A stretch of 64,000 bases of DNA. Source: Heteronotia binoei. Lineage: Eukaryota. The notes beneath the pieces were generated by a model. The model did no database searches. It was not told the origin of the DNA and saw only the letters and a program-made list of their open reading frames with translations. A program made the position numbers and the translations under genes. Location: NCBI RefSeq assembly GCF_032191835.1, contig NC_083223.1:54746001-54810000 (forward strand). Reading direction: 5' to 3'. Shown here piece after piece: positions 1 through 64,000 of this stretch (position 1 is the stretch's first letter; every line of letters begins with the position of its first letter).

Positions 1-90
1 CATTACATTTTATAGCATACATTGGCTGACCCGACAAAGTGACATTTAAGTCAGATCCAGCCCTTGTAACAAATGAGTTTGACACCTCTG
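1..90 (+). mobile_element. Right end of a hAT-like non-autonomous DNA transposon (same family as 5166-5809), cut by the window start
   Basis: Ends ...AAATGAGTTTGACACCTCTG. Positions 26-90 align by eye with 5740-5809 (...ACAAATGAGTTCAACACCCCTG). Confidence 0.65.
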
Positions 91-827
91 AGTTAGAGTG
101 ATGAACTTTGTTCTACCTTACAGAGCAGTTCTGAAAATAAAATGGAGGAAAGGATAATATGGTAAACTGCCCTGAGCTCCTTGGAGGAAATGTACCTAAT
201 AAATAAAATTTAAGAATATGTTAAAGTTCCACTGATAATTTCAGTAGGAGTGTTAATGAACTTAGCACTGGATGCATTATGCTAGAAGATGAAAAACAGA
301 AGCTGTATTCAAAGTCATATGATTTTTTTCCAGGTACACTGTCACAGTGTCTCCACCCACCAGTTATTTTAGAATATTCTTCCTTCTTTTATATTCTTTC
401 ACTTTCCTTGAACAGAACTCAATGATTTCCAAGAAGACATAAATAGGCATTAATTTCTAACTTGTCTTTAATTCTTTCTCAATAGTTAAAGCGTTATTTG
501 TCCTGACAACAATACAAATGGATAGGACATGGATTCCTTTGTGGAATTGGATCATTTGTAACTAAAAAAAGCATAAAAGACTACAAAAGTCAAAAGGTTC
601 CTACTTTGAACTGTGTATTTATCGACTGAATCCTTTCTTTGTAAGAAAATTGTTTTTGCTTGGAGCTGGGAATGTGGCATCAGGAGCAGTTTAGAAGACA
701 TTCACAGCCTGTTCAAAATAAATGGAAGAGATGGTTTGAATTAAGGCACATTCCATGGGGAAGAGGGGAAAGAGAGCTTTGCTCCTTTAGCTGATACCAG
801 TTAAATACTTTTGTTATCTTGATTTTC

Positions 828-1043
828 GGGGGGGGGGGGGGGTGGGCTCCCTCTGGGAATCCTACCCCCCCAGGGAAAGTGCATGCGCAATACATAGCCT
901 CTCCTCTCCCGGTGTAGTGAACGCCGCGTGGTCACTGTCTGGCTATGCCTGGCAGATGGTCACTGCAATGGCCTCTCCTGCATTACTGCATCCGTAGCAA
1001 CACCTTCTCGCTGGTCCCCCCCGTTTTCACAGAGTTTGCTACG
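828..1043 (+). ncRNA. Predicted HDV-like (CPEB3-type, 1-bp P1.1) self-cleaving ribozyme at the RTE 5' end
   Basis: P1: G7 from the 828-842 G-run with C7 at 1016-1022. P2: CGTAGCAA 993-1000 with TTGCTACG 1036-1043. P3: ACC 1002-1004 with GGT 1013-1015. L3: TTCTCGCT. G1023 can pair with C1007 (P1.1). J4/2: CAGA 1030-1033. Manual fold only. Confidence 0.75.
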
Positions 1044-1598
1044 TCATGGTGCGACCGAATTGTCCGGCGGTATAACCGGATGGGCAGGCTGGGCCCACCA
1101 ACTTCGTCAGCCTAAGAGAAGGAAAACTCTAACATCAACTCTAACATCAAACCCGGGCAGATACAGCTCGTTAATGTAACACCTACCACCTGGAGGACTC
1201 ACTGCCGGCGTCCCGGCTTACTGGGCCATGGCAGATGACCCCCAGGTGAAAGGGTGGAGCCAGTACCGCGCACACTGCGCTTCACCTAAAAAATTCCTCT
1301 GCGCAGGCCTGAAGGGCATATCCACACACACAACCCACAACGCATCAAGTCCTGCAGCGATAGGCAAGGGGTGAAACGGCAGGTGGAAGGTGCCACTGGA
1401 AGCCGCAGTCCCGATCCTGCATGTAGGCGGTTCAGGATATTGGTCGCCTGATGCTAACCCGGAGACGAAAGCATCTTTCGGCAGCACCCTGAACGACCAA
1501 GCAGCCTTATCTAGGGACAGCACTGCTTGCTCCACACGGAGAGGGGCCTAGAAAAGGTGGCCTAAACAAAGCTCGTCTCCCCCACCCCAGTTGGCTAG

Positions 1599-4500
1599 CC
1601 GCGGTCAACGGGCATCCTTACTTGCGGTCGAAAAATAACAACAAAGAAAAGGCATGCACCTGCCTCACAAAGTGTGCAAAGACTAAAGCTTGCGTGTTGG
1701 AACATCAGAACCATGCTTGACACAGTAGGCAGTGGTCGCCCTGAACGACGCTCTGCTCTAGTTGCCCACGAACTTCTCAGGTTGAATATCGACATAGCAG
1801 CTCTCAGTGAGGTCCGTTTCCCTGAGGAAGGTAGTCTTCAAGAACACGGTGCTGGCTATACCCTCTACTGGTCGGGTAAGTCAAAGGCTGAGAGCCGCCT
1901 TTCTGGCGTTGGCTTCATGGTCAGGAACTCCATTGCCTCCAAACTCGAAAACCTTCCAACAGGTCACTCAGATCGCATCATGTCCATGCGCCTCCCACTT
2001 CAAAACAAGCAGCATGCAACACTCTTCAGTGTGTATGCCCCAACCCTTCAAGCAGATCCTGCAGAAAAGAACAAGTTCTATGCTGATCTACGCAACCTCG
2101 TACGGAAGACCCCTACAGAGGACAAGGTGATCATCCTTGGCGACTTCAATGCCAGAGTAGGTAAAGACTCGGAAGCCTGGAAAGGAGTACTTGGCAAACA
2201 CGGCATTGGCAACTGCAATGACAACGGGCGCCTCCTGCTAGAATTCTGCATGGAGCACCAGCTCACCATCACCAACACTATCTTCCAGCAGAAGAACAGT
2301 CTGAAGACAACCTGGATGCACCCACGGTCCAAGCATTGGCACCTTATCGACTACATTCTGGTGCGCCAGAGAGACCTTCGAGATGTCTTACACACCCGAG
2401 TAATGCCCAGCGCAGAATGTCATACGGATCATCGTCTTGTACGCTGCAATCTCCGTCTTCACTTTAAACCCACACCCAGGAGAGGAGGTATCCCTCGGAG
2501 GAAGTTTCAGGTTGGCAGCCTCCAGTCAGCCGAAGTTAAAGCTGCCTTCCAGGCAAAACTCCAGTCAAGAATTGAGGACCTCAGTTGCCCCACAGACCCT
2601 TCTCCAGAAGCACTCTGGGAACACCTAAAAACTACCGTCCTGCAGATCTCTGAAGAAGTCCTCGGGTTCTCCACAAGGAAGAACAAGGACTGGTTTGATG
2701 AGAACAATCAAGAGATCCAAGAATTACTGGCAAAAAAGACATCTGCCTACCAAGCACATCTTGCTCAGCCCTCCTGTCCTGGGAAAAAAGCAACCTTTCG
2801 CGCTGCATGTAGCAACCTCCAGCGCAAGCTTCGAGACATTCAGAACGAGTGGTGGACCAAGCTTGCAGAGAGAACCCAGCTGTGTGCAGACACTGGTGAT
2901 TTAAGAGGGTTCTACGAAGCCCTGAAGGCAGTATATGGTCCATCATATCAGGCTCAGAGTCCCTTGCATAGTGCAGACGGCCAAGTGCTCCTCACAGACA
3001 AGGCGTCCATACTGAACCGGTGGTCGGAGTATTTTCAGGTTCTCTTCAGTGCCAACCGCGTAGTTCAAGATTCAGCAATCCACCTCACCCCACTTCAACC
3101 GGTGAAAACAGAGTTGGATGAGATCCCCACCCTAGAAGAGACTGTTAAAGCCATCAAGCAACTGAAAAGTGGCAAGGCAGCAGGAGTTGATGGAATTCCA
3201 CCAGAGATCTGGAAGCATGGGGGCACAGTACTACATAGCTCACTTCACAAAGTACTTGTCACCTGCTGGGAACAAGGCAAATTACCACAGGACTTTCGCG
3301 ATGCAATCATCATCACCCTATACAAGAACAAAGGGGAAAAGTCAGACTGCTCCAACTACCGGGGGATAACCCTGCTCTCCATCGCAGGCAAAATCCTTGC
3401 CAGAATACTCCTGAACAGACTGGTGCCCACCATTGCAGAAGAACTCCTCCCAGAGAGCCAGTGCGGCTTCAGAGCTAACAGGAGCACCACCGACATGGTA
3501 TTTGTTCTCAGGCAGCTCCAAGAGAAATGCAGGGAACAGAACAAGGCTCTGTATGTGACTTTTGTCGACCTTACCAAAGCTTTCGATACCGTTAGCAGGA
3601 AAGGCCTGTGGCAAATCTTGGAACGTTTAGGATGTCCCCCAAGGTTCCTCAGCATGATCATCCAGCTACACGAAGACCAGCGAGGCCAAGTCAGACACTG
3701 CAACGACCTCTCGGAGCCCTTCCCAATAGGCACAGGTGTAAAGCAAGGCTGCGTTCTCGCGCCAACTCTCTTTACGATCTTCTTTAGCATGATGCTTCAA
3801 AGAGCCGCAGTAGATCTAGATGAGGACGATGGTGTCTACATCCGCTATCGCACCGATGGCAGCCTGTTCAACCTGAGGCGACTAAAGGCACACTCCAAGA
3901 CAATGGAAAAACTCATCCGAGAGCTACTGTTTGCTGATGATGCGGCACTCGTCTCCCACTCGGTATCAGCTCTGCAGCATATGACGTCCTGCTTTGCAGA
4001 GGCTGCCAAGCTATTCGGCCTAGAAGTTAGTCTGAAGAAGACAGAAGTTCTCCACCAGCCTGCACCCCAGGAAGATTATCACCCTCCCTGCATCACTGTG
4101 GGTGAATCAGTTCTGAAGACAGTCCAGCAGTTCAGCTACCTGGGGTGCATCATCTCCTCAGATGCCAAGATCGACAAGGAGATTGACAACAGGCTGGCAA
4201 AGGCAAACCGTGCATTTGGCCGACTGCACAAAAGAGTGTGGAGCAACAAGCATCTGAAAAAAGGCACAAAGATCAATGTTTACAAAGCGGTTGTGATGAC
4301 AACCCTCATCTATGGCTCCGAATCGTGGGTTTTATACCGTCATCACCTGCGACTCCTTGAGCGCTTTCATCAGCGCTGCCTTCGCACCATCCTCAACATC
4401 CACTGGAGTGACTTTGTGACCAACACTGAAGTCCTCAAGCGGGCGGAGGTTACAAGCATCGAGGCACTGCTGTTGAAGACACAGCTGCGCTGGGCGGGGC

Positions 4501-4898
4501 ATATTTCTAGGATGGAAAACCACCGCCTTCCCAAGATTGCCCTGTATGGCGAACTCTCCACCGGCCATCGAAATAGAGGGGCACCAAAGAAGAGGTACAA
4601 GGACTCCTTGAAGAAATCCCTTAGCACCTGTCACATCAACCATCACCAGTGGTCTGACCTAGCCTCAGATCGCAAAGCATGGAGGCACACCATCCACCAG
4701 GCTGTCTCTTCCTTTGAGAACACACGCATAGCTGGTCTTGAGGACAAAAGGAGATTGAGGAAGAATCGCACTGCTACAGGACCAACCCTAAATCAGACTT
4801 TTCCCTGCAGCCGCTGTGGCCGGACCTGCCTGTCCCACATTGGTCTTGTCAGCCACCAGCGAGCCTGCAGCAAACGTGGACTATTGCACCCTTCTTAA
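1599..4898 (+). CDS. RTE polyprotein: AP endonuclease + reverse transcriptase + C-terminal C2HC zinc finger (open from 1599 after TAG 1596; ORF track starts at GTG 1674)
   Basis: EN motifs WNIRT, SEVR, VYAPT, GDFNARVG, IDYILV, TDHRLV. RT motifs FVDLTKAFD, GVKQGCVLAP, LFADD, YLG. C-terminal CSRC-x12-H-x3-C. No internal stops. Confidence 0.95.
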   Translation, partial: PRSTGILTCGRKITTKKRHAPASQSVQRLKLACWNIRTMLDTVGSGRPERRSALVAHELLRLNIDIAALSEVRFPEEGSLQEHGAGYTLYWSGKSKAESRLSGVGFMVRNSIASKLENLPTGHSDRIMSMRLPLQNKQHATLFSVYAPTLQADPAEKNKFYADLRNLVRKTPTEDKVIILGDFNARVGKDSEAWKGVLGKHGIGNCNDNGRLLLEFCMEHQLTITNTIFQQKNSLKTTWMHPRSKHWHLIDYILVRQRDLRDVLHTRVMPSAECHTDHRLVRCNLRLHFKPTPRRGGIPRRKFQVGSLQSAEVKAAFQAKLQSRIEDLSCPTDPSPEALWEHLKTTVLQISEEVLGFSTRKNKDWFDENNQEIQELLAKKTSAYQAHLAQPSCPGKKATFRAACSNLQRKLRDIQNEWWTKLAERTQLCADTGDLRGFYEALKAVYGPSYQAQSPLHSADGQVLLTDKASILNRWSEYFQVLFSANRVVQDSAIHLTPLQPVKTELDEIPTLEETVKAIKQLKSGKAAGVDGIPPEIWKHGGTVLHSSLHKVLVTCWEQGKLPQDFRDAIIITLYKNKGEKSDCSNYRGITLLSIAGKILARILLNRLVPTIAEELLPESQCGFRANRSTTDMVFVLRQLQEKCREQNKALYVTFVDLTKAFDTVSRKGLWQILERLGCPPRFLSMIIQLHEDQRGQVRHCNDLSEPFPIGTGVKQGCVLAPTLFTIFFSMMLQRAAVDLDEDDGVYIRYRTDGSLFNLRRLKAHSKTMEKLIRELLFADDAALVSHSVSALQHMTSCFAEAAKLFGLEVSLKKTEVLHQPAPQEDYHPPCITVGESVLKTVQQFSYLGCIISSDAKIDKEIDNRLAKANRAFGRLHKRVWSNKHLKKGTKINVYKAVVMTTLIYGSESWVLYRHHLRLLERFHQRCLRTILNIHWSDFVTNTEVLKRAEVTSIEALLLKTQLRWAGHISRMENHRLPKIALYGELSTGHRNRGAPKKRYKDSLKKSLSTCHINHHQWSDLASDRKAWRHTIHQAVSSFENTRIAGLEDKRRLRKNRTATGPTLNQTFPCSRCGRTCLSHIGLVSHQRACSKRGLLHPS

Positions 4899-5165
4899 AT
4901 CTTCGTTCGCGAAGCCAAGCCGAGAGATCTTGATTTTCATTGTCCTTGTAAAACTGCAGATAAGCATCAATAGAATTTGTCAAGCTGTGCTATTGGGACT
5001 GCCCCATAAAAGGATGGCTTATAGGTAAGAGATGCCCCTACATATAATGTCAAAAATTTGAATTACAGATTAAGACAAATTTATGTAGTATACATGGTAC
5101 AAAAGGCTTATTTCGTTTGTCAAAAAAGGTGACAAAATTGGGTAACATCCAGCATGCTTGTAGAG

Positions 5166-5809
5166 CAGGGGTGTTAAATGTGTGGTCTGAGGGCTGGATC
5201 AAGCCCCCAGAGGACTCCTATCAGGCCTGCAAGCAACTCACTGTCATCTGCTTCCTTCTCTCTCTCTTGCTTCCCTCTGTATCACTGCTTGCTTTTTCAG
5301 GAGCTACAGAGCAAAGCCTCTGTTTTCTCCATTGGCTAGCCAGCACAGGAAGCAACTTATGTACAAAAGCTCATAATGCCCAGTCATTTCATGTTTTCCC
5401 TTGGGTCCTAGGCTCAAAGCATTGACCATGAGATTTTTGTAATGAATGTCCATAAATCAAAGTAGGTTTGCAACTTACAGATATATACCTGAACAACACC
5501 TGAACAGCATACTCCACATTGTTACCGCACATACATTGTTTCTAGATTTTGATGCAATAATTCAGAGCAAAAGGTGTCAGTTATCAGAAGCCGTTAAATG
5601 AACAAAACACTGGAAGAATGCTAATCTTTTAAGCATGTTTTATTTTAAACTTTTTTTCAAAACAAAAATTAATTGTGTAGGTCTGTGTCCTTTAAAAAGT
5701 TTATATCTTCATTACTTGGCATTATGTTTTATGATGCACACAGCCCAACCTGACAAAGTCTCATTTATATCAGATCCATCCCTCATAACAAATGAGTTCA
5801 ACACCCCTG
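5166..5809. mobile_element. hAT-like MITE
   Basis: Terminal inverted repeats CAGGGGTGTTAAA / TTCAACACCCCTG. No convincing 8-bp TSD and no coding capacity. Confidence 0.7.
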
Positions 5810-6399
5810 TAGAAGGTCTTCATTTAAGTCTCAACTCTAGCCCATGGATGCATGTTTATGCAGTACTGTAGAGAATGGGAGGTTCACAACAACTCTCCTG
5901 CACGCTTTCATTCCTCTATTGCCATGAAAGTCCCTCATGCTCCAAGAGAATGTAACTTATATATGGTGCACAGATGAAACAATTTGCATAGCGACTGGGA
6001 AAGCATGCGTGGACTTCCCATTCCTTGTAATGCTGGTGGTGCATTTGTTAGGAATGGAAAATAGAGCTTCATCAAGCTGTACTCATTGAGGCTATTGTCA
6101 GTTGGATGGCCATTTAAATCTCAACTATAAAACAGTGGGAAAAAATTGAGAAATGTTGGGATGGAAAAATAATGTGCAGGAAAGAGAAGGTATCTCAGAG
6201 AAAGGAAGGCTGCATCCAGTGTCACAACTCCAAACACACACACACAGTTTGTGACATGAACATACCTGAAATCCTTGGGCTCCCACACCCCTTTACTGTC
6301 TCTGTCATGTATGTACAGAGCTTAGACTGAAAACTTATTCGTTTAGGAAATCTCTGATCTGACCACAAGTTGTTGTAACATCCAAACTTGGCCACTGTC

Positions 6400-6803
6400 T
6401 CAAAGTGGAACTTATTTCTGTCCCATACAGCAGAATTCTAAACCAGGATGGGGTGCCCAGGAAGGATCTTGCAGGGGAGCAGACATTCAGAGCACTAACT
6501 ACCTGGAACTATCTTCCCAGGAAAATTTATCTGTTCCCTTCTGTTGCTGTGTTCCACCAGTGGATGAACACTTTTTGTTTCCTTTGACATTCTTTCAACG
6601 ACCCCTCCTTCCTAATCAATGCTTTAAAGAGGGTTTTGTATGTATTTGAACTTTGTTTTTTTAACTTTTAAAAAATTGTACTGATGCATAGTTGTGAGGG
6701 TGTTGATTTTAATGATTTTATAATGTAATTTTATTTGTATGTCTTAAATTGTGAGCTGCCTTGGCAGTCCTTTCAAGGGCAGGTATAAATTTTGTAAATA
6801 AAT
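6400..6803 (+). mobile_element. Degenerate L2 LINE 3' fragment
   Basis: Translation FRALTTWNYLPRKI...FHQWMNTFCF resembles the L2 ORF2 C-terminus. Tail GTGAGCTGCC...GGGCAGGTATAAAT...TAAATAAAT. Confidence 0.55.
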
Positions 6804-6824
6804 GAATGCTCTGTTTCATATTGA

Positions 6825-7120
6825 TAGTTTATGATGTAATGATTTTATTCTTTTCACTTGTAAACTGCCTTGAGTAACACTCTGGGGAGGTACATGTGTA
6901 TTCTCCTTTCTCCTGCAGGTCCTTGGGGTTCTTGCTGTGGCATGGAGAAGACAAGCATGTATGACACACTGCTTCTTACAGCCATAGCCAAGCCAGGTGA
7001 TTGGGGAAGGGCATGGAGCAAAGAGCGCACAGTGTATGCTTTCCATCCCAAGCCATCTCTAGCCATGATTCCGCTAAGATGCTACAATGCAATGTTTTTA
7101 GTTGTGACGTCTGTACAAGC
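6825..7120 (-). other. Candidate terminal exon of an unidentified minus-strand transcript
   Basis: Acceptor TTTCTATTTCAG|G at 7121/7120 and AATAAA on the minus strand at 6844-6849. No recognisable protein. Confidence 0.25.
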
Positions 7121-8590
7121 CTGAAATAGAAATTGATCTTCTGCTGTGCATAGCGAAGGACCCCTGTACTAAGGAATACTCCATGTATAATTGAGTTGAG
7201 CATGGTGATGTGTCATCTGGGGAGATCTGAAGAGTGTTTTGGGGTGCATTGTGGCCCAAGTGTCCGGCTGTGTGATTGTCCTAGGTGCATCCTGCTTTGG
7301 AGCAACTGGCACAAAAACTGCACTTTGGACCAGGAGACAGCATGTACGCTCTCAAAGGGAAGAGTCCTGTGAACTAGGGGGTTATATGATGTGTGGTGGT
7401 CCAGACCTTATTTTGGGGTTCAGAGCTTTCAAAATCTCAGTGTTTTTTGCTGAATTCATGAAAAAGTTGCGCATAAGAAACAAAGAACTGCAAACCAACT
7501 TTAGCCTCGTGCAGAGAGCAGAGATGGGGAATCACACACATCGGGTCAGGATTTTGTGTGTTTTATCTGCTAAAACCTCCAGTTTTTTAAGTAACTGAAA
7601 ACTCTGTCTTTCTTGGCATGGGGCTGTGGGATAATCTTTGTCTGGAAGAGAAAGTATGCTTTGTGTTCTAATATGAAAGGGAACGGCACTTTTTGCCTTG
7701 GTGTCATTGTTACCAACAAAACTGATATTTTTGCTTTTATTTTGGGGGAGGTCAGGACAACATTTGGGTGTTGTTACTACATTACATTTTTCTCTGTTCT
7801 CTTGCTTAGCATGTGAAAAGCTCCTGAACTGCTCTCTCCCCTTCTCTCAAACAGTGGGAGGCCAGTAAGTTTTTGAGATGTAGTTTACCCAGATGGAATA
7901 CCCTGTGCCTTCCAGAAATTAGCATTACTGAAGGATTCAAGTATCTTGTTATTCTGGAGCACAGCTATGCAAATGAGCAGGGTTTGTTCTTTTCCAGCAT
8001 AATGTTGTGCTACTTTTGAGCAGTACTATGTATGCACACACAAATACAAAAAGTAGGCAGAGAATCATGATGGTGTTGCACAAAAGCAGTGAGGGCAATG
8101 CAATCTAGGTCTAGGGTAACCAGAGCTAATAAGAGTGAAAAACCAGATTACCCCACATTGTATGGAATCTCTGTTGCAAGTCTAAATTGAGCAATAATCT
8201 CACTGGCAATGTGACTGCCATGGGAATTAAAAAAAACCCCTCTTGTGGAATCAACCCTGTATTATAAAGACAGGATGCATAGTCCACAGAGCTCTCTACT
8301 TTCTGAATCCATTTAAAGCATTTGTAATTATCCAACGGTGCTAAGTGAGTTACAACTTTGTCATTATGTACATCTAACAGATACAGGAAAATATGAATGT
8401 GTCAACCTTTAAAAGGATTTTAGAGTGCTTGTAGACACCATATCATAAAAGAGAATTAAGCAAAATCTATATGAATAATTAAAACCTACCTATCTGTTCC
8501 CTAATCAATAGTCAATATGACATGCTTGTGTAAATTTAATACATCTACAGATGTTCTCTACACATGGGATGGGGTCATGGCATTTTAATT

Positions 8591-8750
8591 GTGGGGGAGG
8601 AAGGTAAAGGAGATTGTGAGCCACTCTGAGATTATTTATTTATTTTATGACTTCTATCCCGCCCTTCCCAACAAGTGGCTCAGGGCGGCTTACAACCTCC
8701 TCTTCGGAGTGGAGGGCGGGATATAAATCCAATATCATCTTCTATCTTCT
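8591..8750 (+). mobile_element. SINE 3' portion interrupted by an inverted L2-type tail (about 8632-8696)
   Basis: GGAGATTGTGAGCCACTCTGAG|...|CTCCTCTTCGGAGTGGAGGGCGGGATATAAATCC is split by ATTATTTATTT...GGCTCAGGGCGGCTTACAAC. Confidence 0.55.
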
Positions 8751-10589
8751 AAATTGAAATTTAACCCCAACAAAACAGAAGCACTACTGGTGATGGAAAG
8801 ATTGACCCAGGAAATGATGTGTATCCAGTTCTGGATGGGGTTGCTCCTTCAGTCTCCTGCTTCTCCTTCCCCTCCCACCACCCTCAAGAAGCCCTGACTT
8901 GATGCCCTGATTTTGTCACTTTGGCTGCTTGGGGAGCCCTGGCTGAGAGGGAGGCCCCTGCCAGGAAGCAAGTGGGGGAACCAGCCAAGAGAGTGAAGTT
9001 GTGTTTACTTGGCCCTAAGCTCTGGGACGAAGAAGCCAGTGAAATTTGCTTTGGAGGTGGGTGGCTGCAATGGGTATAAGAAGAAAAGAAGGAAGCACGT
9101 TCACTCCTTCAATATTCCACATTAATGGACACCTGCTGCAGGGCCGCCGCAGCCTATCAGTTGTTGGGGGCAGGCTGGGCAGTGAGCTGCCCCCACCATT
9201 GTGCTGGACAGGCTCTCTGGGCACACTCCCCTCCCTTTCATCAGAACAAGCAGGGCACTGCTCAGTGCAAGACCCAGGAGGCAAGGGACCTCCCCTCCTG
9301 GGTTGTGTGTGTAATGTGAACCTTTTGTGAGCATTGCTTGCTCTCTTATCTTTTGATTGCAACCTCTCTTTCTATCTGATGGATCCTCCCCTTCCCTTTG
9401 TTTATCTGCACCCAGAAACTTCCAGTTGCTCTCCTCTGCCTGCCTTTTGCTGGTTCTTCACTTTGAAATAAACCCTCCTAAGAGCTTTCTCCCATTCCTA
9501 AGTGAGCCTTTCCCCCCCTAAGACAATGTAGTGGCATTATATTATTATGCATATGGATTAAAAAACAAACAAACAAGCAGGTCAATTAATGACAAAAGCG
9601 CATGATGGGAAGCCTCCCTTTTGAAGTAACTGGAACCTGTGGGGTGAGCCCAATATGAGGGAAAAGACCTATTGCTGAAGGAGTGCTGCAAAGTCAAAGC
9701 ATCAGATGGGAATTCAACTCACCAGTAAAGAGGGAAGACTATACTGTAGAAATGGTCATGTTTAGTGTGGATATTGGCCAAACTGACAGAGCAGGGCTAG
9801 CCAGACAAATTATTATTTTGCCCTCCAGTGTGTGTAGCAAAGAATGTCTACAGAGAGCTAAATGTATAAGGCTTTATGTATTTTAGAAATAGGCTTTTAA
9901 ATAGGCAGTGGAAGAAAGTAGATTTGTAAAGGGATATCCATCAGCTAACATATAGTTAATCCTCAGTGAATAGCTACTCCTCAGTGAAACTATAACATGA
10001 ATAAGGCATGCCTTGGGCAAAATAATGAGTTCAGTTCAAATGTCCCATTCTTATTTAACTAATATGTCATAGGGATTATTGCAGCAGAAGTAGCTTGGTA
10101 ATAAATAGGAACGCAACCTTGGAACAATATAAACCAAGCAGTAGCTTAAATTTTAAATTCAGCGGGTAACGTTACCTAGGGTGTCTTTAATCTCCATTTG
10201 AATGAGAAATTCTTGTTTCATTTTTGAACTGGAAACATAGGAGAAGAAAAAGGGGGGGGGAGCAGGACATGGAATGAGCTTCCCAGCTTAAGTATTTGAG
10301 AAGTCAGCAGGGCTGTCAACCAGCTTAAGGAAAAAGTGACAGGAGCTTCCTTACTGATTTCAAATAACTGTGGATCAGAACCAGGGCTGGTGCTAGGGGA
10401 TCTGCCACCCAAGGCAAGAACCCCCTGCCCTGCCCCCCCCCCCCCCGCCAGCATGGTGCATCCTTCCTCCCCTCCACACCCGCACACAAAGAAGCCACAG
10501 CAGTGATGTGTGCTCCTCTCTGGCTTGGAGCGGCACACACATCGCCGCCTCTTTTGCCTGCCCAGGTCTGTGCTGAGTAGTAAGGTGGC

Positions 10590-10748
10590 CAGCTTACATC
10601 ATTCTCCTCTTGATCTCACAACAACCCTGTGTGGTAGGTTAGGCTGAAAGTCTGCAGCTGCTCCCAAATCACCCAGTCAGCTTCCACAGCAGGAACCTGG
10701 GTCTGGCAGATCATGCTCTGAAGTGCTAACTGCTACACCACACTGACT
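10590..10748 (-). mobile_element. tRNA-head SINE, degenerate
   Basis: The reverse strand has a box-A-like CAGTGTGGTGTAGCAGTTAG. Similar to 32600-32727 and 33637-33822. Confidence 0.55.
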
Positions 10749-10832
10749 GTCATAGGGGGGCTGCTGCTGAACATGAGAAAGCAGCCAGGCCAGTCAGGTG
10801 GCATCAGGTCACCCAGAAAGTGCTGCCAGGCC

Positions 10833-11030
10833 TAGGGCAGGCAACCTCCAGGTGGAGCCTAATGATGTCCTGACAACAGGCAACAGATTCTGGAGAAAAT
10901 TCTGGAGAAAATAACTGCTTTAGTGGGTAGACTTTATGGCATTATATTCAGCTGAGGCCTCTTCCTGCCCCAAAGTCTGGCTTCCTTTGATTCCACCACA
11001 AAATTTTCCAACCTGGAGCTGGCAACCCTA
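10833..11030. mobile_element. MITE with TAGGGTTGCCA-type ends (hAT/Blackjack-like)
   Basis: TAGGGCAGGCAACC...CTGGCAACCCTA. Homologous copies at 32244-32428 and 32821-33007. Confidence 0.6.
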
Positions 11031-11188
11031 GCCAGGATTGGCAACAATGAGCTCTTTCTCAAGGGCCAAAATATGCCTGGAAAGGGTTCCTCTTGTGCCT
11101 TTTACTGACAGAACCAAGCTTGGAATACTATGGTTGCCTAGCAACAGCCACTGAGGGAAAATGGAAGGCATAAGAACATAAGAGAAGC

Positions 11189-12205
11189 CAGGCCTCTTTT
11201 TCTAGCAGGAGCTCCTCTGCATATTAGGCCATGCCTCCCTGAAGTAGCCAATCCTCCAAGAGCTTAGAGGACTCTTAGTACAGGGCCTACTGTAATAATA
11301 ATAATATAATAATAATAAATTTTATTTGTATCCCGCCCTCCCCGCCTCGGCAGGCTCAGAGCGGCTAACAACATTTCTTAATAACATACAGTAATAATAA
11401 AAGCTTTACATTCAACAATATAAAACAATATAAAACATTATTTAACAACATTAAAAACCAGTCAATACAATTAGATAGTTTGGTCTTACAGTGCTGATGA
11501 TGTTTGACGCTAGTTCTGCCAGTTTATACACAGCGGTCTAGGTCTTTAAGCCGCATTGGCGGATCCTTATTTAACAGCCTTCTTTAGCAGTCTGAATAGG
11601 CAAGTTTAAAAAGGGTGGTCTTGCAGGCCCTGCGGAACTGGTCAAGGTTCCGCAGGGCACGCACCTCCTCAGGGAGTTGGTTCCATAGGGCAGGGGCCGC
11701 GGTTGAAAAGGCCCGTGCTCTGATGTTTTGATGTTTAATCTCTTTCGGCCCAGGGATAGCCATTAGATTTTTCCCGGCTGACCTCAGTGCTCTCTGGGGT
11801 TCATATGGGGAAAGACGGTCCCTCAGGTAGGCGGGTCCTCGGCCATATAAGGCTTTAAAGGTAATGACCAACACTTTGTACTGGACCCGGTATATAATCA
11901 GCAGCCAGCGCAGTCCACGTAGCCCCGGCCGTATATGTTCCCATTTCGGGAGTCCCAACAACAGCTTGGCCGCCACGTTCTGCACTAGCTGCAGCTTCCG
12001 GGTCCGGCACAAAGGTAGCCCCAAGTAGAGGGCATTACAGTAGTCCAATCTTGAGGTGACCGTTGCATGGATCACTGTTGCGAGGTCCCGGCGCTCAAGG
12101 AAAGGGGCCAACTGCCTTGCCCGCTACTGTAAACTCCAGGATGATTGGATACATTAGGGATGTGGCCTAATATGCAGAGGAGCTCCTGCTAGAAAAAGAG
12201 CCCTG
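11189..12205. mobile_element. hAT MITE (about 190 bp net) interrupted by L2
   Basis: About 40-bp TIRs, CAGGCCTCTTTTTCTAGCAGGAGCTCCTCTGCATATTAGGCC and its complement. 8-bp TSD AGAGAAGC (11181-11188) / AAAGAAGC (12206-12213). Confidence 0.85.
11296..12123 (-). mobile_element. 5'-truncated L2 LINE (ORF2 C-terminus at 11584-12111)
   Basis: TSRLDYCNALYLGLP...QLVQN...AFSTAAPALWNQLP, an (ATT)n tail, and a 9-bp TSD CTACTGTAA at 11287-11295 and 12124-12132. Confidence 0.92.
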
Positions 12206-12613
12206 AAAGAAGCCATGTTGGATCATGTCGATGGCTCATCCAGTTGAACTCTCTGTGTCGCACAGTGGCCAAAAAACCCAGGTGCCATCAGGAGGCCTAT
12301 CAGTGGGGTCAGGACACTAGAAGTCCTCACACTGTTGCCCCTCCCAAGCACACAAGAAGTCCTCACACTGTTGCCCCCCCCCCCAAGCAGGACAGGTCAA
12401 TAAGACACAAAGGCAGCTTCCCCAGTGGCCCAATCCTTGTCTGTCCTGGGGCTGGAGAGTAGAGTTGCTCTCCATGGAGACTGAGTGACACGTTGTTCAA
12501 TCAATGAGAGGGTAGGTGAGTCATCACCTTTTCTATAGGATACCCTTGCTGTGCCTTGCAGAGTCACATCAAGGTAGTCCATTAGGCATTTATATGAAAC
12601 AAGTTCATTAGCA

Positions 12614-12687
12614 CTTCATTAATGCTTTACTGAAATGTTTAAAATTAATACTTCATTAATGCTTTATTGAAATGTTTAAAATTAATA
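12614..12687. repeat. 37-bp tandem duplication
   Basis: CTTCATTAATGCTTTA(C/T)TGAAATGTTTAAAATTAATA x2. Confidence 0.9.
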
Positions 12688-13365
12688 TCAAAATCAAATC
12701 CAGAGACAAACCTGAGCATTTTGCAAAGATGTACATGTCAAGAGGCCTTTTTAATACTAGGCAAGCTACTCCTAGAGAAGTGACAAGGGCTGGAAAAGGC
12801 CAAGTGAAAAGGCTGTGGCGATTTCTCCCTGTCCTTTCTGTACTCCACACTGCCCACAGTGGCTTTTCTCCTTACTGAGGTCCTAATGTGGCTATTTATA
12901 TATTTGACATTTATGAGTGTGGTGAGGCAATTTGCCACATGAGTAGGGTTTAGAACACACATACTCCACCTCTTCTTTGATCTTGTTTGTCACTTCTGGC
13001 AACAGTGGTTCTACTTTAAAAGAGCTGTTAGGTAACATATCCACTTGCATATAATGTTTTCCTTTTTCCACCGGTAATAGCCATTAGATTGACCACAACT
13101 AGAAGCACAGTATTTTCAGTTGTGGAACCCAATTTCAATATGCCTCCTCCCTTATTCTATTGTGATGTTGCTATTAAGGGGATAGGCAGCCCAACTGTGA
13201 TAGTTATACACATTTTACAGCATAATTTTGGAAAAGAGACCAAGCCTCAAATCTGTTCCCAGTACTTGTCAGAGATGTGTAACAACAAAGAGTAACATTT
13301 CAGACTGATGACAGGGACAAAAATGGCCTCAAGTGCCATTCTATGGACTGCTCATGGACACCATT

Positions 13366-13662
13366 ACAAACAAAATTTGAGTCCAATGGCATCTTTAAAA
13401 CCAACGAAGTTTTATTCTAGGTATAAACTTTCATGTGCACACACACTTCTTCAGATATAGTGAAATTACAAGTCCATACATATAGATGGAGGATGAGCAG
13501 TAAATTAGCATACAGCATAATTAAAATATTTAATAGATTCAAGGGCCAAACAGGAATAACAAGCTAAGTTTATTTGGTTACCATCTGTTTGAGTTTAGTT
13601 CCTGGGGAAAACTCAAATTTTGTTCTGCTGCTTCAGGCCAACATGGTTACCTACCCGAACCA
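13366..13662 (-). mobile_element. Penelope-like element terminal fragment with a decayed minimal hammerhead motif (13420-13457)
   Basis: The minus strand reads CTGAAGA-A-GTGTG-TGTG-CACAT-GAAA-GTTTATAC...TTGGTTTTAAAGATGCCATTGGACTC, resembling reptile Penelope-like element ends as I recall them. Confidence 0.6.
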
Positions 13663-14629
13663 TTATGAAACCAATATACTCTGATTATCATTTGCTGTTA
13701 TTACTAAAAGCATCTTTCCCAAGTGGCTTGCAGAGGCTTTCCACAGCTCTGCTTCCTGAAAGAATTCTGGCAAATCAAACCTGCCACACTTATGCATGCA
13801 GTTCTAAGCACTGATCTGTGGTCTTCCTCCTTGGGGACTAACAAATAACTTACCACAGCAGTTCTCAAATTGTGGATCAGGACCCCAAAGTAGGACATAA
13901 CTCTATTGCAAGTGTGCCATGAGGCCAGGATAGAGGAGGGAGAATGGGATAAGCTGGAAGAGGAGGCCTGAGAACCTCAAAGGGAAGTCTGGATTTGCCT
14001 CTGATGTGTGAAATGGCCATGAAATACAGCCTGTTGGTCAGTAATGACAAACAGGGAGACAGACAGCTTTTTTAGACAGACAAATGGATAGACTATTTCT
14101 GTGATAAACAGAAATATATATTAACTGATATGTTTCAGAAGACGAAAGTAACATGGAATTACTTTGCAGTGGGGGGGGGGGTCTAAAATACAATGGGAGG
14201 GGGAACCAAGTATGTGCAGACTTTGCAAAGTGGGACTGTCCTGCTTTCTCTGCACACTGCTGACCACTCCCACATTTCCACTGGCACAGATTCCACAGAT
14301 TATCAGGGACATTATCAGAGCCAAAGATGGGACAGGAATTGGAGAGAGGAATCAGTGAGAACTGCTGACCCCTCATCCAAAGTGCCAACCAAGTACCCAG
14401 AACTGTGTGGCTGGATATGTGACAGTAAGTTTAGTAGTGGGGTCTGCTTTAAAAAGTTTGAGGAACAGTGGACAACTGTGCTTCCATCCCAGTTATCAAA
14501 TGTGAATTGCTGGCTACAAAATAGTTTGTGGTATGGAAGCAGGGACCATTTTACACCAGACTGGCAGAGATTCAGAAATAACTGGACAGCTGGAAAGAAA
14601 TCTGTTTCTATTTTTACGTGCTTTCTCAC

Positions 14630-14652
14630 CAATCAACAAGTTAATGAACTGT
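14630..14652 (-). other. Candidate 23-nt micro-exon
   Basis: CTACTTTATTCTAG|ACAGTTCATTAACTTGTTGATTG|GTGAGA. The acceptor is only moderate. Confidence 0.2.
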
Positions 14653-15712
14653 CTAGAATAAAGTAGCATTTTTTTTCTTTCTGAGCTGCCTTTTGCACAT
14701 CCTATTGTTATAGAATTCATTGCTGACACATTTCACCCTTGATCTGCTAGGGCACTACACTGAATCTAATGCAACTGAGATCATATCAACAAAATAGGCT
14801 GAACTGTGGCAAAAATGATTTTAAAAAGCTATTACTATGATTTCTAAATAGTGTTTATTTATAACAAACACACTTAATTTTAAAGCTTTTGTGAATTCTC
14901 AACAGGATACTGTAATTCTATAAATAAGATTTTTAATTCCATTAACCCAAATTTATATCCTTTATTTTTTCTTTCACAATGGCTCTGGCATACTCCCTTG
15001 CTGTTTCACATTACAAAATGTTATGAGGTACCATCATGGAGGATGCATGTGCTAAAATGCAATAATTGTGTTTGTTGGATTACAAATTACATGGAGTAAT
15101 TTGTTTTATTTAGCCAGGTAGAAGAAAACAGAAACAATTACTGAAATTAAAGGTCTATCAGTATGCTGCAAAATTCTCTTGTGAATTAAAAACTTAATTA
15201 AACACATTTTTAAAAAACAAAACAAAACAAAGAACAGAACAGAACAGAGAATCAATGTGGATAAAATAGCAGATTTTAGAGGTAGTGAACTCTTTAGAAA
15301 ATCTTTACCAATCTTAAAAATAACTGTGAAAGAACAAAAGACTATCTAAAACATAACAGATATGTCAGCAGAATTACAGTGCAACGTAAACTGTTTAAAT
15401 TATTAAACTGTTTAAATTATTGAATTATTATGTTTTTGGTCATATACTGTTCATTGTGATCTGCTCTAAACACACTTGTGGGGAGGGCAGAATAAAAATC
15501 ATAACAAAAAACCAAAACTGTTACACACCTCTAAACTCACTGATGTCAGTGAACTTGGGGGGAGGTAATGGTTAGGGATTTACTGTTGGCCAATAGGGGG
15601 AAAATATCAATAAACTGTGATTGGGAATCAAGAAAACAAAACCTTCTCCCATACTATCCAGCCCAAAAGCTAAGCCCTTTCTTCTATGCCCTGTTCTGTA
15701 TCCCCACTTGCA

Positions 15713-15950
15713 GCGCTTAGGCAAGCAGTGATCAGGAACAGGGTATTTTCAGTGGTGGCATCTCACCACTGGAATGCTCTCTCCATTGAAGCTTGCTTGC
15801 CACCTACTTTTAGGTTCCAGGTTAAAAAATATTTCTTTTTACCCAGGCCTTTAATGAGTTTAAAATTGTCAATGACAATGTCATTCTTGGTTTGATCAGA
15901 TTTCATTGGTTAAATCTTTCATATTTCCTAAATTTATGTTTCTGTTTCAT
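15713..15950 (+). mobile_element. Degenerate L2 3' fragment; its tail appears to resume at about 17221-17420 after the L1 piece
   Basis: RNRVFSVVASHHWNALS...FQVKKYFF resembles the L2 C-terminus. Confidence 0.55.
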
Positions 15951-15964
15951 GACCTGCCTGTTAA

Positions 15965-17220
15965 GACGCCTGCTAAAGAAAATTAAACTCTGGCAAAGAG
16001 CTCTTAATGAGTTCATTTGGTCTTGTCGCAAACCCAGAGTTGGATTTCAGACACTCTGCCAGCCTTCAAATTTGGGTGGTCTGAACATCCTGAACCTGGC
16101 TTTATATTATGCTGCTGCTTCTCTGGTTCCATTGACTCAGGCGCCAAAATTGAATTCTGTTGAAGCCTGGATTTCAATAGAAACTTTTTTTCTTCAGCAT
16201 TTTTGTTACCTGTAACCATCTGGTCCCCTTCTAAAAATAGACCTAATTTGGTTTCTTCTAACCCCCTACTGGACAACATGCTCAAAATATAGAACAAATA
16301 CAGGAAAATTTTAGCTCTAGGTATTTCCCCTTTAATGACCTTCATTAACCAGGATTGGTTTCCAGCAGGGAAGGATCCAGGTGAATTTAAGGAGTGGAGA
16401 TCCACTGGTCTGTTGTCTATAAATAACTGGATTAAAGATGGGGAACTCTTAGATAAATCCTCAATGGGAAAAAAGTTTGGAATTAAGGCCTTCTGGATTA
16501 GATCTTTCCAATTAAAAAATCTTATCACTAAACTAATCATGTCTAAAGACTTACTCCAGTCATTAACCCCATTTGAGGAATTAATTCAGAAGGGGAATGA
16601 AGGTAAACAAGGCATGATTTCAGCTCTCTATAAATTATTAGTAACAGCAGTATATAAGGACTCTCTACCATATTAAAAAAATGGTCAAATTCTTTAAAAT
16701 TTACCCTCTCTGAATCTGATTGGAAACAGATATGGAACTCTCCCTCCAATATTTCCAACATGGTGGGTCTTCCATTGCCTTATTCCCCGGAATTCTTATT
16801 ATTGGATTTTTGGGCTGATTCACTGATAGATAAAACTATCAAAACTTTTGTCTCAACATTGGTTGCTTCTGCTCACTTGGTTATTGCCAGGAATTGGAAG
16901 TCCCCCACAAGAAGTTCCTTACTTAGACAATGGTATCAGAAACCCTGGGAACAATTTTTGATGGGCAGGATTATGCATAATCCATTGTTTTGGACTCTCG
17001 TGTGGTAGTTCCCTTATCAGAGTATGATGAAACATGGAAACTAGTTTTAGAGTTTTTGTGCAGTAAGGATATAATTCCCTTGATGCAACTAAAGCAAGAA
17101 GTTTGGTAACTGTGAATGTAGGGTTTGTAACAGTGTTGATGGGATTCTTGGCTATTATGTGTTTTATAGTTTGGTTGTATATTTTTCTATTGAAATAAAA
17201 TATTTATTTAAAAAATAAAA
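15965..17220 (+). mobile_element. 5'-truncated, decayed L1 (ORF2 C-terminal part and 3' UTR)
   Basis: FIWSCRKPRV...LGGLNILNLALYYAA and ASAHLVIARNWKS motifs across broken frames. AATAAA at 17194-17199 followed by an A-rich end. Confidence 0.8.
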
Positions 17221-17439
17221 TTGTTTTTACAATCTGCTTCTAGCCTGAGGACTAGATTTTAGGCTGCCGAATGTTTCATGCAGTTTGTATGAACTGGCTG
17301 AGTTTTTAATGATTTGTGAATTTTAATTATTTTATTATCCTTTGTAATTTCATCATGTGAGATGTAATTTCATCATGTGAGATGCTTTCAGCAGGTTTCT
17401 GGAGAGGTAGAGGTATACCAGCCATCTGTTATATAAAAT

Positions 17440-17627
17440 GACATGTTATTGGTTTTAAGCTGTATTGTTTTTATGAAGTGAAATGTTACTGGTTTTAATG
17501 TTTAAATGTTAATTATTTAATTGTTTTATATTTAAAATTGTTAAATTTATGTTTGATTAGTTGTTGGAAGCCGCCCTGAGCCACTTGTGGGAAGGGCGGG
17601 ATACAAATCCCAAATAAATAAATAAAT
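17440..17627 (+). mobile_element. L2-type 3' tail
   Basis: GGAAGCCGCCCTGAGCCACTTGTGGGAAGGGCGGGATACAAAT...(AAAT)n. Confidence 0.6.
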
Positions 17628-18194
17628 ATACATTTTCCAAGTAAACAGATATTGCGCCTGATAAAAATATAAAAGAGGCAAATCATTTTAGGTGGTTTGG
17701 GGGTCATGGGGAGAAGTTGATACTAAAGAATTAATCAGTCATCTGAACAGAATCTTCATGCAAACCGGTAGCCTCAGCAACTGCCCACTCATTTACATTC
17801 TCTGCGGTGGCTCCCACTTTGTGGAAGGGGTCACAGTTCTCTCATTCTGTAAAAATGTGCAAAACAGAAATGTTCAAGAATGCATTCTTCTAATGGGAGG
17901 GGCACTTTCTTATATAAGTGGGAAGTAGGTACTGCATTGCCTGAATCTTTGTAATCCCACATGGCTTGCACTATGCCAGCCTGAGCAGTTAGGCTATCAA
18001 TAAATATATATTAAAGGTATGAACATGAAGGGCCTGGCATGATGTGGTCGATGAGGTTACAAAGAGCTGTGTGACTGAACAACAACAACCTTTGAGTCTG
18101 CATTCTGGCAGCTGTAATAATACTTCATGGTTTTATTGACAAAAAAGATAGTTGTAGTGTCCTAAACACATATTTTAAAAATATGTCAAATGCA

Positions 18195-18630
18195 AGGTCT
18201 ATCAAGCTCAATATTGTCTACTCTGATATGCAGCTATTCTCCAGAGTGTCAGGCCTTTTGCATTACCTACAACCTCAGCTGTCCACTAGAGATTATGAGG
18301 AATGAACTTGGAACCCTCTGAATGCAAAGCAGGTGCTCTAGTTTGGTGTAGTGGTTAAGTGCGTGGACTCTTATCTGGGAGAACCGGGTTTGATTCCCCA
18401 CTCCTCCACTTGCACCTGCTGGAATGGCCTTGGCTCAGCCATAGCTCTGACAGAGGTTGTCCTTGAAAGGGCAGCTGCTGTGAAAGTCCTCTCAAGCCCC
18501 ACCCACCTCACAGGGTGCCTGTTGTGGGGGAGGAAGATATAGGAGATTGTAAGCTGCTCTGAGTCTCTGATTCAGAGAGAAGGGTGGGGTATAAATCTAC
18601 AATTCTTCTTCTTCTACCACTGAGCCACTG
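18195..18630 (-). mobile_element. tRNA-head SINE (outer) interrupted at 18339/18616
   Basis: GAACTTGGAACCCTCTGAATGCAAAGCAGGTGCTCT|ACCACTGAGCC rejoins as a reversed box B / box A head. Confidence 0.65.
18340..18615 (+). mobile_element. tRNA-derived SINE (Squam3-like, name from memory) with a (TTC)n tail
   Basis: Box A TGGTGTAGTGG, box B GGTTTGATTCC, an L2-like 3' region, and tail TTCTTCTTCTTCT. Confidence 0.8.
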
Positions 18631-19944
18631 TTCATCCCCTAGAGAGGTCGGGTAATCAAAAGAGGGAAGTGGAGTCAGTTTCAACCAATTCATTCTCCTT
18701 GCTGCAGTTCCCCTTGCTCTATGGAATTTTGTCTGTGTCTGTCTCTCAAACTCTGAGCATCAGCTTCTTGGGGTCATAGGCACTGCTGGCGGAAGGGAAA
18801 AACAGGAAATATTCATAACTACAAATTTCTTCCCTTCTCACCTTCTGTACTATTTTATGCTTCAGAATATTTGACAGGGAGTGGGGAACGAATGGGAGAA
18901 TAACTGCAGTAAGAGAAAAGATCTGGTTGAGGAGTTCCTAAGTGCTGCCAGATGGCACAGACCATGAAATGAGGCAACGTTGAGCTGACTTCAATGTCAC
19001 GTAGCAATAAATGTGAAGAAGGTTACAAAAGCTCACTAATGTAATTGAGAAAGAAACATCAAAGAGTTCTGAAACTCATAAAAAGTTCATAGGTGGAAGT
19101 TGAGAAAGAGGTGGTTAGAGGCTGTAAATAGTGCTGGTGAATGAATTGTTGAACATTAGCAACACTAGCTAAAGACAAAGGGAAAAATGGCAATTCTTCA
19201 GTGAGCTCTAGCAAAGCCTCATCATTTGTGGTGGGGAACCATCCTGTATGCTTCCAAAATGCACTCAGATAATTTTGTATCCCACTTTTCTCTCCCATGG
19301 AGTCTCAAAGCAGTTTAGAGAAAATATCAACACAATTTAAATAAGCAAAAATACAATGTAAATTAGCAACAAGAGGGAAAGTTCTCAAAACATTTTGGTC
19401 TGGGATTCCCAAGGGGTGATCCATCAAAGAGGCATGAACAAGGAGCCACAAGCCATGGGCCCTTTGGCTCTTACTTTTTAGCTCATTCCAAAGGCTCATG
19501 TCCCTGACCACACCCAGGTTTTAACTACCTGGAACTGGAGAAGGAAAAAGTTCAGCCCAGGTCTTGATCCCCTGGCAGTCATTTTCCCACTATTTCTCCA
19601 ATATGCTAGTTGAGATCGTGTGCAGTGCTACAGTGATGCATGCAGCCAACAACTTGCTCTACCCAAATCAGCTTTTCCTAGGCTCAGCAATACTAAGAAA
19701 AGGAAAGGCAGTATGAAAAGAGGTAGAAAGGGGGTGGAGTTTGAGATTACATGGATTTTTGTTGTTGTTAGGGATTTCACTCTGACTAAAGTTGCTAAAA
19801 ATAGTCTTTTGACTGCTATTCCAATTGTTCAGTTTCCTGGACACCTCATTTAACACCTACTAAAACAAATGGAAATGCTTTTCATTGATTTCGGCAACTA
19901 TCAGGAGAACCTTCTGATACAATTTACAGCATTTAAGCACTCAC

Positions 19945-19969
19945 TTCTCTACTGAGAAAGTGCTCCACA
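19945..19969 (-). other. Candidate 25-nt micro-exon
   Basis: Strong acceptor TTTCTTTCTGTTCTACCTTCCCAAG| and donor GAA|GTGAGT flank TGTGGAGCACTTTCTCAGTAGAGAA. Confidence 0.35.
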
Positions 19970-21261
19970 CTTGGGAAGGTAGAACAGAAAGAAATGAAAT
20001 AGTTAATGTGCTATCGTCAGTACAAATAGTTTTCCGGGATGCAAGTGTGACAGATGCGAGTTATTTTTTACACAAGAATAAATCATTCTGCCCTTTAGCT
20101 GTCAGGCTGTCAGCTTCACCTCTGTAATTTGGAAAGAGTACTTCCTACTCTTTCATAAAATGGCAGATTTCAGGTCTGCAGCCTTCTTTGTAAGTAATTG
20201 CTGGTTTCATAAGAGCCGACACTCTCTTTTCATAATAGCTAATATTCTCAGGCAAAGATTCCTTTATTTAGAAAGAAACCTCAACACCCACTTTCTTCAA
20301 AGTCTAAATAATTAACCCTGTAAATCAAGGGTGAGGATAAGATCACCTTTAAACATTTTTGTAGCACCATATGCTACCTTTCTCCCCTCCCCACCAATGT
20401 TTTTTGTTGATAATTTTTTTTTTTACTCTTAGATGACTGAATAGAGAATTCTGCTAACTTGGATGGGGCTGCAGTAGGGATAAATGCATCTAAATTTCTG
20501 CTTCCATTGCATCTATTAAACATCTTTGCCTCACCCAAGTCAACAATCTATTATTTTTTACAAAATATCTTTAGAATGAGGAATGTGGAAGTAGAGAATA
20601 GAGAAGCAATCAGAAACAAGAAAAAAAAATCAATATTTAGGCTGATTGATAAATTAGTATTTTTTTTTCCGTAGAAGTGAAAGTCATCTGAGAGCATCAT
20701 GTTCTGATGGCTTGACACATATGCAGAACAGTAACTAAGTTTGCCATTAAAAACATTTTAACAGAAAGAAACGGTCATGGCAGGCATAGACAAAATGGCC
20801 TAAATGTTCCTTGCTAAATCTATCAGTTCCCACAGCAGACCTCTGACACCCCCCCCCCCAAATATTCCTGGGGGTCTCCCATTCAATGGAAACAGCATTT
20901 CACAGTACATCTTGAGCTGCAGCAAAAGGGACATATTTCCTGTTGCAGAAATGTTAGGCAGGATTGAAGCCAATAAATGCTACCCAGTTGAAAGATAGCG
21001 TAACTGATGTTTCTCTGGATAGTCAACTGACAAGATGGTGTCGATGCAGCTGTTCTGATTCACAACGCTCTGCAAGTGATTAGCTAATTTTACTATTTTA
21101 TCTTAACCTATTGCTGGGCTTTTATTTAGCATAACACATTTTTAAACAGTGGCTTGTAGAAGCTTGCTTTAAGTACTTACTTTTTGAACTGCTACCTAGG
21201 GACACTGCAGCAGGCATGGCTATGTTCCCTGGGTCTTCCTGTACTCATCGTACAGCATAGT

Positions 21262-21460
21262 GAAAGCCAGCACAGTGTAGTGGTTCAGAGGGGTAGACTT
21301 GAAGCCAGCTGGGTGACTTTGGGCAAGTTACAGTTCTCTCAGAACTCTTTCAGCCCCATGTACCTCACCTGGTGATTACTGTGGGGAGAGCCATTTTGAG
21401 ACTCCTTAAGGTAGATAAATGTGGGGTATAAAACCCAACTTTTCCTCCTCCTCCTTATAG
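21262..21460 (+). mobile_element. Degenerate tRNA-head SINE of the 18340 family
   Basis: AGCCAGCACAGTGTAGTGGTT head, GGGGTATAAAA, and a (CCT)n tail. Confidence 0.55.
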
Positions 21461-23521
21461 CCAATGCCTACTTTAGCAGTATTATTTGTTTATTTTGATT
21501 TTTTACAATTTTGCCTTTCCCCCAACAGTTAGTGCTCAGGGAAGTTAACAACATAAATACAAAACATAAATAAAAAGCAACTGTTCTATGAAACAATGTA
21601 GTACACTGGCACACTGGAATGACAATGAGAAAAGTACAGTCAGTAAGGACTGTAAAAGTGATTTTCCCCTTGTATCATTCCTTGTATACTTTTGGCTGGT
21701 TGCTTTGGTTCTCTGGCTTTCACTGTGGGATTTTTAGATTTGTTTTGTTTGGTGAATATGTCGCATGGGTTTCATATGTAACTTGTACAGTATGCCATTT
21801 AATCATATGTATCCAATTTGTTGATACACAAATAAAATTGATAAGTTTGTACATTTAAGGGAATGAAGTGCAAAGAAACAGGAAAGCTGAGCAATAACAA
21901 AGGAATCATGACTTTGAATCGCATGAGGGAAAAACAGAGCCTGATTTTTTTTGGGGGGGGGGGGAATTTGGTATACAAAATAGCAAAGATGAGAAATTCG
22001 AAGCTTCCCAAGTTGAAATTATAATAGTCATGGTGATAGTAAAGGAGGAAAGGAGACACAGTAATGAGTATTCAATTGCATTATGCTGGCAATTGCGCTC
22101 AGAAAAAGAATTCTCAGGATGATTCAATATTTGCAAAACACCTGTTTAAAATTTTAGTTGAATTGTGTGCCATGGCAACTTTCTGTCGAGTTGAGCAACT
22201 CTTAAGATTGCTTTCATATCACCTAGTCCCTAATCTGTTTAACCGAGAATGTCAGGAACTGAACTTGAGACCTTCATGCTAAGCAGTTGCTCTACCACTG
22301 AACGACAGTCCTGCTGCTGACATTAGTCTCCATCACATACCTTTCCTGGTGGCCAGTCTGAACAATACAAATTCTCTGGGCCAATATGGCTCAGTCATAT
22401 TACCGAAACTGGTTCATCATAGTCTACTGATTTAAATAGGACCCAAATTTCCATCAAGCAATTTCCATCTGGCAATTGGGAATTTGGGTGCCTCTTGTAA
22501 AAGAGCAGGAAGAATTCAATAGACATCTCACAGAACACAAGCCTACTCTGCCTTGGAGCTCTCAGGACAGGTTGCTATCTTACAGTCTAGCCTCACAGGG
22601 TTGATACAAAATAAAATGGCAGGAAATGCTTGCTTTATGCTCTGCTGAGGAAGGGTGGGGTAAGCCAAAATAATGTGGATGAATAAGAGACATTTATAGT
22701 ACCTGAAGAACTATGGATGGAGGCTCGTGACATTGTACAGAAGGCAGCAATCAGCACCATCCCAAAGAAAAAGAAATGCAAGAAAGCAAAGTGGCTGTCT
22801 GATGAGGCTTTACAAATAGCTGAGGAAAGAAGGAAAGTGAAAGGCAAAGGTGAAAAGGAAAAATTCACCCAATTGAATGCAGATTTCCAGAGAACAGCAA
22901 GAGATAAGGAAGCCTTCCTGAAGGAACAATGCAAAGCAATAGAGGAAAATAATAGAATGGGAAGGACAAGAGATCTATTCAAGAAAATTGGAGAAATCAA
23001 GGGAACGTTTTGTGCAAAGATGGCCATGATAAAGGACAAAAATGGTAGGGACCTAACAGAAGCAGAAGAGATCAGGAAAAGGTGGCAAGAATACACAGAA
23101 GAATTATACAAGAAGGCTCTCAATGTCCCGGACAACCATGACAGTGAAATCGATGACCTTGAGCCAGACATCCTGGAGAGTGAAGTCAAATGGGCTTTAG
23201 AAAGCATTACTAACAACAAAGCGAGTGGAGATGACGGCATCCCAGTTGAGCTATTCAAAGTCCTAAAAGATGATGCTGTTAAAGCGATGCACACATTATG
23301 TCAACAAATTTGGAAAACACAACAGTGGCCACAGGATTGGGAAAGATTGGTTTATATTCCAATCCCAAAGAAGGGTAATACCAAGGAATGTTCAAACTAT
23401 CGTACCATTGCACTCATTTCACATGCCAGCAAGTTCATGCTAAAGATCCTACAAGCTAGGCTTCAGCAGTATGTAGATCGGGAACTACCAGAAGTTCAAG
23501 CTGGGTTTTAGAGAGGTAGAG

Positions 23522-24029
23522 TGTCAGTGTTCAGTTGCTTTAAGACAACTAAAAACTGCTGAATCATTTTGTTATGTAACTAAGCTATACAGGAGTCACG
23601 AGAATCTCAGGTGCAGCTAATGAAACAATCACTGTTATGATTGGTGGGCTGTACTATATTAGTGAAAAGCCTTGCCCTGTGTGGGTGTGGTTGATGGTTG
23701 ATGATAGAAGGAGCAGAAGGACGTTGTGAGTGAAGGAGTAACATCTTGCTTGTATACTGAAGCTCTGGAGGATTGCACGGCTACTGAATTGTATGGACTG
23801 GATTTTGACTTCTCTACCTGGACTTAGAATTGGTACTGTATATTGGACAGACTGACTTTAATGTGTATGACCCATTGGCTTGCCTGAGACTGCTTCTTAC
23901 ATGTTAACCCAATACAACTGTTTACTCGGCTGTCTTGGAGTTTTGTTTTCTTTACCACAGTGTTCTGGAGTTGCACTCTACTACCTACTCCTACAGGGGC
24001 ACCTTCCTACGCGTATAAAAACTCTGTCA
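23522..24029 (+). repeat. Copia 5' LTR (508 bp)
   Basis: TGTCAGTG...CTCTGTCA. No difference from the 3' LTR seen by eye. Confidence 0.95.
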
Positions 24030-24031
24030 TC

Positions 24032-24045
24032 GGTTATGGGCCCAG
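24032..24045 (+). promoter_or_regulatory. Primer-binding site for an internal (half-molecule) tRNA-iMet primer
   Basis: GGTTATGGGCCCAG is complementary to CUGGGCCCAUAACC of initiator tRNA-Met, as in Drosophila copia. Confidence 0.9.
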
Positions 24046-24156
24046 CCCTGGTCTCCTGGAGAGTAAGAGCAACATAAGTGCCAACAGTTCCTGTGGTCTA
24101 CTCGTGAGTAACAGCCGTTTATTGGGCGTGGCAGTTTTTGTCTTCACATAGGCACA

Positions 24157-27100
24157 ATGGAGTCTTGTATCCAAGTCTCCAGTTTTCTTGTCAAGAAGCT
24201 GAATGGAGATAATTACAGCACCTGGTCTGAGAAGGTCACTATGCTTCTAAAATACCAAGGTTTGTGGGAGTACGTGACGAATCCACCCGATGTAGCCAGA
24301 TTAGACGCAGCTGATGATGCCGTAGAAATTGCTAAACACAAAAGCAATGAGGATAAGGCTTGTGCTTTAATTGGTCTCACTTTGGAAGACAGCCAGCTTA
24401 TCCATATAAAAACCTCCAACAGTGCAAAAGCATGTTGGGATGCCCTAAAGTCACTTTATGTCAGTGAAGGTGTGGGGTCCCATACATATTTAATGAAGAA
24501 ACTCCTTAAGGCAAGATATGAGGCTGGTGGGGATATGAGTAACCACCTAGAATTCATGAAACGTAATTTGCAGCTGCTGCAAGAGAAAGAGGTGATTTTT
24601 TCTGAGCAACAGCAAGCTTACATAATCCTTTGCTCCCTGGACGCTAGTTATAATCAGTTTGTAGCCAACTTGGATATATTACCAAGAACTGAGATAACAG
24701 TGTCTAACATCACCCACCGTTTAATGAATGAGGACATGAGGAGGAGGGATGCAGCTATGTTCCAGCAATCTCCAGCTCATTCAGTCAAGTCTCCCGGCCG
24801 GGAGGAATTTAAAGGGGCAGATAATCATGCAGCAAATGATAAAATTTACTCAGTAAGGAGATGTTTTTTGTGTAACAGCTCAAAACACCTCAAGCACCAA
24901 TGTAAACGCTTCAAGGAGAAACAGTCTTCAGTTACTCCCAAGGGAGGAAAGCACGTGAACCTTGTTGTTAACAATTCTTCCTACAGCACCCAGTTCTTAA
25001 TTGATAGTGGAGCGACAGTGAACATCATTAAGAACAAAAATCTCTTTGACACCTACACACCAGTTAAAGGTCAGTGTGTCAAATTAGCAGATGGGCTTTG
25101 TGCCCGGGTAGCAGGAAATGGTCTTGTTGAAATTCCTAGCCTTAAAAGGAAACTTCAAATGCTTCATGTGCCGAGTTTAAAGTATAATATGATATCTGTA
25201 TCTACTTTGACTGAGCAAAATTTTAAAGTCTCTTTTACAGCTGACAGCTGCCTGATTAATGCAGATGACATTTCTGTTGTGGCCAAAAGGAAAGACAATT
25301 TATATTTCTTGGAGAAAGAAAATATGATCCACCATGTGAGTATGAATAGGCCTCCTCACGAGGAGTGCATTCACATGTGGCACAGAAGGTTGGGGCATAT
25401 AAATTTCCATGCTGTTAAAAGAACATTACAAGCAGCTGAAATTACCCCCAAGGCCTGCAATTGTTTTGTTGACTGTGAAATCTGCAAAGCAACAAAATCA
25501 AAAGCAGCACCAACAGTATCTCCAACAAAATTCAAGACTGATGCAATACTGGACCTTGTTTTCCTTGACCTGATTGGACCCTTTCCAACCAGAAGTGTGG
25601 GCGGAGCTAAATTCTGTTTGCATATAGAGGATCATCATTCTCGCTATGGTTTTTGTTTTTTACTTAGATCAAAGGCTGAGACGTATCAAACTTTCAGCAA
25701 TTGGTTTCGTTTCATCAAGAGGAAAACAGATAGAGTTCCACGCACTATCATTACTGATAATGGTACAGAATTTTGTAATGATAAAATGTTTTCCCTATGT
25801 AGGAGATATGGAATCAGTCATCAACGTACGGCACCGTATCGACCACAACATAATTCATTTTGTGAAAGGAGAAATCAAACCCTTTATAATATGTGCATCT
25901 CTATGCTGAGAGATAGCAACCTACCAATGTGTTATTGGGGGGAAAGTATAATGTGTGCTTCCCATGTTCTAAATTACTCTTGGTCTTCTGCTATTGGAAA
26001 AATACCAGCTGAGATATGGTATGGCAGAAAAGTTACAATTAACCATATAAAGATATTTGGGATATCAGCTTATGTAAATATCCCAAAGCAGCTCCAGAGA
26101 AAGGGGCAAAACAAGGCTGTTAAGTTGTTATTTCTTGGTTATGCAAATAATCACAAGGCTTACAGATTTTCCCAAGTAGGTGAAAAGAAGATAACAACTT
26201 CGTGCTCTGCAAAATTTCTGGAAAACTCTGTGGGTTGGGAGAGAACGTCCTCTACAGTATTCCTGCCTACAGCAGAGAAAACTGATACGCAGCTACCAAC
26301 GAGAGGCGAGAGGCGGAGCCCTTCACCCAGCAGCAGAGACATCAAGCCAGAACCTGTAACACCTCCATCTTCAGGAGCGGGAGTGTCACAGCAGCAGCAG
26401 CAGCAGCCAGATGACCAGCATACAGCGCCAGATGAGGCAACAACACCGGTTCTACGACGATCTACGAGAGAAACACGTCCTCCAGATCGCTACAGTCCGG
26501 GCCAAGCGTGCATCGTTCTTGCTGAACCTTCTAGCTACGAGAGCATCAAGCATCTAACGCAAGATGAACAGACTGGATGGTCAGAGGCCATAAATGCGGA
26601 ACTTGAGTCGTTGAAAAGTCTGCAAGTGTATGAAGAGTCTGTAATACCACCTAACCAAAAACTCATAGGGTGTAGATGGGTTTTTAAGTTAAAATCTGGA
26701 TCTGATGGAAAGGTGCAGTACAAGGCTAGACTTGTGGCACAAGGGTACTTACAGTCAGCACTAGACTATGACGAAACTTTTTCACCAACACTCAAGGCCA
26801 CATCAATCTATTGTGCATTGTCTTATGCAGCAAAGCACAATTGTGTAATTAGACACCTTGATGTCAAAACCACATACCTGCACGCACCTCTAGAACATAC
26901 AATTTATATGAAATTGCCACCAGGTGTGTCTGGTGAAAATGGCAATGTTAATTCATGCTGGAAACTTAAAAAATCTTTGTACGGGTTAAAACAATCTGGG
27001 CATCAGTGGAACCAGTATTTAACAGAATGTTTGAAAAAGCTAGGTTTCAAACAAGGTGTAGCTGACCAATGTATATTTGTCAAGGGAAAAGGGGAGCAGC

Positions 27101-28056
27101 AATGCTTAATACTTGTTTTTGTAGACGACTTAGCTATAATTTGTAGAAATGCAAAAATGCTAAATACCATTGTTGAAACTCTAAAGAACCAATTTACAGT
27201 GAGGGATCTGGGCAACATCAGACAGTATGTTGGCTTAGACATAGAATGTGTAAATGGAGGGTACCGAGTCTCACAAAGGGGTAAAATAACTCAGTTATTA
27301 AAAAATTACAAAATGGACCAAAGCAAGGGAGTTAAATGTCCTATGCTGCAGGATTTTGATATTGATGACAATCAGAGTCCATTATTTGACCAAAGCATTT
27401 ATCAGTCCTTGATTGGCAGTCTTTTATATATAGCAAACTGGTCTAGGCCTGATATTGAGATGGCAACCAACCAATTGGCCAGGGCGGTGAAGCAGCCAAG
27501 ACAGTGCCATTGGATAGCGGCAAAACACATCCTTAGGTACTTGAAACATACCTTAGAATACAGTTTGTTTATTACACCTACTAAAGACCTAAGAATATAT
27601 GCTTATGCAGATGCAAGTTTTGCCAGTGACCAAAACACCCGACAGTCCACTACCGGATTGGCAATTTTCTTTGGTGGTGCACTAATAGGATGGAAATCTT
27701 TGAAACAGCGACATGTAGCCCTCTCGTCATGCGAGGCAGAGTATTCAGCACTCAGTACAGTGTGCAGTGAACTTATCTGGTACAAACAATTACTATCTGA
27801 CATTGGTTTGTGTTATGTAGAACCTATCACTGTGTATGAGGACAATCAATCAGCTATCAAGCTAGCAAACAGTCTAGGAGTAAAATCTAGATCAAAACAC
27901 ACAGATGTAAGGTTTCACAATGTAAAACAATGCTTGGAAGATAAACTAATCAATCTTGAATACTGCGCTACAGCTGAAAATATTGCTGATATCTTTACAA
28001 AGTCTCAGACACCTGTTAAACACAAGGACAACTGTCTGAAACTAGGTTTAAAGTAA
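24157..28056 (+). CDS. Copia Gag-Pol polyprotein, 1299 aa, uninterrupted
   Basis: Knuckle CFLCNSSKHLKHQC; protease IDSGAT; HHCC WHRRLGH...CEIC; integrase DLIGP / TDNG / ERRN; RT KARLVAQG, LYGLKQS, VFVDD; RNase H YADAS, CEAEY, EDNQSA, ADIFTK. Confidence 0.97.
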   Translation: MESCIQVSSFLVKKLNGDNYSTWSEKVTMLLKYQGLWEYVTNPPDVARLDAADDAVEIAKHKSNEDKACALIGLTLEDSQLIHIKTSNSAKACWDALKSLYVSEGVGSHTYLMKKLLKARYEAGGDMSNHLEFMKRNLQLLQEKEVIFSEQQQAYIILCSLDASYNQFVANLDILPRTEITVSNITHRLMNEDMRRRDAAMFQQSPAHSVKSPGREEFKGADNHAANDKIYSVRRCFLCNSSKHLKHQCKRFKEKQSSVTPKGGKHVNLVVNNSSYSTQFLIDSGATVNIIKNKNLFDTYTPVKGQCVKLADGLCARVAGNGLVEIPSLKRKLQMLHVPSLKYNMISVSTLTEQNFKVSFTADSCLINADDISVVAKRKDNLYFLEKENMIHHVSMNRPPHEECIHMWHRRLGHINFHAVKRTLQAAEITPKACNCFVDCEICKATKSKAAPTVSPTKFKTDAILDLVFLDLIGPFPTRSVGGAKFCLHIEDHHSRYGFCFLLRSKAETYQTFSNWFRFIKRKTDRVPRTIITDNGTEFCNDKMFSLCRRYGISHQRTAPYRPQHNSFCERRNQTLYNMCISMLRDSNLPMCYWGESIMCASHVLNYSWSSAIGKIPAEIWYGRKVTINHIKIFGISAYVNIPKQLQRKGQNKAVKLLFLGYANNHKAYRFSQVGEKKITTSCSAKFLENSVGWERTSSTVFLPTAEKTDTQLPTRGERRSPSPSSRDIKPEPVTPPSSGAGVSQQQQQQPDDQHTAPDEATTPVLRRSTRETRPPDRYSPGQACIVLAEPSSYESIKHLTQDEQTGWSEAINAELESLKSLQVYEESVIPPNQKLIGCRWVFKLKSGSDGKVQYKARLVAQGYLQSALDYDETFSPTLKATSIYCALSYAAKHNCVIRHLDVKTTYLHAPLEHTIYMKLPPGVSGENGNVNSCWKLKKSLYGLKQSGHQWNQYLTECLKKLGFKQGVADQCIFVKGKGEQQCLILVFVDDLAIICRNAKMLNTIVETLKNQFTVRDLGNIRQYVGLDIECVNGGYRVSQRGKITQLLKNYKMDQSKGVKCPMLQDFDIDDNQSPLFDQSIYQSLIGSLLYIANWSRPDIEMATNQLARAVKQPRQCHWIAAKHILRYLKHTLEYSLFITPTKDLRIYAYADASFASDQNTRQSTTGLAIFFGGALIGWKSLKQRHVALSSCEAEYSALSTVCSELIWYKQLLSDIGLCYVEPITVYEDNQSAIKLANSLGVKSRSKHTDVRFHNVKQCLEDKLINLEYCATAENIADIFTKSQTPVKHKDNCLKLGLK

Positions 28057-28122
28057 AGGTGGCAATACTACTGTATATAGACTATGAATGTTTATATGAC
28101 TGTATAGAATGTTTAGTTCCAT

Positions 28123-28133
28123 AAAGGGGAGGA
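28123..28133 (+). promoter_or_regulatory. Copia polypurine tract
   Basis: AAAGGGGAGGA immediately before the 3' LTR. Confidence 0.85.
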
Positions 28134-28641
28134 TGTCAGTGTTCAGTTGCTTTAAGACAACTAAAAACTGCTGAATCATTTTGTTATGTAACTAAGCTAT
28201 ACAGGAGTCACGAGAATCTCAGGTGCAGCTAATGAAACAATCACTGTTATGATTGGTGGGCTGTACTATATTAGTGAAAAGCCTTGCCCTGTGTGGGTGT
28301 GGTTGATGGTTGATGATAGAAGGAGCAGAAGGACGTTGTGAGTGAAGGAGTAACATCTTGCTTGTATACTGAAGCTCTGGAGGATTGCACGGCTACTGAA
28401 TTGTATGGACTGGATTTTGACTTCTCTACCTGGACTTAGAATTGGTACTGTATATTGGACAGACTGACTTTAATGTGTATGACCCATTGGCTTGCCTGAG
28501 ACTGCTTCTTACATGTTAACCCAATACAACTGTTTACTCGGCTGTCTTGGAGTTTTGTTTTCTTTACCACAGTGTTCTGGAGTTGCACTCTACTACCTAC
28601 TCCTACAGGGGCACCTTCCTACGCGTATAAAAACTCTGTCA
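28134..28641 (+). repeat. Copia 3' LTR (508 bp)
   Basis: Direct repeat of 23522-24029. Confidence 0.95.
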
Positions 28642-31600
28642 TAGAGGAACTAGAGATCAAATTGCCAACATTCGATGGATTATGGAGAAAGCATGGGAGT
28701 ATCAGAAAAATGTCTATTTCTGCTTCATTGACTATGCTAAAGCCTTTGATTGTGTGGATCACAACAAACTGTGGCAAGTCCTTCAAGAGATAGGAGTACC
28801 AGACCACCACACATGTCTCCTGAGAAACTTGTATAAGGGTCAAGAAGCAACTGTCAGAACAGGATATGGAACAACTGATTGGTTTAGAATAGGAAAAGGA
28901 GTTTGACAAGGATGTATATTGTCACCCTGCTTATTTAATTTATATGCAGAGTACATCATGTGGAATGCTGGCCTGGATGAAGCACAAGCAGGAATTAAGA
29001 TTGCTGGGGAAAAACATCAACAACCTCAGATATGCAGATGACACTACTCTAATGGCAGAAAGTGAGGAGGAGCTAAAGAACCTCTTGTTGAGGGTGAAAG
29101 AGGAGAGCACAAAACTAGGCTTGAAACTCAACATAAACAAACTAAGATCATGGCATCCGGCCCCATCACACCTTGGCAAATAGAAGGGGAAGACATGAAA
29201 GTAGTGACAGACTTCACATTTCTGGGATCCTGCAGATCACTGCAGATGGTGACTGTAGCCATGAAATTAAAAGAGGTTTGCTCCTTGGGGGGACAACTAT
29301 GGCGAACCTGGGCAGTATAATAAAAAGTAGAGACATCACCCTGCCAACAAAAGTCTGTATAGTCAAAGCAATGGTATTCCCAGTAGAAATGTATGGCTGT
29401 GAGAGCTGGACCATAAGGAAGGTCGAGCGCAGAAGAATAGATGCTTTTGAGATGTGGTGCTGGAGAAGAATCTTAAGAGTCCCTTGGACTGCAAGATCAA
29501 ATCAGTCAGTCCTAAGGGAGATCAACCCAGACTGTTCACTGGAAGGTCAGATGCTGAAGCTCAAATACTTTGGCCACCAAATGAGAAGGGAGCACTCCCT
29601 GGAGAAGATCCTAATGCTAGGAAAGACAGAAGGCAAAAGAAGAAGGGGACGGCAAAAGATGAGATGGCTGGACAGTGTTAACTGATGTAACAAACACGAA
29701 TTTGAGCAGACTTCGGAGGATGGTGGAAGACAGGACCTGGCGTGACTTTGTTCATGGGGTCGCAAAGAGTCGGACTCGATTGTGCAACTGAACAACAACA
29801 AAATAGTGCAACCCTAAACAGTTACATGCTTCCAAGTTCACTGAAGTAAATAGACTAAAAAGGGTGTAACTCTTCCTAGGAATGCACTGTTGGACTGGTT
29901 CACCCATACAAGCAACCATGAAGGTGGCCACAAGAAATACAAGGAGGAAAACTGCTCCATATGGTAAGCAGTTTGCATGAAGCACATCATGAGGCTGTGA
30001 CAATGTTTTCCATGCCATCACACATATTCATTTGTGCAGGTTGTGATCATGTGAAAATTGTATTTCCAGCAAACAACTTACATGACCGCTTGTAACTAAT
30101 CATGCTTGACTGTAATGTGCAAAAAGGGAAATGGATCTACTGAAAGAGTGGTCTTGATCCAGCCATGAGTAGGATATCAAAAATGCAGGGGGAAAATGCT
30201 AGTTGGCTTCTTATTCTATCAGCTATAGGACGTCATCACTGAAATGTCAACAGTCAATATAATTCAAAACTGTTAAAATCAGTTGAGATCTTGCCACTGA
30301 CATGGAAAGGATGAGGATTATACACAGTGACCGCTCTTTCTTTCCCAGGGTGGTAAACAATTCTATCAGCTTGCAGACCTTTGTGGAAGTTTACCAACAA
30401 CAAAAAACTTTTTCCCCCAACAGCAGATGAAGTTGAATTGAGCTCTCTCCTCCAGAACAAAGCTGAATGGAAGTGTAGTCCGTAAAGGAGCAACGTTACA
30501 CTTAAATGACATCAAATTACATCTGAAGTTAACATCTGTTCAGTTCTTAATGACTAGTGATAGAAAAGGGAATAGAAGTATTTCTGCCCGAGTCCAACAA
30601 ATACAGATCAATCTCTTTCTCTCCCAGTGGGCAAGCAGAATGCTACTGCAGAAGATAAAGGCTATATAAGAACATTCTCTGTGACGCCAGGCATCCCATC
30701 TGCCCACTCTTATTTGATAAGATAGGATAGCCTTCCATGTTCTGAGGAATGCCTCCCTCCCCACCCCATTCTAACATTGTATATAAACCACTTAGCTCAT
30801 TTTTAATTCACTAGGCTTTTGGGTCTCCTACTGAGATATGTGCATGAATAATTTAATATGAAGGTGGACTTTACCTGCTGTCCTATTGAAGAACATTCTG
30901 TTTCTGATGAGCTACCTTGTATGAAACAGCTTTGATAGCACCCTCCTTGTATTCCAGGTGTAGGAGGCAAATGTTTTCTTTTACCTGCACCATCTGGTCA
31001 GGTCCCACAGAAGATATTAACACGACTCCCGCCCATAAAGACAGATATACTTGTTAGCTGAAATCCAGTAGAGAGAGAGCACTGGATATGAGCCATTCCA
31101 CAATACAATTATATGCTGCAGATTAGTTGTGTTTGTGTTAATGAAATGAATAAAAGGAAATGGAACTAAGTAGCACTGAAATGAACATCAGTGTATAACC
31201 GCAGGATACTATTTCTTTAAGTCATATGTTGATCACTATGTGAGTGGGAAACTTTGTCATGTATATGACTATGGTAGAAATTAAGTTTCTTTTCCTAGCA
31301 CTTTCAGAGTCTCTGTCCGTATGGTTTTGGGGATTGATCTCTGAATTAGCAAAAGGCTGATAGAATCTATGGTGGTTCAACAGCAGCAGTTTTTGTATTT
31401 AGAAGATGCTAAACAATCCCAGCTAAGTACGTGCAGTCAGATATTGGGGTGCTTTCACACCGTGACTGTTTGCAAGGGGATTTTGCTATTCTTACACAGT
31501 AAAAATCCAGGTTTTTAGTATGTATGAACACACGCATTGTCAGCCTAGTAAATGGTGGATATTTAGGGTATTGGGTCTGGCAACATCTGACACTGCTGCT

Positions 31601-32243
31601 TTCTTTCCACCACAACTCCTGATTCCCATGTTGTCACTCCTACTAGAATTGGGAGTCATGTCAGGGAGACAGAAGCAATTAGGGAGCCAGGAGAGCATAA
31701 AAATTAATGTCCCTTTAAGATTTAAAGGGCCAAGGTATGCAACTCATATGTAAAGCAGGACGTAACCCTCAATCTCCCTCCCTTCCCATTTTAATTTCCT
31801 ATGATGAAGGGGGAGATGGCATGCTTGCTTTTTATTATCAGGAGTATTGTTCTGATATTTCTGGAATGACTTTCTGATATGATAACAATACTCAAAATAT
31901 TTTACACTGTCTTCTTCATTATTATACTACACAAGTTGAGACCTGCACGAAACTTGAGGGAGCGGCTATCCTATTTCCCCAGCTTTGCTTCCTCCTTTCT
32001 TCCCCTACTTCTTTCAGTCTCTTACTCTTTCCCCCTCATATCTCTCCTTCTCCCCTCTCTCCTCCATGCATGTCACTTTCTTTCTCTTTTTGCCCCATCC
32101 ATCTTTTTTCTGCTTCCAGACCTCATCACTGTTTCTCTTTCTGCCACTCACCACCACACACTTTCTCTTTCTTTCTGCCCCCCAATCACTCTCTCAGCCT
32201 TCCACCAGCTTCCCCCCATGCATAGTAACAAGTGACAGCAGTG

Positions 32244-32428
32244 TTCCAGGAATCACAATGGATCTTCCAACTACAGACATCAATACCTCCCTGAGGAAAT
32301 GGCTGCTTTGGAGGGTTGAGTCTATGGCATTTCACCTGTCTGAGGTCTCTCCCCTTCTTAAACCCCACCCTCCCAAGCCCCACCCCTCAAATCTCCAGGA
32401 ATTGCCCAACCAGGAGATGGCAACCCTA
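32244..32428. mobile_element. TAGGGTTGCCA-type MITE, left end missing
   Basis: AAATGGCTGCTTTGGAGGG...ATCTCCAGGAATT...TGGCAACCCTA. Confidence 0.6.
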
Positions 32429-32599
32429 TCTCTTTTCCCCAATAGCCAGCCTACCCTTAGTTGCCCTCTGTCTTCAGTTTTCCATCCCCCTCCCCCCGCA
32501 GCCTTTCCCTAGGAAAACTATGGTCTTTCTCTACAGTGGGGGGGGGGGGGACCAAAGCAGCTTACACTATTCTCTCCTTTCTACTCTGTACATTGTGAT

Positions 32600-32727
32600 G
32601 TAGGTTAGGCTGAAAGTATGTGACTGATCCAAAATCACCCAGTCAGCTTCCTCAGCAAGCTGGTGATATGAATTTGGATCTCCTAGACCCTACTCTGAAA
32701 CTCTAACTGCTTCACCACACTGGCTTT
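32600..32727 (-). mobile_element. tRNA-head SINE fragment
   Basis: Similar to 10630-10748. Confidence 0.5.
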
Positions 32728-32820
32728 AATAGGGTTACTACTGTTGAACAGTAACAACTACTCTGACCTAGTTGAGTCATGCAAGTCAGTATCAAGTCAC
32801 TTAGAGGTTGCTGCCAGGTC

Positions 32821-33007
32821 TAGAGTTGCCAGCCTTCACATGTGACCTGGATATATCCCAGATTTACAACTGAACTCTAGACAACAAAGGTCTTTCCCCC
32901 TTGGGAAAATTGGCTGCTTTGGAGAGTGGACTGTGTGGCATCATATCATCATGCTGCCTCCCTCACAAAATCTCCAGGAATTTTCCAGCCTGGATCTAGC
33001 AACCCTT
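32821..33007. mobile_element. TAGGGTTGCCA-type MITE
   Basis: TAGAGTTGCCAGCC...CTAGCAACCCTT, with an internal match to 10833-11030. Confidence 0.6.
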
Positions 33008-33636
33008 GCTAGGCCTGGCCCTAATGTGTCCTCCTTCAAAGGCCAAAATAAGACAGAAAGATGGCTTATTGTTTTGATATTACTTACTCTGCCACCACTT
33101 CTCTTTGTGTGCCCTCCCTATCTTGTTACCTGATGGTGTGATCACAAAGTACCAGAAGAAAATATCTATGTTATTAGGTGTAAGTATGAAACAGCTCTCC
33201 AATATCACCTAGGATTATTTGAAGGGGGGGTGGGATGGGAAAAGAGTGCTATTATACCTGCCTTAATGAACGTTCAAAGAGGAGAGATGGTGTGTTTAAA
33301 CTAGGCTTTTATCTCATTATTGCAAAATCTATAGTGTACTACTCATTACTTTTTATATAGTGTGAGATAATTTGATGCAACATGACGGCACTTTCTCCCA
33401 TCAATACCTTTTTCTTTTTTGCAACTCAGCTATCTTCAGCTTTGATTAATTTGAGGCTCACAAGGTGCAAATCAAAGTATTTCGCAGATGAGGGTTGTTT
33501 GCTTATATGAAGATCACTACACATTTAACCATACTCTTCTCTCTTGCTATATAAACATGCACGTGTGCATTGCATTGGATTGAGTCCATTGTGTACATTG
33601 CATTTGTCTTGCTAAAGAGCTATTGTGAAAAACTAT

Positions 33637-33822
33637 TTATACCATGATTTTCTCCCCAGTGGTGCCCCAAAGCAGCTTACAACATCATTTTCTCCTCCTC
33701 CATTTCATTCTCAACAAACATCCTGTGGAGTTTATCCAAGTTCATCCAGAAAGCTTTCATGGCAGATGGGAATTCAAGCCTGGTTCTCCCAAGATCCTGG
33801 TCACTCTAATCACAACACATTG
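33637..33822 (-). mobile_element. tRNA-head SINE with an L2-like tail, degenerate
   Basis: TATTTATACC...GCAGCTTACAACATCATT...GGGAATTCAAGCCTGG...CTAATCACAACACATTGG. Confidence 0.5.
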
Positions 33823-36800
33823 GTGACTAGTGTATTTTTAAGTAGTAGACATGTGAATCCTTGGGATAATGTCTATGATGTGAATTATAGAACAGAAGAG
33901 AAACTATACCAGACTATGCCTTAGATAGCAAGGCCAAATTTAAGGATATTCAGTAGAGAAGAATGAGAGGCAAGGAAGGTATTTTATAAGCACAACTACA
34001 AATCAACAACTTGGTATATTCCTTGAGTACTTGTTAATTATGGATAAATATCCTCCACCCAAGAATTCACTCTGATATTTCATTTACTGTGATTGCTCTC
34101 TGTCTATGTACGGAAGCTCAGCTGTGGCCTAGTATCTGGTGGATAGGAGGGGAATGGAAGAAAGTTGCCATCAAGCTCCCAGCACAGAGCACTCAAGTTT
34201 TTGGTTATGCAAATGAATCTGATCATAGCAGGACTATGGCTTATTACCATATGCCTTGCTACAAGGTCACATTTAAAAGCAACAGAGACTAAGATCCATG
34301 TGGCTAGAAAGTTAAGTCCTTGTGGTGCAGGAAAATCCAAATGGCTCCTGGTGGGACAGACTCCCCAAGGAAGACTATATGTTCTCTGGACATGATAGAG
34401 AATCTCTCTTCACTTTCTCTGGCATCCTGTCATCAAGCCATGATGGACTCAGATTTTACCTAGGAACTCCATCTTGTGTTTGTGGTAAGGAAAAAGCAGA
34501 GAAGATCCTACTATGAGAACTAAGGTGATGCTGAACTTTAAGTTCTACAACTTCAGGTAAAAATAGCCTGTCCTATTTAAACATCACTAGGAAGTACCTA
34601 GTATAGGGTAGTTGTTTTCATCTTTTTGTTGTTCTCATGCTTTGTCTGAAATACTTGAGCAGAACAAGTGTTAATATTTTTATTTGTTTTAAATGCTCAG
34701 TGTTTGACTCCAGGAAAAACACCACTTCCATAAGCTCTTGCTATTTGAAGTTTGGTAAAGGGGAGAAGCAGCTCAGAAGCTTGCCACTCACAGAGCATGA
34801 CAGCTCAAAACTGTAAAGTTCTGAAAGATTGCCTTCCTACTAGCTTGTGGAGCAAAATTGGAAGGCAACTAGGCAGAGCCTTTAAATAGCAACATACTTA
34901 CATAGTGCTACAGGTATGACTCCATTTGGCAGGCAATACTCTCAAGAGTCAGAGTGGCAGCAGGTGGGAGAGGTGGCAGCTGCAAGTGGAGATTTAGGAT
35001 TAGTAATGGGCATGAACCAAAATTAATCACAAACCAGGCCCGGTTTATGGTTTGTGAACCTCAGATTATGCCATCCCCCTCATGAACCTCCCAGTACCCC
35101 CCAAGTTGCTTTGGGTGGTTTGTGTCAGCAGACATGCCGGAACTGGGGCTTAGAGAATGCATATAAAGAAACCATGGTCTCTTTAAAAGCCTTCTCCAAG
35201 CCATGACATGCTGATGCAGCTCACAAAAGCCACTGAAAAGGATCTCTTTAAACAGCTTTTGCCAGCTGTACTAGCACTCCCACCGCAGTACAACACACAA
35301 GTGAATTCAGAAGGCACAAGTGGGACTTTTGCAGGTTGTGCCACATCACAAACCTTGAACAAATTAGTTAAACAGAAAGGTCCTGGAGGATCATGGTTTT
35401 TGGAGTCTCATGAACCATGAACCCTCAAACCTCCAGTTTCTCAGTTTGAGCCCATCCTTGCTTACAATGGTCATGGGCTTTCCCAGTCTCTTGGAAGGCA
35501 AACCAGAAGGAACAGGAGGGGCTTGGGAGTCCATTCCTTCACGATCATTTTGTAAATTTTCAATTCAGATTTGTACATATCATCTCATGTTGTCTGTCAT
35601 ATTATTTATCCACTAAAGTGACTGGGCTTTATATGATTTAGCAGTGGATTACAATTATTACTCTGTATTTTCCCAATTTTAAAATATTTAATTCCCCTGC
35701 CACATAAACTCAGGCTGTTTTGCACAGAATCTTATGAAATAAGGCATAAACAGAACCCATGTTGAATAATTAACAACCACTTCACTTTTCATCCGTCTGG
35801 CATGTGTTGCTTTATTAAGTTCAGGTAGCCAAGGGATATCAAATGTACGTAACAGGAATATTTCCTGACATTTCCTTTCTATGGTACCAAATAATCCCTC
35901 AAATCTAAAAAAAAATACAGTACAACCAACCGCTTAAAAACTCATGAATAACATTTCATGTACCTAGTCTCACCCTATATAAAGTTTACTTCATATGAGA
36001 CCTCTTATGCAATTTCAACAAATGCAGACCTGCAAGAAGAAATGTGTGTGATCTTCACAGACAATGGTATATGACATGACACATATAGCTGCTGCCTTCT
36101 CTCCCATTGGCCTAGCTTTTAGTAAGCTCCTTGAGCTGCACCCCTTGAGGTCACAGATGGGAATAATAACAAGACTGAATGTAATGTCACAGGAAAAGCA
36201 AGTTCCCTGTATATAGAAAATGAGAGGTCAGGAAGACATATTCACCACCTTAGTGATGCTAGGAGCCTAGTATGCTGTGCTCCCTTGTACTCTATGCCCT
36301 AGAGTTTGGGATATTGGCACAAATTTGAAGTAGTATTTGTGACCCAGAATAGGGTAGGCAATTCAAAGTATGGGTGACTGGTGCACAGATATGCCTGCAC
36401 CTAGGCTTGGGCACCAGCCTCCATTTCTTTTGTTTGGCCTTCATAAAGAAGAAAGAGAAAAGGACATGCTAAGCAAACTGTGCTGAAGGACAGGAGGATG
36501 TTTTCAGGTTCTGCTTCAGGGCTCTCAAGAACTAGCATGGTCACAAACAATGGGGAACTTCCAACATTTCCCTTAAGCATTAGGTAGTGTCTGGGAAGGA
36601 GGTGTCTGAATAGCACAGATGACTGACTATGCAAAGGCTTGGAGCCAGGTCTAGACAGCCTGATTTTAGGGATACCTGAATAAAGGAGGCCCAAACAATT
36701 GGCATCCCATTAAAGTATTGCCTGCATGGTATTGGGAGTTGAATTAGGTATGTTGCCATACCTACTACAGATCCTTTCTGCATCCACTAAAATTGTATCC

Positions 36801-37779
36801 CATTAATTATCCAAGAAACTGTGTTGGCTCTCTTTTTATCCATGTCTGCCTGCAAAGGGAAATGCTAAGCAAATTGTGCTGAAGGAAGTTGTCTTCCCTC
36901 CCCAGTTCATCTTCAGGAAGATTGTGCTGCTAGGAAAAGAAAGATATGTTCTGTCAGTTCTGTCTGCTATGTATACTGAGAAGCCTTGGAGTAAGACTTC
37001 TCTTGTTTGAAGGTCTCTGGTCATGAGCCCCCCCCCCCCCCCCCATGACAAAGAAGAGATCTGACTTCCATGAAACCAAACCTAACTCCAATTCTACTTG
37101 TTCTCCACAGTGGGTTTATGTTGGGTATACAGAAAAGTTCTTTCTAAATAAAATGTATGTTAAGCAAGAGGGACATACTAATAGTACTGCCTGGATTGGA
37201 TTTTGACATAAATATTTATTACAGTTTAATCTTCTCCACCGAGGACATCAGTCATAAAACCAGAGAGGAAGAAAAGCCAAAGTGACAGCAGACAGATGAA
37301 TGCTAACACATTTGAACTTTCAAATAGTGGTAGGCAGCTTTGATATTAACATAGCCCTTTCCTTTGTCATGTTCAGTTTATTGAACAGTAATTTTCACTG
37401 ACTAGACATATTACAACATCATCAGCCAACATCCTTCAGGGGGTGAAAGTAAAGATGGTTTTCTTTTTAAAAAAATATTCACAAGCTGATCTTAAGGAGA
37501 CAAAAATAGTTTCCCTTCAATGTTCTTTGCTAATTTTGATCGGGGGCGGGGGGTGAGGGGAATGTAAATGCCTTGAAATCATTCTCTGAGCTTTCACCAC
37601 TGCGACCTGGACATTATGGGTAACTACTGTACTTCACCCTTTGCTCAGTGACAGACAACATATGACCTTTCAAAAGCACTGAGCATTGTTTGAAGACTCT
37701 GTCATCCAATCCACTATAAACATACCCCTTAAAATAAAAGTGTTGTACCACCCACAGAACTCATTATTCATATTTCCAT

Positions 37780-38500
37780 TATGTGGCCATTGTTCCCTTC
37801 CCCCGTAGTTGGCTCCCTTTCCATCCTTTGTGAAAGGGCCCTGTCTTTGGTCACCACTCACTTCACCTCTTCTGGCATGGGCACAGAGAACAGGGTTTCA
37901 GAACACGATCTTTCCTGGTAGATTGGACTGTCGGGAAAGAGGCAGTTCTTCAAGCACCCTGGCAAAGATTTAAGGCCTTAAAGGTATCAATAGAGCTCTG
38001 AATTGTGCCTGGCAAAAGAAGGGCAGGCCGTGTAGTCACTCAGCATGGGGTGATATAGTCTCTGTAATGCACCACCAATAGTAGGCTGGCTACCAGATTC
38101 TGGACCAGCTGAAATTTCTGCACTCTTTTCAAAGGCAACTTGTAAGAGTCAGCACTTATAGAGCTTAAGGATTTCCTTAACTGTGGTGAAGTTGCAAGTT
38201 TCTACATGATAGTGACAGCTTATTTTGAGCAAAAGTACTGGGCAGACTTGGCCAGTTTATATAGCCGTTCTTATCTGGTTGCTGGAGAGCACCCGGAAGA
38301 CAGAGATTCGGGCTTCCATGACTTCAAACTGGAATACCAAGGAATGCCTCAGTAAGAATGGACTCTCTTAAGCCTCCAGATGGGAAAGTCAGGTCATAGG
38401 ATTACCCCAGAAGGGGAAGCCAGCAAGCAGTTAATGTTTTGGAGATTCATCCTTTACCTGGCACAAGTATACTGTTATTCTCGTCTGTGCCACTGTTGTG
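37780..38500 (-). mobile_element. Old L2 ORF2 3' remnant
   Basis: The reverse translation has KLPLKRVQKFQLVQN...TFKALN-like segments with stops. Boundaries are approximate. Confidence 0.5.
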
Positions 38501-38719
38501 ATTTAAGAGTGATTTCTGCTCCACATACACTCTTCATTATCTGAAATACTGAATAAAGGCAAAGGTAGCTTCTAATCTGCTGTGCCAAAAGTACTGCTGA
38601 AGCTCTGCTTATATCCTCAAAGTGAACTCAGAAGTTAAAAGGCTTCAATAAAGGATCAGGACCCAGTAAGACCCTAGGGGTCCCAGGTGTCTGTGGGTTC
38701 AGTGCATGAGAACAGGAGT

Positions 38720-38866
38720 AGGTCCGGCCCCTTCCCAGCCAAGCCGGCTCACCGGTGTTCAGGCTGGGGGCCGTCTTTGCCCCCTCGGAAGGAGGGAGCG
38801 ACAGAGCGGTAGGCCCGATATACGCCCCGGCCCCGCCCAGGACGTTACAGTTCTCCTGGCTCTCTG
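38720..38866 (+). repeat. Ngaro repeat A1 (36 bp shorter than A2)
   Basis: Aligns with 56606-56788 except for the missing GGGTCCTGAGCTGGGCGTGGCGTCGAGGCTATATAA. Confidence 0.9.
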
Positions 38867-39629
38867 AGGGAGAGCCACGTGTAGGAGAGTGTTAAGGTCG
38901 GGTCGGCTGGGCCTTGGAGCGGCGAGGGACGGTGCCGGTCGGCTGTGCGGAGGACGTGTAGCAGCGGCGTGGCGCTGGCGGCGGGTGCAGCGCAAGCGGC
39001 TGGTCAAGCACGAGCGCGTTTCGGTCTTCCCCTTGGTCCTGGGGGCTGGTGAAGTGGGCGGCCCGAGAGTGGTCGGGGGAGCAGGCGGCGGCCATTTTTT
39101 CGGGTGCTCGGCTTGGATTTAGGCGGCAAAGGAGGCGGGAAGTACGCAGCGGCTGCTGGGTGCGGCCCGAGTTCCACTACAGCCGTTTTTGTGGGGCTTG
39201 ACTTTTGGGTGCCAAGGAGGCTGGGACGTGCGCGGCGGTGCACACGGCAGCCATTTGGTGGGGCTGTGAAGGGAGGCAGGACGTGCGCAGCGGCGCATGC
39301 GGCGGCTATTTTGTGACACAAAAGGAGGCTAGACACATTCAGCAGCCCTCAGGGCACGAGTCACGGCGCACGCGGCGGCCATTTTAGATTGCCCCCTCAG
39401 GCCCAAGGCAGCGCATAAGGCCAGTTGAGGAGTTTAAAGCATACTGCTCGGTGTGGAGAGTGAGGTGTTGGGACTGGGGCATTCTCATCCTATTCTCATT
39501 GACTGGGCTGGTTGGCATATTAGGGGCTGTTTGGGGCCTAGCCTGGTTTCCCACGCCCCCTTTCTTCCTTGGGCGGATTATAGTGACATTGCGAGCCCCC
39601 CCCCCCAGTTGCTATTATTAGTGCTCAGG

Positions 39630-41123
39630 ATGGCGCATAAGAAGGGGCAAGGCAAGTCCAAAGGAAAGCAGCCCGCTCGCCCATCCCGGGGGCGGGGCCA
39701 GCAAACGAATCCTGTTGAGCAGCCGGGGCAAGGGGAGCTGGTCCGACTTGCCATCATGAACCAATTGGAGGCCCTGGCGCAGGAAAGGGTGGCTATGGGC
39801 GCTCACATATGGGAGGGGCGTCGACGCGCCTCCAGGCGGACGGCGCGGCTGACTTTTGAGTCAGAAGTGCTGGCCCGCTTATCTGCATTACAGGGCGGGC
39901 CATCTGGGCCTGAACAACGGCCAGAACCAGACCAGGAGGAGGATCCAGAGGAAGGTCCATTGGGAGAGCTGATGAGTGGCGGCGCATCCGGAGGTGGTGT
40001 GCGGCAAACCCCTGGAGGCTCCCTACTCAGCCGGTTCAGGGGTGGCCGTGGGGCCCTATACAGATGCCCCCCCGCCAGTAACAGGAGGGGCGGCTTGGGG
40101 CATTGGGCAGTTCGGGACGCCTGAGCAGCGGGGTCCCGGGCTGCCATGGGCTTGGGGCCTTCAGGGAGTAGCCCCCCTGGGAGGTGTAGGTTTCCCAATT
40201 GTTGACCAGCAGGCGGGCTCGGTGGGGACACCTGCGGTCCCTGCTGCCCCGCCCACCCCTGGCATTCTGCCTTGGGGCGGGCAGCAATATGCTCAAGTTC
40301 AGGGGCATGGCCTGGCGTTCAGGGTGGCGGGTGGTTCTATCCACCAAACCCTTATGCCAGTATTCCTTTTCACGTCCTTCCTTATGGCGACACTTCGTTG
40401 CCTTTGGGGGATCATTTAGCGGCTGTTACACGTGAAAAAATCCTCCGTGGGGAGTATATCGACGTGTTCAGCCTCCTTTTCAGGGAGCTCGAAAAGAAGA
40501 GTAAGGACGAGCTCGATGAGAAGGAGAAAGAGAAATTAAAACGCAGAAAGGTGGATAGGACATGGGCAAAATGGTTGCCCAGATTTTTGATTTATGCTGG
40601 TGTCATTGCTGGAGCACAGCCGGCTCACGCGACCGCGCTGTTCCAGTACATAGACATTGTTTACCGGGCATATACGGACTTCGTCGGTGCAGCTTGGCTG
40701 CAATACGACGAGGCCTTCCGCATGAGGGCCGCTGTTAACCCAGGGATGTCATGGGACCAGATCAACCAGCAGCTGTGGCTGCAGTTGATGTCCCCGGCGA
40801 AGCCAAATGCCGGAGACAGGTCTGATAGCGGGCATTTGGTACAAAAGCAGCAACAACAACAGTTCTCTACAGGGGACCACGTTACTGCGGGCCAGCCGGT
40901 TCAAACCCGGCTGTTGTGCTGGGAATTCTCAACGAAGGGTGTGTGCCCCAGGAAACCCTGTAAGTTTAGACACGAGTGCCCACTTTGTAGTGGGGCTCAC
41001 GCACTCTCTGCCTGTAGTAGGTCGAAGCCCAGGGCCAGGGGTAAGCGCCCCGGGGGCGGCGGTGGCGGACAGCAGCCACCTGGTAAAGGGGACCAGCCCC
41101 ATTCGTCTGACAGTACTCAATAG
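39630..41123 (+). pseudogene. Ngaro gag-like ORF1, about two frameshifts
   Basis: ATG 39630 (MAHKKGQ...). WLQYDEAFRMRAA motif. C-terminal C-x8-C-x4-C-x3-H plus C-x2-C-x3-H-x4-C fingers. Pieces lie in three frames. Confidence 0.8.
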
Positions 41124-42172
41124 GTTATTGAGAACGTACCCACGCGAGGCGGATGGTCAGTATCTTCGGGATGGGTTTACTTACGGGTTTCGGATGCCTT
41201 ATCAGGGGCCAAGGGCCCCCTTTTTGGCTCCTAACCTCCATTCGGTGGTTGGTCTCGAGCACATTGTGCGGGCCAAAATAGCTAAGGAGTGCCTAGAGGG
41301 CAGGGTCCTAGGACCTTTTGATATGCCGCCTGTGCCCATGTTAAGGGTATCTCCTTTGGGCGTGGTGCCTAAGAAGGCACCTGGTGAATATCTCCTTATT
41401 CACCACCTGTCTTACCCCAGGGGGGCGTCAGTGAACGACGCCATCCCTGAGGAGTTATGTTCAGTGTGATATACCTCCTTTGACCAGGCGGTCAAAGTAG
41501 TGCAAGGCTGCGGGGTTGGGGCTGAGATGGCAAAGTGCGACATAAAGTCAGCATTTCGCCTCTTGCCTGTCCACCCTGAGGATTTTGAGCTCCTGGGTTT
41601 TTCTTTTGAAGGAAAATTCTACATGGATCGTGCCCTGCCGATGGGTTGTTCGGTATCCTGTTCCACGTTCGAGCGTTTTAGTTCCTTTGTGGAATGGGCG
41701 CTTAGGGACAGGACGGGGCTTAGCGACACGGCGCATTATCTGGACGACTACCTTTTTGTCGGTCCAGCGGGGTCAGGGCAATGCGCCAGGTTGTTGCACT
41801 CCTTTCAGGAGTTAGCCATCGAACTCGGGATGCCCTTGGCACACGAGAAGACCGAGGGGCCCAGTACGGTGCTTACATTTTTAGGCATCGAGCTTGACAC
41901 CCATCAGCAGGAGGGTCTGTACGCATGCGCTAAGGAAGCTGGCTGTTTGCTCGTCCTCCCCTTCGGATTGGAATTTTAAATAGCTCAAAAGAATGTAAAT
42001 AGCCTTTTGGCAAGACTATTTGAAGAAGGAGCTTACTTTCAAAGGTCTGAAGAACATAAGAATTCCTTTCTGGGGTCCCAGAGGGTAAGATAACAACTTT
42101 TACTATCAAATTAACAAGGCAACGCCCAGGTTAATTATTCAGTGGTCACGCGTAACTCCAGAAAAAAACAAC

Positions 42173-42985
42173 ATGGCTAAGACAATTAAAGAATTATCAG
42201 AGCAAATTACTGCTTTCCAGGCTTTAATAATGTCGTCCCAGGACCAGATAAGATCTGAAATTAAATCAGTCAGAGAAGCAGTTTCAGAGTTGACTGCGGA
42301 GCTCAAGGACACACGGAACATCGCTATTTTGGCTAATGAGCTTGCCTTATCTAACAAACAGAAAATACTCCAGCTGAACTCGCAGCTTACAGAGCTCTCT
42401 GACCGTAACAGAAGAGCGAATTTGATCCTGGGTGGAATTTCAGAGGAAATAAATAATAAACTGCTGGAAGGAACTCTTATAGACTGGATGGGCGAGCAAG
42501 GAGTTACTCTGCAATCTCAGGATATTGAGAGAGCTCATAGACTGCAAAGGAGACAAGATGGTGGTGCCCCAAGGGAAGTCATAATTAAATTTTCAAGGGA
42601 AAAGACTCAGCAGATAGTTTTCAAGACTTTGAAAAAAAAGAAAGACCTTTCTTTTAGAGGAAGGAAAGTTTGGGTGAGAGAAGACTTCTGCCAGGAAACC
42701 ATCAGAAAGAGAAGGCTAATGAGACCCTTTGGGCAAAAATTATATGACAATAAGATTAAATTCTCTTGGGGGTACCCCTCCTCAATAATTATTTTCAAAG
42801 ACGAAAAAAGGCTGGTGGCCCGCAACCCTAAGGAAGCAAGAGATCTCCTCACTCGCCTGGGCATCGCCACAGACGACCTGAGAGACCCGAGAGAGGAAGA
42901 AGAAGAAGAAACAGTGGATCTCGATGTGGACCCGGGAGAAGGAAGCTCAAGTAGACAAGAGAAAAGGCCAAGAACGGACTACTAA
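42173..42985 (+). CDS. L1 #1 ORF1p, 270 aa, open
   Basis: Coiled-coil N-terminus, RRANLILGGISEE, IERAHR, PREVIIKF, EDFCQETIRKRR motifs. Confidence 0.88.
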   Translation: MAKTIKELSEQITAFQALIMSSQDQIRSEIKSVREAVSELTAELKDTRNIAILANELALSNKQKILQLNSQLTELSDRNRRANLILGGISEEINNKLLEGTLIDWMGEQGVTLQSQDIERAHRLQRRQDGGAPREVIIKFSREKTQQIVFKTLKKKKDLSFRGRKVWVREDFCQETIRKRRLMRPFGQKLYDNKIKFSWGYPSSIIIFKDEKRLVARNPKEARDLLTRLGIATDDLRDPREEEEEETVDLDVDPGEGSSSRQEKRPRTDY

Positions 42986-43197
42986 AGGGAAATATAAAAC
43001 ATTTTGAGCTAAATTTAGCTAGAAGCTAGAAGGGGAGGGCGGGGTGCGTACCCCCTGGAAGGTGGAAGACAGGATGATTGTCTAATCCAGAAAGTTGTCT
43101 GTGCCACAGGGGAAGGGAATGGGGGGTGGGTTTTTAGTAAGAAGTATAGTAAAATACTCTCAGCCAATAGGGCCCAAGTTTGTTACAAATAAAGAGA

Positions 43198-46100
43198 ATG
43201 GATAGATCTTTAAGAGTCCTTTCACTGAATGTGAATGGTCTAACATCAAGTCTTAAGAGATTCAGAGTAATTAAAATGGCTAAAGAACAAAGAGTTTTCC
43301 TGTTGTGCCTACAGGAAACTCACAAAAAAATAAATGATAGAAAACCATTGATAAAAGATTTGAGGTGGCAGGTTTTAGCAGAAGCAAGAGGGTCTTCCAA
43401 AGCTAGAGGTGTGGCTACATTGATTCGTAAGGATATTAAGGTGGAGAACATTGAAAAATTAGTAGATAAGGAAGGTAGATACCTGTTAGTTAAGTTTAAG
43501 CTGGAAGCCATAAAAATCACTATAGTAAATGTTTATGCACCAAATAAAAGACAAAGGAAATTCTTAAACTTGGTTTTTAAGAAGATACAACAGTTTTCAG
43601 AGGGCGAACTAATTGTAGTGGGCGATTTAAATACGGACATAACCAAGAACAATAGTATTAAGCTAAGAGATTGGGGCTTGAAGGACGCTCATGAGTTTAC
43701 CGACACGAGACCCAGCCTGACACACATTTCTTGTAGACATAAAACAGCATCCCGCTTAGATTATATAATTTTGGAAAAAAATAATAATATGGTGGTTAAA
43801 GAGATCAAGACCCATCCAATTTTGATTTCTGACCATGCCCCTCTAAGTATAGAATTAGAACTAAATCTTCCTTCGACAAACAGACCTTGGAGGTATAACA
43901 ACCTGGTAATGGCAAAAGAAGAGGATAGGGAATACTTAATGACACAGTTAAAATTATATTTTAAGGAAAATAGAGGAACTGTGCCAACTAATATATTATG
44001 GGACGCTGCTAAAGCGGTAATAAGGGGCCATTTGGTTAGGAAAGAAAAAGACATAAAAAGAATGGTATAAAAAGGGCAAACAAAACTTAATGAATTGGAG
44101 GAGTTACAAAATGAAATAATGGGAACGTGTAATCCTAGTTTACAGATTAGAATTAAAGAGATTCAAAAACAGTTGGAGGCCCTAGATATGGCAACAATGT
44201 GGAAAAAGGAAATAATGGTTAGGAACGACTTCCAGAGGAATAGCATTAACACAGCAAAAAGGTTAGCTAATTATTTGAAAGTTAAAAAGGCAAAACAATC
44301 AATTAGAAGTATTAAAATTAATAATAATACAACTCAAAACTCTAAGGAAATCACTAAGGCATTTGAAGACTTCTATAAAAAATTATATATGAAAAAGAAT
44401 ATAACGGAGGTGTGGGACGCACCTAAGCTAATCATAGAGGAGGAAGCAAAAGCCTCACTGGGAGCTGAGATTACACTCCAAGAGATAAAGGAAGTAATAA
44501 AAGCGCTCAAAAAAGGTAAATCACCAGGGCTGGATGGCTTTACTTCTGACTTTTATAAAGAAATGGTAGAAATTATAGCACCCGAATTGCAGGTAGTCTT
44601 TAACAAAGTCTTGGAAGGAAAGAAAGCCCCGGACTCATGGAAGGAAACAGAAATAATTTTGATATTAAAGCCCCAGAAAGACCCGGAAGAAGTAGGTTCG
44701 TATAGGCCCATTAGTTTACTAAATCAAGATTATAAGATCTTTGCTAAGGTTTTAGCAAATAGACTTAAGAGAGTTATCCCGTCAATCATAAAAGGGGACC
44801 AATACGGTTTTATTGAGGGTAGATCTATTGCCCATCCCATTAGAAATATTTTAAATGTACTGCACCATGGCCAAAAGAAAAAAATAGCTTTGTTAAAGTT
44901 GGATGTTTATAAAGCCTTTGATACTCTCTCACATGAATTCTTGTGGCAATATTAAAGAAGATAGGTTTAGAGGAACGGTTCTTACACGCTATACAGGAAA
45001 TATACAACGGAGGTAAGGCAAAACTTAGGTCGTTTTCGCACTTAGCGTTTGCTCCCCTTATTCCACGGCGCAATTATGTCCGGCTCATTTTCCTCGTTTT
45101 CGCACATGGACTCATTTGCGGAGTCGCTTTCCATGAAGCCCCGGCTCAAATCGTTTTCCCACTGGCATCGACTTGAGTTCGATGCCCTGTCAATCATTTT
45201 TTTTTAAGCGCAAGTCTGGTTGCGTAAGGACGTAATAACGTAACATCGAGCAGTCACAGCTGTTCCTTCCCCTTCTTTTCGTGGACAAACCGCATCACGT
45301 GTGCTGCTTCTGCTTATGGATTGGCTGCAGCTGTAGTATCCTCCACAGCCCTTTATGTATTAACAGAAGCATTCACAGTGGAGAATCCTAGCACTAGATT
45401 CCCCCCCCAAATTCTGAAGTTGCGAAATATCGCAATAACGAAGAGAGAGAAATCGAGGGGTTTGTGTGTGTGTGTGTGTGTGGCAGCTTCTTCCTTTCCC
45501 AGCCTCGCTCCCTCCCGGGTGGCGAAGCTGGGATTTCCTCCGCGCTCTTCCCCCTCCCCGGCTGGCGCTTGCAACGGGGACCTGACTGATTCCTGCCGCC
45601 AGAGCTCCCCCCCCGCCCCATTCTCTCCTTCCCCTTCTGTGGCGCGTGTGAAGAACGAGCTCGCGTCTATTTTCTAACCGAGCGGAATGTAGCCAGGGAG
45701 AAGAATGCAGGACTCCAACTTCCCATTTTATACATGGCGATTTTGTGCAGGTCCAGAAATCCTGGTGGCACAGCTGAGGGAGGCATTGCCTTTTTAAAAC
45801 ACACACACATGAACGCTTTGGCCCGTGCCGGCACTAGATTCCCCCCCCCCAACAATGTATAATGTAGTTGCAAGATAACGCAACAGCGAAATAACGCAAC
45901 TAAAGTCAATAATAATAATAAAAAATTCTAACGAAACCAATTGAAGTGGCAATTGAGGCTATTCCAGGAGGGTTTTTTTTTTCCTATTTGTTAATTTCGA
46001 AATATCGCTATTACGCAAGAAATATGAAGTTTAAAAAAAAATGGCCGTGCGGGCACTTTTGGGAAGCGCCGCGAACGGCTGATGATTGGTCAAGGGGGTG

Positions 46101-46774
46101 GATGGGGTGGGAGGACGGAAAGGGAGAGGGTGACGCCCACAAAGCAGTCGATCCGGCGTGGATGGATTTCCCACAGCAAACTCCGAGGAGTGGATCCGGT
46201 GTGGATCCGGAGGTTTTCAAAAACTCCGGAAGCATGTTGAAAAACATACTCCGGCGTGAAACCCCTGAAGCGCTGGAGCAAACCGCAGCGCCGGAGCAAC
46301 AGGTGCGAAAACCAGGAAAAGATCCGGAGGTAAATGGGGTGCTACGCCGGAATAAACGCTAGTGCGAAAACGCTCTTAGAGTCAACACTGACCACTCACA
46401 AGCGTTTCCAATTCAAGGGGGGGTAAGACAAGGCTGTCCACTATCCCCGCTCATATTTATAATAGCTATAGAACAACTAGCAGAGCGAATTAGGAATGCG
46501 GGGAGAATAGAGGGGTATAAGTCAGGTAATGAAGAAATGAAAATTAATTTATTTGCGGATGATATCATAGTAATTATGTCTAATCCAAAAGATGGAGTTA
46601 AAGAGATTAAGATAATTTTAGATGATTTTGAAAAGTGTTCAGGGCTTGGAGTGAATATGGCAAAATCAGAAATTCTATACCTTAATGTTAATAGAGAGGA
46701 AAAACAGGAAATAAATAGGATTACGAATATAGGAATGGGAGCCAAGAGACTTAAATACCTAGGGATAGTCCTGC
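43198..46774 (+). pseudogene. L1 #1 ORF2 (EN + RT), disrupted and 3'-truncated
   Basis: SLNVNG, LQETH, NVYAPN, GDLN, SDH; KSPGLDG, YRPISLLN, KAFD, RQGCPLSP, FADD, YLG. Stop at 44068, frameshift near 44950, MITE at 45028. Confidence 0.9.
45028..46375. mobile_element. PIF/Harbinger-like non-autonomous element (1348 bp)
   Basis: 3-bp TSD TTA (45025-45027, 46376-46378). TIRs GGTCGTTTTCGCACT / AGTGCGAAAACGCTC, with the core repeated about 65 bp inside each end. Removing it restores the L1 peptide GGKAKLRVNT. Confidence 0.85.
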
Positions 46775-46785
46775 AAAAAAAAAAA

Positions 46786-46786
<1 letters not shown>

Positions 46787-46833
<47 letters not shown>
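46787..46833. repeat. (TA)n microsatellite at the L1 #1 3' junction
   Basis: Read directly from the sequence. Confidence 0.95.
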
Positions 46834-47877
46834 GGACAAAATGACACCCATCACCCTACTATATATATATGGACAAAATGACACCCATCAGCAGGCTTCC
46901 CAACTGCCGGAGAATAAGGTTGCTGACCTTAAGGTCCGGTTAGCCACCCTGAGGGGGCAGCGGAAGGTTTCGCTGTTGGAATTACAGCAGGTAGTGGGTC
47001 ACCTTAACTTTGCATGCAAAGTGGGGGGTTTCCGGTTGATGGCGGAGTGAGGCAGAGCTCCTTTCCCGTCTCTCGGGAGGGAACTCTGTTGGAGGGGTAT
47101 TTGAGGGGGCTTCCCGGCCGGGAAGTACCTCTTAAGGAGACGTCTGGGGACGCTACGAAGCCTGGGGGGCTTTCTGGACGTGGGAGTGGAGCGGAGGCTC
47201 CACACCCAGTGCCAGTTTTCCTCTTGGCCGATACCCCCTTCAACACCTCGGTGCCTAGCTGGGCCGCCAGAGCAAGGGATCGGAGGGGAAGCGCAACTCC
47301 CTAAAGAGAATTCCCTGAGCGTGCTTTTCTAGAAGGGGTCCTGGCACCTTAAAAATCAGCTAAGCTCGGCAGCGGCGAGTGAGAGAGAACGGCGTGTGAG
47401 AACGGAGAACGGAGCGTGCGGGTGTGCTGGTGAGCGGCGCAGTGGTGGCGCGGCTTGTCTGTGTTGGTGGAGGACGATGGCGGTTGACGAGGCATGGCGG
47501 CGGCTTGGTGAGTGACTGAGAGCGGAGGAGGTCGTGACTGAGAAGGACGCAATCGGGAAGCTGGAGGCTTGACTTGGGGGGTCAGTGAGAAGGTTTTGCA
47601 AGACGTATGAAGTTTGGCAGTTGGGAATTATTGAAGTCTTGCGGAGAGAGAGAGATTCGAGGACGGAGACAGATGAGTGGTAGCGGGAGATGGTCGGCAA
47701 TGGCGGATACACTGGAGGTTCTCCTCCAGGAAGAGGAGAGGAGGAGGTGAGCCGCGGCAGCGAGAACTTATTTTTAAGAAACCAACCCCCCCCCCTCTTG
47801 CCTTTCTATCACTTTAACTTCTGTTTCTATAGTTGCAACAACTTTTTAAGTTTTTATTGTTCTTCGGGAGAGGAACG

Positions 47878-48370
47878 GTTCTGTTTGTCTTGACTATTTG
47901 AGAGATATGGGAAGCTGAATACTGGGAGATTTAAAGAGTGAAGTTGCGGTTTTTAGCAGCATTTGCTGCGGCCGCTCTCCACTGAAGTTTTGGGGCTGGC
48001 GCTGACAAGTGCCTGGAACAGGAACAGAGACGTATAACTGGCACTAAATTCTTTTGGTGAACAAGAAGCAAGAAGTCTTTAGAACTTTGGAACGTGGGAA
48101 GATAGACAATAGACATTAGACAGTTCTGTTTGTCTTGATCATTGGAGAGATACGGGAAGCTGAATATTGGGAGATTTAAAGGGTGAAGCAGCGGTTTTTA
48201 GCAGCATTTGCTGCGGCCGCTCTCCACTGACGTTTTGGGGCTGGCGCTGATAAGTGCCTGGAACAGGAACAGAGACGTATAATTGGCACTTAATTCTTTT
48301 GGTGAACAAGAAGCAAGAAGTCTTTAGAACTTTGGAACGTGGGAAGATAGATAATAAACATTAGACAATA
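47878..48370 (+). repeat. Two 245-bp tandem units in the L1 #2 5' UTR
   Basis: GTTCTGTTTGTCTTG starts at 47878 and 48123. Each unit contains GCTGCGGCCGCTCTCC. Confidence 0.9.
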
Positions 48371-49015
48371 GACATTAAGAAGCAAGAAGAAGGAAGAAAG
48401 AAGAAGGAGGAAGAAAGAGACTGTGTAATGTTTTAGTACTTATCACCCTATTTCCAAATTGATTGATCTGTGATTTTTCCCTCTTGCTTTGTCCAGCTAC
48501 TTTTCCCCTCCTATCACTGATTAATTATAACAACCTATTGATTTAGACTTATACAAGTGTGTTTTCTAGCATAACTGCCTTAAATCAACTGAAGTTGAAA
48601 TCTTTTGTGCATTGGCCTATTTTAAGAGTATTTTAGAATACATTGACAGCTGAGATTGTGAAGGGTGCGTGCTTTATATTTAAGTAATAACGGGGCTTAA
48701 TAATCTATAATTAACTGACTTATTGATCTGACCCATTGAACTATTGATTTATTGTTTAAACTGAGACTGAATTGCTGGGTTTTTGATTTTCTCATTATAT
48801 GATTTTTTGCTTTTTGAACTTCTACTTTATGAACTGTGGTTTTCATCCTTAAATGAATTTATAGGGATCTTGAAGGTTTGATTGATTGATAACAAAGCAA
48901 GAGGTATTGATAAGAACGTTTATTAATTGAATATATTGTTTTGATAACTTAGTGCATAGACAAAACAAGTTCATCCTACATAATTGGATAACAGCTAGAT
49001 ACCATTATAGATATC

Positions 49016-50011
49016 ATGACGGAGACAAAGATTAAAAAATATGGCCAAGGTACGCCCCCGGCGGGGGGAAGTAAGGCGGCTCCAGTGACTGTCAACCAAG
49101 ATTCCTTGGAAAAACTTCAGAGTATTGTTACAGCTGGCTTCAAGCAGAATCAAGAGGCCTTAGATGGGTTGAAAACGGATTTGATGGGCCAGATTAAGAA
49201 AACAAACGAACAGTTAGCAGAGTTCCAAAAGCAACTGTTGGCCAACACACAACAAGTTCATGATTTGACGGCCAAAGTGGAGAGACTAGAAGATCGAGAG
49301 AAACTAACAACTAATATAGCCACGGAAAACCAAACAAGCTTGATGGAGCTAGAAGAACGTGTGATGAGACTGGAAATGGAGAAAGCCGCAACTATTCTTC
49401 GTTTTCAAAATTTACCAGAAGAGAAAGAGGAAAATATAATTAGTAAAATTTTGGACATCTTAATAGTTGATGATGAAGACTTGCTAGAAGAAGGTCAAAG
49501 AGATATCCTTTGGGCCAAAAGAGTTTCTTCGAATTATACAAGAAAATTTAATCTCCTTCGGGAAGTACAAGTAAAGTTTGTTCGCTCCGAAACCACTGAA
49601 AGGATTTTGAGAAAAGCAAGAGAATGTGAATTGAATTGGAAGGGAACAAAGATCAAGGTTCTAAAAGAAACACCGTGGAGTGTGCGACAGCGGAGATTCA
49701 AATTTAAGAAGTTGTCTACTTGGTTAGTGAAGCATGCAATTCAGTTCAGATGGCTTATTCCACAAGGCCTGTTTTTTACCTTCCAATCCAAGAGATATAA
49801 TATCACTACAGAGGAAAAGATGGAAGAATTTTGTGATGAGTTCTTGAAACGGAATAGATCTGAGTCAGGAGAAGACCAGGAAGCAGAAGAAGGTGCCAAG
49901 AGGCTTACTGATGATGAAACGACCAGAAAGAAAACCGGGAAAGTTAAAACTAGGCTTCAGAGCAAGAAAGACTTAGCCAAGATACCAGATAGTATTGAAC
50001 CAGCAAAATGA
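49016..50011 (+). CDS. L1 #2 ORF1p, 331 aa, open
   Basis: Long coiled coil, ILRFQNLPEE, REVQVKF, QFRWLIPQGL (RRM/CTD-like). Confidence 0.85.
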   Translation: MTETKIKKYGQGTPPAGGSKAAPVTVNQDSLEKLQSIVTAGFKQNQEALDGLKTDLMGQIKKTNEQLAEFQKQLLANTQQVHDLTAKVERLEDREKLTTNIATENQTSLMELEERVMRLEMEKAATILRFQNLPEEKEENIISKILDILIVDDEDLLEEGQRDILWAKRVSSNYTRKFNLLREVQVKFVRSETTERILRKARECELNWKGTKIKVLKETPWSVRQRRFKFKKLSTWLVKHAIQFRWLIPQGLFFTFQSKRYNITTEEKMEEFCDEFLKRNRSESGEDQEAEEGAKRLTDDETTRKKTGKVKTRLQSKKDLAKIPDSIEPAK

Positions 50012-53000
50012 GTTCTAAGTCTGGAATTAAAATACTTTCCCTGAACGTTAACGGTTTGAATGAACCGGGAAAGAGGAAGAGAACCTTTCAGCAGCTGAAA
50101 AAATCTGATGCACAAATTATTTGTTTGCAAGAAACTCATATCAAGAAGGACAATGCAAAGTATTTAGAAAACAAGAAACTTGGCACCTTATACTGTTCAT
50201 GTGATCCTACAAAAAAAAAGGGGGGAGTAGCCATATTTGTATCTCAGCATATAAAGTCGAATTGCTTGTATTCGGATGAACAAGGAAGAATTATTATAGT
50301 AGAGGTGGAGATTAACGGTACCAAAACAATTCTTGGCAATATCTATGCCCCTAACGAAAACCAAGAAAAATTTTATCAAGCACTGTACCTCAAATTTAGA
50401 GAATTTGACTCTGACAGGTATTGCATTGTTGGAGATTACAATGCAATATTCGATACTAAAATGGATAAAAAATTTGATGATCCTCTAAAAAAGAAAAAGA
50501 ACCGGAACTTATTACCTAACTCTTTCATGAAAATGGCAGATGAATTAAATTTAGTCGATGCTTGAAGAACGAAAAATCCAAATACTAAAGACTTTACGTT
50601 CTATTCACATGCACATAAATCTTGGTCCAGAATAGATATGTGTTGGGTATCACTGAATCTTATATTGTCCATCAATCAAGTCGACATCTTACCTCAATCC
50701 TACGCTGATCATAGTCCAATTCTGCTAATCCTCCAGGAAAAATTAAGAAATCCCCGCTGGTCTCTAAACTTGCAAATTTAAAAAAAAACTCAATTTCTGG
50801 AAGCAGCTAAAAAAGAGGTTAAGGAATTCTTTGCCCTCAACTTGGAGAAAGATACAAGGATGCCAGTCATATGGGATGCATTTAAGGCCTTTTTTAGAGG
50901 AGTTGCTATCAGATACTCAGCGAAAAGGAAGAAAGAACAAAGGAAATCATACAATGAGCTTATAACCAAATTGGAGTCTTATGAGAAACAACAGAAAACT
51001 TTGAATTTAAGGGAGACGAAGGCCAAAATCACTTTTATTCAACATCAGATAAACCTTCTTTTGGCAGATGAAATTGAGAGAAAATTAAAATGGGCAAAGC
51101 AAAATCATTTTGAAAATGCAAATAAAGTGAGTAGATGGCTGGCTTACAGATTGAAGAAGGAAAAGGAGAAAAAGATTATAAAAATGCTGAAAAATGATGC
51201 TAAGGAGGAGGTTTTTTCAGAATTCTCAAATGAAAGATATTATTCAAAATTTTTATCGGAATCTTTACAAAGAGCAAAAGATAATAGACCAAAAACAAGA
51301 AGACTATCTGGAGGAAGTTAAAATGAAGCAATTAACACGGGAACAACAAGCAACTTTGGAGAATCCTATTTCAATTCAGGAAATTGTTGATGTGATTAAA
51401 ATTCAAAAAAGTAATAAGACTCCAGGCCCAGATGGGCTTCCGGTTGAGTTTTCTAGAGCTTTTGAAGATATATTATTGATGCCTTTCAAAAAAGTGATCG
51501 AGAGTATCCAAAATACAGGGGAGATCCCAGACTCCTGGAAAGAAGCTCTAATTACCCTGATTCATAAAGAAGGTACTGATCCATCAGAAATCAGAAACTA
51601 CAGGCCAATCTCTCTCCTTAATAGTGACTACAAGATTTTCGCCACAATTTTAGCAAATAGGTTAAAGAAAGTAATTGGTGGCTTAATCCATGAAGACCAA
51701 ACGGGCTTTGTTCCGGGTCGCCTTATGAGCCAGAATGTGAGGCTGCTATTAAATACGATTGAATATTACAGAGACCATCCTGACAAACAATTTGCGGGTA
51801 TCATGGTGGACGCCGAAAAAGCATTTGATAATGTGAACTGGAACTTTATGGGAGCGACATTGGCCGCGGCTGGCTGTGGTGAAAAGTTTTGTAAAATGGT
51901 TGCAGCAATCTACTCGAAGCAAGCAGCGAAAGTTAATTTCAATGGAGTGATGTCTGACCCAATAGAAATAGAACAAGGCACCAGACAGGGGTGCCCCCTA
52001 TCGCCCCTGCTCTTTATTTTGACGTTGGAACCTTTAATCAAGAAAATTAGAGAAGATCCCAAAATTCAAGGAGCCAGAATAAATAATGAAGAATTCAAGA
52101 CCTTGGCGTTTGCAGACAACTTAGTATTTATTTTGGAACAACCGATTTCTTCGATAGCTCTTCTAAAACAAAGATTAAGAGAATTCGGAGAAGTTTCCGG
52201 ATTTAAATTGAACGTCTCTAAGACAAAAATCTTAGCGAAAAACATGGATAAAGCCCAAATTGAACTTCTTGAACAACTTTCAGGATTTAAGTATGAAAGA
52301 AAAATAAAATACCTTGGAATTTATTTAACAAACGATTTAAAGAGTCTGTACAGAGACAATTATGAAAAAATACTGAAAGAGATCCGCAATGATTTAATCA
52401 GATGGAAAGACCTCCAAATATCACTCTTAGGCAGAATTGCTACAATTAAAATGAACATTCTTCCCAGAATCTTATTCTTTTTTCAAACAATCCCAATTAT
52501 TTTACCCAAGTTATTTTTCCAGCAACTTAACTGCATGACCAAGACGTTTATCTGGCAGGGTAAGAAAGCCAGAATAAAATTGAAAGTTTTACAGGACAGT
52601 AAATTAAGAGGCGGTCTGGCTCTTCCAGAATGGAACCTATACTATAAGGCCTGCTGTATTGCGTGGTTAAGAGATTGGTGTATGTTGAGTAACAAGAGAC
52701 TATTGGCCACGGGAGGTGCTGGTCTGGGGGAAGGCTGGCATAATTATATGTGGTATCATACTCCTAACAGATCCGGCCGTTTTCTTAGACATGAAATAAG
52801 AAGATCCCTATACAGGACCTGGCTGGAAATTAAAGTGCATTATTCTTATACTCCAAAGTGGATATCTCCAATAGAAGCTTTGACCCACCCTAATTTGTAT
52901 AATTGGGACAATCAACAAAACTATGGCTATTTGTTGGACGACCAGAACGCCCTGATCGAGGAAGAACTTTCCAAGCTGAGTTGGTGGGTACAATGTCAGC

Positions 53001-53740
53001 TTAAATCAAGATTTCAAAAGGATAAAGAAAAAGGATTTTCAAATAAACCAATTGAATTGGACCTTATTTTAGAGGCCAAGCAGAAGATTATCTCCAAGGT
53101 TTATGATTGGCTGCTCCAAATTAAGATGCAAGATGAGACTGTAAAAGAATCATGGATTCGCTGGTTGAAAGAGTTTGGATTTAACATGGACTTGGTTGAG
53201 TGGGAAAAACTATGGAAACAGAATTTGAAATTAATAAAACCAGCAGATTTTAAAGAAAACCTGTATAAAATGGTATACAGATGGTACCTCACTTCAGATA
53301 GACTGGCTAGAATATATCCCACATATTCAAACAAATGTTGGAAGTGTCGAGAAATTAAAGGATCCTTGTTTCATATTTGGTGGCAATGTGAAGATGCCAG
53401 AAAATACTGGGCCCAAGTCAATATTTGGGCACAAAAAATCTTGAAAATAAAAATTAGTCATGTACCAGAACTATACCTCTTGAATATTTGTAGACAAAAC
53501 TTTCCTACGACAAAACTAAAACTATTACTATACATAGTTACTGCTGCCAGAATACTTTATGCTAAGTATTGGAAGACCAATAAAATCCCCAACAGAGAGG
53601 AATTCATTACCAAACTGTTAGATGCTGCAGAATCTGATTTAATGTCCATAAGATTAAGAGATGGCAATGTGCAAAAATGCCAGGAGGAATGGGATCCCAT
53701 ATATAAGTGGGTAAAAAGTAAAGGTGTTGATTTGGAGTAA
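50008..53740 (+). pseudogene. L1 #2 ORF2 (EN-RT-Cys), disabled
   Basis: Stops at 50563 and 50779, a frameshift near 51215, and catalytic FADD changed to FADN (52109-52120). C-terminal CWKC...HIWWQC knuckle. Confidence 0.92.
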
Positions 53741-53829
53741 CAGAAGTTTATTGATCCTCTCCATTCCTTAGTGTGAATGAGTTTGTAGCTGTAGTGGTTT
53801 TTCTTTTCAATTGTATTGTTGTGTATTCC

Positions 53830-53869
53830 CTATTGTGTTCTATTGTGTTCTATTGTGTTCTATTGTGTT
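53830..53869 (+). repeat. (CTATTGTGTT)x4 in the L1 #2 3' UTR
   Basis: Read directly from the sequence. Confidence 0.9.
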
Positions 53870-54440
53870 TTATTATCTTTTCGCTTATTGTTGTTTTGGA
53901 TGTATTTGTTTCTTTTTATTATTTGTTTGTTTGCTTGCTTGCTTAATAAAAAACTATATCCTCCTAAACTTTGCATGCAAAGTGGTGGCGCCAGGCAGGG
54001 CATTCTTGAGGCGTCTTTGTGACGCTATGAGTCAGTTGCGGCTCCCTCATCATCGGGTCCGAGTTACCGCGGGAATGCGGGCAGACCTGGAGGTTTTTGG
54101 AGTCTTTTAATGGCGTTTCCTTTTGGAGGGAGGATCTGAAGATCGAAGCCGAGCTGCAGATCTCTTCAGATGCATCTGGAGCTAGCGGGTTCGGGGTATA
54201 TTTTCGGGGGCACTGGTGCGCAGAGCAATGGCCTGCGGAATGGTTGGCCAGTGGACTCTGTAGGGATCTGACATTTTTAGAGTTTTTCCCTATTTTAGTG
54301 GCCGTTTGGCTTTGGGGGGAGCAGCTTGCCAACCATTCGGTGCTTTTTTGGTGTGATAACATGGCTGTAGTACATGTTATCAACTCCTTGTCCTCCAAGT
54401 CGGTGTTGGTAATGAACTTGGTCAGGTCATTCACACTGCG

Positions 54441-55505
54441 TTGCCTTTGGTTGAATATTTTATTCCTGGCAAGGCACGTACCGGGAGTTTGCAACAGGGT
54501 GGCGGACGCTCTATCTCGCCAACAGATGGAGCGTTTCTGGCAACTGGCCCCAGAAGCGGACCCGCAGCCAGCGAAAATGCCCTCGGACCTCTGGCATCTT
54601 GGGAAGCAGAAGCCGGTAGGGCCATTCAGCTGGCTTTAGCTCCTAGTACTAGAAGTGCGTATGACAGAGCGGTTGCTCAATTCCATGAGTTTAGGAGGGC
54701 TGCTGCACTGCAGGATTGTTGGCCGATCCCGACGGCTCACATCATGCAGTTCAGTGTGCACCAGAAAGGGAGAGGCCTGGGGCTGAAGACCATCAGGGGC
54801 CAGCTGGCAGCATTGGCCTTTGTTAGTAAAGCCCACGGGTGTCCAGAGAATACGGGTGACTTCAGGGTCAGGAAGATGCTGGAGGGTTGGGCCAGGGAGC
54901 GCGGCCAGCGGGTGGACGCCAGGCAACCCATATCCCCATCTGTTCTCAAGGGGTTGTTTGGGGGTTGGCCGAGCGTATGCTCTTCCCCTTTTGAGGCTGC
55001 ACTGTTTCATGCAGCCTTGCTGTTGGCCTTTTTCGGCGCTTTCCGGGTGAGCGAGCTGGTAGTACAGTCCAAAGCTGATACTTCTGGGAGGGCGCTCCAG
55101 TCCGGGGACGTCAAAATTGATCAGAGTCAGATTGTTTTGACAATTCGGCGGTCCAAGACTGATCAACGGCAGAGGGGATCCATCATCACAATCGGCCTGT
55201 GCTCTTTGCCGGAACTGTGTCCGGTCAAGGCTGTTCGACATTATGTTCGGCTTCGGGGCGAAGTTGGGGGCCCCTTCGTTAGGCACGATGACGGATCCCC
55301 TCTCACCAAATATCAGTTTTGGGTGGTGACAAGCAGGGCCCTGGCTCGGCTGGGTTTGAAGGGCGTCAAGTTTGGGACGCACTCATTCCGGATTGGAACG
55401 GCCTCCACAGCTGCTACGATGGGTTACACGCCTTCCGCCATCCGGCACATTGGCCGGTGGCGGTCGGCAGCGTACAAAACCTATGTGCGCCCGCTGCTCA
55501 CCTAA
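54441..55505 (+). CDS. Ngaro tyrosine recombinase (ORF3), open frame overlapping RNase H, no AUG before the core-binding domain
   Basis: LAPSTRSAY; FFGAFRVSEL (R); RRSKTDQ (K); HSFRIG (H-x-x-R); GRWRSAAYKTY (W, Y). Confidence 0.92.
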   Translation: MPLVEYFIPGKARTGSLQQGGGRSISPTDGAFLATGPRSGPAASENALGPLASWEAEAGRAIQLALAPSTRSAYDRAVAQFHEFRRAAALQDCWPIPTAHIMQFSVHQKGRGLGLKTIRGQLAALAFVSKAHGCPENTGDFRVRKMLEGWARERGQRVDARQPISPSVLKGLFGGWPSVCSSPFEAALFHAALLLAFFGAFRVSELVVQSKADTSGRALQSGDVKIDQSQIVLTIRRSKTDQRQRGSIITIGLCSLPELCPVKAVRHYVRLRGEVGGPFVRHDDGSPLTKYQFWVVTSRALARLGLKGVKFGTHSFRIGTASTAATMGYTPSAIRHIGRWRSAAYKTYVRPLLT

Positions 55506-55576
55506 GGGGTCGGTGGCGGGTGGCCGTTTGTTGCCTTATATTATTATCTGTTGCTGACAGTTGTTTGTTTTTTCAG

Positions 55577-56171
55577 GTGCTGGGGCTCGTGGTGAGAGGT
55601 GTCGTATTCTCATCTGTGGGCACAGCATGGTTTTCTGGGCTGCCCATTACGCCAGACGGTCTCCAGTGGGCACCCAGCTCGGCCTCAGTGCTTGGGCAGC
55701 TGTGGAGTGGCTGGGTCGTCGGGGGCTGCGTTGGCCTGGGATGATGCCCCTGCTGTTCAGGGAAAGGAGGGCACCTCCTCCACACATTTTAGTCGTTCAT
55801 TTGGGAGGGAATGACTTGCGGCTTCTGCGGGGGAAGGCTCTCTCGCAGCAGGTGCTGGCGGATCTCCGTGAAATCAAGCGGAGATGGCCGGGGTGATCCT
55901 GGTGTGGTCAGCAATTCTGCCAAGCAGGGTGTGGAGGTGTACCCTTTCACCGGGTGGTATTGAGCGCGCTAGGCGCAAGGCCAATAGGGCCCTTCAGAAA
56001 GCCATGGAGGATGGCTTAGGAATTTTTCTCCCGCATCCAGCCATATGGGTGGAGCAGGCAGACCTGTATCGGCCGGATGGAGTTCACCTTTCTGAGTTGG
56101 GCAACCGGGCCTTTTTAGATGAGATACGGCAGGGTTTGCGGTCGGCTCTGGGCCGTCCGTTGGGGCGCTAA
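55577..56171 (+). pseudogene. SGNH/GDSL hydrolase-like ORF of Ngaro, one frameshift near 55890
   Basis: Block I ILICGHS, block II GRRG, block III HLGGND, block V PDGVH (about 56073-56087). Confidence 0.85.
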
Positions 56172-56200
56172 TGTCTAAGCAGAGGCTTGGCATTGGCGGT

Positions 56201-56608
56201 GGCTGGAGGAGGTTTGGCCACAGGATTTTTCAGGGGAGCACCTATGGCCTAGCACCGTTGGTGCAGTGGTCTGTATGAACCATAGATGGGCTACACGGCT
56301 CAGTGCGGGGAATGCAGATCACAGGGAGCCTCACCTGGGCGGATCTTTCCATGGGGGATTGATGCTAGCCCAGGTGGAGAATGGCTGGGGGCCTGGCCGC
56401 TCAGCTACAACCTGAATACAGCGGGCTTGTGCTGGGGGCAGGGTGGCTCGCCCTTTGGACAAGGCGGGGTCCGGGGATGACCCCAGGGCTTGTCTGGTTT
56501 AGGTCTCATCCCTGCCAGTTTACAGGTTAATTAATCGTTTAATGAAGCGGCCCGGTTTTAAAACCCAACACTTGTGTCTGTCTCTTCATTCCGACTGGGG
56601 GGGCAAGG
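56201..56608 (+). repeat. Ngaro repeat B1
   Basis: About 9 substitutions versus B2, counted by eye over 408 bp. Confidence 0.93.
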
Positions 56609-56788
56609 TCCTGCCCCTTCCCAGCCAAGCTGGCTCGCCGGCATTCAGGCTGGGGGCCGTCTTTGCCCCCTCGGAAGGAGGGAGCGACAGAGCGATAGGC
56701 CCGATATACGGGTCCTGAGCTGGGCGTGGCGTCGAGGCTATATAAGCCCCGGCCCCGCCCAGGACGTCACAGTTCTCCTGGCTCTCTG
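56606..56788 (+). repeat. Ngaro repeat A2, with a TATA-like TATATAA and an Inr-like CACAGTT about 25 nt downstream
   Basis: Direct repeat of A1. Confidence 0.9.
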
Positions 56789-56955
56789 CCTGCCCACCCT
56801 CCCTTTGGTAGTACAGGCGTCAGCCGGTTGACTTATTAGGGGCCAGGTAGGAATTTTTTCACCTTCACATAATTGGCCCATGTGGAGGTGTTTTTTGCCT
56901 ACCTTGTACTGCCTATTAGTGTCAGGTTTAGTTATTGGTGTTTAATATGGTAGCA

Positions 56956-57364
56956 GGCTGGAGGAGGTTTGGCCACAGGGTTTTTCAGGGGAGCACCTAT
57001 GGCCTAGCACCGTTGGTGCGGTGGTCTGTATGAACCGTAGATGGGCTACACGGCTCAGTGTGGGGAATGCAGATCACAGGGAGCCTCACCTGGGCGGATC
57101 TTTCCATGGGGGATTGATGCTAGCCCAGGTGGAGAATGGCTGGGGGCCTGGCCGGTCAGCTACAACCCGAATACAGCGGGCTTGTGCTGGGGGCAGGGTG
57201 GCTCGCCCTTTGGACAAGGCGGGGTCCGGGGATGACCCCAGGGCTTGTCTGGTTTAGGTCTCATCCCTGCCAGTTTACAGGTTAATTAATCGTTTAATAA
57301 AGCAGCGCGGTTTTAAAACCCAACACTTGTGTCTGTCTCTTCATTCCGACTGGGGGGGCAAAGG
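56956..57364 (+). repeat. Ngaro repeat B2 (AATAAA at 57296-57301)
   Basis: Direct repeat of B1. Confidence 0.93.
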
Positions 57365-57952
57365 GTCATCCTTGGTCCAGACATGGTGGCAGCGGTTTCC
57401 AATTGAGAACACATTTGCAGCACTAGCAGCACTTGGTGACAAGACCTTTGCCTGGGAAAGCACAATTATGCAAGTGTTTGTTTTCTTGGCTGGAAAAGAT
57501 GAGCCAGAATAAGGAGCTGTTTGCTCCTATAGCTGATTCATGGTTTGGAGCTGACATGATGGATGAGCTGGGTGCCTCAGGAAGTCCTACAGTGTTTACT
57601 GAGAGGCCCTATAGCCCATATTCACCTTCACTGAATCTTTTGAGAGCTGCTAATGGACGCTTTGTGGATCATAATGAAGCTGCCTACATAGGTTCATTTT
57701 GCAGCAGCTGGGAAGCTTGGTGGTCAGACAATGATCCATGATGGCAGTATCAGACACAAACCGGAGGCTTGTTGAAGTGTTCTCCTTTAACGGTTAACAG
57801 AATTACAATGGACTCGTGTACCTCACATGGAAGTAATCTAATACATGTGATCAAAGCATGGATCATCAAGATCACAGTTTCTGAGGATCAGCTGTAGTTG
57901 GAGGCTCAACTAAAGCTATTTGCCACAGAGGAGATTTCCGCTTCCAACCTTA

Positions 57953-58512
57953 AGAACATAAGAACATAAGAGAAGCCATGTTGGATCAGGCCAACAGCCC
58001 ATCCAGTCCAACACTCTGTGTCACACAGTGGCAGAAATTTTTATATATACACACACACTGTGGCTAATAGCCACTGATGGACCTGTGCTCCATATTTTTA
58101 TCTAAACCCTTCTTGAAGGTGGCTATACTTGTGGCCGCCACCACCTCCTGTGGCAGTGAATTCCACATGTTAATCACCCTTTGGGTGAAGAAGTACTCCT
58201 TTTATCCGTTTTAACCTGTCTGCTCAGCAATTTCATCGAATGCCCACGAGTTCTTGTATTGTGAGAAAGGGAGAAAAGTACTTCTTTCTCTACTTTCTCC
58301 ATCCCATGCATTATCTTGTAAACCTCTATCATGTCACCCCGCAGTCGACGTTTCTCCAAGCTAAAGAGTCCCAAGCGTTTCAACCTTTCTTCATAGGGAA
58401 AGTGCTCCAGCCCTTTAATCATTCTAGTTGCCCTTCTCTGGACTTTCTCCAATGCTATAATATCCTTTTTGAGGTGTGGCGACCAGAACTGCACACAGTA
58501 CTCCAAATGAGT
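57953..58512 (-). mobile_element. 5'-truncated CR1 LINE
   Basis: EYCVQFWSPHLKKDI..LEKVQRRATRMI..LFSLEKRRLRGD, a terminal (TTCTTATG)n repeat, and a possible TSD ACCTTA (57947-57952, 58513-58518). Confidence 0.92.
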
Positions 58513-60454
58513 ACCTTAGGCCAGGATCCAGCACCACCCCCAAGTTACTAGGTTCCATGCCAAAGCATCACTGGATCCCTCTAATGACATCATCACACAA
58601 ATAATCTCAGAATGATGGGGACAGGATGATGGGCAACACTGAGCCCCCATGTACTCTTACACTCCCTCACCACAAAATGAGCCTGAACCTATTTCTTCTT
58701 TTTCTGTTGTTCTTTCAAAAAAAAAAGAGTAAAACTAATAAATTTGCCACCATCTTCTGGCTGCATCAGAGAAACAGAAAGCACCAGGTTTGCAAACTAA
58801 AATGGAATGAGAATCCATCTCATTGGATGAGAATAAAATCAGAGAAGTGAAATGAATTCTCCAAAGGGGTTGCCCTAACCCCTCTTCCTGTGTACTCCTT
58901 ACGAGTGCTTAATTATTAATAATGCAAAGCATCTTTTCCCTAAATGGCAAAGTGAATGGAATATAATTGTTATGCAGGAATACATATGGCAACATAGTAA
59001 TTTTCTTCAATTACAGTCATTCCAAATGCAGAGATTTTTATTTGTGTATAGAAACTAAGGATTTAGCCTTATCTACCAAAAGCTTCAAAAAAGTTATGCT
59101 ATTTGTGAGAAAGAAGTAATCATATTTATAGGAATATGGCAGATTGTATTGGCTTTCTATTTACTTTCCATTTCTCTAATTAACATGAGAATATTTGGTG
59201 GCAACATCAGTAGTACAAATAACAGGGTGTCTGCATTAGTTGCAGTGAATGACTGCCACTTCAGCTTCTGTGTGATTATGGAAACCATTATCATTTTGCA
59301 TCCATAGTTTCTCTCTCAAGGCAGACGTGACTCAGCAGGAGATCATGTATCACAAAAACACTTCATATAAAACCCCTGTACATTTATGCCAATCAAAGAA
59401 TACTAAAAATGAAATTGTAATGGTTGCTAATATTCAGAGCTATATAATTGGGTTGCCATTATTGAGTCTGAACTAAGCTTCTGAAGGCTTTAAAATCTCT
59501 CAGTCGTAACAGAGATGCAGAATTTTCATACAATACAGGTGCTCATGAAAGAATCTGCTTATAAAAACTGCCAAAATTCTGCTAAGTCCATCTACAGTAT
59601 GGAAATGAATGACTTCACTTCACCCTACAGCCCCACAGGTTAATTCATTTGTGAAGCCCTCTTAGGAGGTGAATCCCAGAAAGATAAACTGAACCTAGTT
59701 CAAAGGTTTTTTGTAGATTTTTTTTCTGCCCAGCTAAGCAGAACAAAGTAAATATCTCATGGCAGTGTAATGGAATTCCTGAGAGACTATGGCCCTTTAC
59801 AAAAACCGCCTTTGTATTCTGTTTTAGTAACTGATTGCTAATGGGTTTTTTTCTGTCATTTCAGACAGACTTATTTTAGTAACTGGCTGCTAGCAGAATT
59901 TATTTGCCTGTTCATACAAACTTGCTTGCATCAGGTTAGCAAAGTGTGGTTTAGCCACTTTACAGGGAAACTGCTTTTTCCCATTTTCTACCCCTTTACT
60001 GTGCTTCTGAATCACTGTGGTGTGCTGCTTAAAATGCCCACAGCACTACCAACAATGCTGCTTTCCCCACTGCTCTTTTTTGCCATGCTATCTTCCTCTC
60101 CCTCCCCACACACTTCTTTGGAATGTTTTAAGTTGAGCCCTATAGTGCTAAACCAGTATAGCACTACAGTATTATAGCAGCATCACTGAGATAAATGGAG
60201 CCACTGCAGTCAATGTAACACCTTAAAGGTAACAACCAGCACTCTGGCAACAGATAGGCAGACCATGAAAGTCCTTCAGTACAAGGTGATACAATCACTG
60301 TAGTGCACCAAGATGCCTTGACTCCATTGACTCAATGGAGCTAATGGAGTTGAGGCACCTCAGTGGTGCCGCAATAGCACTGAAGTGCTATATTGTGTTA
60401 GTGTTATAGCGCCAAAAAAAGGCAGAGGGAGGTCACATGGTGGAAAAGGGTGTG

Positions 60455-63441
60455 TGTCATGAGCCCTGAGGAGGGGGAGCTGGAAGGGTTCACAGACTAG
60501 GAAGAACCAACAGCTGGCCCATCAATCACTCTCCCCACATTCCAGGCACCTGCACTGGCTGTTGACAATCAGTCTCCTCCAAGCTTTCCCCCTCCCATCT
60601 CAAGAATATGATCATTTATTTAGATGACATTTTAATTTACTCCCAAAGCCCCGCCCAGCATGCAGGGCACAGCCACCAGGTCCTGCAACGCCTGTGAGAG
60701 CATGGTCTCTATGCCAAGCTAGACAAGTGTGCCTCAACCTATTAGCGGTCAAGTTCCTTGGCCACATCGTCTCACCCCATGGGACTTGGATGGACCTGAA
60801 CAAAGTCAAGGCAGTCCTGACCTGGCAGACACCACGGAACCACAAGGACATATAGCGTTTTCTTGGCTTTTCTAATTATTACCGGCAGTTCATCCCTGCC
60901 TATGCAGACATAACCACGGCTCTGACCTGGCTCCTCTGGCCCAAAAAGCCATTTCACTGGACTCCGGAGACAGACCATGCCTTCACCACCCTGAAAACCT
61001 GCTCCACCACCAAGCTGCTCCTGCGTTACCCAGACCTGCAGCTGCCGTTCACAGTAGGGACCTACGCCTCCAGTGTGGCCCGCAGCACAGTGCTGTCCCA
61101 GCGGGAGAACCCCTCCCAGCTGCTACAACCCTGCATGTACTACTTGCGGCAGGTGACGCCCACAGAGCGCAACTACACCATCTGGGAGCCGGAACTCCTG
61201 GCCATCAAGACTGCCTTCGAGGTTTGGAGGCATCACCTTGAAGGGGCCCACCACCCCGTCCAGGTCCTGATTGATCACCGGAACCTGGAACATCTACAGA
61301 CTGCTCAATGCCTTACCCAGCATCAGATCTGGTGGTCCCTTTTCCCAGTTTGATTTCTGGATCACCTACATCCCACAGAACCAGAACCAGAAAGCGGATG
61401 CCCTCTCCCAAAAACTGGAGTATGCTGCACCGCTAACTGAGGAGACCCTAACTGGGCTCATCCTTGCACCCTTGGTCTTCGCTTACACCACAACTCACCC
61501 AACCTTGGCTGTGGACATCCAGGCCAGCCAGCCCCAACACCCCTAGGCTCAGCAACACCTCCTGGAAGTGCAAGACGGCTCAGCCGGAGAACTCTCTACC
61601 CACCAAGGACTCCTACTGCACCATGGGCACCTATGAGTGCCTCCAGGGCCCCTTTGGGCCGACGTGCTCCCCTCCTGCAGGGCACTTTGGACAACACAAG
61701 ACCCTGCACCTGATCACGCGAGAGTTCTGGTGGCCTCGGATCTGTGTCAATGTGGCCTGCTATGTTGGTTCCTGTAAGGTCTGTCAGCAGGCAAAGGAGG
61801 TACCGGCCAAGCCCCTGGGGCTTTTGCATCCCCTAGCCACACCTGCAAGACCCTGGGACACTGTCTCCCTGGACTATCACCAAGCTCCCCAGGTCCAAGG
61901 GGCACACTTGCATCCTGGTGGTGGTGGACCTCTTCACCAAGATGTCTCACTTTGTTCTATGTCCCAAGCTGCCCATGGCTCCTGAAACAGCCCAGCTCTA
62001 CCTCCTGCACGTCTTTTGCCTCCATGGGCTCCCGGCACACTTGATCTCGGATCAAGGCCCCCAGTTCACCTCCCGATTCTGGCAAGCCCTGTGCTCCAGC
62101 TTAGGCACCCAGGTGCATTTATTCTCAGCATACCATCTCCAAACGGATGGACAGACTGAACGCACCAACACCACGCTGGAGCAATACCTGCATTGCTACA
62201 CCTGCTACCAGCAGAATGACTAGGTCACCTTGCTACCCCAGGCCGAGTTGCATATTACAACGCCATGCACTCGTCCACACAACAAACCCCATTTGCAGCC
62301 ACCTATGGGTACTACCCTCGCTTCTTCCCAGTAGTCCTGCCCCCCAGCAGTCCCTGCTGCCGACGCTCACCTGCAGGAACTCCGAGCCCTCCGAGAGCAA
62401 CTCCAACAGGCTAAGGAAGTCTACAAGATAGCCACTGACCGAAAGCAACAGGTGGGGCACCACTGAAGCCCGGGGACCATATCTGGCTCTCCACCCACTA
62501 CCTGTGTCGGCCTGGCCAGTCTCACAAGCTGAACCTTCACTTCGCAGGGCCTTACCTAATCATGGACCAAATCAACCCTGCTGCTTTCCGGCTACAGCTC
62601 CCAGCCACCCTCTGCATCCACCCGGTCTTCCGCCGGTCCCTTGTTCCTGCTACGCCACCAGATCCCATCCGACTGCTGCCTCCAGCACCGCCTCCACAAG
62701 GAAGAATACAAGGTCCACCAGCTCCTGGACTCCCGAATCCACCGCGAGGACTTCCAGTGCCTCGTGGACTAGAAAGATTATGGCCCTGAGGACCATTCCT
62801 GGGAACCCACGGACAACCTACATGTCCCCGAACTTGTGCAGCAGTTCCACATGGCCTATCCTGAACAGTCTGGCCCAACTGGGGAGGGGGGTCCTGCAGG
62901 GGGGGATAGTGTCATGAGTCCTGAGGAGGGGGAGCTGGAAGGGTTAACAGCCCAGGATGAACCAACAGCTGACCCATCAATCACTCTCCCAACATTTCAA
63001 GCACCTGCGCCAGCTGTTGACAATCAGTCTCCTCCAAGCTCTCCCCCTCCCATCTCAAGAATGCATAGCTGTCTTCGGATAACACTGGCAGAACGCAGGC
63101 ACACAGCACGCCAATGCTTTCGATCTCTTAGCCCTGAGTTATAGAAGAATTATGGCCACCCAGGAAGCAGGCTGATTGAGTCTCCCATATAACTCACACT
63201 TAGGACTTGGCAACCTCATGGAAGCAACAAGTCAATTCCCTGGCTTGTATCCATGCTCCTTCCTGATTCCAGTTCCTGACTGGCTTGAATTTCTTGGCAC
63301 CCTGACCCTTTGGCTTTGGACACTGACTTCTACTTCTGGTTTGTGATTTTGCTGTGATGACTCAGCTCCTGCTTGACTTCCTGAACTTTGACTTTGGACC
63401 AGCTTTAGATTCCCTCCTGCCTGCACCCTGAGAATGTGACA
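60455..63441 (+). mobile_element. Internally deleted Ty3/Gypsy chromovirus-like LTR retrotransposon
   Basis: TSD GTGTG (60450-60454, 63442-63446). 5' LTR stub 60455-60606, 3' LTR 62910-63441 (TGTCA...TGACA), G-rich PPT before 62910. Confidence 0.9.
60607..62870 (+). pseudogene. Decayed Gypsy pol: RT 3' half, RNase H, integrase, chromodomain
   Basis: IYLDDILIYS, ERNYTIWEPELLAI, RPWDTVSLD, ISDQGPQFTSRFW, DGQTERTN, and chromodomain-like DYGPEDHSWEP. Many stops and frameshifts. Confidence 0.88.
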
Positions 63442-64000
63442 GTGTGGTGGGGAAGTGGCACTGTTTGAAATGACTATAATGCTTGAGAGACAGCTGGTGG
63501 ATTTGGCTGGATTGCCCCAGAAGGGAGTGCCTCTGGAACTCTGAACCTTTTAGATAACTACAAATGGCCTGAGGGTCAAGGTAAAAAGACAAGCTTTTAA
63601 AGCTTTTGTTATTTTGTTACATGGTGTTGGGAAAATACCTATACTATCAGAATAAATTTTGTTTAACTTTTCGTTTGGTGTCAGTGGCTTGCAGAAGGGA
63701 CCAGTGCCTTTTGGCTCTACTCAGAAGAGAGTGTGAATGCCATAAGCGTCTCTTTGGTCATTTGGAGATTGTGATCTTTCAGGGGAAACAGGGTGGATTG
63801 GGTCCTGGAACAATACCAGTCTGCTGACAGCAACCTTGGGGGAAGGTATTAGAGCTTTGCCTCCCTCTTGGAGTAAGTCTTAAAGTGCCCTAGTAGTAAG
63901 TTCCTAAGACTGGCCTCCTCACAGGGAGGTGGCTAGAGAAACTACTGGGCACCACAATATCTCCCATCAGTTGGACTCTGACTCCTGTCATCCTGTGATA

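What the first reader, a model, noticed from the sequence alone, without database searches (positions are those of the whole stretch)
828..1043. HDV/CPEB3-like ribozyme whose predicted cleavage site is the 5' end of an intact reptile RTE LINE
Seen: all nested double-pseudoknot parts occur in order. These are P2 CGTAGCAA/TTGCTACG (8 bp), P3 ACC/GGT, L3 TTCTCGCT (HDV genomic: UCCUCGCU; CPEB3: UUCACGU), a 7-C P1 strand, GT after P1 as in CPEB3, almost no P4 (TTTCA), and J4/2 CAGA (C-N-R-A, catalytic C1030). The 15-G run starting right after the TSD fits the model: G836-846 pair with CCTACCCCCCC (861-871) in a J1/2 hairpin, leaving the first Gs for P1. J1/2 is about 160 nt and has further hairpins. 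Known: HDV-like ribozymes process R2, L1Tc and invertebrate RTE transcripts and cleave 5' of G1. Inference: this element releases its own 5' end by self-cleavage. I do not recall this being described for squamate RTEs, but could not check.
Basis: partly seen in the sequence, partly recalled or inferred. Interest (0 to 1): 0.85.

Follow-up and report, generated by a model that had tools for sequence, protein, structure and literature searches.

The report
HDV-like ribozyme heading a gecko RTE
The first 216 bases of this young, very abundant RTE jumping gene fold like the hepatitis-delta-virus self-cutting RNA, and matching base changes in distant relatives support the fold, so the element probably cuts its own RNA free at its first base, as known for insect R2 and invertebrate RTE elements.

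Summary

By motif alone the match is weak. A loose HDV descriptor hits about 0.25 times per 64-kb strand of shuffled sequence. The comparative evidence is strong.
- The element (828-4926, 12-bp TSD, intact APE+RT ORF) has at least 2,220 copies of this head in its genome.
- The two main subfamilies differ by a compensatory A-U to G-C change in P2 (996/1040).
- Three relatives at 73-80% protein identity, from marine/ENA assemblies, carry the same architecture with other sequences. In one the head is not BLAST-alignable.
- P1, P2, P3 and P1.1 all covary.
- L3 (U..C..G), the G after P1', and C-N-R-A are invariant. P4 is absent in all.
- TSDs show that the G-tract is the exact 5' end in the window copy and in relative L121.

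Most likely this is a P4-less, long-J1/2 HDV-like ribozyme that releases the RTE RNA from read-through transcripts. Silkmoth R2 ribozymes have the same layout.

Cleavage itself is untested, and the RNA reads were inconclusive. The 5' G-tract is hypervariable in the youngest subfamily and often mismatches P1.

It is a new member of a known kind, of moderate interest.

The parts
816..827 (+). Target-site duplication, 5' copy (ATCTTGATTTTC).
   Evidence: The same 12-mer occurs at 4927-4938.
828..846 (+). G-rich 5' leader (G15-T-GGG in this copy). It is the exact 5' end of the element and is hypervariable among copies of subfamily A.
   Evidence: Flanks are unrelated in more than 60 copies.
828..834 (+). 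Proposed P1 5' strand (G1-G7). The predicted cleavage site is 5' of G828.
   Evidence: It pairs with C1016-1022 in the MFE fold. Subfamily B and C leaders start with exactly G7. P1 covaries in relatives.
835..992 (+). J1/2, 158 nt. Its first hairpin is G836-846 / 861-871, and it holds conserved boxes.
   Evidence: It is 82% identical to L037 and 65% identical to L035.
993..1000 (+). P2 5' strand (CGTAGCAA).
   Evidence: A996G is coupled with T1040C in subfamilies B and C. L035 and L121 have wholly different but still pairing sequences here.
1002..1015 (+). P3 (ACC/GGT) enclosing L3 (TTCTCGCT).
   Evidence: P3 is ACG/CGT in L035, a compensatory change. L3 positions U1, C3 and G6 are invariant.
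1016..1022 (+). P1 3' strand (C7).
   Evidence: It is GCCCCCT in L037 and L035 and ACCCCCT in L121, facing GGGGGGT at their 5' ends.
1023..1029 (+). G1023 (P1.1 partner of C1007) plus a short spacer that stands in place of P4.
   Evidence: The G is invariant. The spacer is 6-8 nt in all lineages with no helix. L121 has GG facing CC, a 2-bp P1.1.
1030..1033 (+). J4/2 C-N-R-A, with C1030 as the putative catalytic cytosine.
   Evidence: It reads CAGA, CTGA, CGGA or CCAA in the five lineages.
1036..1043 (+). P2 3' strand (TTGCTACG).
1185..1673 (+). The remaining 5' UTR. It is conserved at 74-82% in all relatives, whatever head they carry. Its function is unknown; a cap-independent translation element is one guess.
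1674..4898 (+). Intact RTE ORF (APE endonuclease plus reverse transcriptase).
   Evidence: There is no AUG upstream of the APE domain.
4899..4926 (+). Short 3' UTR, the end of the element.
   Evidence: The same terminal motif TCTTCGTTCGCGAAGCCAAGCC occurs in relatives.
4927..4938 (+). Target-site duplication, 3' copy.

Best explanation
Window 828-1043 encodes an HDV-like (nested double-pseudoknot) self-cleaving ribozyme that forms the 5' end of a young RTE-clade LINE.

Proposed mechanism, all inferred:
1. Copies are transcribed mostly by read-through from host or upstream transcripts.
2. The 5'-terminal G-tract pairs with the C-run 1016-1022 (P1).
3. P2, P3 and the one-pair P1.1 form around it.
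4. C1030 in J4/2 catalyses cleavage 5' of the first paired G.
5. This leaves an RNA that begins at the element's first base, with a 5'-OH buried in a compact fold. That RNA is the template for target-primed reverse transcription.
6. Being uncapped, it must be translated cap-independently.

The ribozyme is of the P4-less, long-J1/2 type.

Shown here:
- the motif and its position;
- the exact 5' boundary;
- conservation with compensatory changes.

Inferred:
- cleavage itself, its site and its role.
For: 1. All helices and core nucleotides are present, in order.

2. The 5' end is exact. A 12-bp TSD flanks the window copy and an 8-bp TSD flanks relative L121. More than 60 copies have unrelated flanks that stop at the G-tract.

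3. Within the genome, 2,220 copies carry the head. Subfamily A has P2 pair A996-T1040 and subfamilies B and C have G-C. Among the first 100 listed copies, one is a G.T intermediate and none is A.C. Both alleles are seen in RNA reads.

4. Across lineages:
- P1 pair 7 is G-C, U.G or U-A.
- P1 pair 1 is G-C or G.U.
- P3 pair 3 is C-G or G-C.
- P2 has four unrelated sequences that all pair.
- The second P1.1 pair is U.U in four lineages and C-G in L121.
- Overall, 93 of 100 cells are canonical, and 10 of 20 pairs show two-sided changes. None of 5,000 column shuffles reaches this.

5. Invariant positions match the known catalytic core: L3 U1/C3/G6, the G after P1', and C-N-R-A.

6. The L121 head is not BLAST-alignable with the others, yet it matches the strict descriptor. 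That descriptor has 0 hits in 430 kb of controls and 0 in 4,000 shuffles.

7. Plain MFE folding pairs the 5' G-run with the distal C-run in all four lineages.

8. There is precedent:
- Silkmoth R2 ribozymes have no P4 and a J1/2 of 216-498 nt, and an abalone HDV-like ribozyme has 5 nt in place of P4 (PMC3774820).
- Ribozyme cleavage at the 5' junction is reported for RTE, R4 and L1 clade elements (PMC3774820; PMC6765202).
Against: - No cleavage assay has been done.
- Rfam HDV-family models do not match.
- RNA reads show no pile-up of starts at 828. They include reads that run from other flanks into the element. The library looks unstranded and depth is low, so this neither supports nor refutes cleavage.
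- In the youngest subfamily A the first eight bases are hypervariable. Among the first 100 listed of 226 G/T-only leaders, the commonest is GGGGGTGG (about 27 of 100). It puts a U opposite a C in P1. One clade of at least four copies shares GGGTGGGG. So a perfect P1 is not required for recent spread, or else P1 forms in another register.
- In the window copy and in L121 the G-run (15 G) is longer than P1, so the cleavage register is ambiguous.
- Silkmoth P4-less R2 ribozymes had very low activity in vitro.
- The structural alignment of the five lineages was made by hand, guided by the model, because MAFFT misplaces the L3 gap. This favours the model.
- Only 4-5 independent lineages are available.
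Confidence: 0.68

Rival explanations
1. The double-pseudoknot fold is real and under selection but is not catalytic, or no longer is. On this reading it serves as a 5' structural module. It could protect the RNA end, bind the RTE protein, or promote cap-independent translation. The 5' end itself would be set by an internal promoter.
For: - Covariation proves pairing, not catalysis.
- P1 is often mismatched in the currently most successful subfamily.
- J1/2 and the boxes after P2' (GCGACCGA..GGTATAAC) are strongly conserved, as a promoter or protein site would be.
- Junction-spanning RNA reads exist.
- The ORF has no AUG before the APE domain, so unusual translation initiation is needed anyway.
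Against: Every nucleotide known to matter for HDV-type catalysis is invariant across lineages that have changed almost all helix sequences. These are L3 U/C/G, the P1.1 G, and the C and A of C-N-R-A. A purely structural role would not obviously fix the unpaired J4/2 C. In R2 and other elements the same fold does both jobs.
Confidence: 0.17
2. The 5' end is defined by transcription initiation at the G-tract from an internal promoter. The HDV-like core would be a decaying relic inherited from an ancestor that needed it.
For: - LINEs with internal promoters also have exact 5' ends.
- The variable number of 5' G's could come from reiterative initiation or cap copying.
- The other relatives examined (nine of the twelve protein look-ups with DNA) have different heads, so the head is dispensable for the clade.
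Against: A relic would not keep compensatory changes between two subfamilies that both amplified in this genome. It would also not keep the core intact in lineages 20-27% apart in protein sequence. G-to-T changes inside the leader are not explained by cap copying.
Confidence: 0.1
3. The resemblance to the HDV fold in a GC-rich 5' UTR is due to chance.
For: The loose descriptor hits shuffled sequence about 0.25 times per 64-kb strand. There is no Rfam hit.
Against: Covariation is seen in all four helices across 4-5 lineages. An independent match occurs in the non-alignable L121 head. P1 starts at the TSD-defined first base.
Confidence: 0.03

Closest known systems
R2 ribozymes of silkmoths (Bombyx mori and other Bombycoidea), HDV-like (Eickbush and Eickbush 2013, PMC3774820)
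   Same: - Nested double pseudoknot at the 5' end of a non-LTR retrotransposon.
- No P4 stem.
- Very long J1/2 (216-498 nt there, 91-158 nt here).
- Conserved P1.1/P3/L3, plus the catalytic C and a constrained A in J4/2.
   Different: - R2 is a site-specific element with a restriction-like endonuclease, co-transcribed with 28S rRNA. Its P1 5' strand is 28S sequence and cleavage lies upstream of the junction.
- Here the element is a dispersed APE-type RTE. The P1 5' strand is the element's own G-tract, and the predicted cut is at the junction.
HDV-like ribozymes of invertebrate RTE elements, e.g. the Anopheles drz-Agam-2 family (Ruminski et al. 2011 J Biol Chem, as cited in PMC3774820 and PMC6765202; the paper itself is not held in the library)
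   Same: Same clade of element and same proposed job: 5' processing of read-through transcripts, with cleavage at the element's 5' junction.
   Different: I could not compare sequences, and the Rfam drz models do not match. The ribozyme here has no P4, a homopolymeric G7/C7 P1 and a 158-nt J1/2. The host is a vertebrate.
Mammalian CPEB3 ribozyme and genomic HDV ribozyme
   Same:
- P1.1 is one C-G pair plus a U.U, as in CPEB3 (PMC4836649).
- J4/2 reads C-N-R-A.
   Different: Those ribozymes are compact (about 68-85 nt), with a P4 hairpin, a 1-2 nt J1/2 and a G1.U wobble at the cleavage site. The G1.U wobble is present in L037, L035 and L121, but the gecko family has G-C there.
Twister-variant ribozymes at 5' ends of RTE-superfamily elements (PMC7761336; PMC8501958)
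   Same: A small self-cleaving ribozyme serves as an exchangeable 5' head of RTE-type LINEs.
   Different: It is a different ribozyme class. I did not find twister in the alternative heads of this clade: there was no Rfam hit at E<=1 in L031-L037.

Membership tests
HDV-like self-cleaving ribozymes | Strand order P1 - J1/2 - P2 - P3 - L3 - P3' - P1' - P1.1 - (P4) - J4/2 - P2', giving a nested double pseudoknot. | tested here: met
   The order is the same in five lineages.
HDV-like self-cleaving ribozymes | P1 of 6-7 bp whose 5' strand begins at the cleavage site (+1, usually G). | tested here: inconclusive
   P1 is a perfect 7 bp in subfamilies B and C (leader starts G7), and also in L037 and L035. 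In the window copy and L121 a perfect 7-bp P1 is also possible, but the 15-G run leaves its register ambiguous. In many subfamily A copies there is one U.C mismatch.
HDV-like self-cleaving ribozymes | A 3-bp P3 closing a 7-8 nt L3 that carries the U and G of the reverse wobble and the C(s) of P1.1. | tested here: met
   P3 is ACC/GGT or ACG/CGT. L3 reads U-Y-C-N-C-G-Y(-U) in all lineages.
HDV-like self-cleaving ribozymes | P1.1 of 1-2 bp between L3 and the nucleotides directly after P1'. | tested here: met
   C1007-G1023 is invariant. The second pair is U.U in four lineages and C-G in L121.
HDV-like self-cleaving ribozymes | Catalytic cytosine at the start of J4/2 (C-N-R-A). | tested here: met
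   CAGA, CTGA, CGGA or CCAA, placed 2 nt before P2' in all lineages.
HDV-like self-cleaving ribozymes | P4 helix (stabilising, not essential). | tested here: not met
   Only 6-8 unpaired nt in every lineage. Natural P4-less members are known (PMC3774820), so this does not exclude membership.
HDV-like self-cleaving ribozymes | Helices supported by compensatory substitutions. | tested here: met
   10 of 20 pairs show two-sided changes, and none of 5,000 shuffles reaches the observed pairing. The subfamily A/B pair 996/1040 also covaries. Caveats: the alignment was made by hand and covers only five lineages.
HDV-like self-cleaving ribozymes | A match to curated covariance models (Rfam HDV_ribozyme, CPEB3, drz families). 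| tested here: not met
   No hit at E<=10 or in relatives at E<=1. This is expected given the long J1/2 and missing P4.
HDV-like self-cleaving ribozymes | Divalent-ion-dependent self-scission giving 2',3'-cyclic phosphate and 5'-OH ends. | not testable with these tools
   This needs an in vitro transcription and cleavage assay.
Ribozyme-terminated non-LTR retrotransposons (R2, R4, L1Tc, RTE, Baggins) | The ribozyme sits at the extreme 5' end, so that the predicted cleavage site equals the 5' junction of full-length copies. | tested here: met
   TSDs in the window copy and L121. Flanks diverge exactly at the G-tract in more than 60 copies.
Ribozyme-terminated non-LTR retrotransposons (R2, R4, L1Tc, RTE, Baggins) | The element RNA arises by processing of longer co-transcripts. 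| tested here: inconclusive
   RNA reads cover the element on both strands, and some run in from other flanks. There is no pile-up of starts at 828. Depth is low and the library looks unstranded.

The most novel reading that the evidence does not exclude
The substrate strand of this ribozyme is a self-renewing homopolymer.
- Reverse transcription to the RNA's 5' end adds or re-copies G's, with occasional errors. That would make the leader hypervariable and produce G15 runs in two distant lineages.
- A C-run P1' can pair in any register and trim the tract again.
- On this reading the 5' end is kept by a balance of extension and self-cleavage, not by faithful copying.

In addition, the ribozyme head would be an exchangeable module. 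It is carried by only some lineages of an RTE clade that has moved horizontally between marine animals and a land gecko.
Probability: 0.2. Interest if true: 0.75.

Novelty: new member of a known kind. Interest (0 to 1): 0.52.

Why it matters
If cleavage is confirmed, HDV-like 5' processing would extend from R2 and invertebrate RTEs to a currently expanding RTE in a vertebrate genome.

It would also provide a second, independent natural example of the P4-less, long-J1/2 design. That example comes with ready-made natural variants for testing which pairings matter:
- A-U versus G-C in P2;
- 7- versus 8-nt L3;
- many P1 leaders.

It bears on how promoter-less LINEs get a defined 5' end and how an uncapped RNA is then translated. 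Compact ribozyme heads of this kind are already used as 5' modules in R2-based gene-insertion tools (PMC13708176).

Tried and rejected
- Rfam scans of the window and seven relatives gave no ribozyme hit.
- Two scans of JGI metagenome contigs found no further copy of this head. One used a DNA pattern from the boxes flanking the core and had 0 hits. The other used the protein and returned 30 loci, none with the head.
- Twelve contig look-ups were made. Three relatives have this head: L035, L037 and L121 (the last only recognisable by structure). One look-up returned no DNA (P0003). The others carry other heads or, for L031, L122 and L123, are uninformative (possibly 5'-truncated). My descriptor found no convincing HDV-like motif in them; two loose-descriptor hits in L036 and L039 lack the conserved L3.
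- MAFFT alignments of the whole head and of the core misplace the one-base L3 length difference. I therefore could not use the count of structure pairs or build a covariance model. I counted pairs on a hand-parsed alignment instead.
- Laying RNA reads was inconclusive for cleavage.
- A TSD search in L035 and L037 found nothing convincing, so their 5' boundary is inferred only.
- Ruminski 2011, Webb 2009 and Webb and Luptak 2011 are not in the library. The known RTE ribozymes were therefore compared only through citing papers.
- Literature searches for ribozyme plus BovB, and for HDV-like plus lizard, found no prior description.

Full report
**What is there**

- a run of 15 G (828-842) followed by TGGG;
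- P2 CGTAGCAA / TTGCTACG (993-1000 / 1036-1043);
- P3 ACC / GGT (1002-1004 / 1013-1015);
- L3 TTCTCGCT;
- seven C (1016-1022), then GT;
- five bases in place of P4;
- CAGA (1030-1033).

The stretch is the head of a 4.1-kb element (828-4926). A 12-bp target-site duplication ATCTTGATTTTC flanks it. It has one intact 1,074-codon frame with an APE endonuclease and a reverse transcriptase, and only 28 nt after the stop. That is the RTE layout.

**Is it more than chance?**

On the motif alone, barely. A loose HDV descriptor matches shuffled copies of the window about 0.25 times per 64-kb strand. That descriptor asks for P3, a C at L3 position 3, a G after P1', C-N-R-A, P2 of at least 6 bp, and P1 within 250 nt. 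Rfam's HDV-type models do not match at E<=10. With a 158-nt J1/2 and no P4 that is expected. The case therefore rests on comparison.

**Copies in the same genome**

The genome (2.63 Gb) holds at least 2,220 copies of the head. This count comes from a pattern built from boxes outside the core. Many copies are near-identical to the window over 828-1100. In more than 60 copies that I inspected, the flanks are unrelated up to the G-tract. The 5' end is therefore exact.

The copies fall into subfamilies.

| Subfamily | P2 | L3 | Bases between P1' and CAGA | Leader |
|---|---|---|---|---|
| A (window) | CGTAGCAA / TTGCTACG | TTCTCGCT | GTTTTCA | two G-blocks |
| B | CGTGGCAA / TTGCCACG | TTCCCGCT | GTTTCTCA | G7-A-G4-T-G3 |
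| C | as B | as A | as A | G7-T-G6-T-G3 |

- The A-to-B difference in P2 is a compensatory A-U to G-C change at the paired positions 996 and 1040.
- Among the first 100 copies listed, one is the G.U intermediate and none is A.C.
- Both alleles also appear together in RNA reads.
- In B and C the leader starts with exactly seven G, then a non-G. This matches the seven C of P1'.

**Relatives elsewhere**

The protein's nearest relatives are 80% identical contigs from ENA metagenome assemblies, some of them labelled marine. Next come amphioxus (78%), a carp (72%), mantis shrimp, prawns and a sea urchin.

All relatives share the downstream 5' UTR (window about 1185-1680) at 74-82%. The head upstream of it differs between lineages.

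Three relatives have this head:
- **L037** (protein 80% identical, head 82%).
- **L035** (protein 73%, head 65%).
- **L121** (sister of L035 by protein). Its head is not BLAST-alignable but has the same architecture.

Parsed side by side, the parts read as follows.

| Part | Gecko A / B | L037 | L035 | L121 |
|---|---|---|---|---|
| P1 | GGGGGGG / CCCCCCC | GGGGGGU / GCCCCCU | GGGGGGU / GCCCCCU | GGGGGGU / ACCCCCU |
| P3 | ACC / GGU | ACC / GGU | ACG / CGU | ACC / GGU |
| J4/2 | CAGA | CUGA | CGGA | CCAA |

- P2 has four unrelated sequences that all pair: one bulge in L037, two U.U in L035 and one A.A in L121.
- L3 keeps U1, C3 and G6 in all lineages.
- The G after P1' is invariant.
- The second P1.1 pair is U.U in four lineages and C-G in L121.
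- No lineage has a P4.

Counted over 20 pairs in five lineages, 93 of 100 cells are canonical and ten pairs show two-sided changes. None of 5,000 column shuffles reaches either figure.

A stricter descriptor adds the L3 pattern. It finds the window, L037 and L121, but nothing in 430 kb of control DNA on both strands. It also finds nothing in 4,000 dinucleotide shuffles of each head. Ordinary MFE folding pairs the 5' G-run with the distal C-run in all four lineages. In L121 an 8-bp TSD (TTAATGAT) shows that the DNA copy starts at the G-run.

Caveats:
- The five-lineage alignment was parsed by hand with the model in mind, because MAFFT misplaces the L3 gap.
- I had seen the L121 motif before I wrote the strict descriptor.
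- There are only four or five independent lineages.

**What it most likely is**

[quoted passage not shown] Every nucleotide known to matter for this ribozyme class stays fixed while the helices change sequence. This argues for catalysis rather than only structure.

The layout has a close precedent. Silkmoth R2 ribozymes have no P4 and a J1/2 of 216-498 nt, and an abalone ribozyme has five nucleotides instead of P4 (PMC3774820). Cleavage at the element's 5' junction is reported for RTE, R4 and L1-clade elements (PMC3774820; PMC6765202). The one G-C plus U-U form of P1.1 is that of CPEB3 (PMC4836649).

**What speaks against, or stays open**

- Cleavage was not and cannot be tested here.
- RNA reads from three raw RNA-seq runs and one set of metatranscriptome contigs cover the element from about 828 onward on both strands, and hardly cover the unique flank. 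They show no pile-up of starts at 828, and they include reads entering from other flanks. With low depth and an apparently unstranded library this decides nothing.
- The leader of subfamily A is hypervariable, which is more telling. 226 copies have G/T-only leaders. Among the first 100 listed, the commonest first block is GGGGGTGG (about 27). Next come G7 or G8 (about 21), GGGTGGGG, GGGGTGGG and GGTGGTGG. All are followed by a constant T-G6-T-G3.
- One and the same body haplotype carries four different leaders, while one clade of at least four copies shares GGGTGGGG. The leader therefore changes much faster than the body and is only partly inherited. Lineages with a U opposite a C in P1 have still multiplied.
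- Copies that start with the second G-block alone are rare: 6 in the genome. Cleavage at that block is therefore not the usual route.
- The window copy and L121 both have G15, longer than P1 needs.
- A homopolymer P1 can pair in several registers. Reverse transcriptases are known to add or re-copy bases at template ends. I offer a balance of extension and trimming only as a hypothesis.

**Rivals**

A structural but non-catalytic module, or a relic beside an internal promoter, cannot be excluded. I give these about 0.17 and 0.10. Chance is excluded for practical purposes.

**Novelty**

Ribozyme heads on RTEs are known from invertebrates: HDV-like ones and twister variants. HDV-like ribozymes on vertebrate R2 are also known. 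I found no description for squamate or other vertebrate RTEs, but key papers are not in the library. An earlier unchecked note of this scan names the host as the gecko Heteronotia binoei; I did not verify this. Two other first-stage notes flagged the same motif in other copies.

Verdict: a well-supported new member of a known kind, of moderate interest, with an unexplained hypervariable substrate strand.

Noticed in passing
window 828-846 and the same place in other copies (L001-L030, L051-L090, L124-L143): The G-rich leader changes far faster than the rest of the element. The same 1.5-kb body haplotype carries four different leaders. T's appear at varying positions in the first eight bases, and the run length varies. 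Subfamily B leaders are uniform (G7-A-G4-T-G3).
   Followed up: partly
window 1185-1673: The rest of the 5' UTR is conserved at 74-82% in all relatives, whatever head they carry, with long invariant blocks. There are hints of covarying hairpins, for example around 1640-1665. It holds no conserved ORF and its function is unknown.
   Followed up: partly
window 1597-1700: The RTE frame opens about 38 codons before the first conserved APE residues (ACWNIRTM). It has no AUG until the M inside that motif, so translation probably starts at a non-AUG codon or by an internal mechanism.
   Followed up: no
window 1110-1160; L032 300-500; L035 250-460; L121 1400-1530: Between the head and the conserved UTR lies a unit of about 40-70 nt (CTAGGAGARGGAAAACTCTGAT..AAAC). 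It is repeated one to three times in tandem, with a different number in each lineage.
   Followed up: no
whole element; relatives P0001-P0060: The nearest proteins (66-80% identity) come from amphioxus, carp, mantis shrimp, prawns, a sea urchin and ocean metagenomes. The host is reported to be a land gecko, and the family is very young there. This looks like a horizontal transfer followed by a burst.
   Followed up: partly
window 1016-1022 in other copies (e.g. L053, L055, L059, L071): The C-run of P1' is expanded to 8-15 C in a fair share of copies, mostly older ones.
   Followed up: no
window 24157-28056: An intact 1,299-codon Ty1/copia-type polyprotein frame (gag, integrase, RVT_2).
   Followed up: no
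window 43180-44955 and 51194-53740: Further LINE fragments. APE and RT domains lie in separate frames at 43180-44955, and an 848-codon RT frame lies at 51194-53740.
   Followed up: no
window about 5155-5400: A repeat of about 240 bp, with thousands of copies at 81-88% identity in the genome, lies just downstream of the RTE. It is probably a SINE.
   Followed up: no
L122 1-6031: A marine metagenome contig carries two elements of the window's protein clade head to tail, about 1 kb apart. They have a different G-rich head (TGGGGAGGGTTGGGG...) in which I could not recognise an HDV-like core.
   Followed up: partly
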